In this document: piece by piece, positions 1 through 64,000 of the stretch
How positions within the stretch are numbered: position 1 is the stretch's first letter
Layout: each line of letters begins with the position of its first letter
Assembly: GCA_964388775.1 (NCBI GenBank)
Contig: CAYMBW010000001.1
Coordinates: 71,317 to 135,316, forward strand
Reading direction: 5' to 3'
DNA: 64,000 nt
Source of the DNA: an uncultured Candidatus Saccharibacteria bacterium
Lineage (GTDB): Bacteria > Patescibacteriota > Minisyncoccia > Minisyncoccales > PEYH01
Made by a program: the position numbers and the translations under genes
The notes under the pieces: generated by a model
Databases searched by the model: none
What the model saw: the letters and a program-made list of their open reading frames with translations, nothing else
What the model was told of the DNA's origin: nothing

Positions 1-486
1 TTTGATAAATATTTGGGCACTTCTGATATGCTTTTAGGAGAGGCGGTTTCTTATACTCTTGGCAAGAAAGTTGTGGAGGCCGATGGATTTTCCAATTGGC
101 AGATGATAGTGCCTTTTCACTTTAATCCAGATGATAGTATAACTGTTGGTGCGGTGGCTAAGGAAGGAACCGAATTGTATCTGTTAGAGAGTAACCCTGA
201 ACTATTTATTCAGCGACCAGCATTAGCTGTTAGGTTAGCTCGAAGCCGGGGAGAAATTTCAGAAAAAGAGATTGCCGGTGTGGTGATGGACCAGTGTGGA
301 GGGACATTGTTAGGCATTACCGAAGGCCTACCCGGCTGGAACCGGACGGTCTCCTTAATTGGTCCAGCTGCCGGAGAGGCACCATTCTTAGGAGTATCCA
401 ATTTAGGACCTTATGGTCATTTCCTGGGAATAGGAAATAGGTACGGAGAAGTGACAGCTTCGATAATTGTCTTTAGTAAAGATTAA
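1..486 (+). CDS. C-terminal fragment of a larger protein running off the window start; FIST-C-like sensory domain (tentative)
   Basis: Frame is open back to position 1 with no upstream stop; the tool's M at 13 is TTG; GFSNWQMIVPF...GPYGHFLGIGN resembles FIST_C; lies beside a signalling cluster. Confidence 0.35.
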   Translation, partial: FDKYLGTSDMLLGEAVSYTLGKKVVEADGFSNWQMIVPFHFNPDDSITVGAVAKEGTELYLLESNPELFIQRPALAVRLARSRGEISEKEIAGVVMDQCGGTLLGITEGLPGWNRTVSLIGPAAGEAPFLGVSNLGPYGHFLGIGNRYGEVTASIIVFSKD

Positions 487-557
487 AGATTTTATAAAGA
501 CAGAATAAATGTAGGCAAATTTTTGTTGTTTCTTTATTTTAGGGTTTAAAAAATTTA

Positions 558-1550
558 ATGACTCACAAAAGTTTAAAAGTAAAATTTGTTATTTATTTAA
601 TTCCTTTGATTTTGCTGATTTCTTGCGCCTTTTTATTTTTTTATTTATTCAGGTCTAGTTATTCTATAAAAGAACAATTATCAGAATTTGGTTTTCATTT
701 AGCAAAAGATTTATCTTATTCTTCCCAGCTGGCGGTAGCGTCAGAAGACCCAGTTTTACTCCAGCCTAGTTTGGAGGGCGTGCTCGAAGAAGAAGAGGCG
801 CTTTTAGTGGTAGTTTATAATAAGGCGGGCCATATTATTCTTTCAGAAAGTAAGAGAGAAATTGAAGAACGGATGCCCTTAGATGTGTTGGAAGAGCTTT
901 CAAGGGGAGGGGGGCCATTAAAGAAGCTTAGCCAGAGCAAAGACGATAAGAAGATATATGATTTTTATTCCCCTATTTTCATAAAGAAGACCTTTATGCC
1001 TTTTCCAACTGCTGAAGCTGGCAAATTAGCCGGCTTTGTCAGGGTTAGCTTGTCTTTAGAAAAGATTAAGACAGAGAATAGGGCAGTACTTTTTCAGGGA
1101 TTGAGTATAACTGGCTTGGTTATCTTATTGGGTTTTTTCGTGTCAATTTTCTTGGCTGAGCGATTAGTAATGCCCATTAGAATTTTCATAAAGGGAACGG
1201 AAGAAATCACTAAAGGAAATTTGGATTATCGGTTTGAAATGAAAACAGGGGACGAGATTGAACAATTAGCTGAACAGTTTAATCAGATGACCGAGAGTTT
1301 GAAAGAGTCGCGCAAAGAATTAGAAAAAGCGAGGGATGTTTTAGAGATAAGGGTGGCGGCGCGGACTAGAGAATTGAAGGAATTTGCCGAAGGGCTGGAG
1401 GAAAATATTAAATTAAGAACCAAGGAGTTGCAAGAGAGAATTGACGAATTAGAATCCTTTCATAAGCTTACCGTTGGCCGGGAATTAAAAATGATTGAGC
1501 TCAAGAAAGAGATAGAGTCCCTGAAAGAGCAATTAATTAAAAAAAGATGA
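558..1550 (+). CDS. membrane protein with HAMP domain and C-terminal coiled coil (no kinase domain)
   Basis: N-terminal TM helix, second TM then HAMP-like segment (MPIRIFIKGTEEITKGNLDYRFEMKTGDEIEQLAEQFNQM) followed by heptad-rich coiled coil. Confidence 0.6.
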   Translation: MTHKSLKVKFVIYLIPLILLISCAFLFFYLFRSSYSIKEQLSEFGFHLAKDLSYSSQLAVASEDPVLLQPSLEGVLEEEEALLVVVYNKAGHIILSESKREIEERMPLDVLEELSRGGGPLKKLSQSKDDKKIYDFYSPIFIKKTFMPFPTAEAGKLAGFVRVSLSLEKIKTENRAVLFQGLSITGLVILLGFFVSIFLAERLVMPIRIFIKGTEEITKGNLDYRFEMKTGDEIEQLAEQFNQMTESLKESRKELEKARDVLEIRVAARTRELKEFAEGLEENIKLRTKELQERIDELESFHKLTVGRELKMIELKKEIESLKEQLIKKR

Positions 1551-1554
1551 GAAA

Positions 1555-2157
1555 ATGGCTCAAAAAGTAGAAAAAGAGACAGCGCGTAATCTGATGATTA
1601 TTCCCGGGAACGTAAGAGGAACCGTTATTTTGGCGGATGCGGAATATATCCGCCAGAAATTGGGCAATCAGGGCCTTAAATTAACCGAAAAGCGCTTGCG
1701 AGAATTAGGATGTCCCTTCTTATTTGACGAAATCAAGCCAATGGAATATTATCCCGAGGCGTTTAGTGTTTTAGTTATTCTGCTGGCCAGGGAATTATTG
1801 GATTTAGACGATGAAGGAGTTTTTGAAATGGGAAAGTCAGGCCTGAAACATTCTTTTTTTGTGAGAATTTTAACAAAATATTTTCTTTCTGCCAAAAGGT
1901 GTTTTGAGGAAAGCCCGACATATTGGAAAAAACATTTTGATTTTGGAACAGTGGAGACCGTAAAATTTGACGAACAAAAACGTTCTGCGGTTTTTAGAGT
2001 CAAGGGATATAAATTTCATCCCATTATGTGCATCTATCATGAAGGTTATTTTCAGCAAATCGCTCAAATGGCGATAGGCAAAAAAGACGTTACCATAGAG
2101 GAAACAAAATGTGTGTTTAAGGGAGAGCCGTATCATGAGTATATAATTCGCTGGTGA
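1555..2157 (+). CDS. hypothetical protein co-operonic with sensor kinase
   Basis: 200-aa ORF tightly packed between the HAMP protein and the histidine kinase (4-bp and 10-bp gaps); no recognisable motif. Confidence 0.4.
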   Translation: MAQKVEKETARNLMIIPGNVRGTVILADAEYIRQKLGNQGLKLTEKRLRELGCPFLFDEIKPMEYYPEAFSVLVILLARELLDLDDEGVFEMGKSGLKHSFFVRILTKYFLSAKRCFEESPTYWKKHFDFGTVETVKFDEQKRSAVFRVKGYKFHPIMCIYHEGYFQQIAQMAIGKKDVTIEETKCVFKGEPYHEYIIRW

Positions 2158-2167
2158 CATTGATACA

Positions 2168-3766
2168 ATGAGGAATAAATTTGACTCCAATCAAAAAAGT
2201 TTAAATACTGTGCCGGAATATCAGAGAGAAATAGAAAGATTACAAGAAGACCTAAATGAAGTTACTGCTTATTTGGGTGATTTCCTTTCTTTTTTGCCTT
2301 TGCCGATTTGCGATGTAAGCCCGGCTGGAATGATAAGCAACGTGAACAAGGCCTTTGAGAAATTAACCGGCTTTCGTTTCAGCGAGGCGGTGGGCGAATA
2401 TTTATCAAAGTTTTTTACAGAGCGAGGCGACGTTAATACCTGTCTCACAACATCGGAGAAAGATAATGTGGTACAGAACAAAGAATTATCTTTAGTCACC
2501 AAGGATAATAGGAAAGTATCGGTGAGCGTGTCTTTTGCGGCGAAACGCGATAACAGAGGAGAATTAATGGGTTATTTCGTAGGGGTTACAGACATTACTC
2601 TTCTGAAAGATTTGCAAACCAGAACAGAGGAAAAAATCAAGGTCAGAACAAAGGACTTAGAGAATTCGAGAACCGCTTTGCTCAATATGCTTGAGGACGC
2701 CGAAGTGGCTAAACAGCAAATAGAAAAGGAAAAAAATAGAAGTCAGGTAATTTTTAGCAATTTTATTGATGGGCTGCTGATATTTAATCCTAAAGGAGAA
2801 TTGGAGTTTTTAAACCCCCAAGCGGAGTATTTCTTAAAGATAAAACAAACAACCTTGATTGGGAGAACAACTAAGCAATTGGTTGAGTTGCCGGAAATGC
2901 GGGATTTAGCAAAAATGCTTGCAGATAGAAAGAAAGATATTTTTAGAAAAGAGCTTCCTTTTGAAAAGGGAGAATTAGTTGTGGAAGTCACAACCCAGAC
3001 ATTGAATCCCGGAGAAGAAGACGCATCGACTCTTGTAATCCTTCATGATATTTCAAGAGAGAAGGTCATAGAGCGCCTAAAAAGTCAGTTTGTTTCGGTA
3101 GCCGCTCATCAGCTCAGAACCCCATTGTCTATTATAAAATGGTCATTGTCTATGATTTTGGAAGAGGAAATGGGACCACTTAATTCTGAACAGAAAGAAA
3201 TGCTGTCTCGGGCGAATCAGACAAACGAAAGAATGATTCGATTGATTAATGATTTGTTAAATGTCGCCAGGATAGAAGAAGGAAGATTTATGTATCGCCC
3301 GACGATAATAGATTTAGGTGAATTTGTGGAATCAATCGTTATTTCGTTAAAACCATTAGCCCAGAAGAAGAAAATAAAGCTCGGTCTCAAAATATCCAAA
3401 ACTAAAGCGCCGAAAGTTATAAGAGCTGATATTGAAAAATTAAACTTGGCAATCAAGAATATCATTGAGAACGCCATATTCTATACTGATTCCGGGGGCA
3501 GCGTTGAAGTTTCTTTAAGCAGAAAAAAGGATGAGGTGGAATTGTCTGTTAAGGACAATGGAATTGGTATTCCGAAAGACCAACTGGACAGAGTGTTCGC
3601 TAAATTTTTCAGAGCCGATAATGCCGTAAGGAAAGAGACCGAGGGCACGGGCTTGGGTTTGTTTATCGCCAAGAATGTTGTAGAAGCCCATAGGGGCAAG
3701 ATTTCGTTTGTTTCAGAAGAAAAAAAAGGCACGACCTTTACTATCTCTTTGCCGGCCATAGGGTGA
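2168..3766 (+). CDS. PAS-domain sensor histidine kinase
   Basis: HisKA H-box AAHQLRTPLSIIKWSL, N/G boxes NIIENAIFYT...GTGLGLFIAKNVVEAHRGKISF (HATPase_c); upstream PAS-like segments and coiled coil. Confidence 0.85.
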   Translation: MRNKFDSNQKSLNTVPEYQREIERLQEDLNEVTAYLGDFLSFLPLPICDVSPAGMISNVNKAFEKLTGFRFSEAVGEYLSKFFTERGDVNTCLTTSEKDNVVQNKELSLVTKDNRKVSVSVSFAAKRDNRGELMGYFVGVTDITLLKDLQTRTEEKIKVRTKDLENSRTALLNMLEDAEVAKQQIEKEKNRSQVIFSNFIDGLLIFNPKGELEFLNPQAEYFLKIKQTTLIGRTTKQLVELPEMRDLAKMLADRKKDIFRKELPFEKGELVVEVTTQTLNPGEEDASTLVILHDISREKVIERLKSQFVSVAAHQLRTPLSIIKWSLSMILEEEMGPLNSEQKEMLSRANQTNERMIRLINDLLNVARIEEGRFMYRPTIIDLGEFVESIVISLKPLAQKKKIKLGLKISKTKAPKVIRADIEKLNLAIKNIIENAIFYTDSGGSVEVSLSRKKDEVELSVKDNGIGIPKDQLDRVFAKFFRADNAVRKETEGTGLGLFIAKNVVEAHRGKISFVSEEKKGTTFTISLPAIG

Positions 3767-3820
3767 GCGCTGGTAAAAATTAACCGTATATTGTATTATG
3801 AAAGATGGGAATTAACATTT

Positions 3821-3849
3821 GACAGGGACTACTGAAGAGTTAAAATGAT
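3821..3849 (+). promoter_or_regulatory. sigma70-like promoter upstream of receiver genes
   Basis: TTGACA, 16-nt spacer, TAAAAT; 25 nt upstream of the ATG at 3874. Confidence 0.3.
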
Positions 3850-3873
3850 AATATTATTAAATATCAAGAAATT

Positions 3874-4257
3874 ATGGCCAAAAAGATTTTAATTATAGAA
3901 GATGAAGAGCTGCTTTTAAATCTTTTAAAAAACAAGCTAAGCGAATTGGGCTACGAGGTTTTTACAGCCATCGATGGCTTGCAGGGGTTAGAGGGCATTA
4001 AGGAACTCGCGCCTGACTTAGTATTGCTGGATATAGTGATGCCCAAAATGGGGGGATTTGAAGTGTTGGAGAAAAAACAGGAGGATGATTCCATCAAAAA
4101 TATTCCCGTGATTATTATTTCCAATTCCGGCCAGCCGGTGGAATTAGAAAAGGCAAAACAGTTGGGCGTCAATGATTGGCTGGTGAAAACAGAGTTTGAC
4201 CCCATAGAAGTAGTGGAAAAGGTTATAAAACAAATCGGAGACAGTAACAATAATTAA
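3874..4257 (+). CDS. single-domain response regulator (CheY-like receiver)
   Basis: KILIIEDEELL...PDLVLLDIVMPKMGGFEVL...IIISN...K receiver signature; 127 aa, no output domain. Confidence 0.8.
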   Translation: MAKKILIIEDEELLLNLLKNKLSELGYEVFTAIDGLQGLEGIKELAPDLVLLDIVMPKMGGFEVLEKKQEDDSIKNIPVIIISNSGQPVELEKAKQLGVNDWLVKTEFDPIEVVEKVIKQIGDSNNN

Positions 4258-4274
4258 ATCGGCTAAGCAAAATT

Positions 4275-4670
4275 ATGCAGGAACATATTCTCATAGTAGA
4301 AGATGATAAATTCCTGAGAGAGCTCATATCAAGAAAGCTTTTAAACGAAGGGTTTAAAATAGATGAAGCGATAGACGGAGAAGAAGCTTTAAGAAAAATA
4401 GAGGAGGCAAAACCGGATTTGGTTTTGCTTGACCTTATCTTACCCGGCTTAGATGGTTTCGAGGTTTTGGAGAGAATAAAGGACAATCCGAGCACGAACA
4501 TAGTACCGGTGCTTATCCTTTCAAATTTGGGGCAGAGAGACGAGATTGAAAGAGGGCTGAAACTGGGAGCGGTTGATTTTTTGGTAAAGGCGCATTTTAC
4601 GCCCGAGGAAATAGTGGATAAAATTAAAACTATTTTCCAAAAAAAGCCCGTAACCGGCAAAAACGAATAA
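4275..4670 (+). CDS. single-domain response regulator (CheY-like receiver)
   Basis: HILIVEDDKFL...PDLVLLDLILPGLDGFEVL...LILSN receiver signature; 131 aa. Confidence 0.8.
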   Translation: MQEHILIVEDDKFLRELISRKLLNEGFKIDEAIDGEEALRKIEEAKPDLVLLDLILPGLDGFEVLERIKDNPSTNIVPVLILSNLGQRDEIERGLKLGAVDFLVKAHFTPEEIVDKIKTIFQKKPVTGKNE

Positions 4671-4682
4671 TTTTACGAGTTT

Positions 4683-5675
4683 TTGACAGGAGGAATTTCG
4701 AGAAAAGTCCCGAGCAAGGACTTTTCTTTGCGCAATATGCTTATTTTAATTTTTGGCAAAGATACATATAGAGGATGGCAAAAGCTTAAAGAGATAGTCG
4801 GCGATTTCGAGCAAGAGAACAATATTTCTTTGTCTTTGGATTCTTTGGAAAATGATACTTTTACAATAGAGGATTTGAAAAACGAATTAAGGCATGGCTC
4901 AATGTTTGAGAAAAAAAAGATAGTAGTTTTGAGGAACGGCTTTAGCAAGACGAACTTTAAAGAAGGGTTTATGAAAGAAATTAAAGGCCTATCAGGATAT
5001 AAAGATGCTTTAATGGTTTTTTATGAAGAAGGAGAGGCCTCAATAAATGCGGATTTTTTGAAACTTCTCAAGAAATACGGCGATGTTTACAAGTTCGATT
5101 TTTTAAAAGACAGCGACTTGAAAGAATGGGTTAAAAAAGAGTTATCTTTATTAGGGGCAAGGGTGAACCCGGATGCTCTGGCGTTATTAATTAATTCAAC
5201 GGGTGGCGACTTGTGGCGGTTATCAGCGGAGATTAAAAAACTTGTTGCCTATAAAGTGAGCGAGAAGAATATTGAGAAGAAAGACGTGGAGCTTTTAGTG
5301 AGGCCCAATGTTAATGCCGTGATTTTTAAAACCATTGATGCGATCGCCGCGGGAGACAAAAAAATCGCTCTTGATTTGATATATAGACATTTAGAAAAAG
5401 GCGATTCCCCGCTTTATCTCTTTTCAATGATAATATTTCAATTTAGAAATCTATTGGTTGTTAAAGAATTGGAGGAACGGTCTTTTGAAGAAAAAGTAAA
5501 AATTTTAAAACCTATGCGCCCTTTTGTGGTAAGAAAAAGCTCTTGGTTGGCGGGCAGGTTTTCTCTGAAGCAGCTACAAGACATCTATTTGAAAATTTTT
5601 AAGATGGATTTGGCGATTAAGAAGGGGAAAATAAAACCAGAGACAGCTCTGGAATTATTGGTTGCAGATATCTAA
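4683..5675 (+). CDS. holA: DNA polymerase III delta subunit; start probably the internal ATG near 4736
   Basis: Length and pattern (MLILIFGKDTY... C-terminal IDAIAAGDKKIALDLIYRHLEKGDSPLYLFSMIIFQFRNLL) typical of HolA; 5' end overlaps the preceding gene, so the start is uncertain. Confidence 0.65.
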   Translation: MTGGISRKVPSKDFSLRNMLILIFGKDTYRGWQKLKEIVGDFEQENNISLSLDSLENDTFTIEDLKNELRHGSMFEKKKIVVLRNGFSKTNFKEGFMKEIKGLSGYKDALMVFYEEGEASINADFLKLLKKYGDVYKFDFLKDSDLKEWVKKELSLLGARVNPDALALLINSTGGDLWRLSAEIKKLVAYKVSEKNIEKKDVELLVRPNVNAVIFKTIDAIAAGDKKIALDLIYRHLEKGDSPLYLFSMIIFQFRNLLVVKELEERSFEEKVKILKPMRPFVVRKSSWLAGRFSLKQLQDIYLKIFKMDLAIKKGKIKPETALELLVADI

Positions 5676-5716
5676 AAAGTGTTTGATTTCCGAAATCAGA
5701 CAATCTGATAAGTGTT

Positions 5717-5971
5717 TTATTTCAAAACCCGGGTAATGCTGGATTTTTTTCTGGCCGCCGTATTTTTCTTGATAACATTTTCTTTGGCCGCCTTGTCCAC
5801 CGCCTTATAATACTTAGAGAGCAGTTCGCGCGCTTCTTTTATTTTGTTTTCTTTTTGCAGAGCAAGGATTTGCTTTTGCAGTCCCTTAATGATTTTTTTG
5901 TAGCGCAAATTAGACGCTCTGTTTCGGCGCTCTTTTCTCAATGATTTAATGGCTGATTTTGTAATAGGCAT
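5717..5971 (-). CDS. rpsT: 30S ribosomal protein S20
   Basis: MPITKSAIKSLRKERRNRASNLRYKK...; ATG verified at 5969-5971 on the minus strand; the tool ORF carries a 5-aa upstream extension. Confidence 0.85.
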   Translation of the reverse strand: MPITKSAIKSLRKERRNRASNLRYKKIIKGLQKQILALQKENKIKEARELLSKYYKAVDKAAKENVIKKNTAARKKSSITRVLK

Positions 5972-6080
5972 GTTTCCTTTGGTCAAATTAAAAAATTAAA
6001 ATGAAAAATTAAGAATAAGAATAAAATATTTCTTGTGGTTAATACAATATCATACCCTTTATTTTTTTTCAAGCTTGAGC

Positions 6081-6118
6081 GGTTGAAAGCAAGCGGGGAA
6101 TAGGGAAATTAAATTTGA
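6081..6118 (+). repeat. promoter-like direct repeat, copy 1 (GTTGAAARCAAGCRGGRAATAGGG), upstream of the DGR
   Basis: About 30-nt core shared with 9375-9417 (4 mismatches); contains -35-like TTGAAA. Confidence 0.5.
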
Positions 6119-6126
6119 CTTTGTTT

Positions 6127-6162
6127 TGACAATGTGTTATGATGATGTTGTTATTATAATGA
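6127..6162 (+). promoter_or_regulatory. candidate promoter for the DGR target gene
   Basis: TTGACA followed 20-23 nt later by TATTATAAT; strong SD AAGGAGG 8 nt before the ATG at 6300. Confidence 0.3.
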
Positions 6163-6299
6163 AGTTCTTTGAAAAAAGAGGTTCAACCTTATGAGGCGAG
6201 TTCTTTGGGCGTCCCTCAAAAGGGATTTCTAAAGGTCTCGTCTCATAAAAGAGACAAGACGTTTATCCGAGCGAATCGGGTAAGCAAAACAAAAGGAGG

Positions 6300-7208
6300 A
6301 TGACGATGCCAAAAGCATTGATCACTAGCCGTGACGACAAAGGTCGTCATGCGGTCCACTTGTTCGAGATTGAGTATGACAAAGCAAGACTCGATGATGC
6401 ACGCGCGCAGCGGCTCAACGAGCGTGGAGGCGAACTCCAGGAAGGCATCGCAAAGCTCATCGCAGAGCTCTCGGTGTCCAACCGGTTCGCTGACGAGGAA
6501 ATGGAGTCGAGTTACACCTACCCAGGGGAGTACAAGGGGCCGAAGCCGATCGAGGAGCAGATCAAGGCAATCGCCAAGATCTTTGGACTTGACCCGAGTC
6601 AGGCGTTGGAATACGCCAAGAACTTGCCGGCGCTCCCCGAGGGTGCCGAAGGGTGGTTCGCAATCCCGTCGGTCGACGCACTTGCCAAGAGGCACTTCCC
6701 CGAAGTGACTGACCCGGTTGAGAAGTACTGCCGAGCTGTTCAGCTCGTTCACGCCAAGATCGCGGAATTTCGAACGTTCTGCAACTACCGCGAGGGGCAG
6801 ATCACACCTGACCACCTTCGGATGCATGCTCATACGGCACGCACACTCGAGCAGATCGCTGAGACGCAGAAGGGTGATATCCTAATCATCGCTGCTGAGC
6901 TCGGCATGAGGCACGGGAATCCGATTGCCCGCTCTGTTCGCAGAGCTCGTGAGGTTTTCATCGATAACGAGTTCGGCCTCGGATCAGTGGCAGGAGGATC
7001 CATCCTTCTGACTCATCCAGAGAGAGAGGTTCGATGGGAACAGCTTCACATGGTTCTTCCTGGCGATGAGTTTGCCCCGGGAGCCGGTGGCGATTTCTCG
7101 GGCGCGCCCTGCTTCTACTTCCACGACGGCAGGCTCGGGTTCGGCACGTACTGGCTCGACAATGCCAATCAGAACTATGGCTCGGCGTCCGGCTTTCTCC
7201 CGCAGTAG
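6300..7208 (+). CDS. DGR target (variable) protein with C-terminal variable repeat; no signal peptide; GC-rich relative to host
   Basis: Last 41 codons (AGGDFSGAPCFYFHDGRLGFGTYWLDNANQNYGSASGFLPQ) form the VR; gene is about 55-65% GC in a roughly 34% GC genome; SD AAGGAGG. Confidence 0.85.
   Translation: MTMPKALITSRDDKGRHAVHLFEIEYDKARLDDARAQRLNERGGELQEGIAKLIAELSVSNRFADEEMESSYTYPGEYKGPKPIEEQIKAIAKIFGLDPSQALEYAKNLPALPEGAEGWFAIPSVDALAKRHFPEVTDPVEKYCRAVQLVHAKIAEFRTFCNYREGQITPDHLRMHAHTARTLEQIAETQKGDILIIAAELGMRHGNPIARSVRRAREVFIDNEFGLGSVAGGSILLTHPEREVRWEQLHMVLPGDEFAPGAGGDFSGAPCFYFHDGRLGFGTYWLDNANQNYGSASGFLPQ
7083..7205 (+). repeat. DGR variable repeat (VR), 3' end of target gene
   Basis: 123 nt aligning with 7640-7762; 12 mismatches, every one at an A in the TR copy; identical GC-rich 3' end (IMH-like). 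Confidence 0.85.
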
Positions 7209-7282
7209 TACTTTGGACTCTTGGGACTTTTGAACCCTTTTGGGGGTTTGACTTCTTGTCTCGGGGGCTAACAAGACATCAA

Positions 7283-7325
7283 TGAGGGCTGTTCACCACG
7301 CATGACAGCCCTCACTCTTTTTTTA
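7283..7325 (+). terminator. rho-independent terminator after the target gene
   Basis: GAGGGCTGT-tcaccacgcatg-ACAGCCCTC followed by a T-run; preceded by a second hairpin TCTTGT-ctcgggggcta-ACAAGA (7252-7276). Confidence 0.6.
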
Positions 7326-7639
7326 TTTTCTAAACCTGATATACTGATAGACGAGTATAGGCTAATGTATGGCAGTTTACGCCCGCCTGCAGCGCTTTGC
7401 GCAGCAATGCGGGCAGGGATTGCTATCGCCGAACTCTCTCTTCAATAAAAAGAGATTAAACAACCAGAATCTTGACGACTACGGTTTTCAAGAGCGAGTT
7501 GTCTTGAGGAGATACTGCTTGCTCTTGTCTGGGGCAGATGCCTCGAGTTTATCGAGGGGCTGCTGCCGAATAAAATACAGGAAGAAAAGATTTTCTTAAC
7601 TTCCAGTGATATGGATGGACAAGGGCAAATTAACCGGAA

Positions 7640-7762
7640 GCCGATGGCGATTTCTCGAACGCGCCCTACTTCAACTTCAACGACGGCAAGCTCAAGTTCG
7701 ACACGAACTGGCTCGACAATGCCAATCAGAACTATGGCTCGGCGTCCGGCTTTCTCCCGAAG
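7640..7762 (+). repeat. DGR template repeat (TR)
   Basis: Encodes ADGDFSNAPYFNFNDGKLKFDTNWLDNANQNYGSASGFLPK in the VR frame; the variable codons are AAC, AAG, GAC, GAT and TAC; about 29 A residues, 12 substituted in the VR. Confidence 0.85.
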
Positions 7763-7765
7763 TCT

Positions 7766-7806
7766 CTTCTCAAAGAACAAAGAGTGTCTGTTTTAAGACA
7801 CTCTTT
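7766..7806. terminator. perfect 14-bp hairpin immediately 3' of the TR, also at the 3' end of avd on the minus strand
   Basis: AACAAAGAGTGTCT-gtttta-AGACACTCTTTGTT; possible bidirectional terminator or DGR structural element. Confidence 0.5.
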
Positions 7807-7815
7807 GTTTATCAG

Positions 7816-8166
7816 TTAATTATTCAAGGACCTTATCCAACCGCCGAGCATTCGGCCGATTTCATCAATTTCTTTTTCAATCAAGATATATTTTTTATTA
7901 TCCAATGCCTTTGTATCTTTTAATAAGCGCATAAATATGCGGAGCATATCAAGCATAGAATCAATATTTCTTAAATCTTTAAGTTTTTCATTTTTAGGAA
8001 GACGGCTTACTTTAAGAATGGACTCTATAATCTCAAGCAGGGCATCCTCTGTTTTTGCATATATCGTAAATCTGTCCTGTTTAGGAATCAGGTACCTGAA
8101 TTCATGAAGTAATTTGTATAATTCATACAACTTTTTGAAAATGGGGATTTCATCTTCAATATTCAT
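7816..8166 (-). CDS. avd: DGR accessory variability determinant (Avd-like four-helix-bundle protein)
   Basis: 116 aa; C-terminus EIDEIGRMLGGWIRSLNN and overall pattern match Bordetella bAvd / 23S-IVS four-helix-bundle family (EVGRILGSWIARVN). Confidence 0.75.
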   Translation of the reverse strand: MNIEDEIPIFKKLYELYKLLHEFRYLIPKQDRFTIYAKTEDALLEIIESILKVSRLPKNEKLKDLRNIDSMLDMLRIFMRLLKDTKALDNKKYILIEKEIDEIGRMLGGWIRSLNN

Positions 8167-8187
8167 TTCTTTTAATCTTAATTATAT

Positions 8188-9240
8188 ATGGACTTATTTA
8201 ATCAAATAATTTCTTTAGAGAATTTATTTTTGGCTTGGGATAAATTCAAGAAAGGAAAGGGGAATAAATTAGATGTCCAGGAATTTGAATTTAATCTTGA
8301 AAAGAATATATTCCAACTTCACAAGGATCTTAAAAATAGATGCTATATCCATTCGCCATATGAAAGTTTTTTTATTAAAGATCCGAAAAGAAGGAATATC
8401 CATAAGGCCACTGTCCGAGATCGTGTAGTCCATCATGCTATATTTGCGATAATTAACCCGATTTTTGAGCCGACCTTTATTTCCAATTCTTTCTCTTGTA
8501 GGGTTGGCAAGGGAAATCATAAAGGCGTAGATGCCCTCGCAAGAATGATAAGGAAAGCAAGTAATAATGGTTTTAAAAATTGTTTTATTCTTAAATGCGA
8601 TATTAAAAATTTTTTTGGAACAATTGACCATAGAATTTTATTAGACATTGTCCGCAAGCGGATAAAAGACGATGACTCAATGCGGCTCTTGGAAGAAATT
8701 ATTGAAAGTTTTTCTTCCCAATATTCAACTCTTTTTGAACGAAAAGGTTTGCCGATAGGCAATTTAACTTCTCAATTGTTTGCCAATATCTACCTTAATA
8801 AATTTGACCAATTTATTAAGCACAAATTAAGGATTAAGAATTATCTAAGATATACTGATGATTTTGTAATTTTATCAGGAGATAAAATCTATTTAGGAAA
8901 ACTTATCTCAACGATTAGTTTATTTCTCTCGGATAATCTTGCTCTTAAATTACATCCTAAAAAAGTTACAATTCGCAAATTTCATCAAGGGATAGATTTC
9001 CTTGGCTACATACTTCTGCCGCATTATCGTCTTCTGCGGGCGAAAACAAGACGGCGAATATTTAGAAAGATAGGGGAGCGAATTAGGGAATATAAAAATG
9101 GGACAATCAGTGAGCAGTCCCTCGTACAATCATTACAATCATATCTTGGCGTCCTATCACATGCTAATACATATGAGCTTGAACAAGAATTGAGAAATCA
9201 ATTTTGGTTTTGGCTCAATTCGGTTCCGTCAACCCGATAG
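8188..9240 (+). CDS. DGR reverse transcriptase
   Basis: RT motifs include the DGR-specific GLPIGNLTSQLFANIYL (I/LGxxxSQ) and YxDD box RYTDDFVIL; N-terminal LFLAWDKFKKGK. Confidence 0.9.
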   Translation: MDLFNQIISLENLFLAWDKFKKGKGNKLDVQEFEFNLEKNIFQLHKDLKNRCYIHSPYESFFIKDPKRRNIHKATVRDRVVHHAIFAIINPIFEPTFISNSFSCRVGKGNHKGVDALARMIRKASNNGFKNCFILKCDIKNFFGTIDHRILLDIVRKRIKDDDSMRLLEEIIESFSSQYSTLFERKGLPIGNLTSQLFANIYLNKFDQFIKHKLRIKNYLRYTDDFVILSGDKIYLGKLISTISLFLSDNLALKLHPKKVTIRKFHQGIDFLGYILLPHYRLLRAKTRRRIFRKIGERIREYKNGTISEQSLVQSLQSYLGVLSHANTYELEQELRNQFWFWLNSVPSTR

Positions 9241-9374
9241 TAAGCGATAGCACTCTTTCTATCCGTTCGTTCCATATGTTGCTACGCCACCTTGTTATGT
9301 GCGAGTCCTCTTTACATTGAGTGGAGCATAAAGTCAAATTTTGAAAATAATTGTTTGAAAATTATGGCGAGTGG

Positions 9375-9417
9375 GTAGTTGAAAACAAGCAGGAAATAGG
9401 GTAATATTAAAGTGGAT
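9375..9417 (+). promoter_or_regulatory. direct repeat copy 2 / sigma70-like promoter for the downstream toxin pair
   Basis: TTGAAA, 17 nt, TAATAT; homologous to 6081-6118. Confidence 0.45.
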
Positions 9418-9720
9418 ATGAAACAAATACCCCAATTTTTGCAGAAATATTTTTGGGATGTAGATTTTTTAACTCTAAATGTAAAACAGCATCCCCGATT
9501 TGTTATTGAGAGGATTTTAGAATACGGAGATAAAAAATCAATTAAATGGATGGAAGATAATTTTTCTTTAGGAGAAATTAAGAATACCCTTTTTATTTCT
9601 AAAAATCTTTCGCAAAAATCAGCCAATTTTTGGCAGCTTATTTTCGGCTTAGATAAAGATAAAATTCTATGCTTGAGGAAATCATTTCAAAAAAGACACA
9701 AAGCAATTTGGAGATATTAA
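9412..9720 (+). CDS. small protein upstream of nucleotidyltransferase, putative antitoxin partner (ATG at 9418)
   Basis: 102-aa ORF overlapping the next gene by about 50 nt in another frame (typical TA operon layout); no strong motif. Confidence 0.35.
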   Translation: MDMKQIPQFLQKYFWDVDFLTLNVKQHPRFVIERILEYGDKKSIKWMEDNFSLGEIKNTLFISKNLSQKSANFWQLIFGLDKDKILCLRKSFQKRHKAIWRY

Positions 9721-10283
9721 TAAAATCAGACATAATTGCCGATTTTTATCTTGCCGGCGGGACAGGGTTGGCTTTATATTTAAACCATCGCCTTTCCGTT
9801 GATTTAGATTTTTTTAGCAAAAAAGAATTTGATAATAAATCCCTGCTTCAAGAGATTAAAAAAATAGGCAAATTTTCAATCGGGAAAGAGTCGGAGAATA
9901 CTTTAGCGGGTGTTTTTAATGATACAAAAATCGCTTTTTTGACATACGATTATCCTCTTCTTTTTCCATTAAAAAAAATTAGAAATATTAACGTTGCCGA
10001 TATCAAAGACATTGCTTGTATGAAAATCTCCGCGATTTCTTCGCGGGGCAGTAAAAAAGATTTTATTGATTTATACTTTATTTGCCAGCAGGGCATTTCA
10101 TTAAAACAGGTATTAATGCTGTTTGGAAGAAAATACAGGGGCATTGATTATAATATGATGCATATTTTGAAAAGTTTGGTCTTTTTTAATGACGCCGATA
10201 GCGACCCTATGCCAAAAATGTTGGTTCCTGTTACTTGGGAACAGGTCAAGAAATTTTTTCAAGGAAAAGTAAAAACAAATTAA
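9669..10283 (+). CDS. nucleotidyltransferase of AbiEii/DUF1814-like toxin family (tentative)
   Basis: FYLAGGTGLALYLNHRLSVDLDFF matches the GGTAL...HRxSxDLDF nucleotidyltransferase signature. Confidence 0.5.
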   Translation: MLEEIISKKTQSNLEILIKSDIIADFYLAGGTGLALYLNHRLSVDLDFFSKKEFDNKSLLQEIKKIGKFSIGKESENTLAGVFNDTKIAFLTYDYPLLFPLKKIRNINVADIKDIACMKISAISSRGSKKDFIDLYFICQQGISLKQVLMLFGRKYRGIDYNMMHILKSLVFFNDADSDPMPKMLVPVTWEQVKKFFQGKVKTN

Positions 10284-10852
10284 TGATTTCTTTTATCAGA
10301 GGCAATATCAGAGCGAAAAATGAGGAATTTGTTATTGTCGAAAACAATGATATTGGTTTTAAGGTTTTTGTTTCTCCCAAGACCCTGGAAAAATTGAGTA
10401 TAGGAGAGACCGTAGAATTTTTTATCTTTTTTGCCATTCGCAACGAAAAACCGGAATTATATGGTTCCTTAAGCCAGGAAGAACTGAAAGTTTTTGAAAT
10501 AATAGAAAAAGTTTCCGGGGTCGGCCCCAAAGGAGCGATGCTTATTGCTTCATTGGGGACATTTGACGAGCTTAAAAAAGCGATAGAAATTCAAGATTTC
10601 GAATTTTTTTCCAAGATTAAAGGAATTGGGAAGAAAAAAATCCAAAAGATTATTTTAGAATTAGGCGGGACCATAAGAAGGATTGAAGAAATTGGAAACA
10701 AAGACCTTCAAAACGACGAAGCGTTTAAAGGATTGCTGGCATTAGGGTTTTCTTCCAAGGAAGCGGGAAAGGCGCTGGATAATGTTCCAAAGGATGTAAA
10801 AGACGCAAGCCAAAGGGTTCAGCAGGCCTTAAGGCGCTTCACAAAAAAATGA
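10283..10852 (+). CDS. ruvA: Holliday junction branch migration protein RuvA
   Basis: MISFIRGNI... OB fold, HhH motifs GVGPKGAMLIAS and IKGIGKKKIQKIILEL; ATG at 10283. Confidence 0.85.
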   Translation: MISFIRGNIRAKNEEFVIVENNDIGFKVFVSPKTLEKLSIGETVEFFIFFAIRNEKPELYGSLSQEELKVFEIIEKVSGVGPKGAMLIASLGTFDELKKAIEIQDFEFFSKIKGIGKKKIQKIILELGGTIRRIEEIGNKDLQNDEAFKGLLALGFSSKEAGKALDNVPKDVKDASQRVQQALRRFTKK

Positions 10853-12138
10853 CAAAGAGAATTTTAAAAAAGATTATTCCCCAATTTTTCCTAAACTGGT
10901 ATTACCAGTTTTTTCCTCTATTAGGCGCTGTCTTGTATCGTTTTCCATCAAGAAAGATAATGGTGGTCGGAGTGACCGGAACTAACGGAAAATCCACGAC
11001 CGTTCAGTTGGTTTCAGATGTTTTGAGACAGGCGGGGTTCAACGTTGCTTCTATTTCTTCAATTCGTTTTCAGACAGGAGACGAGATATTGCCGAACAAG
11101 CTTAAAATGACGATGCCCGGTCGATGTAAACTTCAGCGTTTTTTGAGAAAAGCGGTCAATAGCGGATGCCAGTATGCTGTGCTGGAAGTGACTTCTGAAG
11201 GAATCAAGCAGTTCCGCCATAAATTTATTAACTTTGACGCGACAATTTTTACTAATTTAGAGAAAGAACACATTGAGTCGCATGGTTCGTTTGAAAAATA
11301 TAAGCAAGCTAAAGGAAAACTATTTCAAATATCCGGAATCAAAACTTCTATAATCAATTTGGACGATGGTTATACTGATTACTTTTTGAGTTTTCCGATC
11401 AAGGAGAAATGGGGATACCAAATGAAGTCAAAAGTTAAAAGTCAAAAATTAAAAATGAAAAATCCAAATTTGAATATCGTGGAGGGGGAGGAAATAAAAC
11501 TTTTTGAGGACCATTCTGAATTTTTTGTAAACGGACAAGATTTTTCCATCTCATTAGTGGGAGAGTTTAATATTTATAATGCTTTAGCAGCAATTTCTTT
11601 TGGGCTGTCGCAGGGGATAGATTTAAATGTGATGGCAGAGGCGCTGAAAAAAACAGAAGGGCTTTCAGGCAGAATGGAGTTTGTAATAAAAGAGCCGTTC
11701 CGGGTGGTAGTGGATTATGCCCACACGCCCAAAGCGCTTGAAAATGTATACAAAACGCTTTCTATTGGGAAACCGCAGAATGGCAAAAGCAAACTGATAT
11801 GTGTTTTGGGCTCTTGCGGAGGAGGGAGGGATAAGTGGAAGAGGCCGGTATTTGGGGCCTTGGCAGGACAATATTGCGATAGGATTATTTTAACCAACGA
11901 AGACCCTTATGACGAAGACCCGATTCAAATTATTGAGCAGGTTGAAGCGGGCGTTCCGCAGGGCGCTGATTATGAGAAAATTTTTGACAGGCGCGAGGCG
12001 ATTAAAAGAGCGTTGTCTTCAGCTAATCCCGGAGACACGATAGTTGTTACCGGTAAGGGCGGCGAGCCCTGGATTTGTGTAGCTGGAGGGAAAAAAATTC
12101 CTTGGGACGACCGGCAGATAGTCAGGGAAGAATTGTAA
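10849..12138 (+). CDS. Mur ligase family protein (MurE-like UDP-MurNAc-peptide ligase)
   Basis: P-loop VVGVTGTNGKSTT, DYAHTPKAL, C-terminal Mur ligase domain; contains a 7-nt tandem repeat insert (11427-11475). Confidence 0.75.
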   Translation: MTKRILKKIIPQFFLNWYYQFFPLLGAVLYRFPSRKIMVVGVTGTNGKSTTVQLVSDVLRQAGFNVASISSIRFQTGDEILPNKLKMTMPGRCKLQRFLRKAVNSGCQYAVLEVTSEGIKQFRHKFINFDATIFTNLEKEHIESHGSFEKYKQAKGKLFQISGIKTSIINLDDGYTDYFLSFPIKEKWGYQMKSKVKSQKLKMKNPNLNIVEGEEIKLFEDHSEFFVNGQDFSISLVGEFNIYNALAAISFGLSQGIDLNVMAEALKKTEGLSGRMEFVIKEPFRVVVDYAHTPKALENVYKTLSIGKPQNGKSKLICVLGSCGGGRDKWKRPVFGALAGQYCDRIILTNEDPYDEDPIQIIEQVEAGVPQGADYEKIFDRREAIKRALSSANPGDTIVVTGKGGEPWICVAGGKKIPWDDRQIVREEL

Positions 12139-12238
12139 AAAAAGGATTAAAGCTTGCAAAAACAAAGAATTTTGCTAAAGTGTCATTAACCATTAATCAT
12201 TGGTGGTTGCAAAGGGAGAATAAAGAATTAAAAAATTT

Positions 12239-12472
12239 ATGAATAAAAGAATGCCCAAAAGCGTTAGCAAGCATATTCGTCAAGAAAAGGCTCGTATTCG
12301 CAGGGAGAATTCAGATCCCGGAATTAAAGAAGAGATGATTAAACATTTATATGCTCAGTTTAATCCCGTGGCGCAGAAAGAGACAACATCTAAAAAAACA
12401 GACCCAAAACCAAAAATTTTAAAAACGTTTAAAAAAGCAAAGATGCTTAAAAAAGTAAAAACGCCCAAATGA
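12239..12472 (+). CDS. small basic hypothetical protein
   Basis: 77-aa Lys/Arg-rich ORF, 4-nt overlap with the next gene. Confidence 0.3.
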   Translation: MNKRMPKSVSKHIRQEKARIRRENSDPGIKEEMIKHLYAQFNPVAQKETTSKKTDPKPKILKTFKKAKMLKKVKTPK

Positions 12473-13422
12473 TGAGAATAAAAGATATCTATAATTTAGC
12501 TCTTCAGATGGGGATAGCTGCTGACCTTAGGGGAAAAGAAGCGGTAGAAAGATTTTTAAGCAAAAAACAGCGCGATTATGAAAAGCTTTCTGAAAAAGAA
12601 AAGCAGAATTTTGATTTAGAAATGCTCCAAAATCCTTATTCTGATTCCCGTATTTTAAATATATCTGATGACAGAGAGATAAAAAGGATTTTAGTCGGGA
12701 TAGACATAGACCCGGCTGAACTTTTAATGGCAAAAGAAATCGGGAATATTGATTTGATGATTTCTCATCACCCATTGGGAAAGGCCTTAGCCACTCTCCA
12801 TGAAGTGATGGAGCTTCAATGTGAGGTTCTCTCTCAATATGGCGTTCCGATAAATATAGCAGAGGGGTTGATGAAAGAGAAGATATCAGAGGTGGCTCGG
12901 GGCCTGAATAAATCAAATTCCGAAAGAACGGTTGATGCGGCTAAGCTTTTGAAATCTAATTTAATTTGTCTCCATACGGTTTGCGATAATCTGGCAGCCG
13001 ATTTTCTAAAAAAAGCTATTGAGAGCCATGGGCCGGAAACAGTGGGAGAGCTACTGGAGATTATAGAAAAGATTCCTGAATACCAATTATCGGCTAAAAA
13101 TGGAATTGGGCCTAAGATTTTTGTGGGCAAGGAAGAAAACCGTTGCGGGAAAATTGCTTTTACTGAAATCACCGGAGGCACCGAGGGCTCGCCAAAACTT
13201 TATGAAAAGATGGCGCAGGCAGGGATTGGAACTGTTGTCGGAATGCATGTTTCGGAAGAGCATAGGAAAGAGGCCGAGTCAGCTCTTATCAATATGGTAA
13301 TAGCCGGGCATATGCCCTCCGATTCTTTAGGCGTAAATTTATTTTTAGATGAGCTGGAGAAAAGAGGCATTGAGATTATCCCTTGTTCCGGCCTGATTAG
13401 AGTTTCCCGTATTAATAACTAA
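12469..13422 (+). CDS. NIF3 family (GTP cyclohydrolase 1 type 2-like) dinuclear metal centre protein
   Basis: DLMISHHP motif and overall NIF3 architecture with an inserted domain. Confidence 0.65.
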   Translation: MMRIKDIYNLALQMGIAADLRGKEAVERFLSKKQRDYEKLSEKEKQNFDLEMLQNPYSDSRILNISDDREIKRILVGIDIDPAELLMAKEIGNIDLMISHHPLGKALATLHEVMELQCEVLSQYGVPINIAEGLMKEKISEVARGLNKSNSERTVDAAKLLKSNLICLHTVCDNLAADFLKKAIESHGPETVGELLEIIEKIPEYQLSAKNGIGPKIFVGKEENRCGKIAFTEITGGTEGSPKLYEKMAQAGIGTVVGMHVSEEHRKEAESALINMVIAGHMPSDSLGVNLFLDELEKRGIEIIPCSGLIRVSRINN

Positions 13423-13437
13423 CCCGCCCGGGGCGGG
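13423..13437. repeat. GC-rich palindrome CCCGCCCGGGGCGGG (recurs at 62459; related CGCCCATGGCGGGC at 23347)
   Basis: Perfect palindrome directly after the NIF3 stop codon, followed by an AT-rich AATNAATAAT tract and a second palindrome GGCCATGGGCC (13484-13494). Confidence 0.6.
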
Positions 13438-13656
13438 CGAGTGATTAATGATAAATAATCAATAATTAATAATTGGCCATGGGCCGATTTTTTGTTATAA
13501 TAAAGTCATATAATAAAATAAGATGAAAAAATATTTTTCCAAACAAGCCAAAAGAGGCAAGGCGGGCAATACTGCCTTTAGAACCCCTTCTCCTTTTATC
13601 AGCAGAAAATGTCAGACAAAGCGCAAGATAATTCAAGGGAAATAAAAAACGAAGAA

Positions 13657-15258
13657 TTATTTTAGCTTTTTTATCATATATGTGTCTTTGAGAAAATAGC
13701 CGAGATGTCTGTAATAATCTCTTACCCCGACCCCGGAAATGACGGCAATATTTTTCAAACCGAATTCTTTTTGAACAATTTTTTCCGCTTCTTTCATTAA
13801 TCTCTTCCCAAGCCCTTGATGCTGGGGAGCTTTTGTTCTTTGGGAGATGGGCACTAATTTTCCATAAGTGTGAAGTTCCCTTATAATGCCGGAGTCCTTC
13901 AGGGCCGGCAGGACAATTTGGCCGGGAATCCTTAGGCGCAATAAACTGTGGATACGAGTTCGGTCTTTATTCTCAAAACTTAAGAATATCTCCTTTCCCT
14001 TGGAGGCCTCATAATCAGTCCGGAAAAGATATATTTTTTCTTTTGGATTGTAGTTGTCTTTAACTTCCCTGCATCTGATGCATTTGCATCGCCATCCTTG
14101 CTGTTTTGCGATTATTGTTATCATTTGCCTTAAATTAGATGTTTTGGTTCCGCCCTGCACCACATATTGGGAGGGGATGTCTCGGACAATTCTCTGTATC
14201 CGGCAGTAATACGGAACTGTTTTTTTGATTGCAATTATAATTTCCAAGAGCTGTTTTTCTGTGTACGGCTTGTATCCCTGTTTTTTCCAGATGTTATATA
14301 AAGGAGCTTTTTTTAGCAGGGCGCAGGGATATATTTTTAAATAATCAGGCCTAAAATCCGGATTAGAGAAAAGCTCTTTGAACATCTCAACATCCTTGTT
14401 GGGGGCGGCCCCCAACAGGTTGGGCATCATTTGAAAACAAATTTTGAAACCGGCATCTTTCAAGAGCCGGGTTGCCCTTATCGTCGCATCAATATTGTGC
14501 CCCCTTTTGTTTAACTTTAAAACACTGTCATAAACGCTCTGAACACCGAGCTCAACCCTTGTTATGCCCAGTTCTCTTAATCGTCTTATTTCTTTTCCAT
14601 CAATAAAATCCGGTCTTGTTTCAATTGTTATTCCGATTATTCTATGTTTGGCCTTTTCGTTTTCTTTTTGGGCATCCTTTAATTTTTTATTTTTTAGTTT
14701 CCGTTTTATATTTTCCGTTTTACATTTTTCATTATATTCGTTCGCCCCCCTAAAACATTCTTTAATAAACCAATTCTGGTAATTTTTCGGGTAAAAAGAC
14801 CAGGTTCCGCCGATAATCCTTAAATCAATTTTGTCGGTAGGGTGACCGATTGCTTCCAGGGCCTTGATTCTTACCTGAACCTGTTGAAAAGGACGGTACT
14901 TCATCATTATGGCCCGGGCCACGGCCGGCTCTTCTTTCAAATAACTTTTTGGAACTTTATCTTGGCTTGGGCAGAAAATACATTTTCCCGGACAGGGGAA
15001 AGCTTTTGTGAGTACGGCAACAATAACTATTCCTGAAAGCGAGCGGATTTTTCTGATTCGCAAAACTTCCTCAATTTTCGGATTGGGCTTTAATCTTTTA
15101 TCTTTGATTAAGATGTGATAAGCTTCTAATAATTGGGAGTTGGGAATCATTTTTGCGCTTTTTTTCTTGGAATAGAAACGTTTTAGGGAATTCAAAATTT
15201 CAGAGTTCAAGACCTTTTCCTTAGTAAGAGCAATAATGATTTCTTTCGCCGGTTCCAT
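13657..15258 (-). CDS. elp3: Elp3-like radical-SAM/GNAT tRNA wobble-uridine modification enzyme
   Basis: Radical SAM cluster FPCPGKCIFCP, C-terminal GNAT motif QHQGLGKRLMKEAEKI; 533 aa. Confidence 0.85.
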   Translation of the reverse strand: MEPAKEIIIALTKEKVLNSEILNSLKRFYSKKKSAKMIPNSQLLEAYHILIKDKRLKPNPKIEEVLRIRKIRSLSGIVIVAVLTKAFPCPGKCIFCPSQDKVPKSYLKEEPAVARAIMMKYRPFQQVQVRIKALEAIGHPTDKIDLRIIGGTWSFYPKNYQNWFIKECFRGANEYNEKCKTENIKRKLKNKKLKDAQKENEKAKHRIIGITIETRPDFIDGKEIRRLRELGITRVELGVQSVYDSVLKLNKRGHNIDATIRATRLLKDAGFKICFQMMPNLLGAAPNKDVEMFKELFSNPDFRPDYLKIYPCALLKKAPLYNIWKKQGYKPYTEKQLLEIIIAIKKTVPYYCRIQRIVRDIPSQYVVQGGTKTSNLRQMITIIAKQQGWRCKCIRCREVKDNYNPKEKIYLFRTDYEASKGKEIFLSFENKDRTRIHSLLRLRIPGQIVLPALKDSGIIRELHTYGKLVPISQRTKAPQHQGLGKRLMKEAEKIVQKEFGLKNIAVISGVGVRDYYRHLGYFLKDTYMIKKLK

Positions 15259-15261
15259 GTT

Positions 15262-15969
15262 ATGAAAAGCGATTACGCGGAATTTTTATTAGAGAAGACG
15301 AGGCGGGATTATGACGCGATTGCGGATGATTTTGATAAAAAACGGGATTATCTCCCCCCTGATTTTGCGATTTTACAGGATTATGTTGACAAGGGGGATA
15401 AGATTTTGGATTTGGGCTGCGGAAACGGACGACTTAAAGAAGTAATCGGAGACCGGGCTGATTATCACGGAACAGATATCTCCGGTTCTCTCATCAGAAT
15501 CGCTAAAAAGAAATATCCGGATGCCAATTTTTTTGTCAGCAAGCCGTTATCCCTGCCCTTTGAGGATAATTTTTTTGACAAGGTTTTTTGTTTGGCTGTT
15601 TTTCATCATATCCCATCAGTAAGGATAAGAAAAGAGTTTTTAAAGGAAATCAGGCGGGTTTTAAAGCCCGAAGCCCGGATTATCTTAACTGTCTGGGATT
15701 TAAATGGCAGCAAGAAAGCAAAGCGACTTTTATTAAAGTACACCCTGCTCAAATTAACAGGCAGGTCCAAACTTGATTTTAAAGATATTTTTTATCCCTG
15801 GAAGAACAGCGCCGGAAAAGTTGTCATAAACAGGTATATTCATATTTTCTCGGAAAAGGAGCTGGAAGAGATTATTAAAAGCGCCGGATTTATAATAAAA
15901 GAAAAGGGCATTTTGGAAAGAAGTCAAAAAGGAAAGAATATTTTTATAATCGCCCAAAAACCAAAATAG
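15262..15969 (+). CDS. class I SAM-dependent methyltransferase
   Basis: ILDLGCGNGRL motif I; divergent from elp3 with a 3-bp gap. Confidence 0.75.
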   Translation: MKSDYAEFLLEKTRRDYDAIADDFDKKRDYLPPDFAILQDYVDKGDKILDLGCGNGRLKEVIGDRADYHGTDISGSLIRIAKKKYPDANFFVSKPLSLPFEDNFFDKVFCLAVFHHIPSVRIRKEFLKEIRRVLKPEARIILTVWDLNGSKKAKRLLLKYTLLKLTGRSKLDFKDIFYPWKNSAGKVVINRYIHIFSEKELEEIIKSAGFIIKEKGILERSQKGKNIFIIAQKPK

Positions 15970-16024
15970 TTATAACTTTGTAACTTTGGAAACCAGTTGG
16001 GAACCTGGTTCCCAAAATGAGTCA

Positions 16025-16096
16025 GTCCCTGTGGTTCAACGGATAAAACACCTCCCTCCGGAGGAGGAAATGGCTGTTCGAATCAGCCCAGGGACA
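16025..16096 (+). tRNA. tRNA-Arg (anticodon CCG)
   Basis: Hand-folded cloverleaf: acceptor GTCCCTG/CAGGGAC, anticodon stem CCTCC/GGAGG with loop CTCCGGA, T-arm GGCTG-TTCGAAT-CAGCC, discriminator A; CCA not encoded. Confidence 0.7.
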
Positions 16097-16278
16097 CAAA
16101 AGTCCATGGGAGGAAGCATGGAGGGAAGTCCGACTTCCCCCTTTCCCTCGGAATAATTAACCTACAAATCATACTTGATTTTGGTCAGAAATTAAATGAC
16201 TTAACCAATGCCCCTATGTGCCCTTATGGTTAGATTTTAGATGATTCAATGCGAGGCATCGCAAGAATAGAGATTTTT

Positions 16279-16287
16279 TGGTATAAT
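16279..16287 (+). promoter_or_regulatory. extended -10 promoter element (TGgTATAAT) upstream of 16371
   Basis: TG-n-TATAAT about 84 nt upstream of the ATG. Confidence 0.3.
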
Positions 16288-16370
16288 AAACAAAAGAAAG
16301 GTCGGGTTAAGGTTAATTATTAATCGTTTATCACTAATTAATAATTACTTATCATTAATTGTTATCAACT

Positions 16371-16634
16371 ATGCCTGAAGAGGAAATCGAAGGTAAACTA
16401 ATCGGTAAAGTCATTCATTTTTTTGACAAGATTCAAGTTGCGGTGATTGAGCTTTCTGGTCCCCTCAAGACAGGAGACGCGGTCAGGATTATCGGTGGCG
16501 ATACGGACTTTGAACAAACGATAGAATCAATGCAAGTTGACCATAAAGAGATAGTAAAAGCCAAGAAGGGAGATGAAGTTGGATTGAAAATTTCTGAAAA
16601 AGTAAGGGAGGGCTACCGAGTTTATAAAATTTAG
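16371..16634 (+). CDS. small beta-barrel protein resembling EF-Tu domain 2 / translation-factor-like
   Basis: 87 aa; GKVIHFFDKIQVAVIEL...GDAVRIIG...KEIVKAKKGDEVGLKI pattern; the tool ORF begins at an upstream TTG. Confidence 0.45.
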   Translation: MPEEEIEGKLIGKVIHFFDKIQVAVIELSGPLKTGDAVRIIGGDTDFEQTIESMQVDHKEIVKAKKGDEVGLKISEKVREGYRVYKI

Positions 16635-16657
16635 CGACTTAACCAGTTTTTCCCAAA

Positions 16658-17776
16658 ATGACAGCTTTTTGGAAAGCGTTATCTGTTTTTGTTAGCACAA
16701 TTATAGGCGTGGGCATATTCGGTTTGCCCTGGGTCGCTTTTAAAAGCGGATTTTTTGTTTTAATCGGCTATTTTTTAATATTAGGGGCGATAGCCATGGT
16801 CGTTCATTTGACTCTGGGTAAAATTATTGTTGGGACAAAAGAGCAACATCGTTTTCCGGGATATGTTAAGCAATATTTGGGCAGAAAATGGGGGAGGGTT
16901 TCTTCTGTCTCAATGTGCGCAGGACTTTTCGGCGCCCAGTTAGCTTATTTGATAGTCGGCGGGGAATTTTTAGCCAATCTTTTAATCCCTTACTTTGGGG
17001 GAACCAGATTAATTTATATCTTGATTTTCTTTGCCATAGGAAGCATATTAATTTATAAAGATATCAAAAGTGTATCTTTCACGGAGTTTTTAATTTTATT
17101 TTTCTTCTTTGGCATCCTGACCTTTTTTGTCGTTAAGGCCGTGCCCCACATGAATCCTATCAATTTTTTGCAAACTAATTTTAAATATGTTTTTTATCCC
17201 TATGGAGTGATAATGTTTGCTTTGTGGGGCACGGCCATCTTGCCGGAAGTAAAAGAAATTTTAGGGAGAAATAAAAAAGATTTAAATAAGGTAATCCTTT
17301 GGGGGATATGTTTGTCAGTATTTGTTTATCTTGTTTTTATCGTGGCGATATTGGGAGCGAGCGGGACGATAACATCTGAGGACGCAATCTCTGGTTTTGG
17401 TTTGGCCTTGGGAGGCAATGTCGCGAAAATAGGGTTTATTTTCGGACTTCTTACTTGTTTTAGTTCGTATTTAACATTAGGGCTTACTCTGAAAAAGGTT
17501 TTTTGGTATGACCTCAAGTTATCGGAAAAATTTTCTTGGGGCATCGCTTCTTTTATCCCTATGGCATTGTTTGTTCTCGGTGCCAGGGAATTTATCAGCA
17601 TTATTGGCCTGACCGGCGCAGTGGCAGGGGGCATAGAGGGAATTACTATTGTCTTTGTTTATAGGAGTTTTTTAAAGAAAATGGCGGGGCGAAAAATGAG
17701 GCCCGCCTATTTTCTGCTGTCGATATTTTTTGTTTTGGGGATAATCGCGGAAATCTCTCATTTTTTCTGGGGATAG
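16658..17776 (+). CDS. polytopic membrane transporter, amino-acid permease-like (APC/HAAAP-type)
   Basis: About 11 predicted TM helices, N-terminal GVGIFGLP motif typical of amino acid transporters. Confidence 0.55.
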   Translation: MTAFWKALSVFVSTIIGVGIFGLPWVAFKSGFFVLIGYFLILGAIAMVVHLTLGKIIVGTKEQHRFPGYVKQYLGRKWGRVSSVSMCAGLFGAQLAYLIVGGEFLANLLIPYFGGTRLIYILIFFAIGSILIYKDIKSVSFTEFLILFFFFGILTFFVVKAVPHMNPINFLQTNFKYVFYPYGVIMFALWGTAILPEVKEILGRNKKDLNKVILWGICLSVFVYLVFIVAILGASGTITSEDAISGFGLALGGNVAKIGFIFGLLTCFSSYLTLGLTLKKVFWYDLKLSEKFSWGIASFIPMALFVLGAREFISIIGLTGAVAGGIEGITIVFVYRSFLKKMAGRKMRPAYFLLSIFFVLGIIAEISHFFWG

Positions 17777-17795
17777 CCATAATTTTTCAAGCGGT

Positions 17796-17825
17796 TGTTG
17801 CTCTACCGCTTTTTTTATTTTCGGA
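17796..17825 (+). terminator. rho-independent terminator
   Basis: GCGGT-tgttgctct-ACCGC followed by TTTTTTT. Confidence 0.5.
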
Positions 17826-17905
17826 CAAGCAACTTGACAAGGTGTTTTTAATGATTAAAATGAAAATGTAACATAGAATGTATCAAGGTTTATAAAAGTA
17901 AAACC

Positions 17906-18379
17906 ATGGACATAGAGAGAGAAATTTATCTTACAAAAGAGGGGCTGAGGAATCTTGAACAGGAGTATGAAGAGCTCAAGGCCATAAAAAGCCAGAGGAC
18001 AAAAGAAAATTCTCCTACCACTGCCGCTTCTTTGGAAATTGATTCTGAATACATATCATTTCAGGACGATTTGAATTTGTTAGAGTCAAGAATCGCTGAA
18101 TTGGAAACAATTTTAAAGAATCATAAATTAATAACAACGCCTGCCAAAGGCGTCCATAAAGAGGTTTTGTTGGGAGCAACGGTCATTGTGGAAGTAGAGG
18201 GACAGGAGGATGAATTTATGATAGTCGGCTTTTTGGAAGCGAATCCTATGCTCGGCAGAATCAGCAATGAGTCGCCGGTGGGTAGGGCCTTATTGGGGCG
18301 AAGAACCGGAGATGAAGTAAAAGTCCAGTCATCGGTCGCGACTGTTTATAAAATTAAAAAAATTACATATCGACTTTAG
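17906..18379 (+). CDS. greA: transcription elongation factor GreA
   Basis: N-terminal coiled coil LTKEGLRNLEQEYEELK, C-terminal FKBP-like domain ISNESPVGRALLGRRTGDEV. Confidence 0.85.
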   Translation: MDIEREIYLTKEGLRNLEQEYEELKAIKSQRTKENSPTTAASLEIDSEYISFQDDLNLLESRIAELETILKNHKLITTPAKGVHKEVLLGATVIVEVEGQEDEFMIVGFLEANPMLGRISNESPVGRALLGRRTGDEVKVQSSVATVYKIKKITYRL

Positions 18380-18421
18380 AATTAAACATAAAAGAGGGCT
18401 ATGCCCTCTTTTTAAAACTCA

Positions 18422-19768
18422 ATGAGTCCTTTGCTTGATTTTTTTATAAAACTTGGGAAATTAAAAACCAACAAAAGAAAAGGGTGGATTCTCTCCGGGA
18501 TAAAAAACCCGGCATCGACCGCTGACCATATTTTCAGAGCCGCTATTTTAGGTTGGGTTTTAAATAGTGTTAACGAGAAGAAAGCGCTTAATGACGCGAG
18601 AATTATTAAAAGCATTTTAATCCATCATTTAGCCGATATATATATCGGCGAGGAGACTCCCTATGACTCTCTTTGCCCCAAGGATATTGGTTCTGGAAAA
18701 GAGCAGGACATCATTCAAGAAATCCTTAAAAAATTGCCGCAGATTTCCGCCGGATTAGAGAAAAAAAGAGCGGTTCGAAGGCAGCAGCTTGAAGAGAAGA
18801 CTTTTCAGAGGATTGTGACCAAGCTGCCAAACGAAATTAAAAAAGAGCTGGAAGACCTATGGTCAGAGTTGAATAAAAGGAGGACCAATCTAAGTAAATT
18901 CGCTTGGGAGTCAGCCAAGTTGGAAAGCTATCTTCAGGCGTTGGAGTATTATAGAGCAGAAGGGAAGATTCAGTATAAATTATGGAGTAAATGGGTAAAA
19001 AAGAATTTGAAAGAATCATTTGTAATAAAATTCCGGAAAGAAATAGACAAATATTTGTTGGATAAGCATAGAAAATGCGGGAAAGACACCTTGTGCGAGC
19101 TGATTCATTTTTTGGCTGAAGTCGGCAAACTGAAATCGCTCAAAAGGACTGGTTGGATTTTGAGGCGGGTTAAGAAACCGGAAAGCGTTGCTCAACACAC
19201 TTTTCAAATGACAATAATGAGTTGGTTGCTGGGACAAGTGAAAGGACTGGATACCGATAGAATTGTTAAAATCGCTTTAGTCCACGATTTATGTGAGGTT
19301 TATGCCGGAGACCAAACCCCTTACGACCCCATATTGGTGGCAGACAAGGAAGTAGTGCGTAAGCTCCTTGAAAAAGCACCTAGAGTTCCCAGGGCCCAGC
19401 GAATGGAGTGGCTTTTCAAGAAGCGGGAAAAAGAATGGAAAGCAATAGTGGAAATTACTTCTAATCTCCCAAAAATTTTACAAAAAGAGATTATTAGTTT
19501 ATGGCTGGATTGTGAAGAGGGGCTGACCAAAGAAGGAAGATTTGTGTCGCAGGTGGATAAATTGGTCAATCTTTTTCAGGCTATTGAATATTGGAAAAAG
19601 GATAATAAGTTTCCAATTGAGGGCTGGTGGGTTTTTATAAAAGAAAGGGTAGACGACCCTTTGTTATTGAAATTTACCGATGAATTAGATAAAGAGTTTG
19701 CTATAGCAAACAGAATATCTAAAAAAAACAAAAAGTCCAAAAAGGCGAAGAGGCCAAGAAAAAAATAA
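18422..19768 (+). CDS. tandem-duplicated YfbR-like HD-domain phosphohydrolase with Lys-rich tail
   Basis: Two HD modules (HIFRAAILGW...IHHLADIYIGEETPYD and HTFQMTIMSW...VHDLCEVYAGDQTPYD). Confidence 0.65.
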   Translation: MSPLLDFFIKLGKLKTNKRKGWILSGIKNPASTADHIFRAAILGWVLNSVNEKKALNDARIIKSILIHHLADIYIGEETPYDSLCPKDIGSGKEQDIIQEILKKLPQISAGLEKKRAVRRQQLEEKTFQRIVTKLPNEIKKELEDLWSELNKRRTNLSKFAWESAKLESYLQALEYYRAEGKIQYKLWSKWVKKNLKESFVIKFRKEIDKYLLDKHRKCGKDTLCELIHFLAEVGKLKSLKRTGWILRRVKKPESVAQHTFQMTIMSWLLGQVKGLDTDRIVKIALVHDLCEVYAGDQTPYDPILVADKEVVRKLLEKAPRVPRAQRMEWLFKKREKEWKAIVEITSNLPKILQKEIISLWLDCEEGLTKEGRFVSQVDKLVNLFQAIEYWKKDNKFPIEGWWVFIKERVDDPLLLKFTDELDKEFAIANRISKKNKKSKKAKRPRKK

Positions 19769-19846
19769 ATTTACCATAGACATCTTTAAAAGCCCGAGCC
19801 AGGGCTTTTTGCTTTTTAGAAAACAAAGAGATGTGATAAAATAAGA

Positions 19847-20839
19847 TTGATTATGATTAATCAGGAATTGGCAAACATTTTTTACGAAATTGGATATTTT
19901 CTTGAAATGGAAGAAGCGGCTTTCAGGCCTCAGGCCTATGAAAAGGCAGCGATTGTTTTGGAGAGCACAAAAGAGAGTGTGCGCGATATCTATAAAAAAG
20001 GCGGAATCAAAGCGCTTATTGCGATGCCCGGAGTCGGCGAAAGCATTGCGAAAAAAATTGAGGAGTATCTTCAAACAGGAGAAATCCAATATTATGAAAA
20101 GTGGAAGAAGAAAGTGCCGGTTGATATTGAAGGACTAATGGCAATAGAGGGAGTGGGGCCAAAGACAATTCGGGTTTTATACGATGAACTCGGAATCACT
20201 AATATAAAAGAGTTGGAGCTGGCAGCGATGAACCATAAAATTTCTCCCCTTTTTGGATTTGGCGCCAAAAAAGAAAAAAATATTTTGCAAAACATTGTTT
20301 TTTTAAAGGCGACAAGAGAAAAATTTCCTTTTGAAAGAATTTTTCCCACAGCAAGAGACATCAAAACCAAATTAAACTCCTTAAAAGAGGTGAAGAAAGT
20401 TGATTTGGCCGGGTCATTGCGCCGAAGAGAGGATATGGTTGGCGATATTGACATTTTAGCAATAACTTCATGCCCGGAAAAAGTGGTGTCCTTTTTTGTT
20501 GGCTTGCCGGAGGTGATGAAGATTTGGGGCAAGGGCAAGACCAAGGCATCCGTCCGTTTGAAGCAGGGCATAGACGCGGACTTGAGAGTGGTGCCGGAGA
20601 TTAGCTATGGCGCGGCTCTTCAATATTTTACCGGTTCTAAAGAACATAATGTGGCTTTAAGAAAAATAGCCATTGAAAAAGGAATGAAACTTAATGAATA
20701 CGGGCTTTTTAAGGGGAAAAGAAGGATTGCCGGACAGAAAGAAAAAGATATTTATACAGCCCTTGGCGTCAAGTGGATTTTGCCTGAATTAAGGAAAGGC
20801 AAAAAAGAGATTGAATTTTTGATTGACGACAAGAGGTAG
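19847..20839 (+). CDS. DNA polymerase X family (Pol-beta-like, no PHP domain)
   Basis: HhH motifs (GVGESIAKKI, GVGPKTI) and nucleotidyltransferase motif GSLRRREDMVGDIDIL. Confidence 0.75.
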   Translation: MIMINQELANIFYEIGYFLEMEEAAFRPQAYEKAAIVLESTKESVRDIYKKGGIKALIAMPGVGESIAKKIEEYLQTGEIQYYEKWKKKVPVDIEGLMAIEGVGPKTIRVLYDELGITNIKELELAAMNHKISPLFGFGAKKEKNILQNIVFLKATREKFPFERIFPTARDIKTKLNSLKEVKKVDLAGSLRRREDMVGDIDILAITSCPEKVVSFFVGLPEVMKIWGKGKTKASVRLKQGIDADLRVVPEISYGAALQYFTGSKEHNVALRKIAIEKGMKLNEYGLFKGKRRIAGQKEKDIYTALGVKWILPELRKGKKEIEFLIDDKR

Positions 20840-20904
20840 CATTATCTGCGAGATTTTGTTATTATTAACAAAGGTTTAATAATTAATAATTAATAACTGA
20901 TAAT

Positions 20905-23172
20905 ATGAATCAAAAATACGCAAAAATTTCAATAGTTTCTCTCTTTTTGCTGTCTTTTGCTTTTGGCGCTTCAGCCCTGACCGCTGAATCTTCTTGCGGG
21001 TCCTTATACGAAATGCATATGAAGATTATTGATAGATACGATAGCGACCAAAACAAAAAAATATCTTTACAAGAATCATATAGTGCCGTATCCGCTTGGT
21101 TTGATTCTGTTTGGACTGATGCGGATTTATTGGGATTATTAAAATTTGCTAGGCAGGAATGCGTTATTCCCTCTATTGAGAATGACCCGGCGTCTGGGAC
21201 GCTTTCCGCTTCCGCTACCCAAGTAAATGTCGGAGAAACAATTATACTGACAGTAATTGGCAAAGACAACGACGGTCTGCAAAATCTGTGGGTCTATTAT
21301 CAAGGGAGTTGGCATAATAAACCAACGCAAGGGACAATTGCCACTACCACATTTTCTTTTTCAGAGCCAAAGGCAGGAACTTATATTTATAAAGGGTATA
21401 TATATGGAAGTCAGCCGAGTGGAGTGAAAGAAACCGCCTGGACCATTCCCCAAGAGGTAAGGGTAACAGTTTTGCCAGCAGCAGTTATTGATTGCCACTA
21501 TTATTATTGGTTTGACAGCGATACAACCGCTTGTGGCTATAAGCAATTTTGCGGCGAGTTTATGTATTATGGATTAAGAACTTTTTCCACCCAGCAAGAG
21601 TGCGAACAGGCATTGCCAGTAAATCCTTCTCAAAATGACCCGGTTTCCGGAACATTATCTGTTTCATCTGCGACAGTAGAGCCGGGAGACAATATTATTC
21701 TGACTATTACAGGGCAGGACGATAATGGATTGTATGCCCTTTTGACCTATTATCAAGGGGAATGGCACCAAAAATTAATTCAAGGAACGGCTGCTGACGC
21801 AACCTTTACTTTTTCCGAGTCCCAAGAGGGAGTTTACACCTATTTAGGGTATGTTTATGGCAAGACGGCTAACAATAATTTGGAGTTTGGCTGGACTGAG
21901 CCGAAGATGCTAAGTGTTACGGTTCGCAAGAAACCGACAGAAGGCCCGGATTTGATTATCTCCTCGGTGAGCACAAACCCGGTTTCTCTTACTTCGTCAG
22001 ACGAGGTTGATTTCAAGGTGATTATTAAGAATATCGGTTCAGAGCGAATGCCGGTGGTGGATGGAGGAATTATAACAAAAATTTCCTCTTCTTCTATGGT
22101 AGATTCGGGTTATAGAATTTGTGACGCTATGACAACTCGCTTAGGAGCGGGAGAAAGCGCGACCATAGATTGTCCGATTGTGCAAACTCTTTCTGTTGGT
22201 ACTCATAACTTTACATTTTCAACAGATGACGGAAACAGGTTGTCAGAGGCCAACGAAAACAATAACGGAAAAACAATTTCCCTAACAGTGGGACAGACCT
22301 CAACTCTTTCAGTCAATCTTACTGCCTCTCCTTCTTCCGGTGTCGTTCCTTTGACCGTGGTAGAGCTAAAAGCTACTGCGTCAGGGACAGCAGTTGGAGA
22401 TACCACTTTCCGGTTTGATTGTACTAACGATGGAGTTTGGGATGGAACATATTCCAATCGTCCAGAAGCCAGTCGCTATCATTATTGCGACTATTTTCAA
22501 GCCGGCGCATACACTGCAAAAGTTCGGGTTGAAGCAGGAGGACTAACAGCTCAAGATACGGCAACCATAATAGTTTCTGCAACAGGAACAGGGCAAAGCG
22601 ACCCGATATCAGGAATATTCTCTACAAGCGCGGCAAGTGTTGCGGAAGGAGAATTCTTCACTCTCAAAGTAGTGGCGCAGGATGACCAGGGAGTGGATAA
22701 AATTAAGATTTATTACAAGGGTTCGTGGCATACTTTTGATTGTGGAAGACAGACATCCTGCACTAAGAGTTATGAACTATATGAGTCAACGGCCGGGGCC
22801 TATACATACTATGCTAAGGTTTATGGGTACGATTTAAGCGGGAATTCAGAGAATAATGATGCCAGCCCGAATTATCTAAGAGTTACAGTAACAACGCCAG
22901 TTGTTGCTACTTGTACGGACTCTGATGGAGGGGCGAATTATTCTGTTAAGGGCAGTTCATCCTCAACCGTTTCTGGGGTTGAAGGGAGAGTCGATTGTTG
23001 CAAATTAGAATATTCAACCTATATGGGTGATTCAGTTAATCATATTGGTACAGGAGGAGGAGCTTGTGTAACAAGCGGTCCCTATCTCTATGAAGCGATT
23101 TGTCAGAACGGAGTGCCTTATACCACGGTATATACTTGTCCCTGGGGTTGCCAAGATGGCATTTGCAAGTAA
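20905..23172 (+). CDS. secreted/cell-surface protein with three ~100-aa internal repeats, CARDB-like and PKD-like domains and a Cys-rich C-terminus
   Basis: Signal peptide; repeats NDPASGTLSASATQV..YYQGSWH, NDPVSGTLSVSSATV..YYQGEWH, SDPISGIFSTSAASV..YYKGSWH; PDLIISSVSTNPVS...IKNIGS (CARDB). Confidence 0.7.
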   Translation: MNQKYAKISIVSLFLLSFAFGASALTAESSCGSLYEMHMKIIDRYDSDQNKKISLQESYSAVSAWFDSVWTDADLLGLLKFARQECVIPSIENDPASGTLSASATQVNVGETIILTVIGKDNDGLQNLWVYYQGSWHNKPTQGTIATTTFSFSEPKAGTYIYKGYIYGSQPSGVKETAWTIPQEVRVTVLPAAVIDCHYYYWFDSDTTACGYKQFCGEFMYYGLRTFSTQQECEQALPVNPSQNDPVSGTLSVSSATVEPGDNIILTITGQDDNGLYALLTYYQGEWHQKLIQGTAADATFTFSESQEGVYTYLGYVYGKTANNNLEFGWTEPKMLSVTVRKKPTEGPDLIISSVSTNPVSLTSSDEVDFKVIIKNIGSERMPVVDGGIITKISSSSMVDSGYRICDAMTTRLGAGESATIDCPIVQTLSVGTHNFTFSTDDGNRLSEANENNNGKTISLTVGQTSTLSVNLTASPSSGVVPLTVVELKATASGTAVGDTTFRFDCTNDGVWDGTYSNRPEASRYHYCDYFQAGAYTAKVRVEAGGLTAQDTATIIVSATGTGQSDPISGIFSTSAASVAEGEFFTLKVVAQDDQGVDKIKIYYKGSWHTFDCGRQTSCTKSYELYESTAGAYTYYAKVYGYDLSGNSENNDASPNYLRVTVTTPVVATCTDSDGGANYSVKGSSSSTVSGVEGRVDCCKLEYSTYMGDSVNHIGTGGGACVTSGPYLYEAICQNGVPYTTVYTCPWGCQDGICK

Positions 23173-23275
23173 TTTGACGATGAAAATTCTTTTTCGCAAG
23201 AGAGTTTATCGGGCGGAAAAAATATTTCTCCCGGAAAAACTTCTTAAAAAAGAGGGAGTGCTTTAAAAAACTCAA

Positions 23276-23306
23276 AAACCCGCTTCAAGCGGGTTTTTGA
23301 GTTTTC
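23276..23306. terminator. bidirectional rho-independent terminator between convergent genes
   Basis: AAAAACCCGCTTCAAGCGGGTTTTT flanked by A- and T-runs. Confidence 0.7.
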
Positions 23307-23385
23307 AGTAGTTAGTAATCAACAATCAATAGTTAATAATCAATCGCCCATGGCGGGCAAGTAATTAATGATTAGTGATAAATGA

Positions 23386-23733
23386 TTATTTGACCGCTTC
23401 TTTTACAATCTCTTCAAATATTTTTGGTTGTTCTTGGGCCAATTGGGCCAAAATTTTTCTGTCTATTGCGATATTTTTCTTCTTCAAGGCGCCCATTAGC
23501 TTACTGTAGGAAATATTTTGTTTTCTGGAACCGGCATTAATCTGGACTTGCCATAGTTGTCTTTTCTCCCGTTTTCTCACTTTTCTATCTCTGTAATTAT
23601 AAGCCAGGGCATGGAACAATGCTTCTTTGGCTAAGGTATATCTGTTTTTTCTGCCCCAACGGAATCCCTTGGTTTGTTCTAATAGTTTTTTTCTGCGTTT
23701 GTGGGCTGTTGTCCCTCGTTTTACTCTTACCAT
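23386..23733 (-). CDS. rplT: 50S ribosomal protein L20
   Basis: MVRVKRGTTAHKRRKKLLEQTKGFRWGRKN... Confidence 0.9.
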   Translation of the reverse strand: MVRVKRGTTAHKRRKKLLEQTKGFRWGRKNRYTLAKEALFHALAYNYRDRKVRKREKRQLWQVQINAGSRKQNISYSKLMGALKKKNIAIDRKILAQLAQEQPKIFEEIVKEAVK

Positions 23734-23734
23734 A

Positions 23735-23956
23735 TTATATAGACATCAATTTTTTAATTTTTTTGGACTCGGACTTTGGCAATTCCACCCATTTTCTTTT
23801 CTCCTGTATTATTTTCCCTGATTTCTTTGACCGAAAATGATTCTGCCCGGTTGCTTTGCGTAAAAGTTTTCCGCTTTTGGTTAGTTTAAATCTTTTGGTC
23901 AACGACTTTTTTGTCTTCGCCTTTCTTGTCTTCGTTTTTTTTGTCTTCTGCGACAT
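23735..23956 (-). CDS. rpmI: 50S ribosomal protein L35
   Basis: KSLTKRFKLTKSGKLLRKATGQNHF; conserved infC-rpmI-rplT order; start probably a non-ATG codon downstream of the tool start. Confidence 0.8.
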   Translation of the reverse strand: MSQKTKKTKTRKAKTKKSLTKRFKLTKSGKLLRKATGQNHFRSKKSGKIIQEKRKWVELPKSESKKIKKLMSI

Positions 23957-24470
23957 TTTTTTGTCCTCGTTTAATAATAAGAATTAATATATTTGGTAAT
24001 CTCCTGGGCGGCTGTTCGGTTTCTATCGGGACTTGGTTGCCCAATATCTCCACAAATTTTTTTATCTGTTCTTCGGCGTGTTGCCGCAGCGCTCTTTCTC
24101 GTCCCCTTAATCGCAATTCTATCTTAATTTTGTTTCCCTGTTTCAGAAATTTGTACGCTTGATTTGCCTTGGTTTCTATATCGTGGATAGAAGTATTAAA
24201 TTTTATCCTTACTCCCTTAATCTCTCCGCCCTTTTGGCGGGATTGCTTTTTTTCTTTCTTTTTTAATTGATAAAGATATTTTCCATGGTCGCCGAGCTTG
24301 CATATCGGGGGAGAGGCCTTGTCAGTGACCTGTATTAAATCTAAACCGCGCTCGGAAGACATTTTGAGCGCTTGTTCCAGGGATACTATTCCTACCTGTT
24401 TATCGTCTTCGTCAATCAATCTTACCTCTTTTGCTTTTATTTGATGATTTAATAAGGGTTTGTGCAGAAT
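23886..24470 (-). CDS. infC: translation initiation factor IF-3 with non-AUG (probably AUU/AUA) start upstream of the tool ORF
   Basis: The tool M at 24419 is TTG; in-frame upstream codons give ...HQIKAKEVRLIDEDDKQVGIVS, matching the IF3 N-terminus; the C-terminal domain is conserved. Confidence 0.85.
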   Translation of the reverse strand: MLHKPLLNHQIKAKEVRLIDEDDKQVGIVSLEQALKMSSERGLDLIQVTDKASPPICKLGDHGKYLYQLKKKEKKQSRQKGGEIKGVRIKFNTSIHDIETKANQAYKFLKQGNKIKIELRLRGRERALRQHAEEQIKKFVEILGNQVPIETEQPPRRLPNILILIIKRGQKNVAEDKKNEDKKGEDKKVVDQKI

Positions 24471-24491
24471 ACTTTTATAATTATTTATTTT

Positions 24492-24870
24492 AGTGGAGAT
24501 GGCGGGATTTGAACCCGCGTATGGGAAGGCGTTTGAATTGTTTCTACAAGCTTACCTTGATTAATGTTGTCGGTCAGAGGCCTTGAATCAAGGGAAACAG
24601 CTTCTGGCTTAGGCCTAATTTTGGCAATTCTTTTCGGCCAACGAAGAATCGCTTATCTCGATAAATTACACCCGTTTTGCTTATCGAGAGTCCGCAAAAC
24701 AGATGGGCGTTGATTATTGCTAATCAAGCGCCGACCGTGGCGTTATGCATAAGCATAAGCCGGTCTTTGAAATAAGTTGGCACTTATTTGATTCTTGGAA
24801 GTTTAGCCAGATTCCAAGAGCTGGGCTTGCGCAATTCATCAGCTGTTTCCTATCGATGCCTTTCACCCCC
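24492..24870 (-). ncRNA. ssrA: tmRNA (SsrA)
   Basis: 5' GGGGGTGAAAGGCATCG..., 3' tRNA-like end GGGTTCAAATCCCGCCATCTCCAC; candidate tag frame GCC AAC TTA TTT CAA AGA CCG GCT TAT GCT TAT GCA TAA (ANLFQRPAYAYA); adjacent to smpB. Confidence 0.7.
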
Positions 24871-25315
24871 ATTCTTTAAGCTCTCTTCTGATGTCTTTTT
24901 CCGTTGCTCTTTTTTTAAGGATATCTCTTTTGTCAAATTTGCTTTTATGTTTGGCAATTGCTATTTCAATCTTTATTTTTCCGTGCTTAGTATACATTTT
25001 TAAAGGCACCAATGTCAAGCCCTTTTGCGCTGATTTCCCTATCAGATGCTTGATTTCCGATTTATTTAACAGTAACTTTCTGGTTCTTCTTTCGTTGTAA
25101 TTATTAGGAGTGTTGTTTGGCTGATAAGGAGGGACGCTGGCATTAAGGAGATAGGGGTCCTCGTCTTTGAAAACCACAAAAGCTCCCTGCAGGTTGGCCC
25201 TGCCGAGCTTGATTGATTTTACTTCAAAGCCGTTTAAGACAATACCCGCCTCAAATTTTTCAATAGGGAGGTAGTCAAAAAAGGCCTTTTTGTTTTCTGC
25301 TAAATTCTTTGCCAT
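24863..25315 (-). CDS. smpB: SsrA-binding protein SmpB
   Basis: FFDYLPIEKFEAGIVLNGFEVKS...LLLNKSEIKHLIGKSAQKGLTLVPL. Confidence 0.9.
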   Translation of the reverse strand: MAKNLAENKKAFFDYLPIEKFEAGIVLNGFEVKSIKLGRANLQGAFVVFKDEDPYLLNASVPPYQPNNTPNNYNERRTRKLLLNKSEIKHLIGKSAQKGLTLVPLKMYTKHGKIKIEIAIAKHKSKFDKRDILKKRATEKDIRRELKEWG

Positions 25316-25419
25316 TGTTTTATGGTATCATAAACAAGCGAAATAGTAAGGGGAATGGAAAAATATTAATTGGAAAAGGTCGGGAAGATACAATCATTAA
25401 TCATTAAATATTTTTTAAT

Positions 25420-26229
25420 ATGGAGGATACAAAACAATTTTTTCATCACCGACATCCCAAAGGGATTTTGAGAGGAGTTTTAGTTTTATTTCTACTCGCT
25501 TTGACCATTTCCGTGTCGGTGGGAATTTCTAATCAAATAAAGACAGGCAGATATATTGGTCAGGATGTGGTTTCAAGAAATACTGTTTCTGTCAGTGGAA
25601 CAGGGGAAATATATGCTAAACCGGATTTGGCGATTACCGCTTTTTCAGTAAAAACAGAAGCCAAAACAGTAGAAGGGGCGATGTCGGACAATACCAAAAA
25701 AATGAATGCCGTTATTGAGGCGATGAAAGGTGCCGGGGTTGAAGAAAAAGACCTGAAGACAACTAATTTTAATATTTCTCCGAGATATGAATATGTGACT
25801 GATTATTCTGTTGACTATTGGCCAAAACCACAAAAAAGAGTTTTAACAGGATATGAAATTACTCAATCAATTGAAGTCAAGATAAGAGATATGGCCAAAA
25901 TTGGAGATATTATTCAAAAAGCGGTTGATGCCGGGGCCAATCAGGCAGGAGGGCTTCAGTTCACTTTTGATGACCCGGATGGCTTGAAGAATCAAGCGCG
26001 AGAAGAAGCGATTAAGGAAGCAAAAGAAAAAGCAGAATTATTGGCAAAACAGCTTGGCGTGAAATTAACCAAGATAACCAATTTTAGCGAAGGGGGTTAT
26101 TATCCGCCGGTTTATTATGATAACGCAATAAGCGCTAAGGCAATGGGCGAAGCGGAAGCTGCCCCGCAGATAGAAACAGGAGAGAATAAAATCACGGTGA
26201 ATATAACCATCACCTACGAAATAAATTAA
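25420..26229 (+). CDS. SIMPL/DUF541 domain protein with N-terminal membrane anchor
   Basis: Signal/anchor helix, then the DUF541 pattern (AKPDLAITAFSVKTEAKT...). Confidence 0.65.
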   Translation: MEDTKQFFHHRHPKGILRGVLVLFLLALTISVSVGISNQIKTGRYIGQDVVSRNTVSVSGTGEIYAKPDLAITAFSVKTEAKTVEGAMSDNTKKMNAVIEAMKGAGVEEKDLKTTNFNISPRYEYVTDYSVDYWPKPQKRVLTGYEITQSIEVKIRDMAKIGDIIQKAVDAGANQAGGLQFTFDDPDGLKNQAREEAIKEAKEKAELLAKQLGVKLTKITNFSEGGYYPPVYYDNAISAKAMGEAEAAPQIETGENKITVNITITYEIN

Positions 26230-26282
26230 GCTCTGTTAGTTCTGTTAGGGTCAGACCCTAACAGAACAGATAACATTTGCCA

Positions 26283-26310
26283 AAATTACGAGGCCCGGCC
26301 TCGTAATTTT
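26283..26310. repeat. palindromic hairpin element AAATTACGAGGCC-CG-GGCCTCGTAATTT (copy 1 of 3)
   Basis: Perfect 12-bp stem; other copies at 26353-26373 and 58691-58717; a distinct hairpin TCTGTTAGGGTC/GACCCTAACAGA at 26241-26270. Confidence 0.7.
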
Positions 26311-26352
26311 GGCAAAACGCCGGAACCCACGTCAGTGTTGAGGATTCTCACT

Positions 26353-26373
26353 ACGAGGCCCGGCCTCGTAATT
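26353..26373. repeat. palindromic hairpin TACGAGGCCCGGCCTCGTA (copy 2)
   Basis: Same core as 26283 and 58691. Confidence 0.7.
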
Positions 26374-26421
26374 TTTTGGAAAAAGTTATCCACAGGGCAG
26401 AGAGGATTGAAATGCGAATAG

Positions 26422-26452
26422 TTGACAAAGATTTTCAAGCAGAGTTATAATT
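26422..26452 (+). promoter_or_regulatory. near-consensus sigma70 promoter
   Basis: TTGACA, 18 nt, TATAAT; 25 nt upstream of the small ORF at 26480. Confidence 0.45.
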
Positions 26453-26479
26453 AACTTAGTTATAATTAATCATAAAAAT

Positions 26480-26608
26480 ATGGATTTTAAAAAAGCTTTA
26501 ACAGGTGGTTATGGGCCAGATGACGAATATAGAGGAGATGTTTCGGGGAGAGGAGAAAGCACTCTTAGCAGAGGAGATTTTTCGGGGAGAGGAGAGCGAG
26601 GGATTTAA
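26480..26608 (+). CDS. 42-aa small protein with tandem GD(V/F)SGRGE repeat
   Basis: ATG...TAA, below the ORF-track cutoff; internal 21-nt direct repeat gatgtttcggggagaggagaa / gatttttcggggagaggagag; own promoter and terminator. Confidence 0.35.
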   Translation: MDFKKALTGGYGPDDEYRGDVSGRGESTLSRGDFSGRGERGI

Positions 26609-26635
26609 AATAATAAAAGACATTTTTGAAATTAG

Positions 26636-26665
26636 ACAAAACGCTTTTTAAGCGTTTTGTTTTTA
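26636..26665 (+). terminator. rho-independent terminator
   Basis: AAAACGC-ttttta-AGCGTTTTGTTTTT. Confidence 0.6.
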
Positions 26666-26770
26666 TTTGTTATATTATGAGGCCAGTCCTCTTTACGAGG
26701 CTGGGTCTCTTTGCGTTTTTTGCTTATAATAAAAATATGAGATAAAATTATATAATATGAGCAACTACAT

Positions 26771-27607
26771 ATGAGCAATTACTATGTCGTCAATCTAAAA
26801 GGAGAGAGAGAACCATTTTCTTTGGTAAAAGTTTTGAGAAGCGCAAGGCGCGCCGGCGCTTCAAAGGACTTAGCGCAAAAAGTGGCATTGGAAATAGAAA
26901 AGATTGTTTATCCGGGCATAAAAACCAGTGAAATTTTTAGGAAAGTCCATCAATTTCTCAAAAAAGAGGACAAACAATCAAGTTTGCGATTCAGCTTGAA
27001 GGAAGCGATGAGGAAATTGGGCCCTAGCGGTTTTCCTTTTGAGAAATACATAGGGGAAATTTTCTCCGCGCATAAATACGAGGTCTCGTTAAATCGGAAA
27101 ATAAAAGGAAAATTCGCTCTTCATGAAATTGATTTTTTGGCGCGGAATAAAGAAAAATTATATATTGGAGAATGTAAATTCCGTATTTTTCCCGGAGAAA
27201 AAATTGATTTAGCGATAGTTCTGGCATTTTATGCCAAATTTTTAGACCTCAAGAATGGCAATTATTTTAATCTGCCAAGAAACGTTGTTTTAAAGCCAAT
27301 TTTGGTTACCAACGCAAAATTCAGCTCGCAAGCCATCAGGTACGCCAATGGTATGGAAATTGAGCTTTTGGGTTGGAGACATCCGCCAAGCAGGGGGCTG
27401 GAGTTCATGATTGAGGCGGAACAACTTTATCCCATTACAATTTTACCTTCATTTAAGGGATATTTAATGGAAGCGTGTTCGCAGGCAAGATTGATGTTCG
27501 CCAGAGATATGTTGAAAAGGAGTTCCGGAGAAATTGCCGGAGAGATTGGCATTGACGAGAACAAACTTTCTCCTTTGGTTAAAGAAGCCAAAACATTATT
27601 GGAATAG
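26771..27607 (+). CDS. ATP-cone domain fused to a restriction-endonuclease-like (Mrr/PD-(D/E)xK) domain
   Basis: N-terminal ATP-cone pattern (VVNLKGEREPFSLVKVLRSARRAG), then EIDFLARNKEKLYIGECKF (PD-ExK-like). Confidence 0.5.
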   Translation: MSNYYVVNLKGEREPFSLVKVLRSARRAGASKDLAQKVALEIEKIVYPGIKTSEIFRKVHQFLKKEDKQSSLRFSLKEAMRKLGPSGFPFEKYIGEIFSAHKYEVSLNRKIKGKFALHEIDFLARNKEKLYIGECKFRIFPGEKIDLAIVLAFYAKFLDLKNGNYFNLPRNVVLKPILVTNAKFSSQAIRYANGMEIELLGWRHPPSRGLEFMIEAEQLYPITILPSFKGYLMEACSQARLMFARDMLKRSSGEIAGEIGIDENKLSPLVKEAKTLLE

Positions 27608-27686
27608 CTTGGAAAAAAATTAAAAGACCGTTTTCACGCGGTTTTTGGTTTTACAAAACCATATTTTAAGGTTAAACTGAAAAAAT

Positions 27687-29402
27687 ATGGACAAAGAGGA
27701 ATTAATAGGCCTTGTCAAAAAGGCGATTTTAATAGCTCAAAAAGAAGGCAAACTTCCTGATTTTAATATTGCGGAAATCTCGATAAATTATTCTGAAAAA
27801 AAGGAATATGGAGATTACAATACTCCGATAGCGTTTTCTATTGCCAAACAAATCAATCAGACCCCGGATTCAGTGGCAAAAATTTTGGCTGATTATCTAT
27901 CACAGAAAGAAGAGACAAAATCTGCAAAAGCACAGGGCGGGTTTGTAAACTTTTATCTTACAGATAAAGACCTGCAAGATTCCTTGAAAATTATTTTGAA
28001 ACAGAAAGACAAATACGGCTCCAGCAACAAAGGCAAAGACAAAACAATGGTCATAGATTATTCCGCGCCCAATATTGCCAAGCCGTTTGGAGTCGGTCAT
28101 TTGCGTTCTACAATTATCGGGCAGGCAATCTATAATTTGTATAAATTTTTGGGCTGGAAGTGCATAGGCGACAATCATCTCGGCGATTGGGGAACTCAAT
28201 TCGGTAAACTTATTATTGCAATCAAGAAATGGAATAAAAAGCCGTTAAAAGAATTAACTGTCTTGGATTTGCAGGCATTATATGTTCGGCTCCATACGGA
28301 AGCGGAAACCCAGCCAGAACTTTTAAAAGAATCAAGAGAATGGTTTAGAAAGCTTGAACAGGGAGATAAAGAGGCCCAAGAAATTTGGAAAATATGTGTG
28401 GATATAAGTATGGAAGAATTTAAAAAGATTTATGATATTCTTGGGGTTAAGATAGATGAGGCCTTGGGAGAAAGTTTTTATGAGGATAAAATGAAAGCGA
28501 TAATTGAGAGCGCTAAAAAAAAGGGCATCGCCCAAAAGAGCCGAGGTGCATTAGTAATCGTCTTGCCCGGGATGAATGTTCCTTTAATGCTTTTAAAATC
28601 AGATGGAGCCACTACTTACGAAACAAGGGATTTGGCAACCATCAAATATAGGTTGGAAAAATGGAAACCGGACTTGATTGTCTATGAAGTTGGGGCTGAC
28701 CAACGGTTTCATTTTGAAAAAGTATTTAAGGCAGCAGAAATGCTCGGCTACAGCAAGGGCATTAAGCTCAAACATATTGCCCATGGATTGATTCGCTGGG
28801 AAGATAGAAAATTTTCTACCAGAAAAGGAGACACTATTGCCTTGGAAGAGGTCTTGAACGAAGCGGTCAAAAGAGCCAAAGATATTATTTTAAAATCAAA
28901 AGAAAATCAAGATATCAGCGCTGAACAGAGAGAGCAAATTGCCGAGCAGGTCGGAATCGGGGCGGTGAAATATAATGACTTATCCCGCCAACCGGAGAAA
29001 GATATTATATTTGACTTGGACGATATGGTAACATTGGAAGGTAATTCGGGTCCCTATCTTCAATATACCGCTGTGCGATGCCAAAGCGTTTTGGACAAGG
29101 CCGGCAAAATAAAGAAAGAGACAGGGATTGCTGCTTTAAACCCAGAAGAAAAATCCGTAATATGTCTTTTAAAAATTTTCCCGGAGATTATAGAAGAATC
29201 AGCCAAAACTTTTTCCCCGAATTTGATTTGTAATTTTGCTTTTGATTTGTCTCAAAAATATAATATTTTTTATGAAAAATGCTCAATTTTAAATGCCGAT
29301 AGCGAGCAGAAGAAGCTCCGCCTTGCCATAACCGCTGCGACCAGGCAAGTTTTAGAAAATAGCTTGGAATTATTGGGAATAGCCGTTCCCGAAAAAATGT
29401 AA
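27687..29402 (+). CDS. argS: arginyl-tRNA synthetase
   Basis: PNIAKPFGVGHLRSTIIGQAI (HIGH region), DALR anticodon-binding domain; 571 aa. Confidence 0.9.
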   Translation: MDKEELIGLVKKAILIAQKEGKLPDFNIAEISINYSEKKEYGDYNTPIAFSIAKQINQTPDSVAKILADYLSQKEETKSAKAQGGFVNFYLTDKDLQDSLKIILKQKDKYGSSNKGKDKTMVIDYSAPNIAKPFGVGHLRSTIIGQAIYNLYKFLGWKCIGDNHLGDWGTQFGKLIIAIKKWNKKPLKELTVLDLQALYVRLHTEAETQPELLKESREWFRKLEQGDKEAQEIWKICVDISMEEFKKIYDILGVKIDEALGESFYEDKMKAIIESAKKKGIAQKSRGALVIVLPGMNVPLMLLKSDGATTYETRDLATIKYRLEKWKPDLIVYEVGADQRFHFEKVFKAAEMLGYSKGIKLKHIAHGLIRWEDRKFSTRKGDTIALEEVLNEAVKRAKDIILKSKENQDISAEQREQIAEQVGIGAVKYNDLSRQPEKDIIFDLDDMVTLEGNSGPYLQYTAVRCQSVLDKAGKIKKETGIAALNPEEKSVICLLKIFPEIIEESAKTFSPNLICNFAFDLSQKYNIFYEKCSILNADSEQKKLRLAITAATRQVLENSLELLGIAVPEKM

Positions 29403-29403
29403 C

Positions 29404-32400
29404 ATGGAAATAATTTTTCCTAAAATTGAAGAGAAAATAATAAAGTTTTGGAAAGAAAACCGGATTTTTGAAAAATCCTTGGAGAAAAAAGGAGGAGATT
29501 TTATTTTTTATGAAGGTCCGCCAACGGCCAATGGAAAGCCGGGAGTTCATCACGTTTTAGCGAGAGCGCTAAAAGATATAATCTGCCGTTATCAGACAAT
29601 GAAAGGGAAAAGGGTTTTAAGAAAAGCGGGATGGGATGTGCATGGGCTTCCGGTTGAACTGGAAGTTGAAAAACAGCTTGGATTACGGGATAAGAAAGAC
29701 ATAGAGAAATACGGAATAGCGCAATTTAATAAAGAGTGCAAGAAATCCATTTGGAAATATGCCGGCGAGTGGAAGGACCTTACGGAAAGAATTGGCTATT
29801 GGCTGGATATGGAGAATCCTTATGTCACTTCCGACCCTTATTATATGGAAAGTGTTTTTTATATAATTAAAAGGGTCTGGGAAAAGGGGCTGTTGTATCA
29901 AGGATATAAAGTTCTGCCTTATTGTCCGCGTTGCGGGACCGGGCTTTCGTCCCATGAAGTGGCGCAGGGATACAAAAAAATAGCGGAGAAAGCCATATAT
30001 GTGAAGTTTAAAGTCCAAAGTCCAAAGTCAAAAGTCCAAAGTCCAAAGTCCAAGGTCAAAAATGTAGAGACGGAAGACAATACTTATTTATTGGTTTGGA
30101 CAACAACCCCGTGGACCTTGCCGGCAAATGTGGCCATAGCCGTTAATCCGAAAATTGAATATGTCTTGGCAGAAAAAAATGGAGAGCAATTAATTTTGGC
30201 TAAAGCGAGGCAGGCAGTTTTGGGTGATGATTTTGAAATAATGCAGGAATTTAAAGGAAAGGATTTGGTCGGATTAAATTATGCTCCATTGTTCGACGAG
30301 AGCGTTGTTTCCGCGCAATCAGAAGGAAAGAATATTTATCAAGTTTTGCCGGCGCACTTTGTCACCACAGAGGAAGGAACCGGATTAGTCCATATTGCTC
30401 CTGCCTTTGGTCAGGATGATATGGAACTTATAAAAAGTCAAAATACAAAACCCAAAACAAAAAGTGGCGGAAGCGGAGAATTTCCGATTTTATTACCCGT
30501 GGATGAAAGCGGTAGATTCAGGCCGGAGGTAAAAGAATGGGCAGGGATATTTGTAAAAGACGCTGACCCGTTGATTACGGAACACTTGAGACAAAAGGGG
30601 CTTCTATTTAAGGAAGAAACACATGAACATGATTATCCATTTTGCTGGAGGTGCGATACTCCGCTTTTATACTACGCCAAAAAAAGCTGGTTTATAAAAA
30701 CAACAGCTCTTAAGAATAAATTAATAAGCAATAATCAAAAAATTAACTGGATGCCTTTGCACATAAAGGATGGAAGATTCGGCGAGTGGTTAAACGAGCT
30801 TAAGGATTGGGCTATTTCCCGCGAAAGATATTGGGGCACGCCCTTACCTATTTGGGAATGCCAAAAGTGCGCCGAAAAAATAGTTATTGGTTCAAGAAGT
30901 GATTTATTAAAACAAACATTTACGGCTAACAAATATTTTGTATTAAGGCACGGAGAGGCCGTCTCTAATGTAGAGGATTCGTTTTCTTCTTGGCCGGAGG
31001 GCAAAAAAGCGCCGCTTACTGAAAAAGGAAAAGAACAGCTGAAAAAACAAATACCATCATTGAAAAATAAAAAAATTGATTTAATAATTTCGTCAGATAT
31101 TTTGCGGACTTCGCAAACCGCGGAGATAATGGCAGATGCCCTGGGCGCCCAGGTTGTTTATGATGAACGTTTACGCGAGATAAACACCGGCTTATTGAAC
31201 GGAAGAGCGGTTCAGGAGGGAGTCAAGTACTTTAACCCGGACAATAGTTTGACTCGCGACCAGATTCTTTTGAAAAGATTTGAAGCCCAATTCCCCGAGG
31301 GAGAGAATTATTCAGAGGTAAAATTAAGAGAGCTGGATTTCATAGATGATATTAATAGAAAATATAAGGGCAAAAAGATATTGCTCGTGAGCCACGAGTT
31401 GCCAATTATGATGCTTAAAAGCATTGTCCTTGGTTTGACGAATAAAGAGTTCGTTGATAACGAGGAGGACCTTTCTATCGATACGGGAAAATTTCAGGAA
31501 TTGGATTTTCGTGCTTTTCCATATAATACAGAGGGAGAATTGGATTTTCATAGGCCATATATTGATGAAATAAAATTTGCTTGTCCCAAATGCGGAGGGA
31601 TAATGCAGCGAGTGCCGGAAGTTATGGATTGCTGGCTTGACTCCGGCTCAATGCCATTCGCTCAAGGCCATTGGCCCCTTAATGACCAATTATCAATAAT
31701 CAAAAATCATTTAGCGCCGCCGGAGTTATTCCCTGCTGACTACATCAGCGAGGCGATAGACCAAACAAGAGGATGGTTTTATACTCTTTTAGCGATTTCC
31801 ACTTTATTGGGATTCGGGCCGAGCTATAAAAATGTGATTGTTTCGGGGCACGTGCTGGATGAGAATAGTCAAAAAATGTCTAAATCCAAGGGCAATGTGG
31901 TTGACCCCTGGGAGATGGTGAAGAAATATGGAGCAGACGCTTTAAGATGGTATTTTTATACGGTTAACCAGCCGGGAGACCCAAAATCATTTATTGAAAA
32001 AGATGTTGATAACGCCCTAAAGAAATTCATTCTCACTTTATGGAATTGTCATATTTTCCTCCAGACATACAAGCCCAAAAATTTAGACCTAAATTCGCAG
32101 AGATTAAAGCCAAACAATTTGCTTGACAAATGGATTCTGTCTAAACTTAATGGTTTAATTATGGAAGTAACCGTCAACATTGATGCCTATAATATTACTG
32201 CCGCAGCGCGTCTGATTGAGGATTTTGTCATAAATGATTTGTCCCTATGGCATATTAGACGTTCCCGCAATCGATTGCAGAGACCCAAGGACGCAAAAGA
32301 AGCGGAAGAATCAGCATCTATTTTAGCAGCCGTTCTTACCAATATTTGTAAATTAACTGCGCCATTTATTCCTTTTTTGAGCGAAGAGATTTATCGAGAG

Positions 32401-32982
32401 ATAAATGGAAAAGACAAGAGCGTTCATTTAGCAAGCTGGCCGAAAGCGGATAAGGCGAAAATTAACAAGGAATTGGAAGAAGAAATGAAGGCGATTAGAG
32501 AGATTGTCGCCCTTGGCCTTAAAATAAGGAGCGATGAAGGAATCAAAGTAAGGCAACCGCTCAAAAAACTAAAAATTAAAAATGAAAAATTAAAAGTAGG
32601 GGAAGGACTGATTGAGTTGATAAAAGAGGAATTAAATGTTAAAGAGGTGGAGTTTCAGGTTGATGGAGAAAAGAGTGACAGTTGGGATTTGGAATATGAC
32701 CTTGAAATCACCGAAGAGCTTAAAAACGAAGGGATTATTAGGGACATTATCAGACAGATTCAAAATATGAGGAAAAAATCCGGGTGTAAACCAGAGGACA
32801 GAATTACGATTTATTACTCCGCAATAGGGAGTTTGTCCGGGTTGATGACCGGGAAAAAACAGGAATTATTGTCTCAAGTCGGAGCAGAGGATTTAATTTC
32901 TTCAAAAGAAGACAAGGGACTTAAAATAGAATCAATTTCAAAAATAGACGGTCAAGAGCTTTGGTTGGGCTTAAAATTATAG
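29404..32982 (+). CDS. ileS: isoleucyl-tRNA synthetase with ~200-aa inserted histidine-phosphatase (PGAM-like) domain and a 7-nt-repeat insert
   Basis: HIGH (PPTANGKPGVHHVLA), KMSKS (KMSKSKGN); an RHGE domain (VLRHGEAVSN...LTEKGKEQ...SSDILRTSQTA...SHE) lies between the CQKC and CPKCGG zinc motifs; KVQSPKSKVQSPKSKV encoded by 30012-30060. Confidence 0.9.
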   Translation: MEIIFPKIEEKIIKFWKENRIFEKSLEKKGGDFIFYEGPPTANGKPGVHHVLARALKDIICRYQTMKGKRVLRKAGWDVHGLPVELEVEKQLGLRDKKDIEKYGIAQFNKECKKSIWKYAGEWKDLTERIGYWLDMENPYVTSDPYYMESVFYIIKRVWEKGLLYQGYKVLPYCPRCGTGLSSHEVAQGYKKIAEKAIYVKFKVQSPKSKVQSPKSKVKNVETEDNTYLLVWTTTPWTLPANVAIAVNPKIEYVLAEKNGEQLILAKARQAVLGDDFEIMQEFKGKDLVGLNYAPLFDESVVSAQSEGKNIYQVLPAHFVTTEEGTGLVHIAPAFGQDDMELIKSQNTKPKTKSGGSGEFPILLPVDESGRFRPEVKEWAGIFVKDADPLITEHLRQKGLLFKEETHEHDYPFCWRCDTPLLYYAKKSWFIKTTALKNKLISNNQKINWMPLHIKDGRFGEWLNELKDWAISRERYWGTPLPIWECQKCAEKIVIGSRSDLLKQTFTANKYFVLRHGEAVSNVEDSFSSWPEGKKAPLTEKGKEQLKKQIPSLKNKKIDLIISSDILRTSQTAEIMADALGAQVVYDERLREINTGLLNGRAVQEGVKYFNPDNSLTRDQILLKRFEAQFPEGENYSEVKLRELDFIDDINRKYKGKKILLVSHELPIMMLKSIVLGLTNKEFVDNEEDLSIDTGKFQELDFRAFPYNTEGELDFHRPYIDEIKFACPKCGGIMQRVPEVMDCWLDSGSMPFAQGHWPLNDQLSIIKNHLAPPELFPADYISEAIDQTRGWFYTLLAISTLLGFGPSYKNVIVSGHVLDENSQKMSKSKGNVVDPWEMVKKYGADALRWYFYTVNQPGDPKSFIEKDVDNALKKFILTLWNCHIFLQTYKPKNLDLNSQRLKPNNLLDKWILSKLNGLIMEVTVNIDAYNITAAARLIEDFVINDLSLWHIRRSRNRLQRPKDAKEAEESASILAAVLTNICKLTAPFIPFLSEEIYREINGKDKSVHLASWPKADKAKINKELEEEMKAIREIVALGLKIRSDEGIKVRQPLKKLKIKNEKLKVGEGLIELIKEELNVKEVEFQVDGEKSDSWDLEYDLEITEELKNEGIIRDIIRQIQNMRKKSGCKPEDRITIYYSAIGSLSGLMTGKKQELLSQVGAEDLISSKEDKGLKIESISKIDGQELWLGLKL
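30012..30060 (+). repeat. 7 tandem units of the heptanucleotide AGTCCAA/GTCCAAA inside ileS
   Basis: Period 7 nt; in frame overall (encodes SKVQSPK heptads); related arrays at 11427-11475, 43048-43075, 46214-46248, 46893-46920, 47164-47195 and 47570-47625. Confidence 0.85.
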
Positions 32983-32994
32983 TAAAATAAATAT

Positions 32995-33429
32995 ATGGCG
33001 ATTCCTAAATTTTTAAAAACTTTTTTAACTACGGTCAGCTCCAAGCCCCAGTCATCTACGGGGAGTTTTGGCGAAAAGCGTGCTCTTGAAGGGGAAATTA
33101 CGAAACGTCTCGGCGGAGACAAGGGGCTTTTCAAGGGGAAGCCCTTTCTAAGGAGACCTGATTTTCGTCGGGCGTTGAAAAAGGCGCCGGAAAGATTCCC
33201 CGGAGTAGTCGGCGGATTTACCGAAAAAGAGAGAGTGGCCCTTGAAGAAGGATTATTCCCGAAAGAGAAATTCGGAGTATATATTACACCCTATGAAGTG
33301 AACCGCCGCTTAAAGAGTTTAAAGAGCGAGATGATACGCGAAAGGGACATAGGCAGAAAACTCGAAACAAGAAAACAAATGCAGTATTTAGAAGCATTAA
33401 AGGGGAAAAAAGAAGAAAATGAGAAATAA
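32995..33429 (+). CDS. hypothetical basic protein
   Basis: 144-aa ORF; 11-bp overlap with the next gene. Confidence 0.35.
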   Translation: MAIPKFLKTFLTTVSSKPQSSTGSFGEKRALEGEITKRLGGDKGLFKGKPFLRRPDFRRALKKAPERFPGVVGGFTEKERVALEEGLFPKEKFGVYITPYEVNRRLKSLKSEMIRERDIGRKLETRKQMQYLEALKGKKEENEK

Positions 33430-35056
33430 AATATTGCTTATTATCATAGTCGCCTTTTTTATTTTAGGAGCAGTTGGCTATTGGCTCTATCAAAGAAACG
33501 ATTATTCTAAAGAGGTTTTACGGGTGGACATTTTGGGACCGGATTCCGCTTCCGCAGGACAACAAGTGGAATACACCGTAAGGATTAAAAATAACGGTGA
33601 TGTTCGTTTAGAAGAACCTCGTCTTATTTTTGAATTTCCAAATACTGTTCAGCCGATGAATGGCGAGGGATTAAGAGTAACGAAAGAAAGCGATGCGTTC
33701 GATGATAGGGCAATATACCCCGGACAAGAAAAAACTTTCCGTTTCCAAGCGATAATTTTTGGGAAACAGGGAGAGCTGAAAGAGGCAAAAGCGACGGTTT
33801 CTTACCATCCAAAAAACATCAAAGCAACATATGTTTCGAGAACCAGCCAGCTGATGACTATCAATGATGTCCCCTTGACTTTTGAATTTGATATTCCTTC
33901 AAGTTTGGGAGGAGGGCAGGAATTGGATTTTTCCTTAAATTATTTTTCCAGCATTGATTATCCTTTGTCTGATTTACAGATTAAAATCACTTATCCTTCG
34001 GATTTCTCTCTTAAAGAAACCGACCCGAAGGGGCTCTCTGATATTGAGTGGAGCATCCCTTTGTTGAATAAGGCAGAAGGCGGAAGAATTGATATAAAGG
34101 GGAGTTTGTCAGGAGAGGTCGGTTCAACAAAAATATTTAAAGCCGAGCTTGGGATGTGGAAAGACGGCAATCTCATAGTTCTTAAAGAAACGGCAAAACA
34201 GGTAAAAATCGTAGAGCAGTCGTTGTATATTACCCAGATAATTAATGGTTCTCCCGAGTATGTCGCTAACCCGGGAGACCTGCTCCATTACGAAATTGCT
34301 TTTAGGAACATAGGGAGTTCTCCCCTACAGAATTTGTTTTTGGCCAGTAAGCTCAATAGCCAATTATTTGATTTCGGGACTATTAAAACGCCCGACGGCC
34401 AAACGCAAACGGGCGATAACTCCATAATTTGGGACTGGCATAAAATTCCCAAACTGCAGTTTTTGGATGCCGGGGAAGAGGGCTTGGTTGAGTTCTGGGT
34501 TGAATTAAAAAGAGAAGCAGAAGGAATGAGCAGCGCCAAGATAGAGAGTGAAATTATTCTGGGACAAGCAAGAAGAAAATTTGTTAATAAGGTTAATGCC
34601 AATGTGGAGCTTGCTCAAGATGCCTTTGTGGACGATGAGATTTTTGGCAGTCAGGGCAATTTCCCGCTTACAATTGATAAAGAAAGCAATTTTACCGTTG
34701 TTTGGAAAATAAAAAATTACTATAACCCGGTTAAAGGCGCTAAGGTAAGGGCGGTTCTGCCGGCAGGCATTAGTTTGACCGGACAAATAATACCCCAGAA
34801 ACTTAGTTTTGACCCGGAGACAAGAGAAATAATTTGGACGGCCGGTGATTTGCCGGCTAATCAAGGGATAAATGAACCGCTTCAGCTCGCTTTTCAAGTT
34901 AAATTAAAACCAAATGCCAGTCAGCAAGGAAATTTTGTTGAGTTGGTGAAAGATACGGTGTTTAGCGGACTTGATGAGTGGACCGAGAAGGACCTGCAAA
35001 CAGGGCCATCACTTTTAACTACTGAAGCTTTTGGCGATAACGGAAAAGTAAGATAA
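33419..35056 (+). CDS. membrane-anchored surface protein with DUF11/CARDB-like repeat domains
   Basis: N-terminal TM helix; SASAGQQVEYTVRIKNNGDV and ANPGDLLHYEIAFRNIGSSPL resemble DUF11 repeats. Confidence 0.55.
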   Translation: MRNKILLIIIVAFFILGAVGYWLYQRNDYSKEVLRVDILGPDSASAGQQVEYTVRIKNNGDVRLEEPRLIFEFPNTVQPMNGEGLRVTKESDAFDDRAIYPGQEKTFRFQAIIFGKQGELKEAKATVSYHPKNIKATYVSRTSQLMTINDVPLTFEFDIPSSLGGGQELDFSLNYFSSIDYPLSDLQIKITYPSDFSLKETDPKGLSDIEWSIPLLNKAEGGRIDIKGSLSGEVGSTKIFKAELGMWKDGNLIVLKETAKQVKIVEQSLYITQIINGSPEYVANPGDLLHYEIAFRNIGSSPLQNLFLASKLNSQLFDFGTIKTPDGQTQTGDNSIIWDWHKIPKLQFLDAGEEGLVEFWVELKREAEGMSSAKIESEIILGQARRKFVNKVNANVELAQDAFVDDEIFGSQGNFPLTIDKESNFTVVWKIKNYYNPVKGAKVRAVLPAGISLTGQIIPQKLSFDPETREIIWTAGDLPANQGINEPLQLAFQVKLKPNASQQGNFVELVKDTVFSGLDEWTEKDLQTGPSLLTTEAFGDNGKVR

Positions 35057-35061
35057 AAAAT

Positions 35062-36384
35062 ATGGATTTAATGCAAAAAATCATATCTCTTTCAAAACGC
35101 CGGGGATTTATCTTCCCCTCTTCGGAAATTTACGGCGGATTCGGGTCCAGTTATGATTTTGGCCCCTTAGGAGTGTTGTTGAAAAACAACATCAAAAAAG
35201 CGTGGTTGGGTGAAATGCTCAAGAAACAAGATAATATTGTCGGACTTGACGCAGCCATTTTAATGTCGCCGAAAGTTTGGGAGGCCTCCGGTCACCTTAC
35301 GGCGGGATTCGCCGACGAATTGGTGGAATGCCTGTCCTGCCACAAAAGATTTCGCGTAGATGAGATTAAAAAGGATAAATGTCCGGAATGCGGAGGAAAG
35401 CTTACAAAGCCGAAGCAATTTAATTTAATGATGAAAACATTTGTCGGTTCTCTTGAAGATGAAAGCGCGATTGCTTATCTGCGCGCCGAAACCTGTCAGG
35501 GAATCTACATTAATTTCAAAAATGTTCTAAATTCCGGACGGCTGAAACTGCCGTTCGGCATCGCCCAAATCGGAAAATCGTTTCGCAACGAAATTACTAC
35601 CAAGAATTTTATTTTCCGGATGAGAGAATTTGAGCAAATGGAGATGCAGTGGTTCTGCCATCCCAAGGAGGCGGATAAATGGTTTGAGTATTGGAAAGAG
35701 CAACGGCTTAATTGGTATTTTGATTTAGGTGTAAAAAAGGAAAACTTAAAATTATTGGAAGTTCCCGAGGGCAAAAGAGCGCACTATGCCAAAAGACAAA
35801 TTGATTTGGAATATAATTTTCCATTCGGCTGGCAGGAGATTGAAGGTATCCATAACCGCGGGGATTGGGATTTATCCCAGCACCAGAAACATAGTGGTCA
35901 GGATTTGAGCTATAAAGACCCGGTAACAGGAGAAGAATATATTCCTCACATAATTGAAACATCGGCGGGAGTTGAAAGGAGCTTTCTGGCATTTTTCACG
36001 GAAGCGTATCAGGAAATTTCAGGGGGAAGGACAGAGACCACGGAAGCAACCAAAGAAGAAGAAATATTGCTGAAGCTTGATAAAAAATTAGCTCCGATTA
36101 AAGTGGCGGTTTTGCCTTTAGTTAAAAACAAGCCGGATATCTCCAAGAAAGCCAAAGAGGTTTATCAGCTTATTAAGCCCCGTTTTATGGCGCGATATGA
36201 TGAATCCGGTTCTATCGGCAGACGATATCGCCGGCAGGATGAAATAGGCACGCTTTACTGCGTCACTATTGATTTTGATACCTTAGACGATAATGATGTC
36301 ACTGTCAGAGACAAAGACACAATGAAGCAAAAAAGAGTGAGAATAGAAAAACTTTTAGATTACCTCGCCGAAAAATTAAATTGA
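35062..36384 (+). CDS. glyQS: glycyl-tRNA synthetase (class II, dimeric archaeal/eukaryotic type)
   Basis: FIFPSSEIYGGFGSSYDFGPLG N-terminus, zinc ribbon CLSCHKRFR...CPECGG, class II motifs. Confidence 0.9.
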   Translation: MDLMQKIISLSKRRGFIFPSSEIYGGFGSSYDFGPLGVLLKNNIKKAWLGEMLKKQDNIVGLDAAILMSPKVWEASGHLTAGFADELVECLSCHKRFRVDEIKKDKCPECGGKLTKPKQFNLMMKTFVGSLEDESAIAYLRAETCQGIYINFKNVLNSGRLKLPFGIAQIGKSFRNEITTKNFIFRMREFEQMEMQWFCHPKEADKWFEYWKEQRLNWYFDLGVKKENLKLLEVPEGKRAHYAKRQIDLEYNFPFGWQEIEGIHNRGDWDLSQHQKHSGQDLSYKDPVTGEEYIPHIIETSAGVERSFLAFFTEAYQEISGGRTETTEATKEEEILLKLDKKLAPIKVAVLPLVKNKPDISKKAKEVYQLIKPRFMARYDESGSIGRRYRRQDEIGTLYCVTIDFDTLDDNDVTVRDKDTMKQKRVRIEKLLDYLAEKLN

Positions 36385-36415
36385 ACCCACGGGCTTTGGA
36401 AAAATTAAGAGAAAA

Positions 36416-37675
36416 ATGATGGCGAACAAAGAAGACGATTTTGACGTGGCTGTTATTGGAGCCGGCCCGGCCGGAATGATTGCCGCAGGCAGGGCTGGAG
36501 AACTTGGCGCAAAAGTTATTTTATTGGAAAGAAACAAAAAACCGGGCAGAAAATTGATTTTAACCGGTAAAGGGAGATGTAATCTTACTAACGCTGAGTT
36601 TAATTTAAATAAGCTTGTTGAAAATTACGGCAAGAAAGGAAAATTTTTATTCCATTCTTTTTTTGTTTTCGGACCTAAAAATGTCATTAATTTGTTTGAA
36701 AAGCTCGGAGTAAAGACAAAGATTGAAAGAGGAAAAAGAGTTTTTCCGGAAAGCGACAAGGCGGGCGACATATTGATGGCATTGGTTAAATATTTATTGA
36801 AAGGGAGAGTAAAAATCGTTTACAATTCAGAAGTAGCCGGAATTGTTCGCCAGAAAAATAGGATTAAAAAATTAATACTAAAAGACAAGACCGTCATTGC
36901 CAAGAAATATATTTTTTGTACCGGCGGAAAATCATATCCTTTAACCGGCTCAACGGGCGACGGACTTAAGTGGGCAAAAATTTTAGGCCATAAAATCGAA
37001 GAATTATCCCCTGTCTTGGTCCCGATTAAAATAAAAGAAAGCTGGGTTTGGGACCTTCAAGGGTTGGGTCTAAAAAATGTGAAAGTGAGCGCTTGGCAGG
37101 ACGGTGAGAAGCAATGTAGCGGATTCGGGGAATGTCTTTTTACCCATTTCGGATTAAGCGGGCCGATTATTTTGGACATAAGTAAGAAAGTCGGGGAGTT
37201 ATTAAAAAACGGAAAAGTAAAAATAGCCATTGATTTAAAGCCGGCGTTGGACTTGGTAAAATTAGATGAGCGTATTAAAAGGGATTTTCAAAAATATCAA
37301 AATAAATCATTCAAAAATTCCTTAAATGATTTATTGCCTCGCAATTTAATAGGTATTGTCGTGAGAATGTCTAGAATAGACCCGGAGAAAAAAGCGAATA
37401 GCATAACTAAAGAAGAAAGGGCTCGTTTAGCAAAAATTTTAAAAAATTTGGAAATGACTGCGGAAGGATTGCTTGGGTTTGATTCAGCCATAGTCACCGA
37501 AGGAGGAATTTCCTTGAAAGAAATAGAGAGCCGGACAATGAAGTCAAAAATAATTGATAATCTGTATTTTGCCGGAGAAATCATTGATATAGATGGCCCG
37601 ACCGGTGGTTTTAATCTTCAGTTGTGCTGGAGCACCGGTTTCTTGGCCGGAGAAAACGCGGCAAAAGAAGAATAA
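36416..37675 (+). CDS. HI0933/YhiN-like FAD-dependent flavoprotein
   Basis: VAVIGAGPAGMIAAGRAGELGAKVILLERNKKPGRKLILTGKGRCNLTN. Confidence 0.75.
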   Translation: MMANKEDDFDVAVIGAGPAGMIAAGRAGELGAKVILLERNKKPGRKLILTGKGRCNLTNAEFNLNKLVENYGKKGKFLFHSFFVFGPKNVINLFEKLGVKTKIERGKRVFPESDKAGDILMALVKYLLKGRVKIVYNSEVAGIVRQKNRIKKLILKDKTVIAKKYIFCTGGKSYPLTGSTGDGLKWAKILGHKIEELSPVLVPIKIKESWVWDLQGLGLKNVKVSAWQDGEKQCSGFGECLFTHFGLSGPIILDISKKVGELLKNGKVKIAIDLKPALDLVKLDERIKRDFQKYQNKSFKNSLNDLLPRNLIGIVVRMSRIDPEKKANSITKEERARLAKILKNLEMTAEGLLGFDSAIVTEGGISLKEIESRTMKSKIIDNLYFAGEIIDIDGPTGGFNLQLCWSTGFLAGENAAKEE

Positions 37676-37687
37676 TGCGATTGATAT

Positions 37688-38218
37688 ATGGCGCTGGATA
37701 CAAGCATTTTCTATTTTTTAAACGGATTAGCAGGCAAATCGCATGTCTGCGATATTTTAATTATTTTTTCTGCCCAGTATTTCCAATACTTGTTGATTAT
37801 TGCGTTTTTCGTATTTCTTTTCTATTGTTTAAAGGACAAACGGGAGAAAATCCGCATTTTTCTGGCGATTGTTATTTCCATTATTGTGTCACGGGTTTGT
37901 GTTGCCGGAGTTATCCGGTTTTTTTATCATCGTCCCCGGCCGTTTATCTTTGATGATGTTCACCAATTAATATTTCCTAATGGCTATTCTTTTCCTTCGG
38001 GGCATTCGGCATTTTTTTTCGCAATGGCAACAGCGATTTATTTTTACAACAAAAAATTAGGCATAATTTTTTTTATCGCAGCGCTCTTTATGAATGTAAG
38101 CCGAGTTATTGCCGGGGTCCATTATCCTTCTGACATCATCGGAGGAATGATTATAGGCGCAATATCCGCCTTATTTGTGCATTTTCTCACGATGAAGAGA
38201 TATAATAAAAAAATTTAA
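37688..38218 (+). CDS. PAP2-family phosphatase (undecaprenyl-diphosphatase-like)
   Basis: PSGHS and SRVIAGVHYPSDIIGG motifs, TM helices. Confidence 0.8.
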   Translation: MALDTSIFYFLNGLAGKSHVCDILIIFSAQYFQYLLIIAFFVFLFYCLKDKREKIRIFLAIVISIIVSRVCVAGVIRFFYHRPRPFIFDDVHQLIFPNGYSFPSGHSAFFFAMATAIYFYNKKLGIIFFIAALFMNVSRVIAGVHYPSDIIGGMIIGAISALFVHFLTMKRYNKKI

Positions 38219-38270
38219 TAATTCATTTTATAAAAAAATTTATTTGCCGAATTGTTAATAACTTTTTCTA

Positions 38271-38300
38271 TTGACACGCATTGTGTGTAATCTATTATTA
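38271..38300 (+). promoter_or_regulatory. sigma70-like promoter (TTGACA, 16 nt, TATTAT) driving a short structured transcript
   Basis: Followed by hairpin CCTTACCGCCTTTC-gttg-GAAAGCGGTTTGGTAAGG (38330-38367), a 9-codon ORF and a terminator. Confidence 0.35.
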
Positions 38301-38414
38301 ATAATAGAAAGGGACATTAAGGGTTGGTCTCCTTACCGCCTTTCGTTGAAAGCGGTTTGGTAAGGCAAGGGATAATTTAGATTATTCTTTTTGCCCCAGA
38401 GAGCCGTTGGTCAA

Positions 38415-38444
38415 ATGCCAGCAAAGAAAAAGAAGAAGAAATAA
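38415..38444 (+). CDS. mini-ORF MPAKKKKKK (candidate leader peptide; speculative)
   Basis: ATG then 6 consecutive Lys codons, stop, and an intrinsic terminator 7 nt later. Confidence 0.2.
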   Translation: MPAKKKKKK

Positions 38445-38450
38445 AACAGA

Positions 38451-38477
38451 AGGCACCCTTGCGGTGCCTTTTGTTTT
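38451..38477 (+). terminator. rho-independent terminator
   Basis: AGGCACC-cttgc-GGTGCCT followed by TTTTGTTTT. Confidence 0.6.
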
Positions 38478-38507
38478 GGCTCGAATCCCATTTCTGGATA
38501 ACTCCAC

Positions 38508-38535
38508 TTGACAGTTTTTTTAGTTAGAATATAAT
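38508..38535 (+). promoter_or_regulatory. consensus sigma70 promoter (TTGACA, 16 nt, TATAAT)
   Basis: Both hexamers perfect; followed by a 15-bp 5' hairpin GAATGATTTTATGAG...CTCATAATCATTC (38552-38588). Confidence 0.45.
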
Positions 38536-38650
38536 TTTCTCAGAATGATTTTATGAGGTTGGTCTCTCATAATCATTCAGGTAAAATATGGACTTGATTG
38601 TATCAAGGAGCAGAAATATTCTTAAGATATTAGCAGGCCCATAAAAAATA

Positions 38651-38779
38651 ATGATTAACGACGAATTAATGTTTGATGACTGGGAGGAAGATGCGGAAGA
38701 AGAAAAGTCAGGAGAAGAAGATGTCGAGGGATTGTCTTCGGAGGGAGACGACGAAGATGAGGAGGGTGACGAAGAGTAA
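38651..38779 (+). CDS. 42-aa highly acidic small protein (MINDELMFDDWEEDAEEEKSGEEDVEGLSSEGDDEDEEGDEE)
   Basis: ATG...TAA with a consensus promoter upstream and a terminator immediately downstream; the tool's minus-strand Ser-rich ORF 38551-38796 is its antisense. Confidence 0.3.
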   Translation: MINDELMFDDWEEDAEEEKSGEEDVEGLSSEGDDEDEEGDEE

Positions 38780-38800
38780 AGGGTGAAGAAGAGCAAAAAA

Positions 38801-38835
38801 GAAGCGCCGATTAAGGCGCTTCCTTTTTGCTTTTT
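38801..38835 (+). terminator. rho-independent terminator
   Basis: GAAGCGCC-gattaa-GGCGCTTC followed by CTTTTTGCTTTTT. Confidence 0.65.
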
Positions 38836-38896
38836 AAACCTTGTTTAATGTGATATTGTAGAATAGAATAGAAGTCATTAATTGTTCTGATTATTT

Positions 38897-40165
38897 ATGT
38901 ATCAAAAAACTGTTTTAAAAAATGGGCTAAGAATTATCGCTGTGCCGGACAAGAGTACCCAAGCAGTGACGGTTTTACTTTTGGTGAAAATAGGAAGCAA
39001 ATATGAGATTAAAGGAACCAGCGGCATTTCCCATTTTTTGGAGCATATGCTTTTTAAGGGGACCAAAAAGCGTCCCACTTCCACCGATGTCGCAGAAGCG
39101 CTGGATAAGGTGGGGGGAAATTATAACGCTTTTACCGGCGAAGAATTCACCGGCTATTTTGCTAAAGTAGAGTCGTCCCACTTTGACTTGGCCCTGGACT
39201 GGGTGGCAGATATTTATTTAAATTCCCTTTTGCCCGAAAAAGAAATCAAAAAAGAGAAAGGAGTGATAGTGGAAGAAATCAATATGTACCACGATAATCC
39301 AATGGCGCATATCCAGAATTTATGGAAAAAATTACTTTATGGAGACCAGCCGGCTGGCTGGAGTGTGGCAGGCGAAAAATCAGGCGTAAAGAAGATTACC
39401 AAAGAACAACTATCGTCTTACCGAAAAAACCATTACACCGCCTCAAATTCTTTGGTCTGCATAGCCGGCAATTTTGATGGGGCAGAAGCAAAGAGAAAAG
39501 TAAGGGAATATTTTTCTAAATTGTCGAAAGGTAAAGTTCATCTTAAGCCAAAAGTTATTGAAAGCCAAAAAAAGCCGAATTCCTTGATTCATTTTAGAAA
39601 AATCGACCAAACGCATCTTTGTTTGGGGGTTCGGGCATACAATCTTTTCCATCCCCAAAGATATGCTTTAGAATTGTTAGCCGTAATATTAGGCGGAATG
39701 ATGAGTTCCCGCTTGTTTGTAGAAGTGCGCGAGAAATTAGGGCTTGCCTATTATGTTGTCACCTTGCCGGAAAGCGACTCGGACACTGGCTTTCTGTTAA
39801 CAAGGGCAGGAGTGGATAACAAAAATGTTGATAAAGCCATTAAGGCGATTTTAAGAGAATACAAGAAGATAAAAGAAGAGCTTGTTGGGCCGGCAGAACT
39901 CCAAAAAGCAAAGGATTATATTAAAGGCAAAATGGCTCTTTCTCTGGAAGTATCCGATGCCTTGGCTGCTTTTTACGGAGGCCAGGAACTTTTAGAAAAT
40001 AGGATTTTAAGCCAAAAACAAATTTTTAAAAAGATTGATAGCGTTAAATCAAAAGATATTTTAGAGGTGGCGCAGGATATTTTTCAACCGCAGAAATTAA
40101 ATCTTGTTTTACTTGGTCCGCTGAAAGACAAAAAAGCATTTGAAAACTTATTAAAAGAGTTTTAA
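38897..40165 (+). CDS. M16 family zinc peptidase (pitrilysin/insulinase-like)
   Basis: HFLEHMLFKGT (HxxEH) zinc motif; two M16 domains. Confidence 0.85.
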   Translation: MYQKTVLKNGLRIIAVPDKSTQAVTVLLLVKIGSKYEIKGTSGISHFLEHMLFKGTKKRPTSTDVAEALDKVGGNYNAFTGEEFTGYFAKVESSHFDLALDWVADIYLNSLLPEKEIKKEKGVIVEEINMYHDNPMAHIQNLWKKLLYGDQPAGWSVAGEKSGVKKITKEQLSSYRKNHYTASNSLVCIAGNFDGAEAKRKVREYFSKLSKGKVHLKPKVIESQKKPNSLIHFRKIDQTHLCLGVRAYNLFHPQRYALELLAVILGGMMSSRLFVEVREKLGLAYYVVTLPESDSDTGFLLTRAGVDNKNVDKAIKAILREYKKIKEELVGPAELQKAKDYIKGKMALSLEVSDALAAFYGGQELLENRILSQKQIFKKIDSVKSKDILEVAQDIFQPQKLNLVLLGPLKDKKAFENLLKEF

Positions 40166-40175
40166 TATTAATGTA

Positions 40176-41252
40176 ATGGATGAGGAACGGCCACTGAATT
40201 ATATTCCGGAAAATATCGGAAGAGGCAACGGCTCCCGTGTTTTAGATATTTCCTGGGCGACTATCCTAAAAATTATTTTTGCCTTAGGCGCGCTTTATTT
40301 TGTCTTTTTAGTAAGAGATATCCTTATTTGGTTTATTTTTGCGCTGGTAATTTCTATCCTGTTCAACCCAGCTATAAATTTTCTCCACAAGTTGCATATT
40401 CCAAGAGTGATGGCGGCGATTTTGGTTTATTTAAGCATTTTTGTTTTTTTGGGAGTGTTTATGTATATCCTCGCTCCTTTGCTTTTTTCCGAATTACAGC
40501 AATTCAGTGTTAACTTGCCCACTTATTTTGACCAAGGAGCTCCATATTTCAGCGGTCTAAAAATAGAGGCCTTGCAAAATTTTCAATCATTTACCGAAGC
40601 ATTGAGCAAAGGGCTTTCTAATGCTTCATCTAATATATTCACTGCTATGTCAGCCATTTTCGGAGGCATTGCCTCTACAATAGCTATCTTTTCCATTGCT
40701 TTTTTCTTGTCGCTGGAAGAAGAAGGTTTGCTCAAAGCGATAATGCTTGTTTCCCCGCCTCGTTATAAAACAAAGATTCTGACCGTCTGGCAGAGAAGTC
40801 AGAAAAAAGTGGCTTCTTGGTTTGGGGTAAGGATTATTTGTTGTTTCTTCATAGGGCTGACAATAGGAATCGCCTGCTATGTTTTGGATATTAGATATGC
40901 CGCCTTTCTTGGACTTTTCGCCGGACTCTTTAATATAATTTTTACAATCGGTCCATTCTTAAGTGGAACCGCTATTACCTTGTTTATTTTGGCGATTGCC
41001 GGTTTGCCCAAAGCGATTATATTCCTTATTATATTTTTTGTCGCGCAGGAAATAGAAAGCTATGTCATTATGCCGGTTTTGACCAAAAGACTTTTACGGC
41101 TTTCACCTTCTCTTGTGTTAATATCTTTATTAATCGGCGCTAAACTCTGGGGGCTTCTGGGAGCGATTTTAGCCATTCCCTTGGTGGGGATGTTCTTTGA
41201 GTTTGCCCAAGGATTTCTTACAAAAAGAGAAGCTATAGAGCAAGAGCTGTAA
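40176..41252 (+). CDS. AI-2E family transporter (PerM/UPF0118)
   Basis: 8 TM helices and AI-2E-like topology. Confidence 0.65.
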   Translation: MDEERPLNYIPENIGRGNGSRVLDISWATILKIIFALGALYFVFLVRDILIWFIFALVISILFNPAINFLHKLHIPRVMAAILVYLSIFVFLGVFMYILAPLLFSELQQFSVNLPTYFDQGAPYFSGLKIEALQNFQSFTEALSKGLSNASSNIFTAMSAIFGGIASTIAIFSIAFFLSLEEEGLLKAIMLVSPPRYKTKILTVWQRSQKKVASWFGVRIICCFFIGLTIGIACYVLDIRYAAFLGLFAGLFNIIFTIGPFLSGTAITLFILAIAGLPKAIIFLIIFFVAQEIESYVIMPVLTKRLLRLSPSLVLISLLIGAKLWGLLGAILAIPLVGMFFEFAQGFLTKREAIEQEL

Positions 41253-41262
41253 CAGAATTAGA

Positions 41263-41949
41263 ATGCCAGAATTTTTTGTCGTTGCTACTCCAATAGGAAA
41301 TCTTCAAGATATATCCTTCCGAGCCCTTGAAGCGCTGAAAAGGGCTGATTTCATTTTGTGCGAGGATACGAGAGTAAGCCAAAAATTGTTAAATCACTTC
41401 GGAATAAGCAAGCCATTGATAAGTTATCATCAGCATTCAAAATCGGCAAAAGTAGAATCAATTATAAGATTATTAAAGCAAGGCAAGAATGTTGCCCTTA
41501 TAACTGATGCCGGCACGCCGGGCATATCTGACCCGGGGAATAAGTTGATATGGGACATAACTCAAGAGCTGGGTGAGAGCGTAAATATTATTCCGATTCC
41601 CGGGCCATCTGCGCTCGCAACAATCGCCTCAGTGGCAGGCATCCCTATGGACAAGTTTTTGTTCTTAGGTTTCCCGCCTCAGAAAAAAGGAAGAAATAAA
41701 TTTTTCAAGGAAGTTATTGATTCTAAATATCCGGTAATTTTTTATGAGTCGCCCTATAGAATTATAAAATCCCTTAAACAACTTCAAGAATTAGACCTGG
41801 AAATTGAGGCAATAGTTGGCAGGGAATTGACTAAAAAATTTGAAACAATTTATCGCGGGAGAATTGACAAAGTGATAGAGTTAATAGAAAAAGACAAGAC
41901 AAAAGGCGAATTCGCCGTTATTGTCAAAAGAGATGGCAAAGAAAAATAA
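41263..41949 (+). CDS. rsmI: 16S rRNA (cytidine1402-2'-O)-methyltransferase
   Basis: FFVVATPIGNLQDISFRALEALKRADFILCEDTR (tetrapyrrole methylase fold). Confidence 0.85.
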   Translation: MPEFFVVATPIGNLQDISFRALEALKRADFILCEDTRVSQKLLNHFGISKPLISYHQHSKSAKVESIIRLLKQGKNVALITDAGTPGISDPGNKLIWDITQELGESVNIIPIPGPSALATIASVAGIPMDKFLFLGFPPQKKGRNKFFKEVIDSKYPVIFYESPYRIIKSLKQLQELDLEIEAIVGRELTKKFETIYRGRIDKVIELIEKDKTKGEFAVIVKRDGKEK

Positions 41950-43396
41950 AAAATTCTATATCTCCACGGCCTTGCCTTATGTCAATTCCATTCCCCATAT
42001 CGGCTTTGCTTTGGAAATCATATATGCAGATGTCTTGGCCCGTTATCATCGCAGTTTAGGCGAGGATGTCTTCTTTTTGACCGGCACTGACGAAAATGGG
42101 TTGAAAATTGCTCGGGCAGCGGAAGAATCAGGAGTTCCGGTGAAAGAATTTGCCAGGAAGAATGCCGAGGCCTTCCGCGAACTCAAAGAAATCCTTAACT
42201 TGTCTTTTGATGATTTTATAAGAACCACCGAAGAAAGGCATATTAAAGCGGTTTATAAATTATGGCAGACGTGTAAGCAAGATATCTATAAAAAGAAGTA
42301 TCAAGGCCTTTATTGTGTCGGATGCGAACGATTCTATAAAGAAGAAGATTTGGCCGATGGACTGTGTCCGGAACACAAAACAAAACCGGAATTTATAGAA
42401 GAAGAAAATTATTTTTTTAAGCTTTCTAAATACGAAGAACAGCTCAAAGAATTGATAGAAGAAGATATTTTGAAAATTGTCCCGCAAACCCGCAAAAACG
42501 AAGTTTTAAGTTTTATTAACAAAGGGCTTGAGGATATTTGTATTTCTCGTTCGTCTAAGAGAGCGAGGAATTGGGGCATACCGGTGCCGGGCGACGAGAG
42601 CCAATTTTGCTGGTGCTGGTTTGATGCGGTGATAAACTATATCAGTGCTTTGGGATATGGGGTTGATGATAAAAATTTTCAGCAATGGTGGCAGGCAAAT
42701 AATAATAATAAAATTCATGTTATTGGCAAGGGAATTTTAAATTTCCATGCCCTTTACTGGCCCGCAGCCCTTCTGTCCGCTGGATTATCCCTGCCTAATA
42801 TTTTGTTTGTTCACGGTTATGTCACCGTGGGAGGGCAGAAAATGTCTAAAAGTTTGGGGAACATTGTTAGCCCCAAAGAATTAGCCGGGAAATACGGGAT
42901 TGACGCGGTGCGATACTTTTTTTTAAGAGAGGCATCTCCTTTTGATGACAGCGATTTTACCATTGAGAAATTTGAAGAGAGATATAATGCGGATTTGGCG
43001 AAGGGGCTGGGGAATCTCGTTGCGAGGGTAGTAACCCTCGCAAGTAAGTCCAAAGTCCAAAGTCCAAAGTCCAAAGTAAAAATTACAATTCAAAACCCAA
43101 AACCAAAAGAAGAAATAGCCAAAACTCAAGAGAATTATAAAAGGGCATTAGAGGAATTTAAATTTAATGAAGCGTTGCGAACAATCTGGGGGCTAATAGG
43201 ATTTTGCGATAGATATATTGAGCAGGAGCGGCCTTGGGAGGGCACGGAAAACAAATCATTAATTATTAATGATTTGTTGTTGGCAATTGAAGAAGTCGCC
43301 AAATTACTTGAACCATTCTTGCCAGAGACCTCGCAAAAAATAACGGCCCAACTCCAATCCTTAGAATCTGTTCCTCTCTTTCCCCGTTTGGCCTGA
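41921..43396 (+). CDS. metG: methionyl-tRNA synthetase (short form) with 7-nt-repeat insert
   Basis: YVNSIPHIGF (HIGH-like), KMSKSLGN, zinc knuckle CVGCERF...CPEH; SKSKVQSPKSKVKI encoded by GTCCAAA repeats at 43048-43075. Confidence 0.9.
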   Translation: MSKEMAKKNKKFYISTALPYVNSIPHIGFALEIIYADVLARYHRSLGEDVFFLTGTDENGLKIARAAEESGVPVKEFARKNAEAFRELKEILNLSFDDFIRTTEERHIKAVYKLWQTCKQDIYKKKYQGLYCVGCERFYKEEDLADGLCPEHKTKPEFIEEENYFFKLSKYEEQLKELIEEDILKIVPQTRKNEVLSFINKGLEDICISRSSKRARNWGIPVPGDESQFCWCWFDAVINYISALGYGVDDKNFQQWWQANNNNKIHVIGKGILNFHALYWPAALLSAGLSLPNILFVHGYVTVGGQKMSKSLGNIVSPKELAGKYGIDAVRYFFLREASPFDDSDFTIEKFEERYNADLAKGLGNLVARVVTLASKSKVQSPKSKVKITIQNPKPKEEIAKTQENYKRALEEFKFNEALRTIWGLIGFCDRYIEQERPWEGTENKSLIINDLLLAIEEVAKLLEPFLPETSQKITAQLQSLESVPLFPRLA

Positions 43397-43432
43397 TTTT
43401 TAATTTCAATATGTTATTTTTCGTTTTTCATT

Positions 43433-44311
43433 ATGTTCATAGACACCCACGCCCATCTTAATTTCCCTGCTTTTGTGAAAGACAGGGATAAGCTCATAAA
43501 AGAGTGCCTTAAAAAAGATATTTGGCTTATAAATGTTGGCACTAATCTTTTTACTTCCAAAAAAGCAGTTGAAATTGCCCAGCGTTATGGTGAGGGAGTT
43601 TACGCTTCAATTGGTCTGCATCCGCTTAATCTTGACACCGGTTTTGTCAAAATAAAAATTGACAAGGATGAAGTAGACAAGGAAGAAAGTCCGTTTGAAT
43701 CAGAATTTGATTATGAGACCTATCAAAAACTCGCTTTTGACAAAAAAGTAGTGGCAATAGGGGAAATCGGGCTGGATTATTATTGGAAACCGAAAACCAA
43801 AATAAAATTGGAGAAATTTAAAGAGGCCCAGAATATTTTATTCCGTCAACAGTTAAGATTGGCGAAAGAATTGGATTTACCGATTATCATCCACTGCCGA
43901 ATGGCTCATGATGATTTAATAAGAATTTTGAAAGAGCAATCCTTAATTTATGATTCCAATTTCAAGGGAGTAATTCATTGTTTCACCGGCAACTGGGAAC
44001 AGGCAAGGGCCTATATGGCAATGGGATTTCATATCGGGTTCAATGGTATAATTTTTAAATTTGATCAAGACGATATTATTAAGAAAATGCCTTTAGAAAA
44101 AATGTTAATTGAGACAGATTGTCCCTATTTGTTACCGCCAAAATATAAGAAAAAAATCAATGACCCGATGGGCGTGGAATATGTGGCTAAGGAAATCGCT
44201 AAAATCAGAAACATTTCTCTTAAAGAGGTTGCTGACCAAACCACCCAAAACGCCCAAAAATTGTTCATTGGCATTAGTAAGCTGGTTGACAAAAGTGGCA
44301 AAAAAGTTTAA
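43433..44311 (+). CDS. tatD: TatD family metal-dependent hydrolase
   Basis: MFIDTHAHLNF..., conserved His/Glu/Asp pattern. Confidence 0.85.
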   Translation: MFIDTHAHLNFPAFVKDRDKLIKECLKKDIWLINVGTNLFTSKKAVEIAQRYGEGVYASIGLHPLNLDTGFVKIKIDKDEVDKEESPFESEFDYETYQKLAFDKKVVAIGEIGLDYYWKPKTKIKLEKFKEAQNILFRQQLRLAKELDLPIIIHCRMAHDDLIRILKEQSLIYDSNFKGVIHCFTGNWEQARAYMAMGFHIGFNGIIFKFDQDDIIKKMPLEKMLIETDCPYLLPPKYKKKINDPMGVEYVAKEIAKIRNISLKEVADQTTQNAQKLFIGISKLVDKSGKKV

Positions 44312-44336
44312 AATAAAACCAATTCAGAGATTCAAG

Positions 44337-44462
44337 GAGGAAAGACATGAAATGGAATCCAATTTCCCCAATAAAGAGGGACCTGAAGAAAGATTTAACA
44401 GTTCTTTTCAATTGGCTTATTGGTTTAGCCAAAAGACATAAGAACAGACCCCGCTCTTATTG
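44337..44462 (+). CDS. 41-aa small hypothetical protein
   Basis: Strong SD AAGGAGG 7 nt upstream of the ATG; followed by a terminator; below the ORF-track cutoff. Confidence 0.3.
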
Positions 44463-44487
44463 GGATGTTTAGTATGAGGAGATTATA

Positions 44488-44512
44488 ACCGAGCCTAGCT
44501 CGGTTTTTTTTA
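44488..44512 (+). terminator. rho-independent terminator
   Basis: ACCGAGC-cta-GCTCGGT followed by TTTTTTTT. Confidence 0.7.
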
Positions 44513-44541
44513 TTGAAAAATTTGGGGATTCTGGATAGAAT
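44513..44541 (+). promoter_or_regulatory. promoter copy 1 (TTGAAA, 17 nt, TAGAAT); duplicate of the leuS promoter
   Basis: 40-nt direct repeat with 45469-45508 (TTATTGAAAAATTTGGGGATTYTG..TAGAAT). Confidence 0.5.
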
Positions 44542-44598
44542 AGAATTAGTGTTTTTTTATTTTAACTGTTTTATCACTTTTTCCATTCCGTTATCCAT

Positions 44599-44620
44599 TT
44601 CGTTACCGAGTAACGAAACG
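44599..44620 (+). repeat. REP-like palindrome TTCGTTACCGAGTAACGAAA (copy 1)
   Basis: Second direct copy at 44640-44660; inverted copy at 45413-45431 on the far side of the transposase gene. Confidence 0.7.
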
Positions 44621-44639
44621 ATATTACAGATATTAGATA

Positions 44640-44660
44640 TTCGTTACCGAGTAACGAAAT
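44640..44660 (+). repeat. REP-like palindrome (copy 2)
   Basis: TCGTTACCGAGTAACGAAAT. Confidence 0.7.
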
Positions 44661-44699
44661 ATGTAACGAAATATAACGAAATGGAATGAAATATATTAT

Positions 44700-45383
44700 A
44701 TGAGAAAAACGCAATTGGTTTCGGGAGAATATTATCATATCTATAATCACGGAGTTGATGATCGTAAAGTTTTTGAAAATAATACTGATTTTATGAGAGC
44801 AGCAGTCAATCTAACGGTTTTTAATGATGCGAAGTCTTCTCCCGGAATACTTTCTCGTTTTGTTAAAGACCCCTCAAAACTTATTGATTCCTATATGCCC
44901 GATAATCGAGAACGGTTGATCGATATTATTGCTTTCACATTAAACTCTAATCATTATCATCTTTTTGTAAGGCAAAAAGCTGAAAAAGGAATTTCTCGTT
45001 TTATGCATTCTTTTGACAAAGGTTATGCCCGCTATTTTAATCTTAAAAACGATCGAAGGGGCGCGCTTTGGGAAGGCAGTTTTGGAATTAAACTAATTGA
45101 TAATGAGTCCTATTTTTTTCACATCATGGACTATGTCCATCTGAATGTTCTTGATAATTTCCAACCCAAGTGGCGTGATGGCAGGATAGAGAATTGGGAA
45201 AGGGCTGCTGTAGACATGAAGAATTATATTTGGTCAAGCTATCCTTATTATCGCACCGGGACAAGTCAAATTCCTTTTATGAATTTGATAATCACAAGAC
45301 CTGATTGGTTAAAGGAATATTGTCCAAAGCCAGAGGATTTTGAGAAAAGCGTTCATCTTTGGTCAATGCGAAACACTTTATGA
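44700..45383 (+). CDS. REP-associated tyrosine transposase (RAYT, IS200/IS605-like Y1 HUH transposase)
   Basis: YYHIYNHGVDDRKVF (motif I), HuH motif NHYHLFV, catalytic Tyr region NYIWSSYPYY; flanked by inverted REP palindromes. Confidence 0.7.
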   Translation: MRKTQLVSGEYYHIYNHGVDDRKVFENNTDFMRAAVNLTVFNDAKSSPGILSRFVKDPSKLIDSYMPDNRERLIDIIAFTLNSNHYHLFVRQKAEKGISRFMHSFDKGYARYFNLKNDRRGALWEGSFGIKLIDNESYFFHIMDYVHLNVLDNFQPKWRDGRIENWERAAVDMKNYIWSSYPYYRTGTSQIPFMNLIITRPDWLKEYCPKPEDFEKSVHLWSMRNTL

Positions 45384-45412
45384 ATATTATGATAGCTATC
45401 GTTATCCGCGTA

Positions 45413-45431
45413 TCGTTACTCGGTAACGAAA
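45413..45431 (-). repeat. REP-like palindrome (inverted copy)
   Basis: TCGTTACTCGGTAACGAAAG, reverse complement of the upstream copies (the central CGA/TCG gives the orientation). Confidence 0.7.
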
Positions 45432-45474
45432 GATAACACTAAGTGGATGATGTCATATGAACCAGCGCATTTTA

Positions 45475-45503
45475 TTGAAAAATTTGGGGATTTTGCGTAG
45501 AAT
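45475..45503 (+). promoter_or_regulatory. leuS promoter (TTGAAA, 17 nt, TAGAAT) giving a leaderless or near-leaderless mRNA
   Basis: -10 hexamer ends 8 nt before the leuS ATG at 45512. Confidence 0.5.
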
Positions 45504-45511
45504 GAAGAGTA

Positions 45512-48085
45512 ATGAACAGTTATGACCCAAAAGCAATAGAGGGCAAATGGCAGGCAAAATGGGAAGAGGGGAAGATGTTTGAAGCCAAGGATTCTTCAAA
45601 AAAACCCAAGTTTTTTGTTTTGGATATGTTCCCCTATCCTTCGGGTGACGGTCTTCATGTCGGTCATCCGCGGGGATATGTGGGGACTGATGTGATTGCC
45701 CACTATATGAGGATGAAAGGATATAATGTCTTGCATCCTATGGGTTGGGATGCTTTTGGTTTGCCGGCAGAGAATTACGCCATTAAAACAGGAATTCTTC
45801 CTGCTATTTCCACAAAGAAAAACATAGCAAGATTTAAAGAGCAGATGAAGTTAATCGGCCTTTCTTATGATTGGTCGCGGGAAATTAATACCACTGACCC
45901 GAATTATTATAAATGGACTCAATGGATTTTTCTTTTACTTTTTGAACGAGGCCTTGCGTACCAAGAAACATTGCCGATTAATTGGTGTCCTTCCTGTAAA
46001 ACGGGCCTTGCCAACGAAGAAGTAGTAGCCGGCAGATGTGAGCGTTGTGGCGCGGAAGTTACGAAAAAGAACATTAAACAGTGGGTTTTGAAAATTACGG
46101 ATTATGCGGAAGAATTACTTGAAGGATTAAATAAATTGGATTGGCCGGAAAAAATAAAAGAGATGCAGAGAAATTGGATAGGGAAATCTGTTGGCGCGGA
46201 TATAATATTTCAAGTTAAAAGTCCAAAGTTAAAAGCCCAAAGTCCGAATCCGGAAATCGGAAATTTTATCAAAGTATTTACAACGAGGCCGGATACGATT
46301 TTCGGAGCGACATTTATGGTCTTAGCGCCCGAACATGAATTGGTAGAAAAAATTACCACTCCGGGACAATCGGCTCGGGTGAAGGAATATCAAGAAAATA
46401 CAAAAAACAAGATGGATATTGAGCGTCAACTTGAGGACAAAGAGAAAACAGGAGTTTTTACCGGCGCTTTCGCTATCAATCCGGCCAATAGCAAAGAAAT
46501 CCCGATTTATATTGCGGATTATGTCTTGCCTTTTTATGGCTACGGCGCAATTATGGCAGTGCCGGGGCACGATGAGAGAGATTTTTCATTCGCCAAAAAA
46601 TATAATCTGCCGATTGTAAAAGTGATAGAGGACCAAGGCCCAAAGTTCGAAGTCCAAAATTTAGAAGAAAGAGGAATAGAGGAGGTTTATGAAGGGGAGG
46701 GGATTTTGATTAACTCCGACAGATTTGACGGGACGGAATCCGAAAAGGCGGGCAAAAAGATTGTAAAATGGATAGAGGGAGCTGAGCCGACCGTGAATTA
46801 TAAATTAAGGGATTGGATATTTTCAAGACAAAGATATTGGGGAGAGCCCATCCCGCTAATTTTTTGCGAGAACTGCAAAAAATTAGCGGAAAATCCAAAG
46901 TCCAAAATTCAAAAACCAAAATTTAGCAAAGGAGAATTATTAAATCCGGGATGGATTGCTTTGCCAAAAGAGAATTTGCCTTTAGTTTTGCCGGAGCTTG
47001 AAAAATATGAGCCGACCGGCACGGGCGAGTCGCCTTTGGCAAGCCGGCCTGAGTGGGTAAAAACAATTTGTCCCAGGTGCGGCGGCCGGGCTTTCCGTGA
47101 GACCAATACAATGCCCCAGTGGGCTGGCTCTTGTTGGTATTTCCTCGCGTATGTAATGCGAGAAAATCCAAAATCCAAAATCCAAAATCCAAAATTGGTT
47201 TGGGACAAAAAGAAGATTAAATATTGGTTGCCTGTTGATTTCTATATTGGCGGGGCAGAACACGCCGTCTTACATCTTTTGTACTCCCGCTTTTGGATAA
47301 AAGTTTTATCTGACGCAAAAATTATAGAATTTGACGAGCCGTTTAAAAAGTTGGTTACCCTCGGCTTGATTTTGGCGTCCAATGGTCAAAAAATGTCCAA
47401 GTCGCGGGGCAATGTAATTAATCCAGACGATATTATTGAGCAATACGGAGCTGATGCGTTCCGTCTTTATGAAATGTTTATGGGTCCCTTCAACCAGCCG
47501 ATTGCTTGGGATACTGAAAATATCATAGGGGTTAGAAGATTTTTAGAGAAAATCTGGAAGTTTTTTGAAAAATCTCAAATTCCAAATTCCAAATCTCAAA
47601 AAAATTCCAATATTCAGAATACAAACATTGAAAGAATGCTGCATCAAACAATAAAGAAAGTTACCGGAGATATTGAAACTCAAAAATTTAATACTGCCAT
47701 TGCTTCTATGATGGAGCTTATTAATAAAATTCAAAATTCGAAAGCTCAAATTCAAATCAATACCTTAGAAACTTTTTTAAAGATTTTAGCGCCGTTTGCC
47801 CCGCATATTGCGGAAGAGCTATGGAGCAGATTGGGACATGAAGAATCTCTATTCAAGGAGAAATGGCCGGAATATAATCCGAAGATGATTGTTGAAGAAG
47901 AAGTCAAATTAGTCATTCAAATTAATGGCAAGGTTCGTGGTACGATTGTTGTTTCGGCGGATTTGCCTGGAAAAGAGGCGGTCAAATTAGCCATTGAGTC
48001 CGATGTTGCCGAAAAATGGCTTGAGAACAAAAAAATCCAAAAAACGATTTTTGTCAAAGGCAAATTAATTAATTTTGTGATTTAG
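45512..48085 (+). CDS. leuS: leucyl-tRNA synthetase with several 7-nt-repeat inserts
   Basis: HVGHPRGY (HIGH), KMSKSRGN; inserts KSPKLKAQSPNP, ENPKSKIQKPKF, ENPKSKIQNPK and KSQIPNSKSQKNSNIQ encoded by heptanucleotide repeats. Confidence 0.9.
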   Translation: MNSYDPKAIEGKWQAKWEEGKMFEAKDSSKKPKFFVLDMFPYPSGDGLHVGHPRGYVGTDVIAHYMRMKGYNVLHPMGWDAFGLPAENYAIKTGILPAISTKKNIARFKEQMKLIGLSYDWSREINTTDPNYYKWTQWIFLLLFERGLAYQETLPINWCPSCKTGLANEEVVAGRCERCGAEVTKKNIKQWVLKITDYAEELLEGLNKLDWPEKIKEMQRNWIGKSVGADIIFQVKSPKLKAQSPNPEIGNFIKVFTTRPDTIFGATFMVLAPEHELVEKITTPGQSARVKEYQENTKNKMDIERQLEDKEKTGVFTGAFAINPANSKEIPIYIADYVLPFYGYGAIMAVPGHDERDFSFAKKYNLPIVKVIEDQGPKFEVQNLEERGIEEVYEGEGILINSDRFDGTESEKAGKKIVKWIEGAEPTVNYKLRDWIFSRQRYWGEPIPLIFCENCKKLAENPKSKIQKPKFSKGELLNPGWIALPKENLPLVLPELEKYEPTGTGESPLASRPEWVKTICPRCGGRAFRETNTMPQWAGSCWYFLAYVMRENPKSKIQNPKLVWDKKKIKYWLPVDFYIGGAEHAVLHLLYSRFWIKVLSDAKIIEFDEPFKKLVTLGLILASNGQKMSKSRGNVINPDDIIEQYGADAFRLYEMFMGPFNQPIAWDTENIIGVRRFLEKIWKFFEKSQIPNSKSQKNSNIQNTNIERMLHQTIKKVTGDIETQKFNTAIASMMELINKIQNSKAQIQINTLETFLKILAPFAPHIAEELWSRLGHEESLFKEKWPEYNPKMIVEEEVKLVIQINGKVRGTIVVSADLPGKEAVKLAIESDVAEKWLENKKIQKTIFVKGKLINFVI
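48035..48084 (+). repeat. 50-bp direct repeat copy 1 (native 3' end of leuS)
   Basis: ATCCAAAAAACGATTTTTGTCAAAGGCAAATTAATTAATTTTGTGATTT identical to 48814-48863; both copies end in a stop codon (TAG vs TGA). Confidence 0.8.
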
Positions 48086-48196
48086 TCAACGGAACATTGA
48101 GGTTAATTTTATTTTTCTAATGTTTGTCCTCTGGTGTCCAGAATCTCCGGTTTTGTTTTCTTGAAAGTAGATTTTTATTGTGGTACATTAAAGGAT

Positions 48197-48412
48197 ATGA
48201 ACCATATCATCGCTAATCCAAAAGTTTTTGGAGGCAAACCCATTGTTAAGGGAACCAGGATTTCTGTTGAATTTATTATGGAATTGACCGCTTCTGGTAT
48301 GACGATTGATGAAATCGTGAAAGAATACCCGATTCTTAAGAGAGGTGATATCCTGGCAGCCATTAAATACGCCACTCAGGTCTTCAAAAAGCAAGAGCTT
48401 GTTTTTGCTTAA
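48197..48412 (+). CDS. DUF433-family small protein (putative antitoxin)
   Basis: MNHIIANPKVFGGKPIVKGTRISVEFIMELTASGMTIDEIVKEYPILKRGDILAAIKYA matches the DUF433 consensus; SD AAAGGA. Confidence 0.6.
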   Translation: MNHIIANPKVFGGKPIVKGTRISVEFIMELTASGMTIDEIVKEYPILKRGDILAAIKYATQVFKKQELVFA

Positions 48413-48420
48413 TTTTTCCT

Positions 48421-48777
48421 ATGAAATTTTTAGCTGATGCTAATATTGCTCCGAGGACAATTAAAGCTCTTAGACAAGCGGACTTTAATGTTAAGAGCAT
48501 AATCGAGGAAGGCCAAGGAGAGATATCCGACGAAAAAGTAATTAAGTTGGCCACCAAAGAGAGTCGTATCATTTTGACGCACGATAAAGATTTCGGAAAT
48601 ATTTTAATTTACCCCGTCTTAAAACACAAAGGGGTTATTTTAATTCGGCTTAGAAATCAAAGACCCCAGAATGTTATTAGACGTCTTGTTCCTTTTTTGG
48701 AGGCAATCTCTCTAAAGAAAATAAAAAATAATCTTATAATTTTAACCGAGAAAGGAATTAGAGCATATAAAGAATAA
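48421..48777 (+). CDS. DUF5615-family PIN-like protein (putative toxin partner of DUF433)
   Basis: MKFLADANIAPRTIKALRQADFNV...ILTHDKDFG; 8-nt spacing after the DUF433 gene. Confidence 0.55.
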   Translation: MKFLADANIAPRTIKALRQADFNVKSIIEEGQGEISDEKVIKLATKESRIILTHDKDFGNILIYPVLKHKGVILIRLRNQRPQNVIRRLVPFLEAISLKKIKNNLIILTEKGIRAYKE

Positions 48778-48813
48778 AAAAAGTTAATATTTATGAATTT
48801 ATTGAATAAAAAG

Positions 48814-48863
48814 ATCCAAAAAACGATTTTTGTCAAAGGCAAATTAATTAATTTTGTGATTTG
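48814..48863 (+). repeat. 50-bp direct repeat copy 2
   Basis: Identical to 48035-48084 except for the terminal stop-codon bases. Confidence 0.8.
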
Positions 48864-48886
48864 ATTGATTTTTATTTTGTTCCTTT

Positions 48887-48920
48887 ATTTTTAACTTTTC
48901 ACTTTTAATTTTTAACTTGG
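48887..48920 (+). repeat. T-rich element ATTTTTAACTTTTCAYTTTTAAYTTTTAAYTTG (second copy at 58728-58760)
   Basis: About 33-nt near-identical direct repeat in two distant intergenic regions. Confidence 0.5.
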
Positions 48921-48949
48921 ACAAGCCCGCTTTGAGGGGGCGAAGGAAT

Positions 48950-50779
48950 ATGTGCGGTATAATTGGATACATTGGTAAAAAAGATGCCCTTCCTATAATC
49001 ATGGAAGGGCTAAAGCGACTTGAGTATAGGGGATACGACTCGGCCGGAGTCGTTATTTTAGACAAAAACAATAGTGCTCAAGTTGTGAAAGCAAAAGGCA
49101 AAATCAAAGATTTGGAGGAAAAATTAAGGGGAAAAGAGATAAAAGGAAATTTCGGAATTGGACATTCAAGATGGGCAAGTCACGGGCAACCATCAGAGAT
49201 AAATGCACATCCGCATTGGGATTGCAAAAAAGAAATTTTTGTTGTCCACAATGGAATCATTGAAAATTATTCAATATTGAAGGAAGTATTAGAAAAAGAG
49301 GGGCACAAATTTATTAGCGAAACAGACACAGAAATTTTGGCTCATTTGATTGAAAAATATTTTAAGGGAAACTTGGAAGAGGCGACGCGATTAGCCCTGA
49401 AAGAAGTTGTTGGCGCTTATGCAATTGCTGTTGTTTCTCCCAAAGACCCTAATAAAATTGTTTTTGCCCGCCAGTCGAGCCCCTTGCTTGTTGGCTTGGG
49501 CGATGAAGAAAATTTTGTTGCCTCTGACGCCCCGGCAATTTTGGGGCACACAAGACAAGTTATTTATTTAGAGGATGGAGAAATGGGGGTAATTACTCCA
49601 AATGATTTTCAGATTTTTAACTTAAATAGGGAAATAATAAACAAAGAAACTAATCATTTGGAATGGAATATTCAACAGGCAGAAAAGGGTGGCTATGAGT
49701 ATTTTATGCTTAAGGAAATTATGCAAGAGCCGGAAGCGATTAGGAATGCGATTAGAGGAAGAATAATTTTAAATGAAGGGACCGCTAAATTAGGCGGGAT
49801 AGAATCTATAGCTGATAAATTGAAAGGAATAGATAGATTAATAATCGTTGGCATGGGAAGCGCTCTCTTGGCGGGTAGAGTCGGGGAATATATGATTGAA
49901 GAATATGCCGGTATTTCAGTAGAGATTGAGGACGCTTCGGAATTTCGGTATAAGAAACAAGTGTTTCGTAAAAATGATGCAATTTTGGCAATTTCTCAAT
50001 CAGGGGAAACAGCTGACACGCTTTTTGCCGTTAAAGAAGCAAAAAGAAAAGGAATTTTATGCTTGTCTATTGTTAATGTGGTCGGCTCAAGCATTACCAG
50101 AGAGGTAGACGCCGGGATTTATAATCATGCTGGTCCGGAGATAGGAGTGGCTGCCACTAAATCCTTTGTTGCCCAATTATCTATCTTAGCGCTTTTAACT
50201 GTATTTTTAGGAAGACAAAGGGAGATGTCTTTGGTTATGGGGAAAAGAATCTTAGAAGAACTTGCCAAAATGCCGGATTTAATAATGGACGTTCTCGTGC
50301 AGAAAGATAAAATTAAAGAGCTCGCTCAAAAATATTATCAATACAAAAATTTTCTTTATCTTGGACGGAAGTATAATTCTCCGATTGCCTTTGAAGGAGC
50401 ATTAAAATTAAAAGAAATTTCTTATATCCATGCCGAAGGTCTTGTTGCAGGAGAAATGAAGCATGGTTCTATAGCAATGATAGACAAGGACTTCCCTTGC
50501 TTTGTTGTCGCCCTCAAAGACAGTGTTTATGAGAAAATGATTTCAACTATCCAAGAAATTAAAGCTAGGAACGGAAAGGTTATTGCATTGACCACGGAAG
50601 GCAATCAAGAGATTTTGAATCTAGTGGATGATTGTATTTTCATTCCAAAAATTTTAGAAATACTTACGCCTATTTTGTCAGTTATTCCTTTCCAGCTTTT
50701 CGCTTATTATGTGTCGGTTTTGCGTGGTTATGACCCGGATAAGCCGAGAAATCTGGCAAAAAGCGTTACCGTCGAATAA
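48950..50779 (+). CDS. glmS: glutamine--fructose-6-phosphate aminotransferase
   Basis: MCGIIGYIGKK N-terminal nucleophile, two SIS domains; ATG at 48950 with a GAAGGA SD. Confidence 0.9.
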   Translation: MCGIIGYIGKKDALPIIMEGLKRLEYRGYDSAGVVILDKNNSAQVVKAKGKIKDLEEKLRGKEIKGNFGIGHSRWASHGQPSEINAHPHWDCKKEIFVVHNGIIENYSILKEVLEKEGHKFISETDTEILAHLIEKYFKGNLEEATRLALKEVVGAYAIAVVSPKDPNKIVFARQSSPLLVGLGDEENFVASDAPAILGHTRQVIYLEDGEMGVITPNDFQIFNLNREIINKETNHLEWNIQQAEKGGYEYFMLKEIMQEPEAIRNAIRGRIILNEGTAKLGGIESIADKLKGIDRLIIVGMGSALLAGRVGEYMIEEYAGISVEIEDASEFRYKKQVFRKNDAILAISQSGETADTLFAVKEAKRKGILCLSIVNVVGSSITREVDAGIYNHAGPEIGVAATKSFVAQLSILALLTVFLGRQREMSLVMGKRILEELAKMPDLIMDVLVQKDKIKELAQKYYQYKNFLYLGRKYNSPIAFEGALKLKEISYIHAEGLVAGEMKHGSIAMIDKDFPCFVVALKDSVYEKMISTIQEIKARNGKVIALTTEGNQEILNLVDDCIFIPKILEILTPILSVIPFQLFAYYVSVLRGYDPDKPRNLAKSVTVE

Positions 50780-50823
50780 TTCCGGTTTATCTTCTTCTTC
50801 TTATATGATAAAATATCTTTACT

Positions 50824-52500
50824 ATGGATATTGCAAAATTACTCTATAAACCAGCTGGCGAGAGAGCGATTCTCTTGGGGAATTTTGCGGTGATAAGGGG
50901 AGCTCTGGAATCAGGGGTTCAGTTTGTCTCAACATATCCGGGCACGCCGGCCTCGGAAATCGGCGATGGATTTTCCTTGCTCGAAAAAGCAGGCAAGAGT
51001 AGTTTTTATTTTGAATATTCCACCAATGAAAAAGTTGCCTTAGAAGCCGGCATCGGAGCCAGTTTTTCTAATTTAAGAACCTTGGTGGCAATGAAAAGCT
51101 TTGGCTTGAATGTGGCGAGCGATGCCTTATTGCCTTTTGTCTATACCGGCTCCAAGGGCCCTACGGTTATAGTGGTGGCAGATGACCCCTCTTGCCACAG
51201 CTCTGGGCAAGAAGAAGAGAATGCCAGAGGATTTGCCTATTTGGCGCACATACCCATTCTTGAGCCGTCAGACCCGCAGGAATGCAAGGATTTTACAAAG
51301 ATTGCTTTTGAACTCTCTGAAAAATTTAAAATTCCGGTTATTTTGCGTTTAACCACAAGAGTTGCCCACCAAAGCAGTATTGTGAAATTGGGCAAAATAG
51401 AAAAAGCAAATAGGAAGGTCGGATTTCAAAAGGATTACCAAAGATTCGTTACTATGCCCCCTAGGGTTTTGGAAATGCATCAGGAGCTTTTGGAAAAATT
51501 GCGAAAGATTAGAGAGTTTTCAAAAAATTCTCCCATAAATTGTCTGTTGAAATCTGATTTCAACAGACGAGGAGTGGGAATAATCACTTCAGGCGTAAGC
51601 TATTTATATACACAAGAAGCTCTCCAATCCCTTAACTTGAAAATTCCTGTTTTGAAATTGGGATTCTTTTATCCCTTGCCGGAGAAAAAAATAGAGAAGT
51701 TTATAAAGCCACTGAAAAAAGTTTTAATAGTGGAAGAATTGGAATCGTATCTGGAAAAAGAAATAAAGATTTTAGCAAAAGACATTAATCCAAAATTGGA
51801 GGTATTTGGCAAAAATTTACTTCCCGAAGTAAGAGAATTAAGGCCGGAGCAGGTTATGGAAGCAATCGCCAGAGTGGCCGGAAAGAAATATCGCGTGCCT
51901 AAAGTTAAACTGCCTGTCGGTATCAAAAGGTTTCCTAACCTTTGCCCCGGCTGCCCTTATTGGTCTATTTTTAACGGCGTTAAACAGGCCCTGAAAGAAG
52001 CGGGCGTAAAAAAAGAAGATGTGGTTTTCGGCGGAGGAATTGGCTGTTATATGCTGGCTTCTTTTGCTCCGCACAACCTGCAGGACTACTTGCTTTGTAT
52101 GGGCTCATCCATAGGCATAGCTCATGGCATTAAAAAGGCGAATAAAAAACAAAAATTGATTTCTTTTGTCGGCGATTCAAGTTTTTTCCACGCCGGAATT
52201 CCCGCGCTCATCAATATCGTCCACAACCAATCAAATCCCTTGATTATTTTAATGGATAATCAAATTACAGCAATGACCGGCCAACAACCCTATCCTGGCA
52301 TTGCCGAGTCAGGCAGAAAAGAAAAAGGGCAGAAAGTTAAATTAGAAGAGATTGTGAAAGCGTGCGGGGTAAAATATTTGAAAGTGATTGAGCCGGCAGA
52401 GGATTATAAGAATTTTGTAGAAACAGTGAAGGACTTTCTTAAAAAGGAAACGGTGGCCGTTATTATCGCTCGCCGTCCTTGTGTCCGAATAAAGCGATGA
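50824..52500 (+). CDS. iorA: indolepyruvate/2-oxoacid:ferredoxin oxidoreductase alpha subunit (TPP-binding)
   Basis: N-terminal pattern AILLGNFAVIRGALESGVQFVSTYPGTPASEI; TPP-binding domain with GDS motif. Confidence 0.8.
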   Translation: MDIAKLLYKPAGERAILLGNFAVIRGALESGVQFVSTYPGTPASEIGDGFSLLEKAGKSSFYFEYSTNEKVALEAGIGASFSNLRTLVAMKSFGLNVASDALLPFVYTGSKGPTVIVVADDPSCHSSGQEEENARGFAYLAHIPILEPSDPQECKDFTKIAFELSEKFKIPVILRLTTRVAHQSSIVKLGKIEKANRKVGFQKDYQRFVTMPPRVLEMHQELLEKLRKIREFSKNSPINCLLKSDFNRRGVGIITSGVSYLYTQEALQSLNLKIPVLKLGFFYPLPEKKIEKFIKPLKKVLIVEELESYLEKEIKILAKDINPKLEVFGKNLLPEVRELRPEQVMEAIARVAGKKYRVPKVKLPVGIKRFPNLCPGCPYWSIFNGVKQALKEAGVKKEDVVFGGGIGCYMLASFAPHNLQDYLLCMGSSIGIAHGIKKANKKQKLISFVGDSSFFHAGIPALINIVHNQSNPLIILMDNQITAMTGQQPYPGIAESGRKEKGQKVKLEEIVKACGVKYLKVIEPAEDYKNFVETVKDFLKKETVAVIIARRPCVRIKR

Positions 52501-53099
52501 AAAAGAAGAATCGACAATTCAATATAGTACTTTTAGGAGTAGGCGGACAGGGCCTGATAACTTTGGGAAACATAATCACCCAGGCCGGATTTTTAGAGGG
52601 TAATGAGGTGAAAATGTCCGAGCTTCATGGTCTTTCCCAAAGAGGCGGTTCGGTCGCAGTGCAGATTCGGCTCGGAAAAGACATTTTTTCACCCCTGATT
52701 CCTCAAGGAGAGGCGGATTTAGTTCTGGCAATGGAAAGAAACGAATCTTTAAAAGGTTGTTATTTTTCTTCCAAGAAGAAAACAATATTTCTAATTAATG
52801 ATTTTGAAATCTATTCCCCGTCTTTCGGAGGCCAAAAACTTCCCGGATTAGGGGAAGTTATTTCTGAAATTAAGCCATTCGCTAAAAAAGTTTACAGCAT
52901 TAAGGCCTCGGATATTGTAAAAGAACACTTGGGATTAGGTATTTTGGCCGGAGTTTTTATGTTATCCGGAGCAACCCACAAAGAACTGATTCCCATAAGT
53001 CCGGCTAATGTTTTAAAAGCGATTAAGGAAAATGTGCCAAGAGAGTTCGGGCTGAATAAGAAGGCCTTTTTTTTGGCTAAAAATAATTTTAACTTGTAA
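52479..53099 (+). CDS. iorB: indolepyruvate ferredoxin oxidoreductase beta subunit / POR-gamma family
   Basis: NIVLLGVGGQGLITLGNIITQAG; overlaps iorA by 22 nt. Confidence 0.7.
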   Translation: MCPNKAMKKKNRQFNIVLLGVGGQGLITLGNIITQAGFLEGNEVKMSELHGLSQRGGSVAVQIRLGKDIFSPLIPQGEADLVLAMERNESLKGCYFSSKKKTIFLINDFEIYSPSFGGQKLPGLGEVISEIKPFAKKVYSIKASDIVKEHLGLGILAGVFMLSGATHKELIPISPANVLKAIKENVPREFGLNKKAFFLAKNNFNL

Positions 53100-53106
53100 T
53101 GTTAAG

Positions 53107-54048
53107 ATGCCTAAAAAAATTGTGGCGATGGGCGGAGGAAATGCAATGCCAAAAACTGTTTTGGCAGGATTGAGGGACTCGGAGGTAGAGCTTTTCGTAA
53201 TTTGCGCTATGCTTGATACTGGAGGATCCAGCGGTAGATTAAGGAAAGATTATAAAATTTTAGCGCCCGGAGACATAAGGAGGGCGTTTCTGGCTTTGGC
53301 TCACACATCGCCCGTAATAGAGAATCTTTTCAATTATCGTTTTGAAGCAGGAGAGCTTAAGGGGCATAATATGGCGAATCTTTTGATTGCGGCCTTAGAA
53401 CTTTCCGCCCAAAACTACGAGGACACGATAGAAGTTTTAAGTGAGATTCTTAATGTAAATCATCATGTCTTGCCGGTTACGTTAGAAAAATCAGAGGTTT
53501 GCGCAGTACTGGAGAATGGCCAAGTCGTTAAGGGAGAAAAAAATATTGATAAGCCGAAACATAAGCCGGAATTTAAGATACATAGCATCTACCTGGATCC
53601 TCCTGCCCGGGCCTACCCTAAGGCCATAGAAGCAATCAAAAACGCGGACTTGATTGTAATCGGACCCGGAGACCTTTATTCAACACTGGCCCAAATTCTT
53701 TTATGCGAAGGGGTAAAGGAGGCAATAATGGAAAGTAAAGGAAGGACTGCTTATATCGTAAATGTAATGACCAAACAAGGGGAGACAAACAATTATGGAG
53801 TCATTGATTTTACGCTGGCAATTGAAAAATTTTTAGGGGACGAATTGGATTATGTGATATATAACAACAATATTCCTTCGGCAGAGCGGGTTAGAAAATT
53901 TAAAGAGATTCATCCTGAATTATTGGAAATTACAAAAATAGACGAAAAACTTTCAGGGGATAAATTTATGGGCGCTGATTTGATAAATGATGATGGGGAG
54001 ATAGTCCATAATCCTTTTAAAATAGCGAAATTATTATTGGATATTTAA
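53107..54048 (+). CDS. YvcK/CofD-family (UPF0052) gluconeogenesis-factor-like protein
   Basis: IVAMGGGNAMPKTVLAGLRD...TGGSSGRLRKDY. Confidence 0.7.
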   Translation: MPKKIVAMGGGNAMPKTVLAGLRDSEVELFVICAMLDTGGSSGRLRKDYKILAPGDIRRAFLALAHTSPVIENLFNYRFEAGELKGHNMANLLIAALELSAQNYEDTIEVLSEILNVNHHVLPVTLEKSEVCAVLENGQVVKGEKNIDKPKHKPEFKIHSIYLDPPARAYPKAIEAIKNADLIVIGPGDLYSTLAQILLCEGVKEAIMESKGRTAYIVNVMTKQGETNNYGVIDFTLAIEKFLGDELDYVIYNNNIPSAERVRKFKEIHPELLEITKIDEKLSGDKFMGADLINDDGEIVHNPFKIAKLLLDI

Positions 54049-54050
54049 AA

Positions 54051-55286
54051 ATGTTTTTATTACTTAAGAAACCAAAAGAAAGAAAATATGGCGCAGATGG
54101 CTTAAACGCTGTTATTATGGCGGCAGGCCGAGGGGAAAGGATGCAGCCCCTTTCATCTGAAAAACAAAAACATTTGTTGAAGATATTGGGTAAAAGTATT
54201 TTAGAACACAACTTAGAACAATTAGATGGGTTAGTGGGAACTGCGATTTTAGTAATTAGGCCGGATGAGAGATGTAAAGAGATTAGAAGGATAATCGGAA
54301 GAAAATATGGAGGAGTTAAAATAAAATACGCGCTGGAAGAAGAGCCATTAGGCACGGCAGATGCTGCTAAAGCCGCCTTGCCTCTTATCAAGGAAAGATT
54401 TTTGCTTCTGAACGGAGATGATTTGTACAGTCGCGATGATATTAAAAATGTCTTGGACAAGTTTCCTTGTATTTTGGTTAAAAAAGTTGAGCAGCCAAAA
54501 TTCTTCGGGATTGTGGGCGTTGCTAATAAAATAGCAGAATCATTTGTAGAAAAACCGAAAATTCCAACTTCTAATTTGGCCAATACGGGGATGTACTATT
54601 TACCGAGAGATATTTTTAGTTTTTCAATTGAAAAATCCGAAAGAGGAGAATACGAATTTACTGACTATATTAAACAGTTCATCGCCAAAGAAAAACTTAA
54701 CGTTCAGGAGGCAGAGCAATGGATTCCGATTTCATTCTGCTGGCATCTTATCGAGGCCAGTGAGGCGCTATTAAAAAAAGCAGGAGGAGCCAATCAGGGG
54801 AGGATAGATGAGAATTGCGTGGTTTCCGGAAATTTATTGATAGGCAAGGGAACGATTATAGAAAAAGGGACACGAGTGGAAGGCCCTGTCTATATCGGAA
54901 AAAGTTGTTTGATTGAGCCAAATTGCTTTATTAGAAAATTTAGCAGTATCGGAGATGGAGTTAAGGTAAGAGAAGGGGCAACTATTGATAACACTGTTAT
55001 TGGTAGTAATACGGAGATAGGCCCCAAGTGTTTAGTCGCTGATTCTGTAATTGGAGATAACTGCAATTTAGGGGCAGGGACAACCACCTTGAATTTTAAC
55101 GAAGATGGAACAACGGTAAGAACGTCGGCCAAAGGAAAAATTGTTGACACCAAAAGGGCAAAATTTGGAGCAGTCATAGGGGACAAAGTAAAGACCGGAG
55201 CCGGAGTCATTATTTCTCCGGGTAAAAAGATTTGGCCCAATAGGTCATTGCCTGACGGCCAAAGAGTTACGGAAGACATTCGATAA
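54051..55286 (+). CDS. bifunctional sugar-phosphate nucleotidyltransferase / hexapeptide-repeat (left-handed beta-helix) protein, GlmU-like
   Basis: NAVIMAAGRGERM NTP-transferase motif; C-terminal hexapeptide repeats. Confidence 0.65.
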   Translation: MFLLLKKPKERKYGADGLNAVIMAAGRGERMQPLSSEKQKHLLKILGKSILEHNLEQLDGLVGTAILVIRPDERCKEIRRIIGRKYGGVKIKYALEEEPLGTADAAKAALPLIKERFLLLNGDDLYSRDDIKNVLDKFPCILVKKVEQPKFFGIVGVANKIAESFVEKPKIPTSNLANTGMYYLPRDIFSFSIEKSERGEYEFTDYIKQFIAKEKLNVQEAEQWIPISFCWHLIEASEALLKKAGGANQGRIDENCVVSGNLLIGKGTIIEKGTRVEGPVYIGKSCLIEPNCFIRKFSSIGDGVKVREGATIDNTVIGSNTEIGPKCLVADSVIGDNCNLGAGTTTLNFNEDGTTVRTSAKGKIVDTKRAKFGAVIGDKVKTGAGVIISPGKKIWPNRSLPDGQRVTEDIR

Positions 55287-55298
55287 ACATTCAATAAA

Positions 55299-56237
55299 TT
55301 GCTGATGAAAAAAGCAAGAGCATTGGTTTTACTGTCAGGCGGGTTAGATTCTATCCTGACGGTTAAATTATTATTGGAGCAAAAGATAAAAGTAGAAACC
55401 CTGGTTTTTAAGAGTTGTTTTTTTGGTTCCGAACATGCGCAAATAACAGCCGAAAAACTTGGCGTTAATCTTAAAATAGTTGACTTTTCTCGCAAGCATT
55501 TTGAAATGGTTAAAAATCCAAGGCATGGTTATGGTAAAAATATGAATCCCTGTATAGATTGCCATATGTTGATGCTTAGAGTTGCCAAAGAGATAATGAC
55601 GAGAAAGGGCTTTGATTTTGTCGCCACCGGAGAGGTTTTGGGAGAAAGGCCGATGTCTCAAAATAAACAATCTCTAAAGTTGATAGAAAAACAGAGCGGA
55701 CTTAAGGGATATCTTTTGAGGCCTTTGTCGGCTAAGTTGCTTGAACCGACAGAGGCAGAGAAGCAAGGGCTTATTAACAGGAGTAAGCTTCTGTCAATCA
55801 GCGGCCGCTCGCGAAAAGAACAATTGGCAATGGCAAAAAAATGGAAAATTGATTGGTTCCCTACACCCAGTGGAGGATGCCTCTTGACTGATTCCCGGTT
55901 CTCCGAAAAATTAAGGGACTTAATCAAGAATATTGCAAAGCCGAGTATGGATGATATTGATTTGTTGAAAGTAGGCAGGCATTTTTGGGATAATGGCGTT
56001 AAAATAATTATAGGAAGAAACCACCAAGAGAATTTAAAATTGAGAGAGTTAGGTAAAAATAACGATGTCTTGTTGGAAATGAAAGAGCCGGCCGGTCCGA
56101 CTGCCTTGATAAGGGGATATAAAAAAGAAATTAGCGAAAAATCAATTCAAAAAGCAAAAGAATTGATAAGGGCGTATGCCCCAAAAGCAAGGGATAAGAA
56201 AAGAATATCTTTTGATATGTTTTCACTGGATTCTTGA
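55299..56237 (+). CDS. PP-loop ATP pyrophosphatase, ThiI/tRNA-thiolation-like (no THUMP domain)
   Basis: SGGLDS PP-loop; NPCIDCHMLM and GEVLGERPMSQN resemble the ThiI catalytic region. Confidence 0.55.
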   Translation: MLMKKARALVLLSGGLDSILTVKLLLEQKIKVETLVFKSCFFGSEHAQITAEKLGVNLKIVDFSRKHFEMVKNPRHGYGKNMNPCIDCHMLMLRVAKEIMTRKGFDFVATGEVLGERPMSQNKQSLKLIEKQSGLKGYLLRPLSAKLLEPTEAEKQGLINRSKLLSISGRSRKEQLAMAKKWKIDWFPTPSGGCLLTDSRFSEKLRDLIKNIAKPSMDDIDLLKVGRHFWDNGVKIIIGRNHQENLKLRELGKNNDVLLEMKEPAGPTALIRGYKKEISEKSIQKAKELIRAYAPKARDKKRISFDMFSLDS

Positions 56238-56292
56238 TTTGGGCTAATTGTTTGCATCTGTTATAATATAAAAATATAGATTCTAAAAAGAA

Positions 56293-57393
56293 ATGATAAA
56301 CATAGCCGTTATAAAAGATTATTTATCTCAAGCATTGAGCAATAGGCCGGAGGTATTAAGCAAAGTTTTTTGGGGAAATACGTTTTTTGATTACTTGATA
56401 GCGTTTTTTGTTTTTATAGTGGTTATTTTAATTTTAAGAATTTTTAAGGAGTTTATAATCGTAAAATTAAAGAATTTCGCAAAGCACACTAAAACCAAAA
56501 TTGACGATGTGTTGGTTAGAGTTATTGATTCCGTGGGTTGGCCCCTATATGTTATTCTTTCTTTTTATTTGGCATTCCTTTTTATCCGTATTCCGGAAGC
56601 CATAGAGAAATATTTTCCGACAGTAATTTTTGTTTTCTTGGTTTTTTACATAGTAAAAGCCGTTCAGGTTTTGATAGATTACAGCACAGAGAGAGCCGTA
56701 TCAGAAGATGAAAAAGACGGGAAGATAGATCGTCCGGGCCTGCGGTTTGTCGGCAAATTAACAAAGGTTATAGTATGGGCATTTGGATTTATTGTCATCT
56801 TGCGGTCTTTTGGATATAATGTCACCGCTTTGGCAGCCAGCTTGGGAATCGGCGGTATCGCTATCGCTTTTGCTTTACAAAATGTTCTGGCCGATATTTT
56901 TGCTTCGTTTGCGATTGACATTGACCGACCCTTCAAAGTAGGGGATTTTATTTCTATTGGCGAAGAAATGGGCAAAGTAAAGAGTATTGGGATAAAATCT
57001 ACTCGTTTGCAAAGTTTACAAGGAGAAGAATTGGTTATCTCCAACAAGGAGCTCACTAATTCTCGAATTCATAATTTCGGCCAAATGCAGAGAAGAAGGT
57101 CTGTTTTTATGATAGGAGTTGCTTATGATACGCCGCTAAAAAAATTAGAAAAAATTCCCGGAATAATCAAGGATATTTTAAAAAACATTAAAGGAGTTAT
57201 GGTGGATAGGGTATATTTTAAAGAATTTGGGACATTTAATTTGGGGTTTGAAATCGCCTATTTTTTCAAATCAGCCAATTTCAATGACTTTGTTAAAGTC
57301 AGGGAAACGATTAATTTTGGCATTAAAAAGGCCTTTGACAAAGAAGGGATTTCCATAGTCAATTCGGCGCCGAGAGTTCTACCAAAGAAATAA
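56293..57393 (+). CDS. small-conductance mechanosensitive channel (MscS family)
   Basis: TM helices followed by the MS_channel beta-domain FKVGDFISIGEEMGKVKSIGIKSTRLQSLQGEELVISN. Confidence 0.8.
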   Translation: MINIAVIKDYLSQALSNRPEVLSKVFWGNTFFDYLIAFFVFIVVILILRIFKEFIIVKLKNFAKHTKTKIDDVLVRVIDSVGWPLYVILSFYLAFLFIRIPEAIEKYFPTVIFVFLVFYIVKAVQVLIDYSTERAVSEDEKDGKIDRPGLRFVGKLTKVIVWAFGFIVILRSFGYNVTALAASLGIGGIAIAFALQNVLADIFASFAIDIDRPFKVGDFISIGEEMGKVKSIGIKSTRLQSLQGEELVISNKELTNSRIHNFGQMQRRRSVFMIGVAYDTPLKKLEKIPGIIKDILKNIKGVMVDRVYFKEFGTFNLGFEIAYFFKSANFNDFVKVRETINFGIKKAFDKEGISIVNSAPRVLPKK

Positions 57394-57453
57394 CTTTATT
57401 AGAGAAAAAAAGGCCGGGTCTCGCGACTCGGCTTTACTCGTTTCCGCTGTTTC

Positions 57454-57807
57454 TCAATTTTCCGGAGAGAGCATTCTCCGAACCGTTTCGCCCACTTGTT
57501 CCGGGCGGCAGAATTCGCATCCTAACTTTTCAAAAACCGTACGTTCGTAGGAAAACTGTGAGACAGCGACAGCAGTCATCCCCGGCCTATTGACGATAGA
57601 AAAGGCAACAGCGCGCGGGTCCTCGTAGTGGTCTCCGTCAAACCCGCGAGCATTGAAAAGGACGATGTCGGGATGAATCTCACCGATTTGCCGCATTCCT
57701 GTTTCCTCGGTCAACGCCACAGCAAGGTTGCACTTGCCTTTTGCCACTTCTTTTTCTATCTCTCGGCGTACTCCTTCGGGTGTGTTTATCAGTAGCACTG
57801 TCTTCAT
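57454..57807 (-). CDS. GC-rich hypothetical protein with receiver-like (CheY-fold) pattern lacking the phospho-acceptor Asp residues
   Basis: KTVLLINT...PDIVLFNARGFDGD resembles a receiver domain with Asn in place of Asp; the gene is about 52-55% GC in a roughly 34% GC background. Confidence 0.35.
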   Translation of the reverse strand: MKTVLLINTPEGVRREIEKEVAKGKCNLAVALTEETGMRQIGEIHPDIVLFNARGFDGDHYEDPRAVAFSIVNRPGMTAVAVSQFSYERTVFEKLGCEFCRPEQVGETVRRMLSPEN

Positions 57808-57915
57808 TTTTTGTTTCCCCCTTCAGAAGTTAGAGTAATTTAAATATTACCATATAGTTGTTGCGAAGTCAAATTTTAAATTGTGTTTTTAAGGCAAATA
57901 TACTAACCTATAATA

Positions 57916-58665
57916 ATGGTTAAAATTATTGCTTTAGCCAATTTGAAGGGCGGAACAGGGAAGACAAATGTGGCGGTAAATCTTTCTATGTTTCTTTCTG
58001 CTCTTGGGAAAAGGGTTTTACTCATTGATTTAACTCCGCAAGGAGATGCCACTTTTTCTTTGGGAATCAAAAGCAGCCCGAATTATGTGGGCGATGTTTT
58101 ATTGCAAAAAATCAGACCAAAATTGGCGGTCAAAAGCACCCCTTATTTCGCTTTTGATATTATGCCTTCTTTCCCGGAGCTAATCTCTGCCATCAGTAAA
58201 CTAAGAGAAGTGCGCAAGCCGGAAACTCGACTGAAAGAAGCGATTGAGAAAATGGAAGAGGACTACGATTTTGTTATTGTAGACACTTGCCCGGATTTTA
58301 ATATTCTTACCCTTAACGCTCTTTATACCGCTGATGAAATTATGATTCCAATTCAATCAGAATGCCTGGCCCTAAGAAATGCTAATCAATTAGTTTCTAT
58401 GATTCATTCTTTTATCTCTCTGAAAGAAAAAGAAGTGAGCGCTGTCTTGACAATGTATGGTTGGAGAAGCAAGATTTCAAGAAGCGTTTCCAAGGCGGTT
58501 AAAAACGAATTTGAAGGTTATGTTTATAATACTGTTATTCCCAGAACCGCTATTTTATCCCAAGTAACGGGTTCAAAAGAGCCGATTTTAAAATCCGCTC
58601 CCAATTCCCGCGCCGCTCGCGCGTTCAAGCAGTTAGCCGAAGAAGTAATCTCCCGCACCCCATAA
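57916..58665 (+). CDS. parA: ParA/Soj-family partitioning ATPase
   Basis: Deviant Walker A KGGTGKTNVAVNLS. Confidence 0.85.
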   Translation: MVKIIALANLKGGTGKTNVAVNLSMFLSALGKRVLLIDLTPQGDATFSLGIKSSPNYVGDVLLQKIRPKLAVKSTPYFAFDIMPSFPELISAISKLREVRKPETRLKEAIEKMEEDYDFVIVDTCPDFNILTLNALYTADEIMIPIQSECLALRNANQLVSMIHSFISLKEKEVSAVLTMYGWRSKISRSVSKAVKNEFEGYVYNTVIPRTAILSQVTGSKEPILKSAPNSRAARAFKQLAEEVISRTP

Positions 58666-58690
58666 TCAATAATCACTAATCACTAATTAA

Positions 58691-58717
58691 AAATTACGAG
58701 GCCCGGCCTCGTAATTT
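58691..58717. repeat. palindromic hairpin AAATTACGAGGCCCGGCCTCGTAATTT (copy 3)
   Basis: Identical to the 26283 copy; directly after the parA stop. Confidence 0.7.
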
Positions 58718-58792
58718 TGGTTTCTCTATTTTTAACTTTTCATTTTTAACTTTTAATTTGAGCGAAGTTCGCCCAAGGCGGACAAGCGATTG

Positions 58793-58876
58793 TGCCGGAG
58801 GAGGGAATCGAACCCACAAGTCCTTGCGGACAATGGATTTTGAATCCATCGTGTTTACCTATTTCACCACTCCGGC
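58793..58876 (-). tRNA. tRNA-Leu (anticodon CAA)
   Basis: Minus strand reads GCCGGAGTGGTGAAATAGGTAAACACGATGGATTCAAAATCCATTGTCCGCAAGGACTTGTGGGTTCGATTCCCTCCTCCGGCA: 7-bp acceptor, long variable arm, T-loop TTCGATT, anticodon loop TTCAAAA. Confidence 0.8.
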
Positions 58877-58902
58877 ATATTTATCTATTAGCAAATTTAA
58901 TG

Positions 58903-60948
58903 CTATTTTTCAACTTTTTTAGAGGTTTCTCCGCACTCTTTATTTGAGCATTTTGTTTGCTTCCTTTTTGTTATTATCATTAATGCTCCGCATTGCTCGC
59001 ATTTTTTACCGGTTGGCTTGTCCCATAAAGCAAAATCGCATTTCGGAAATTTATTGCAACCGTAAAATATTTTTCCTTTTTTAGTCCGTTTTTCAGTAAT
59101 TTCTCCTTGTTTGCATTTGGGGCAGGGAATTCCGAGTTTATTGTCTTTAAGCGATTCCGTATACCGGCATTTTGGGAAATTGGTGCAGGCGTAAAATTTG
59201 CCGAACCTCCCTAATTTTATAATCAATTCCGCTCCGCATTCGGGGCATTTTTTATCGGTTTTTTCTTCCGCAATTTCCTGCTTGGAAAGCTCTTTTTCCT
59301 TTCTGGACAACGTCTCGGCGAATGGCTGATAAAAATCACTTACTACTTTCTGCCATTCCTTTTCCCCTTCGGCGATTTCATCTAAATCCGCCTCCATTTT
59401 AGCGGTGAATTCAATATCAACAATTTTAGGAAAATTTTCCACCAGCAAATCATTTACCACCGTGCCGATTTCTGTTGGTTGGAATTTTTTTTGTTCGTTC
59501 TTAGAAACATAATTCCGCCTTTGGATGGTAGAAATAATCGGGGCATAAGTGGATGGCCGGCCGATTCCGTATTGTTCCAATGCTTTGATTAAAGAGGGCT
59601 CGTTATAGCGGGCAAGGGGCTGAGTAAAATGTTGTGAAGGAGTCAGTTTGATTAATTCCAATATTTCTTTTTCTTGAAGTTCCGGAATCTCATTTTCTCC
59701 AAATTGCAATGGATAAATTTTCAAAAATCCCTCAAATTTTAATATTTGTCCTCTTGCCTGAAAAATATATTTGCAGGACTCCGGATTTCTCGCTTCAATC
59801 TTTACATCCGTAGAATCAATAATCGCTTCGCTCATTTGGCTTGCCATAAATCTTGACCAGATTAATTGATAAAGTTTTGCTTGGGCCCCTTCTAAATTAA
59901 GTTTTTGGGGGTCGTTTTGGGGGTTGGAAGGCCTGATTGCTTCGTGCGCTTCCTGTGCTCCTTTGCTTTTTGTTTTGTATTTACGCGAAAAACCGGGCCA
60001 ATATTTTTCTCCAAAATTTTCAATAATATATTTTTTGGCTGCGAAAGTGGATTCAGCGGAAAGATTTAAAGAATCGGTCCGATGATAGGAAATCAGCCCT
60101 CTTTCATAAAGGTTTTGAGCCAGAGACATTGTTTTGTATGAGCTTAACCGCAATCGTTGTCCGGCGGTTTGTTGGAGCGTGCTGGTGGTGAATGGGGGAA
60201 GAGGATTTCTTTTCGTCGCCTTCTTATCAATAGATGTTACTTCAAAAATCGCATCCTTTAAATCATTGACTATCGTTTCCGCTTCTTTCTGCGTCTTAAT
60301 CCCCAATTTCGGAATTTTTTTGTCGTCTTTTTCTATCAAAATAGCGTCAAATTCGTTTTTCGTTTTGAGTGAAGCGATTATATTCCAATATTCTTCTGCT
60401 TTGAATTTTTCGATTTCCCTTTCCCGTTCCACTATTAGCCGGACTGTTGCTGACTGGACTCGACCGGCAGAAAGTCCGCGAGCGACTTTTTTCCACAAGA
60501 GAGGCGATAGTTTATAGCCCACGATTCTATCTAACACTCTTCGCGCCGTTTGAGCGTCCACTAAATTCAGATAAAGCTGACGCGGATTTTTCAGCGCTTC
60601 CTTGATTGCTTTTTCAGTTATTTCGTGAAAAACGATTCTTTGATAACTTTTTAAACCCAAAATTTCTTTAAGATGATAGGCAATCGCTTCTCCTTCTCTG
60701 TCCTCGTCGGTAGCGAGGATGACTTCAGAAGCATCTTTAACCAATTTTTTCAAAGAATTTACGGTTTTTCTTGATTTTGTGGGGATGACATACTGAGGGG
60801 CAAAATTATTTTCAATATCAACGCCCAATTTTGATTTGGGCAAATCTCTGACATGGCCAAAACTGGCCGCGAGCTCATACTCTTTGCCCAAGAAGTTGCC
60901 GAGAGTTTTTCCCTTAGTAGGGCTTTCCACAATAATTAATTTTGCCAT
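58903..60948 (-). CDS. topA: DNA topoisomerase I
   Basis: Toprim N-terminus LIIVESPTKGKT, catalytic Tyr region, C-terminal Cys4 zinc ribbons. Confidence 0.9.
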   Translation of the reverse strand: MAKLIIVESPTKGKTLGNFLGKEYELAASFGHVRDLPKSKLGVDIENNFAPQYVIPTKSRKTVNSLKKLVKDASEVILATDEDREGEAIAYHLKEILGLKSYQRIVFHEITEKAIKEALKNPRQLYLNLVDAQTARRVLDRIVGYKLSPLLWKKVARGLSAGRVQSATVRLIVEREREIEKFKAEEYWNIIASLKTKNEFDAILIEKDDKKIPKLGIKTQKEAETIVNDLKDAIFEVTSIDKKATKRNPLPPFTTSTLQQTAGQRLRLSSYKTMSLAQNLYERGLISYHRTDSLNLSAESTFAAKKYIIENFGEKYWPGFSRKYKTKSKGAQEAHEAIRPSNPQNDPQKLNLEGAQAKLYQLIWSRFMASQMSEAIIDSTDVKIEARNPESCKYIFQARGQILKFEGFLKIYPLQFGENEIPELQEKEILELIKLTPSQHFTQPLARYNEPSLIKALEQYGIGRPSTYAPIISTIQRRNYVSKNEQKKFQPTEIGTVVNDLLVENFPKIVDIEFTAKMEADLDEIAEGEKEWQKVVSDFYQPFAETLSRKEKELSKQEIAEEKTDKKCPECGAELIIKLGRFGKFYACTNFPKCRYTESLKDNKLGIPCPKCKQGEITEKRTKKGKIFYGCNKFPKCDFALWDKPTGKKCEQCGALMIITKRKQTKCSNKECGETSKKVEK

Positions 60949-61814
60949 TTGTTTTTTATAATAAAGACATTGCTTCCTAAATTTTTTATTATCCCTGTCA
61001 TTTCTAAATTAATCAAACAAGAATTTATTTTCATTGGAGATAATTTGGTCTTTTCAATTATTTGATTGATATGCAAGGCCTGATTTTTTAGGGCGTTTAA
61101 TATTGATTTTTCCTCATTTGTCGCGCTTACCAGTTTTTGGCTTATTATTTTTGGAGTAATTCCAAATTCTTTCAAAATATCTTCTCCGTTTTCAACCAAT
61201 TTTGCCCCGCATTTAATAAGGCCGTTACATCCTCTGGAATTTAGGGCATAAATGGAGCCGGGTAAAGCAAAAATCGTTTTTTTCTGTTGGAATCCGTGGC
61301 GAGCGGTAATCAAAGCGCCGGACCGTTCTTTCGCCTCAATTACCAAGAGGGCATTGCTGATTCCTGAAATTATCCTGTTTCTTTTCGGAAAATTGCTTTT
61401 ATGGCCCGGTGTGTTTGGGGGATACTCTGAAATAACGGCCCCGTTGCTTTCAATAATTTTTTGGAACAAGCCGAGGTTTTCTTGGGGATAAACACTCTTT
61501 TCGTCAAGGCCGGTTCCCAGTACGGCGATTGTTTTGGAATTATAGTCCAATGCGGTTTGGTGAGCAATGGTGTCAATGCCTTTTGCCATTCCGCTTACGA
61601 TTACAAATCCGGCTTGGGCCAGCTTGGAAACAATTTCTATTGTTGCCTGTTTCCCATAATCCGAGCATCGCCTTGTGCCGACAACGGCTATCACCGGCTC
61701 TCTGCCGAGACCTAAGTTTCCTTTATAATATAAGACCCTTGGCGGGTCAATTATTTCTTTCAGCAGTCGGGGATAGAAAGGGTCATCTATACCGATTGTT
61801 TTTATATCTTCCAT
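60936..61814 (-). CDS. dprA: DNA processing protein DprA
   Basis: Rossmann-like GIDTIAHQTAL...LGTGLD...ISEYPPNTP...RNRIISG. Confidence 0.85.
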   Translation of the reverse strand: MEDIKTIGIDDPFYPRLLKEIIDPPRVLYYKGNLGLGREPVIAVVGTRRCSDYGKQATIEIVSKLAQAGFVIVSGMAKGIDTIAHQTALDYNSKTIAVLGTGLDEKSVYPQENLGLFQKIIESNGAVISEYPPNTPGHKSNFPKRNRIISGISNALLVIEAKERSGALITARHGFQQKKTIFALPGSIYALNSRGCNGLIKCGAKLVENGEDILKEFGITPKIISQKLVSATNEEKSILNALKNQALHINQIIEKTKLSPMKINSCLINLEMTGIIKNLGSNVFIIKNKWQN

Positions 61815-61832
61815 TAGGGTCCTGATGTTTTT

Positions 61833-62363
61833 CTATAAAGAAGAGAATAAAGAGATTATCGCTTCTTCCTTTATATTTTTTAGTTGTTTTGATTCTTCTT
61901 TGGTAAATTTTTGCAAAACAAATTTTTTTGTATCTATTTTGCTTTTTGCTTTGTTTAGAATACCTATTTTAAGCTGTTTAAAATTTTTGTTCCCGAGTAA
62001 AGAGATAATGGATTCAATTCCTTTGTGTCCGCCGGAGCCAGATTCATTTTTAATTCTTATTTTTCCGAATTCCAAATCTATATCATCATGCACAATCCAA
62101 AGTTCGTCCGGCGATATTTTATAAAAAGCGGTTAATGGTTTTACCGCTTCGCCGGAATTGTTCATAAATGTTTGGGGCTTTGCCAGAATCAATTTTTTAT
62201 CTCCGTATTCCCCGATACACAACTTTGTTTTAAGCCGTTTTTTATTTTCCCAAACAGAAAAATCGCCATTTTTTCTTATTTGGTCCAAGATTTCAAATCC
62301 AATATTATGGCGGGTGTTTTTAAATTTTAGACCCGGGTTTCCAAGCCCGACTATCAAAATCAT
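61833..62363 (-). CDS. pth: peptidyl-tRNA hydrolase
   Basis: ILIVGLGNPGLKFKNTRHNIGF. Confidence 0.9.
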   Translation of the reverse strand: MILIVGLGNPGLKFKNTRHNIGFEILDQIRKNGDFSVWENKKRLKTKLCIGEYGDKKLILAKPQTFMNNSGEAVKPLTAFYKISPDELWIVHDDIDLEFGKIRIKNESGSGGHKGIESIISLLGNKNFKQLKIGILNKAKSKIDTKKFVLQKFTKEESKQLKNIKEEAIISLFSSL

Positions 62364-62456
62364 GTTTTCATTATATATCTATTTTTAAAAATCAGGCAAT
62401 CAATCAATGTCAATAATAAAATTTGTTCCGTCGGTTTTGAATTATTATGTTATTTT

Positions 62457-62473
62457 ACCCGCCCGGGGCGGGT
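62457..62473. repeat. GC-rich palindrome ACCCGCCCGGGGCGGGT in a divergent promoter region
   Basis: Same 15-nt palindrome as 13423-13437; here it lies between the divergent pth and lepB genes, so it is not simply a terminator. Confidence 0.6.
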
Positions 62474-62624
62474 AATTTTTCACATTTGCGCAGGAAGGGA
62501 GATGTCTCCTCCTCAAATAATAGAAAACTATCTTCCAATGGCGCAGTTTAGAATTGAGAGGTTCTTCTAACTCTTGCGTTTTCGGCTCATCAGCGTGGAT
62601 TACCAACCGGCCCCCGCTTTTTTG

Positions 62625-62653
62625 TTGTCAAAACATCGCTTTTGGTTTACAAT
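62625..62653 (+). promoter_or_regulatory. sigma70-like promoter for lepB (TTGTCA, 17 nt, TACAAT)
   Basis: 31 nt upstream of the ATG at 62685. Confidence 0.35.
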
Positions 62654-62684
62654 GATTGAATTGTCACTAAATTGTTATCAGATT

Positions 62685-63218
62685 ATGAAAAAATTTATTC
62701 TTTTTATTTGGGAGATAGTTAAGATAAGCATTATCGCTTTGCTCATAGTCGTGCCTATCAGGGCTTTTGTTTTCCAGCCCTTTTTTGTGAGTGGTGCGAG
62801 CATGGAACCCAATTTCCATGATTATGACTATATCATAGTTGATGAAATTTCTTATCGTTTAGGCAGCCCTCATCGGGGCGATGTGATAATTTTCTATAAC
62901 CCGCAAGATACGAGCAAAAGATTAATAAAAAGGGTGGTTGGCTTACCCGGAGAGACGATAAAAGTCCTTGATGGGCAGATTTTTATAAAAAATGACGATG
63001 AGGATTTTTCTATCTTAAATGAATCAAAATATTTGCCTTTTGAAACTAAAACTGCCGGGCATCTTGAAATAACCCTTGACGATAATCAATATTTTGTTTG
63101 CGGCGATAATCGCAATGTTTCCTTGGACTCCCGGTCGTTCGGTCCCTTGAAAAAGGATTTAATTATCGGCAGAAGCGTCTTCCGATTATGGCCCTTAAAT
63201 ACTTTTGTCAGCAAATGA
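62685..63218 (+). CDS. lepB: signal peptidase I
   Basis: TM anchor, Ser box SGASMEPNF, RVVGLPGETI, GDNRNVSLDSRSFGP; the tool ORF has an unsupported 37-aa N-terminal extension. Confidence 0.8.
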   Translation: MKKFILFIWEIVKISIIALLIVVPIRAFVFQPFFVSGASMEPNFHDYDYIIVDEISYRLGSPHRGDVIIFYNPQDTSKRLIKRVVGLPGETIKVLDGQIFIKNDDEDFSILNESKYLPFETKTAGHLEITLDDNQYFVCGDNRNVSLDSRSFGPLKKDLIIGRSVFRLWPLNTFVSK

Positions 63219-63221
63219 TGA

Positions 63222-64000
63222 TATGACAGGAAAACAGGTGAGCAAAAAAATTCAGGCGCCTCAGGGAATGTTTGATATTCTCCCGGAAGAACAGCCGTTT
63301 TATAAGAAGGTTTACGGAACCGGAGAAAAAATTTCTTCATTTTATGGATTTAAAGAAATCACTCCGCCGATTTTAGAATCAACTGAACTTTTTGAGAAAG
63401 GTACCGGTGAAGCAACCGAAATAGTAGAAAAACAAATGTATTCGCTTAGGACTAAAGGCGGGGATTCCTTAACTCTGAGGCCGGAATTTACTCCGTCCCT
63501 GGCAAGGGTCTATCTTGAACAAGGGATGATAAGTTTGCCTCAGCCGGTCAAAATGTTTTCTTTTGGTCCGGTCTTCAGACACGAGAGGCCGCAGGCAGGC
63601 AGGTACCGCCAATTTAACCAATTCAATCTGGAGGTTTTTGGTTCCGAGCACCCGATAGTGGACGTGGAAGTTATTTATGTCTTTTATAATATTCTTCAAT
63701 CCCTGGGGATTAAAAAATTGATTATTGAACTTAACAGTATCGGAGACAAAGAGTGTATAGGAGAATATAAGAAGCTTTTAGTAAGATATTTAAAGAAAAA
63801 CGAGGATTCTTTATGCGCAGATTGCAAAAGACGGCTCAAGGCAAATCCTTTGAGGATAATGGATTGCAAGCAGGAAAGGTGTAAGCAGATAGCTCTTGGC
63901 GCCCCCCAAATTATTGACCATCTTTGTAAAGAATGCCATAATCATTTCAAAAAGGTTTTGGAGTTTTTAGATGGCTTAGGTCTGCCCTATAGTCTGAATC
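63222..64000 (+). CDS. hisS: histidyl-tRNA synthetase (3'-truncated by the window end)
   Basis: ATG 4 nt after the lepB stop; GMFDILPEE, class II motifs FRHERPQAGRYRQFNQ; absent from the ORF track because no stop is reached. Confidence 0.9.

Follow-up and report, generated by a model that had tools for sequence, protein, structure and literature searches.

A probable REPtron-like HUH-Y1 cassette with its own hairpins in the leuS promoter of a Patescibacteria-type genome

Class-2 Y1 proteins, which comprise RAYTs and their REP-less relatives, occur in roughly one in four bacterial species. The REPtron, a RAYT gene with flanking REP palindromes, was reportedly described in E. coli and Pseudomonas by Nunvar in 2010 and by Bertels and Rainey in 2011. 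The E. coli RAYT gene does not move, and presumably it acts on REPs in trans only. The E. coli tnpA-REP (RAYT) gene is flanked by REP/BIME palindromes, and the REPtron is always found at one locus, having been acquired once and lost in some clades (Ton-Hoang 2012, PMC3333891). Canonical REPs are defined by a GT[AG]G tetranucleotide at their 5' foot (PMC6006769, PMC3733652, PMC3333891). A second relevant group is TnpA-Y1 subclass 2.1, reported without REP-like hairpins (Quentin et al. 2018, PMC6006769), which equals RAYT Group 1 (Bertels et al. 2017, PMC5581495) and TIRYT/"TIRtron" (Di Nocera et al. 2013, PMC3733652). Group 1 is the most IS-like RAYT group apart from Group 6 (PMC5581495). Where anything has been seen in the flanks of subclass 2.1 genes, it is long TIRs with GGGG[AT][CG]A[CG], and the proteins show C-terminal HTH-like similarity (Bac_DnaA_C, HTH_23, HTH_28).

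The window, which is the whole 64-kb stretch of DNA analysed here, belongs to a Patescibacteria/Parcubacteria-type genome, in agreement with the CPR-like host proposed in a first-pass annotation. The promoter of its essential leucyl-tRNA synthetase gene, leuS (45512..48085, + strand), hosts a cassette of about 924 bp (0.93 kb; 44546..45469, + strand), the limits of which are placed at the points where two flanking promoter copies cease matching. We consider it probable that this is a self-contained REPtron-like cassette of class 2 (RAYT/TIRYT-like), composed of an HUH-Y1 gene with its own hairpins and gained or lost as a unit. On the left, the intrinsic terminator of an upstream small ORF (44487..44512, + strand; stem 44487-44505 plus a T-run, from a terminator scan) bounds the native leuS promoter region, and the order of terminator, T-run and promoter is identical at the empty site of Y1-less relatives. 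The GC content of the cassette is 34.8% and the GC3 of its Y1 gene is 30.7%, with neighbouring genes at 38-41% (metS, tatD and leuS) and 33.8% (glmS). An Rfam search of 44000-46000 with E up to 1 gave two sub-threshold sRNA matches only, and neither a T-box nor another leader was found before leuS.

The Y1 gene (44700..45383, + strand) is an intact ORF of 227 codons for a homologue of Y1/HUH single-strand DNA nuclease-transposases and is the sole copy in the window. The HUH/Y1 motifs noticed in this ORF at first pass were borne out by a profile search, in which Pfam PF01797 (Y1_Tnp) was matched with E 1.7e-8 and 35 bits versus a cut-off of 23. N84-H85-Y86-H87 forms the HUH motif and Y145-V-H-L-N149 the tyrosine motif; across 28 homologues, H85, H87, Y145 and N149 do not vary. 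The latter motif reads YVHLNV, the class-2 form being Y---NP, and the residue after N149 is V, I or P within the subfamily. The AlphaFold model (pLDDT 92, pTM 0.90) shows about 80 additional residues at the C-terminus, which are helical. Its best structural match by Foldseek is 4ER8, the complex of E. coli TnpA-REP with a REP hairpin, and next come the TnpA proteins of IS608 and ISDra2 (4ER8, 2A6M, 2VJV and 2XO6, probability 1.00 each), and a profile search against PDB sequences ranks them in the same order.

These matches support a position of the protein nearer to RAYT (TnpA-REP) than to IS200 TnpA. The RAYT identity assigned at first pass therefore holds as to affinity and as to the presence of cognate palindromes, but the protein scores only 28.8 bits against the NCBIfam RAYT model NF047646 (REP_Tyr_transpos), below the cut-off of 80; NF033573 (transpos_IS200) gave 15.1 bits, below its cut-off of 55. 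Judged by motif inspection against Table 1 of PMC6006769 rather than by the authors' HMMs, the protein resembles subclass 2.1 in its NHYH (NH[YF]H), LWE (W[EQ]) and YVHLN (Y[IV]HLNP) motifs, its SS tail WSSY with S180 invariant, and its length of 227 aa versus a median of 238. It differs from subclass 2.1 in that short hairpins flank its gene, that GGGG[AT][CG]A[CG] was unseen by eye in the 49-nt inverted arms described below, and that the C-terminal HTH-like similarity is undetected, Pfam at E up to 1 giving Y1_Tnp alone. Sequence searches did not point to carriage by a phage or plasmid: viral contigs yielded two distant homologues only (21-26% identity), and no plasmid match exceeded 33% identity.

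The palindrome (T)TCGTTAC-N3-GTAACGA(A) occurs three times in the flanks of the Y1 ORF, each time within 100 nt of it, and shuffled sequences gave an expectation of zero matches. As annotated earlier, two direct copies of TTCGTTACCGAGTAACGAAA lie upstream, exact at 44599-44618 and 44640-44659, and a copy regarded as inverted lies downstream; this third copy, at 45412-45431, is mismatched at one position of the stem end (ATCG for TTCG) and has the loop TCG instead of CGA. Hairpin 1 (44598..44618) is TTTCGTTAC-CGA-GTAACGAAA with a 9-bp stem, hairpin 2 (44640..44658) is TTCGTTAC-CGA-GTAACGAA with an 8-bp stem, and hairpin 3 (45413..45429) is TCGTTAC-TCG-GTAACGA with a 7-bp stem and a loop that runs the other way from those of hairpins 1 and 2. 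Orientation can be read from the loop and flanks only, because the stems are perfect palindromes. Hairpins 1 and 2 are enclosed in a composite left-end palindrome (44581..44686; arms 44581-44594 and 44673-44686, 93% complementary), for which the single-stranded DNA fold reaches -22.6 kcal/mol (z = -4.9; as good in 0/200 shuffles), and hairpin 3 lies inside a longer imperfect palindrome at 45399-45436. Imperfect 49-nt inverted arms (I1), 73% complementary, are also present. Tandem Repeats Finder detected about four tandem copies of the 3' half-site (A)GTAACGAAAT with a period of 10-11 nt (44650..44693, + strand), in the stretch that separates hairpin 2 from the Y1 start codon. Similar half-site repeats were seen by inspection in L011, L110 and L007.

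The cassette is bordered by two copies of a leuS-type promoter, TTGAAA-17-TAGAAT (each 10/12 in a consensus scan). The left copy (44508..44545, + strand; -35 at 44513-44518, -10 at 44536-44541) faces the Y1 gene, and the right copy (45470..45506, + strand; -35 at 45475-45480, -10 at 45498-45503) is followed by the leuS ATG 8 nt downstream. The flanking duplication was recognized at first pass as a 40-nt promoter; two copies do flank the unit, but with a length of 34-38 nt, while all features named in that annotation lie at, or within 1-2 nt of, the positions it gave. The repeat itself (44508-44541 and 45470-45503) is 34 nt long with 31/34 positions identical, including the unconstrained spacer, and exact over the first 23 nt; there are only these two copies in the 64 kb. 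The local alignment score of the two copies is 54, with a mean of 16 and a maximum of 24 in shuffles.

A shuffle test of the promoter pairs at leuS sites took in the window, L009, L011 and L007, with L110 left out. A mere sigma-70 consensus was rejected as the source of the likeness for the window (54), L009 (45) and L011 (34), with 0/300 shuffles reaching the score in each case; the L007 pair has a score of 23, reached by 9/300 shuffles, and there the consensus explanation was not rejected. Among aligned promoters the window pair alone (82%) exceeds the between-genome range of 44-77%, within which the pairs of L009 (74%), L011 (72%), L007 (62%) and L110 (56%) fall. At sites other than leuS, only short or ambiguous repeats were seen in the flanks, such as a 15-mer found by eye in L103. 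On these alignments, promoter duplication cannot be called a general trait of the Y1 family. That the right-hand promoter travels with the cassette is a lead at most, given the weak signal of 35-37 versus 28-32 identical positions of about 45.

The Y1 gene is absent from the three closest genomes, L023, L029 and L024, whose neighbouring proteins are 74-88% identical to those of the window and in which tatD, usually a small ORF with terminator, one promoter and leuS follow one another. L023, the closest relative, retains the small ORF and terminator, and the distance from the small-ORF stop to the leuS ATG is 117 nt there versus 1039 nt in the window. The left promoter copy matches the single leuS promoter of Y1-less relatives to about 4 nt past the -10 box and then diverges (alignment A3). 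These filled and empty sites support gain or loss of the cassette as a unit, relative to the closest genomes. The insertion between promoters proposed at first pass is thus retained as an indel against the closest single-promoter genomes; it is not a one-off event, as the leuS site is shared by four other lineages. In these more distant lineages, Y1 homologues with 75% (L007), 65% (L009), 63% (L110) and 60% (L011) identity directly precede leuS and are co-oriented with it; the upstream synteny of L009 differs. Homologues with 49-58% identity and the same hairpin are found in L103, L106, L107, L112 and L113. In the first four of these the gene precedes genes other than leuS, and the L113 sequence stops at a contig edge after Y1.

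If the cassette is REPtron-like as proposed, its cognate hairpin would be (C)GTTAC-N3-GTAAC(G), bracketing the Y1 gene. In single-stranded DNA, as exposed in replication for instance, the hairpins would fold and be bound by the Y1 protein, whose HUH metal site and Tyr145 would cut and rejoin the adjacent DNA, which would allow the whole cassette to leave or enter a site in one piece. Insertion would take place about 4 nt after the -10 box, before a nearly leaderless leuS. The right promoter copy would keep leuS expressed, and the left copy would transcribe the Y1 gene through a hairpin-rich leader. We infer for the cassette binding and cleavage of single-stranded DNA, mobility, horizontal transfer and promoter activity.

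The patchy occurrence at the same locus counts against this explanation, because the corresponding pattern of the E. coli REPtron has been read as an old acquisition plus losses (PMC3333891). One alternative, which we consider rather unlikely though deserving of attention, is an old, vertically inherited and domesticated RAYT-like gene, now immobile, that goes back to one ancient insertion in the leuS promoter followed by many precise losses, for example by recombination between the promoter repeats, which occasional gene conversion would keep alike. The E. coli precedent of one locus, single acquisition and clade losses (PMC3333891) favours it, as do the constant locus and orientation in five lineages, the single copy per genome as far as visible, and direct repeats that ease precise loss and would leave exactly the empty site found. 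Furthermore, the Y1 identity of the window-L011 pair (60%) is within the 36-76% range of 13 neighbouring housekeeping proteins, and Y1 and LeuRS give the same unrooted topology for four taxa. Many independent losses would however be needed, since each of the three Y1-bearing genomes that can be placed in the LeuRS tree has a Y1-less sister and neither a Y1 gene nor the hairpin is present at any of 80 GTDB leuS loci. Y1 identity between L009 and the others is 65-71%, versus 54-58% for LeuRS and 40% for CofD, which also speaks against domestication, although this excess over LeuRS could reflect saturation rather than horizontal transfer. Equally similar homologues (54-65%) occur at unrelated genes, and the family therefore changes location. 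Finally, the two promoter copies of the window are far more alike (82% over the 39 columns of A3) than the orthologous promoters of the window and L023 (59-62% for each copy), which favours a recent event in this lineage. Six contigs from different samples have 0 differences over 1.4 kb of the locus, which marks the population as clonal, and no sign of excision was found among them; the exact Y1 protein was present on 24 contigs, with an identical locus in 24/24.

A more specific reading, to which we give tentative credence at best, is a site-specific single-stranded DNA mobile element of a class-2 Y1 enzyme, which would insert 3' of a -10 box, most often that of leuS. It would carry a replacement right-end promoter, captured from an earlier host by read-through of the right end, so that the essential downstream gene would still be expressed. 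Such an element would be analogous to target-rebuilding integrative elements (tRNA-gene islands, Tn7 at attTn7) in its conserved site by an essential gene with needed sequence on both sides; their enzymes are tyrosine or serine recombinases or TnsABCD and that of the cassette is HUH-Y1, and the likeness is an analogy only. The IS200/IS605 elements (IS608, ISDra2) are closer in several respects: a Y1 gene of HUH fold between subterminal hairpins, hairpins in direct orientation in L009 and L011, element ends about 10-55 nt outside the hairpins, and a left end that adjoins a short conserved motif, made up of the -10 box and some 4 nt beyond it, which is what insertion on the 3' side of a specific target would give. 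They differ in having Y---Q instead of Y---N, about 150 aa instead of 227 aa with a C-terminal extension, and typically several near-identical copies per genome, whereas the cassette is present in single copy without tnpB. Membership in IS200/IS605 was rejected on protein score, tyrosine motif, size and copy number. The cassette is also flanked by a 34-nt direct repeat, and peel-and-paste transposition yields none. Duplication of target DNA is not known from Y1/IS200-type transposition, and the proposed chemistry therefore leaves this repeat unexplained.

Across ten Y1 lineages there are 27 GTTAC-N3-GTAAC hairpins. The core GTTAC/GTAAC shows no variation and the outer stem covaries, with UA, AU or CG at pair 8-26 and, in that case without any unpaired cell, UA or CG at pair 9-25; paired cells amount to 84% overall versus 29-47% in slid controls, and the covariation score was reached by 0/500 shuffles. 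Covariation that preserves palindromy suits a dimeric binding site as well as a hairpin, and the palindromes may be double-stranded operator sites instead of transposon ends, bound as a dimer by the Y1-like protein or its helical C-terminal domain to regulate its own transcription and read-through into leuS, which would make the unit a regulatory module. The perfect palindromes with a fixed 3-nt centre are consistent with this, and so is the half-site array, the period of which is one helical turn, between promoter and start codon. A metagenome-wide scan for the 19-nt palindrome, in a collection that evidently lacks the source sample, found it on 8 contigs, all lacking a Y1 or LeuRS homologue. 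Judged by GC content (42-68%), six of these contigs are unrelated, and in four of the six the surroundings are one and the same operator-like context, a setting of the 19-mer in unrelated bacteria that also favours operator sites. On the other hand, the catalytic HUH and tyrosine residues show no variation within the family, an argument that the nuclease chemistry has been kept; no HTH is seen by Pfam in the C-terminal part, and the presence/absence polymorphism and differing genomic sites are left unexplained. We therefore judge the operator role improbable as the main explanation; it is compatible with the REPtron-like cassette and not exclusive of it.

The preferred cassette reading and the REPtron share a single-copy HUH-Y1 gene between cognate palindromic hairpins, occurrence at one chromosomal locus in some lineages only, a tyrosine motif of the class-2 type Y---N, though with V in place of P after the asparagine, and TnpA-REP as best match. 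The cassette differs in its hairpin, a perfect stem closed by a 3-nt loop and lacking the GT[AG]G tag (GTAG or GTGG was found beside 0 of 19 aligned hairpins), in a protein that is under the NCBIfam RAYT cut-off and has the additional C-terminal region, in the duplicated host promoter at its borders, and in that no dispersed REP/REPIN copies were detected. The first-pass annotation had described a classic REPIN/RAYT architecture with the palindrome expected elsewhere in the genome. No further copy was found in the 64-kb window, the host sequence searched, and at the ten related Y1 loci (about 133 kb of flanks) 26 of the 27 hairpins are within 160 nt of the Y1 gene, the last one being 368 nt upstream of the ORF, with no scattered REP/REPIN copies; the hairpin is likewise absent from 743 kb of Y1-less relatives. 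By our own estimate, about ten extra copies would be expected at an E. coli-like REP density of roughly one per 8-13 kb. A dispersed REP/REPIN population was thus not found in the sequence examined, and together with the missing foot and, so far as loops reveal orientation, the direct hairpins of L009 and L011, this speaks against the classic architecture within the available sequence. Loops are inverted in the window and L110 and direct in L009, L011, L107 and L112, and L103 and L113 have REPIN-like inverted doublets. Although these inverted arrangements, the flanking palindromes and the affinity to TnpA-REP would suit an immobile RAYT gene that mobilises a genome-wide REP/REPIN population in trans, we regard this as very improbable in view of the results above, the low RAYT score and motifs that fit subclass 2.1, reported without REPs (PMC6006769).

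For the question of what class-2 Y1 proteins do, this narrow Y1 subfamily of very small CPR genomes is a simple system found in nature, with one gene, one short covarying hairpin type and no dispersed-repeat background in the examined sequence. Since the system is simple and matched filled and empty sites in related genomes delimit the unit to a few bases, the substrate and products of the enzyme are directly testable with oligonucleotides. The locus is also an example of a tolerated insertion in the promoter of an essential, nearly leaderless gene, by way of promoter duplication. If the cassette is an old resident that is merely often lost, it would be an ordinary domesticated-transposase locus in a new phylum. 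If it is a site-specific mobile element, this would be the first class-2 Y1 protein whose natural filled and empty sites define its cargo, and it may be seen as a parallel to integrative elements by which a targeted tRNA gene is rebuilt.

The 227-aa product of the ORF at 44700-45383 (+) is a Y1 transposase homologue, as the first-pass annotation had proposed: the profile check with Pfam Y1_Tnp gave 35 bits (cut-off 23). Scores with the NCBIfam equivalogs for REP-associated tyrosine transposase (28.8; cut-off 80) and IS200 (15.1; cut-off 55) are well under threshold. Residues conserved without exception among 28 aligned homologues are the HUH histidines H85 and H87, Tyr145 and Asn149, together with the N-terminal Y12-H13 and the C-terminal Ser180. 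The AlphaFold model is confident (pLDDT 92, pTM 0.90), its closest structure being 4ER8, E. coli TnpA-REP in complex with a REP hairpin, followed by the IS608 and ISDra2 transposases, and a PDB sequence profile search gave the same ranking. By inspection, the motifs NHYH, LWE, YVHLN and WSSY and the 227-aa length match TnpA-Y1 subclass 2.1 of Quentin et al. (PMC6006769, Table 1), which corresponds to RAYT Group 1 of Bertels et al. (PMC5581495) and largely to the "TIRYT" proteins of Di Nocera et al. (PMC3733652). REP-like hairpins have been reported absent from this subclass (PMC6006769), from which the present cassette differs by its clear flanking hairpins. Searched exhaustively with HMMER, 1.84 billion cluster representatives yielded 7883 relatives (E up to 1e-3), and since just one representative exceeds 43% identity, the hairpin-linked subfamily is narrow. 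No second Y1 gene is present in the 64-kb window. We found no literature treatment of RAYT-type genes in Patescibacteria; the matches listed for "RAYT" and "Patescibacteria" were unrelated microbiome studies.

The palindromes lie where they had been described: two exact direct copies of TTCGTTACCGAGTAACGAAA upstream of Y1 (44599-44618 and 44640-44659) and a third copy downstream (45412-45431) with one stem-end mismatch and a reversed 3-nt loop; shuffled sequence gave no match. At every readable locus of homologues with 49-75% identity, one or two hairpins with the core (C)GTTAC-N3-GTAAC(G) are located on each side of the gene, and the core is absent at two loci with homologues of 34-37% identity (L108 and L114). 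The inner five stem pairs are essentially invariant among 19 hairpins of seven lineages, and the outer pairs vary on both arms of the stem yet remain complementary; 84% of cells in the alignment are paired versus 29-47% with the partner slid, and the covariation score was attained by 0 of 500 shuffles. As single-stranded DNA, the left end of the cassette adopts a larger, nested palindromic fold (z about -5), and the stretch separating hairpin 2 from the Y1 start codon holds four copies of the 3' half-site at a 10-11 nt period. REPIN-like inverted doublets, which could fold to a stem-loop of about 50 nt, were observed at two homologue loci, L103 (232-293 and 999-1060, direct repeats of each other flanking the Y1 gene on both sides) and L113 (448-500). 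At L114 (2018-2678), the distant homologue (34%) without the CGTTAC hairpin abuts the repair gene uvrB (stop 2677, start 2678), an arrangement that suggests co-transcription.

The designation "classic REPIN/RAYT" is not supported. The window has no palindrome beyond the three, even when two mismatches and an arbitrary loop are tolerated; of the 27 hairpins in ten Y1-bearing lineages (about 133 kb of flanks), all but one are no more than 160 nt away from the Y1 gene, the exception being 368 nt upstream of it; and 743 kb around leuS of 80 other species contain none. The cassette falls short of a canonical RAYT/REP system on the equivalog score, the missing GT[AG]G foot that marks canonical REPs, and the lack of a dispersed REP population in the sequence searched. 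IS200/IS605 membership is rejected on protein score, Y motif, size, copy number and flanking repeat. In its working, a Y1 enzyme with cognate hairpins, the cassette is most like REPtrons and IS200/IS605 elements. It is a real, well-delimited feature other than the system proposed. A metagenome scan for the 19-nt palindrome matched unrelated contigs only; TTCGTTACCGAGTAACGAA occurs on four of these (L016-L019, GC 56-59%) in a single conserved context of an unrelated high-GC organism, one of which (L019) has two copies 2.3 kb apart without a Y1 gene. In that context it is probably a protein operator, unconnected with the cassette.

The exact Y1 protein is found on 24 contigs, each time between tatD and leuS, and six of them show no difference across the cassette locus. 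Homologues that directly precede leuS in the same orientation, with hairpins and a promoter-like site on either side, occur in L007 (75%), L009 (65%), L110 (63%) and L011 (60%); in L009 the farther-upstream genes differ and LeuRS shares just 54% identity with the window's LeuRS. Of 80 loci obtained by scanning GTDB species representatives with LeuRS, none has a Y1 gene upstream. The closest genomes, L023, L029 and L024 (neighbouring proteins 74-88% identical), have empty sites: in L023, tatD is followed by the small ORF with its terminator, one promoter and leuS; L029 has a single promoter right behind tatD; and in L024 a lone promoter comes after a terminator. From the small-ORF stop to the leuS ATG there are 1039 nt in the window and 117 nt in L023. 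This small stand-alone gene (44286-44505) has a promoter (44286-44314, 11 of 12 consensus positions), a 41-aa ORF (44347-44472, MKWNP...RPRSYWDV) with a GGAGG ribosome-binding site, and an intrinsic terminator (44487-44505). Because similar "KW" ORFs precede leuS both with Y1 (L007, L009, L011, L110) and without it (L023, L028), it is a host gene and no part of the cassette.

Two further features were observed in the window. Heptanucleotides (AAAGTCC or AAAATCC) are tandemly repeated within coding sequence, in 4-7 copies and on the + strand only, at 30010-30061, in metS at 43046-43077 (KSKVQSPKSKV in MetRS) and in leuS at 46890-46922 and 47163-47195 (PKSKIQNPKSKIQ in LeuRS). They may contribute to the lower LeuRS identity with L023 (about 70%, versus 78-88% for neighbouring proteins). 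Between leuS and glmS, a DUF433 and PIN-like (DUF5615/PIN_10) gene pair at 48134-48777 is probably a toxin-antitoxin module; as leuS leads directly to glmS in L011, L024 and L029, gene order marks it as a second lineage-specific insertion adjoining leuS.

The promoter copies on both sides of the unit, before Y1 and before leuS, were borne out, with a repeat of 34 nt instead of the 40 nt annotated. The TTGAAA-17-TAGAAT promoter-like sites at 44508-44541 and 45470-45503 are identical at 31 of 34 positions, the initial 23 exactly (alignment score 54; shuffle maximum 24). The left copy directly abuts the small-gene terminator and tracks the relatives' promoter to about 4 nt beyond the -10 box before departing into the cassette; the right copy ends 8 nt from the leuS ATG. 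The leuS promoter (TTGAAAA..ATTTTAGGTAAGATAAA), conserved in the window and its three closest genomes, is unusually conserved across species. Over 39 aligned columns, the window's copies are 82% identical, including a spacer that varies freely among species, versus 59-62% for orthologous promoters of the window and L023; the split of these two therefore predates the duplication (or a conversion event). Duplication is clear in the window and L009 and moderate in L011, and the pairs of L007 and L110 are no better than promoter-consensus similarity; as a weak hint, their right copies resemble the promoter copies, left or right, of L009/L011 more than native promoters.

To our knowledge, Y1 single-stranded DNA transposition does not duplicate target DNA, so known Y1 chemistry does not account for this repeat. 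Three routes were considered: right-end read-through capturing a downstream promoter, where insertion takes place 3' to a "-10 plus 4 nt" motif, which would explain the equal placement of both junctions relative to the -10 box; Campbell-type integration via promoter homology; and unequal crossover between insertions flanking the promoter on either side.

Under gain and loss alike, the cassette comes and goes as a block. Repeated, site-preferring gain is our tentative reading, at close to even likelihood. Many losses would otherwise be needed, given the 80 empty GTDB loci and the Y1-less sisters on the LeuRS neighbour-joining tree (L023 for the window, L025 for L011, L067 and L070 for L009). 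Y1 of L009 is 65-71% identical to the others, against 54-58% for LeuRS and 40% for CofD; the window's promoter copies are more alike than the orthologues; and AT content is a little higher in the cassette than in its neighbours. The family also occurs elsewhere: homologues of 54-58% precede a 2589-aa protein (L103), a 116-aa ORF (L106), an MgsA-type ATPase (L107) and a hypothetical protein (L112), and are as similar to some leuS-linked Y1 proteins as those are among themselves. An old insertion with later losses is the less likely alternative. It has a precedent in the E. coli REPtron (PMC3333891), the unrooted four-taxon trees are concordant, window-L011 Y1 identity falls inside the housekeeping range, protein distances may be saturated, and flanking direct repeats make deletion easy.

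In all Patescibacteria compared, -10 to ATG spans only 8-9 nt at leuS, without a Shine-Dalgarno sequence (window 45498-45514), a spacing from which leuS mRNA is probably leaderless. With such spacing, insertion here would cut leuS off its promoter unless one were present on the right side. The functional consequence of the right-hand promoter is that leuS keeps a promoter, whatever the origin of the duplication, and site-specific insertion with a carried promoter, if true, would raise the significance of the cassette.

Follow-up and report, generated by a model that had tools for sequence, protein, structure and literature searches.

We found that a predicted toxin-antitoxin (TA) pair of the DUF433 and DUF5615 families lies between leuS and glmS, flanked by two copies of the leuS 3' end, in the 64,000-nt stretch of DNA that we analyzed (the window). 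The TA pair behind leuS is a real insertion, and its mode of insertion is one already known. The account that we consider probable is that a self-contained, horizontally acquired TA cassette inserted at the leuS-glmS junction with a long target duplication, and has since acted as an addiction module.

RESULTS

A TA pair lies between two copies of the leuS 3' end

The insert is 720 bp long and carries only the two TA genes, DUF433 and DUF5615, as judged by ORF and Pfam analysis, which also confirmed the coordinates that the initial annotation had given for both genes (Table 1). The GC content of the cassette core is 34.7%, compared to 39.1% for the window. An Rfam search found neither a glmS ribozyme nor any other Rfam family near the leuS-glmS locus, and no terminator-like site was found between the two genes. 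The spacer before glmS contains, at 48889-48919, a reverse-orientation copy of a 7-nt-periodic repeat that is found elsewhere in the window (inverted repeats I1 and I3). An ATG at 48794 in the right junction begins a 23-codon mini-ORF (48794-48864) that reads through copy 2 of the repeat.

Table 1. Features of the leuS-glmS locus, in window coordinates
Feature	Position	Strand	Basis or remark
leuS (leucyl-tRNA synthetase, 857 aa), intact	45512..48085	+	ORF; Pfam tRNA-synt_1, LeuRS editing domain, Anticodon_1
Direct repeat copy 1 (59 nt; 48035-48083 exact relative to copy 2)	48025..48083	+	Genuine leuS 3' end
Left junction, 67 nt	48086..48152	+	No homology to related cassette in L089
Conserved cassette core (promoter and both genes)	48153..48780	+	82.5% nt identity to L088/L089/L095 cassette
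Sigma-70-like cassette promoter (TTGAAA, 17 nt, TACATT; TG extended -10)	48161..48189	+	Consensus match only; kept in L089
DUF433 (COG2442) gene, 71 aa, predicted DNA-binding antitoxin	48197..48412	+	Pfam PF04255
DUF5615 / PIN_10 (COG4634, Mut7-C-like PIN) gene, 118 aa, predicted nuclease toxin	48421..48777	+	PF18480, PF18478
Right junction, 23 nt, A/T-rich, without conserved motif	48781..48803	+	
Direct repeat copy 2 (48804-48862) and TGA stop (48862-48864); non-genic pseudo-copy of leuS 3' end	48804..48864	+	
Spacer before glmS, 85 nt	48865..48949	+	
glmS (609 aa)	48950..50779	+	Pfam GATase, SIS domains; synteny: abuts leuS in related genomes

The repeat had been described as a perfect match of 50 nt. 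We found that 49 nt are exact (48035-48083 equals 48814-48862), but that the 50th base differs (A vs. G); because of this difference copy 1 ends in TAG (48083-48085) and copy 2 in TGA (48862-48864), as had been reported. The TAG of copy 1 is made up of the last T of the repeat and the first two bases of the insert. The match extends in register 10 nt to the left, giving a repeat of 59 nt (48025-48083 and 48804-48862; 97%) with two mismatches, neither of which changes a LeuRS residue (AAC/AAT, Asn; AAA/AAG, Lys). No match like the 49-nt repeat arose in 100 dinucleotide-preserving shuffles, and about 1e-19 matches are expected from base composition. The 64-kb window holds only two copies of the repeat, and relatives with at most 70% LeuRS identity have one leuS tail.

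An assembly duplication had been named as the finding that would overturn the claim, and we give practically no credence to an artefactual second copy. The arrangement of leuS, TA pair, repeat and glmS recurs unchanged in 23-24 contigs, which come from at least three JGI metagenome samples that were assembled separately (3300028193, 3300005645 and 3300028299); therefore, the structure is not an assembly artefact. Moreover, reads and typical k-mers are longer than the 49-nt repeat, the copies differ at two positions and in the stop codon, and their flanks are distinct and unique.

The inserted genes encode a predicted VapBC-type pair

The DUF433/DUF5615 TA pairing proposed from the letters of the sequence is borne out by profile searches, gene order and published work. 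Both Pfam families scored far above their curated cut-offs: DUF433 (PF04255) with E=1.1e-21 and 76.9 bits (cut-off 23.6) over the full profile (1-56), and DUF5615 (PF18480) with E=1.5e-26 and 92.8 bits (cut-off 23.8). The DUF5615 protein also matched PIN_10 (PF18478, E=4.9e-7, 30.2 bits, cut-off 26.2). In the window the antitoxin gene comes first, on the same strand as the toxin gene and separated from it by an 8-nt gap, and a DUF433 gene lies directly upstream of a DUF5615 gene, at 0-60 nt, in about 45 of 56 related loci. Furthermore, the PIN-COG2442 (DUF433) combination has been predicted, and in part validated, as a VapBC-type pairing (PMC2701414, PMC5499597, PMC3834315), and VapBC10 of Synechocystis, a related PIN-COG2442 pair, is a validated TA system (PMC3834315).

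The toxin retains all 21 residues that are invariant in its family, including D6, D37, D55 and D57, and these four residues together with a THDKDFG motif are invariant in 22 homologs, the window protein among them. By analogy with the PIN superfamily, we assume that the four residues have a catalytic role. The cassette has its two-gene architecture in common with the PIN-COG2442 VapBC types (VapBC10 of Synechocystis; VapBC45, Rv2018/Rv2019, of M. tuberculosis; the COG4634/PIN_10 Mut7-C-like type; PMC3834315, PMC5499597, PMC2701414), in which a short DUF433 three-helix DNA-binding protein is encoded upstream and a PIN-like nuclease of roughly 115 aa downstream, with the same Pfam families and conserved acidic residues as the cassette proteins. 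Unlike that of the validated VapBC10, the toxicity of the cassette's DUF5615 protein is predicted from its sequence. A PDB sequence search returned only spurious alphaRep matches for the toxin and none for the antitoxin, and our literature search found no paper naming DUF433 together with DUF5615 and no solved structure or biochemical characterization for the DUF5615/COG4634 branch.

The leuS-glmS junction of relatives lacks the pair

The leuS stop and the glmS ATG are separated by 0-15 bp in about 20 related Patescibacteria genomes, in which the leuS tail is single-copy (among them L005, L010, L022, L023, L029-L031, L033-L035, L037, L044, L046, L070 and L093). Therefore, the TA pair is an insertion, as had been proposed; this conclusion draws both on these relatives, whose LeuRS proteins are at most 70% identical to that of the window, and on the occurrence of an 82.5%-identical cassette in an unrelated context. 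A LeuRS homolog search returned none between 70% and 100% identity, the next LeuRS being at 69-70%, and every contig found in exact-protein look-ups of LeuRS and GlmS bears the insert. A degenerate-codon scan for the leuS tail gave no match in metagenome_contigs, a collection that evidently does not include the source organism itself. Copy 1 completes leuS, and the 19-20 terminal residues of the LeuRS C-terminus (...KKIQKTIFVKGKLINFVI) are conserved in relatives, in agreement with the earlier claim of a long duplication that preserves LeuRS.

Other inserts found at the leuS-glmS junction of relatives (membrane proteins, a Nudix gene, argS and a transcription regulator) have no leuS-tail repeat. 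The junction is variable, yet the duplication is specific to the TA event.

Long repeats flank some related cassettes at other loci

A search for other loci with 40-50-bp target duplications had also been suggested. Flanking direct repeats of 38-160 nt are present in 8 of 25 distinct contexts of related cassettes, but at only one of 500 control positions chosen at random (Fisher P = 7e-11). Half of the eight repeats plainly duplicate the stop or start of a neighboring gene (leuS, ychF, a histidine kinase and a ferredoxin; P = 4e-6 for these four alone). The boundaries within the repeats are the ychF stop at L110, the histidine-kinase stop at L090, and the ferredoxin start codon plus 11 codons at L107/L096. 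The layout is constant: the distance from the end of copy 1 to the antitoxin ATG is 31-113 nt, and that from the toxin stop to the start of copy 2 is 0-26 nt in simple cases.

At L110, the ancestral ychF terminator sits after copy 2, and relatives with 75-76% YchF identity have a single tail and no cassette. L151, a relative, matches copy 1, which places both of the substitutions that distinguish the L110 copies in copy 2. The same insertion is found in L107, with a repeat of 51 nt (94%), and in L096, with a repeat of 26 nt (92%), a comparison that shows decay of the repeat with time. Three of the eight repeats are ambiguous, those at L097 and L119 since they coincide with the C-termini of paralogous genes, and that at L125 since a third copy lies nearby. 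The remaining 17 of the 25 contexts have no flanking repeat; either the repeat has decayed there or insertion took a different route.

The cassette is a putative mobile module without known recombination signals

The cassette recurs at 82.5% nucleotide identity beside yraN/comM-like genes (L088/L089/L095), a context unrelated to leuS-glmS, and the homology to the L089 cassette ends at the promoter on one side and at the toxin stop on the other. On this sequence evidence, the cassette is a putative mobile module. No pair of near-identical cassettes was found in different contexts, and thus there is no sign of very recent transposition; viral contigs yielded no member of the cassette family.

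Several kinds of mobile element were compared with the cassette. An IS or DNA transposon does not fit, given that there is no transposase in the insert, that no terminal inverted repeats are found at the cassette ends (which are not conserved between related cassettes), and that duplications of different events range in length from 38 to about 160 nt. An integron gene cassette was rejected since the cassette ends bear no attC-like imperfect palindrome and the neighborhood contains no integrase. TA cassettes of chromosomal integrons, which are promoter-poor, are likewise two-gene TA units acting as mobile cassettes, but differ in that no attC-like palindrome, intI gene or array is present here, and that this cassette has a promoter of its own. 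An integrase-mediated island or CIME at a gene 3' end fits poorly, since no tyrosine or serine recombinase, or any other recombinase, is found in the insert or in the 10 kb that flank it on each side, and since the repeats at the eight loci share no att core, or any sequence beyond A/T-rich hexamers. Genomic islands and cis-mobilizable elements at gene 3' ends (attL/attR) resemble the cassette in that their repeats take in a housekeeping gene's 3' end, that gene is reconstituted on insertion, and TA genes lie inside, but they differ from it in their recombinase, in their att core conserved across events, and in size, the insert here being only 0.72 kb.

DISCUSSION

Insertion with long target duplication is known for restriction-modification (RM) units (Nobusato et al. 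2000, Gene 259:99; Furuta, Abe & Kobayashi 2010, NAR, PMC2853133), and in the searchable literature it is stated for RM systems only. The repeats at RM units include one of 46 bp that overlaps a gene 3' end in H. influenzae, and they often span start or stop sites and leave the target gene intact (Furuta et al. 2010, PMC2853133). Like these RM units, the cassette is a small, presumably addictive unit between direct repeats that probably represent duplicated target, with no transposase or integrase and no inverted ends, and with repeat length and sequence varying by event. By the measures of Furuta et al. 2010, direct repeats of more than 30 bp immediately flank the unit, and the insert is shorter than 20 kb and has no other mobile-element genes or ends. 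Unlike the RM units, the cassette has as cargo a type II TA pair without restriction or modification genes, its host belongs to the Patescibacteria (CPR), and the comparison with relatives yielded no strain-level empty site for it. Thus, since its cargo is a TA pair, the cassette shares its insertion mode with the RM set but falls outside that set. The RM precedent has been explained by double-strand breakage by the restriction enzyme (PMC2853133), an explanation that is not obviously applicable to a PIN-like, presumably RNA-directed toxin.

According to the reading that we favor, a cassette of about 0.65 kb, with its own promoter, DUF433 antitoxin and DUF5615 toxin, would have been gained horizontally and would have entered the very tight leuS-glmS junction with duplication of about 59 bp of target, and without a recombinase, inverted ends or a fixed att site. 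Copy 1 would complete leuS, while copy 2 would be a dead remnant retaining the original TGA. Because the breakpoint would lie within leuS, only a duplicating insertion could spare the essential LeuRS C-terminus. The term target duplication describes the product of the insertion; the duplication itself may have originated from a staggered break whose ends were filled in and joined, or from two-ended illegitimate recombination of incoming DNA. The pair would then act as a VapBC-like addiction module, in which the antitoxin neutralizes the nuclease and probably represses the promoter. If the cassette were lost, for instance by recombination between the two 49-bp repeats, the longer-lived toxin would be freed and the cell killed or arrested; because of this penalty, unstable repeat-flanked insertions may be seen preferentially around addictive cargo. 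Points that count against this explanation are that no nucleotide-level empty site was found among relatives, the 67-nt left junction, the silent-only differences between the copies, the 3 of 8 repeats that are ambiguous, and the 17 of 25 contexts without a repeat.

The silent differences bear on the idea that the two copies are different alleles. In that scenario, which we regard as unlikely, homologous recombination (Campbell-type or homology-facilitated illegitimate) brought in donor DNA carrying a diverged leuS 3' end together with the cassette, and a crossover in the 49-bp core left one host copy and one donor copy. The differences are indeed all silent with respect to leuS, and they are confined to the repeat edges (AAC/AAT and AAA/AAG at the left edge, TAG/TGA at the right), the pattern expected of attL/attR-like hybrids of two diverged alleles; at L090 the differences include a three-base change from Lys to Arg besides two synonymous ones, and a histidine-kinase 3' fragment next to the L125 cassette suggests that cassettes can carry remnants of an old target. 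However, both L110 differences are derived in the pseudo-copy, where L151 matches copy 1, which fits duplication in situ followed by decay; by our estimate the silent bias is statistically weak across loci (P about 0.05-0.27); and no donor-type leuS allele is present in a database of 5.8 billion proteins. Moreover, a donor allele would still require an original insertion behind leuS in the donor.

We consider it very unlikely that the repeats are the attL and attR of an island at the leuS 3' end that has been reduced to its TA module, or that the cassette is a recombinase-less element mobilized in trans (CIME-like). Integrative elements do typically insert at the 3' ends of conserved genes, supplying a new 3' end and creating direct repeats some tens of bp long; islands often carry TA modules; and the gene for a Y1-type transposase is found a short way upstream of leuS. 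Yet this proposal is largely refuted by the lack of a shared core among independent insertions of the cassette family, which have unrelated targets and differing repeat lengths, and it also has against it the missing integrase and an insert that is essentially a promoter and two genes with unconserved ends. Y1/IS200-type transposases make no such duplications, and the Y1 gene has a separate 34-nt repeat pair. Highly improbable, in our judgment, is retention of copy 2 for a function, such as a translated 23-codon leader ORF or a native upstream context for glmS expression. The ORF does start with ATG and end in a stop, glmS directly follows the leuS 3' end in relatives, and the 49-nt core is still perfect; however, no ribosome-binding site precedes the 48794 ATG, a spacer of 85 nt with an AAGGA of its own lies between copy 2 and the glmS ATG, no Rfam family matches the locus, and pseudo-copies at other loci lie on either side of the cassette and accumulate substitutions.

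Two more speculative mechanisms, for which we see an outside chance, go beyond the insertion and addiction account that we favor. The DUF433-DUF5615 pair might itself be a minimal transposase-free element, in which a PIN/FEN-like nuclease and a small DNA-binding protein nick targets tens of bases apart at gene boundaries, or a host pathway of Patescibacteria might routinely integrate incoming DNA with 40-160-bp duplications. If true, each of the two would explain how insertion with long target duplication takes place.

How chromosomal TA pairs move without a recognizable mobility gene is a standing puzzle, and here a 0.65-kb cassette family repeatedly shows a footprint, in the form of long, variable target duplications at gene boundaries. 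The phenomenon thereby reaches beyond RM units to take in classical TA systems and the ultra-compact Patescibacteria genomes, and the small size and recurrence of the cassette make its mechanism open to experiment. The finding also suggests a simple reason for the link to addictive cargo, namely that an insert between repeats is readily deleted unless the cell dies when it is lost. Since essential genes of Patescibacteria lie only a few bases apart, a duplicating insertion may be the sole harmless way in.

Direct repeat and cassette at the leuS-glmS junction

By direct comparison of the window sequence, we found that copy 1, at the 3' end of leuS, and copy 2, beyond the toxin gene, are identical over 49 nt and differ at the next base, A in copy 1 and G in copy 2; because of this 50th base, copy 1 ends in TAG and copy 2 in TGA, the different stop codons noted initially. 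In register, another 10 nt on the left side are similar, so that the repeat totals 59 nt with two mismatches (AAC/AAT and AAA/AAG), each synonymous in the leuS frame. Thus, the repeat of the initial annotation is real, but its description as a perfect 50-bp duplication is wrong in length. Shuffled window sequence yielded no match comparable to the 49-nt repeat, and the composition-based expectation for such a repeat is about 1e-19.

Features of the window and of interrupted glmS genes in relatives
Feature	Position	Strand	Remarks
DGR target gene	6300-7208		GC 58% vs 39% for window; no Pfam match
DGR variable repeat	about 7077-7206
DGR template repeat	about 7634-7763		130 nt, 90% identical to variable repeat
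bAvd gene	7816-8166	-
Reverse transcriptase	8188-9240
tRNA gene	16025-16096	+	Rfam
tmRNA gene	24491-24870	-	Rfam
31-nt palindrome	26282-26312, 58690-58720		32 kb apart
(AAAGTCC/AAAGTTA)n	30004-30066, 43046-43087, 46210-46265, 46875-46937, 47162-47200, 47568-47625, 48889-48919, about 58730-58758		7-nt period
Y1_Tnp-flanking repeat	44508-44541, 45470-45503		34 nt, 3 mismatches
Y1_Tnp gene	44700-45383		IS200/RAYT-like
leuS	45512-48085		upstream of cassette; stop TAG, 48083-48085
Copy 1	48035-48083		exact over 49 nt
DUF433 gene	48197-48412		between repeat copies; Pfam E=1e-21
DUF5615/PIN_10 gene	48421-48777		between repeat copies; Pfam E=1.5e-26
Copy 2	48814-48862		exact over 49 nt
Copy 2 stop TGA	48862-48864		next sequence TTGATTTTT
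glmS	48950-50779		downstream of cassette
tRNA gene	58793-58876	-	Rfam
glmS interruption, L008	8081-9471
glmS interruption, L024	7604-8982
glmS interruption, L032	7604-9066

The nearest LeuRS sequences, from Patescibacteria/Parcubacteria MAGs, are 63-70% identical, with none closer among 5.8 billion proteins. About 20 of these relatives have the glmS start 0-15 bp from the leuS stop or overlapping it, and a single copy of the conserved LeuRS tail (...KKIQKTIFVK.KLINFV.). Such a very tight junction with a single tail, at 63-70% LeuRS identity, argues that the TA pair was inserted between leuS and glmS, in agreement with the insertion at the leuS terminus proposed earlier. Other unrelated genes occupy the junction in some relatives, none of which carries a leuS-tail repeat. 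Three relatives have a glmS that breaks off near codon 72 and is split by some 1.4 kb, which may be an intein or other intervening element.

Both cassette genes matched their Pfam families, and their annotation as a recognized TA pairing is supported: PIN-COG2442 (DUF433) has been predicted as a VapBC-type pairing (PMC2701414), for which a Synechocystis pair provides one validated case (PMC3834315), and COG4634/PIN_10 forms the Mut7-C-like PIN group (PMC5499597). The window toxin retains all residues invariant across 22 homologues, including D6, D37, D55 and D57. In other metagenomes, a toxin that is 85% identical in protein and 82.5% in DNA adjoins yraN/comM-like genes; DNA homology of the window to that cassette is limited to 48153-48780, that is, a sigma-70-like promoter (consensus match TTGAAA-17-TACATT) and the two genes, nothing more. 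The flanks of this core, 67 nt on the left and 23 nt on the right, were found in the window only, and ORF, Pfam and end-sequence checks of the insert revealed no recombinase gene, terminal inverted repeats or palindrome at its ends.

Direct repeats flank some related cassettes

A profile scan of metagenome contigs yielded 56 loci with related toxins, about 45 of which have a DUF433 gene directly upstream of the toxin gene. At each locus, the 500 nt ahead of the antitoxin gene were checked for sequence shared with the 2.5 kb that follow the toxin gene. Once duplicate contigs had been collapsed, 25 distinct contexts had usable flanks, and 8 of these (window included) had same-strand flanking repeats: the window (55-59 nt) and metagenome loci L090 (98 nt, 94%), L107 (51 nt, 94%) and L096 (26 nt, 92%), which represent the same event, L110/L111 (48 nt, 96%), L139 (53 nt, 100%), L125 (54 nt), L119 (161 nt) and L097 (187 nt, 84%). 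By comparison, a control set of 500 random pseudo-cassette positions, drawn from 80 leuS-centred loci, gave a repeat at one position only, of 25 nt (8/25 vs 1/500, Fisher's test, p=7e-11). Since the one event differs in length and identity between L107 and L096, its repeat decays with time.

The geometry is constant across the repeat-flanked loci, with 31-113 nt from the end of copy 1 to the antitoxin ATG and, in simple cases, copy 2 starting 0-26 nt past the toxin stop; we found no common motif at the junctions. With the window included, this search for long duplications gave four events in which a gene end is unambiguously duplicated. The repeat takes in the leuS stop in the window, the final 45 nt of ychF together with its TAG in L110, the 3' end and stop of a histidine kinase in L090, and a ferredoxin start codon with 11 codons in L107/L096. 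In L110, the ychF terminator follows copy 2 and the cassette is missing from relatives. Three events are ambiguous: the repeats of L097 and L119 coincide with C-termini of paralogous genes, and L125 has a third repeat copy nearby. L125 also carries 56 codons from the C-terminal end of a histidine kinase (1294-1464), placed within the flanking repeats immediately behind its DUF433/DUF5615 cassette; this fragment looks like a target remnant of an earlier insertion (compare L090) carried along with the cassette. Across a related TA cassette, two strains (L112, 6029-8242; L113, 6156-6645) share 99.7% identity; they diverge 169 nt past the toxin stop, with replacements of 2.2 kb and 0.5 kb in a variable region next to the cassette.

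Other insertions, repeats and features

A 34-nt direct repeat of the leuS promoter (TTGAAA-17-TAGAAT) stands on both sides of the Y1_Tnp gene immediately upstream of leuS, and the second copy of this repeat lies 8 nt before the leuS ATG. The hairpin CGTTACCGAGTAACG occurs by this gene in three copies (44601, 44642 and, inverted, 45414). The unit (44508-45503), which was not present in the relatives compared, is thus another insertion between repeats, located at the opposite end of leuS from the cassette. Elsewhere, a different predicted TA pair, DUF4258/DUF2283, lies together with a cutA1 gene (L108, 4859-5849; also L109) between 53-nt direct repeats (52/53) that span promoter and ATG and contain a TAGAAT -10 element together with the flanking genes' ATG. 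In an unrelated MAG (L051), a 92-nt direct repeat (89/92; 1376-1467 and 3974-4065) brackets the entire leuS, and a 1067-aa LeuRS from another metagenome (L092, 2019-5222; protein P0111) has a Y1_Tnp domain called between its catalytic and editing domains.

The window also holds a complete diversity-generating retroelement (DGR, 6300-9240), whose repeat differences, judged by eye, fall on A positions of the template copy. The dispersed 7-nt-periodic repeat lies in frame within metG and within leuS, the latter at four sites, encoding KSKVQSPKSK-like inserts, and is reversed in intergenic DNA, including the copy 2-glmS spacer. The perfect palindrome, AAAATTACGAGGCC-CG-GCCTCGTAATTTT, is probably a shared bidirectional terminator. 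An Rfam search of the window gave no matches beyond the tmRNA and two tRNA genes.

Discussion

The anatomy of this locus is that of an "insertion with long target duplication", the mode described for RM units (Nobusato et al. 2000; Furuta et al. 2010, PMC2853133). [quoted passage not shown] The insert studied here likewise has long repeats, over a stop codon, and no mobility genes, but its cargo is a TA pair. Neither the TA family nor the insertion mode is new in itself; the novelty lies in finding them together, in the host phylum and in the statistical recurrence seen for a single TA family. We did not find this mode stated for cargo other than RM systems in the searchable literature.

We considered other origins of the repeat. 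A donor-derived leuS tail might have recombined with the host tail, by a Campbell-type or homology-facilitated route; this fits the differences between copies, all silent and at the repeat edges, yet these do not require it, and in L110 both substitutions are in the pseudo-copy, so that we consider it unlikely. That the repeats are integrase-mediated att sites is more doubtful still, given an insert lacking a recombinase and flanking repeats that share no core among the loci. Retention of copy 2 for a function, likewise contradicted by specific tests, we regard as very improbable. Finally, copy 2 is almost certainly not an assembly artefact, the condition under which the duplication would fall: proteins identical to the toxin, LeuRS and GlmS are encoded on 18-24 contigs, which come from at least three JGI samples (3300028193, 3300005645, 3300028299) that were assembled separately, and every contig has the order leuS-DUF433-DUF5615-glmS with both repeat copies equally spaced.

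For insertion with target duplication, we infer that foreign DNA brought in the cassette, whose ends were joined to the target at two points some 59 nt from each other; the duplication would have arisen either from a staggered break that was filled in or from two-ended illegitimate recombination. In a genome in which leuS and glmS all but touch, a duplicating insertion may be the only harmless one, as it alone would spare both the conserved LeuRS C-terminus and glmS. Copy 1 does complete leuS, so the proposed preservation of the C-terminus stands; the TAG is best explained as the last repeat base (T) joined to the two bases with which the insert begins. The TA pair would then be a predicted VapBC-like addiction module. 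The 49-bp repeats permit the cassette to be deleted precisely; post-segregational killing would counter-select such loss, and this killing may be the reason for footprints of this kind around TA and RM units.
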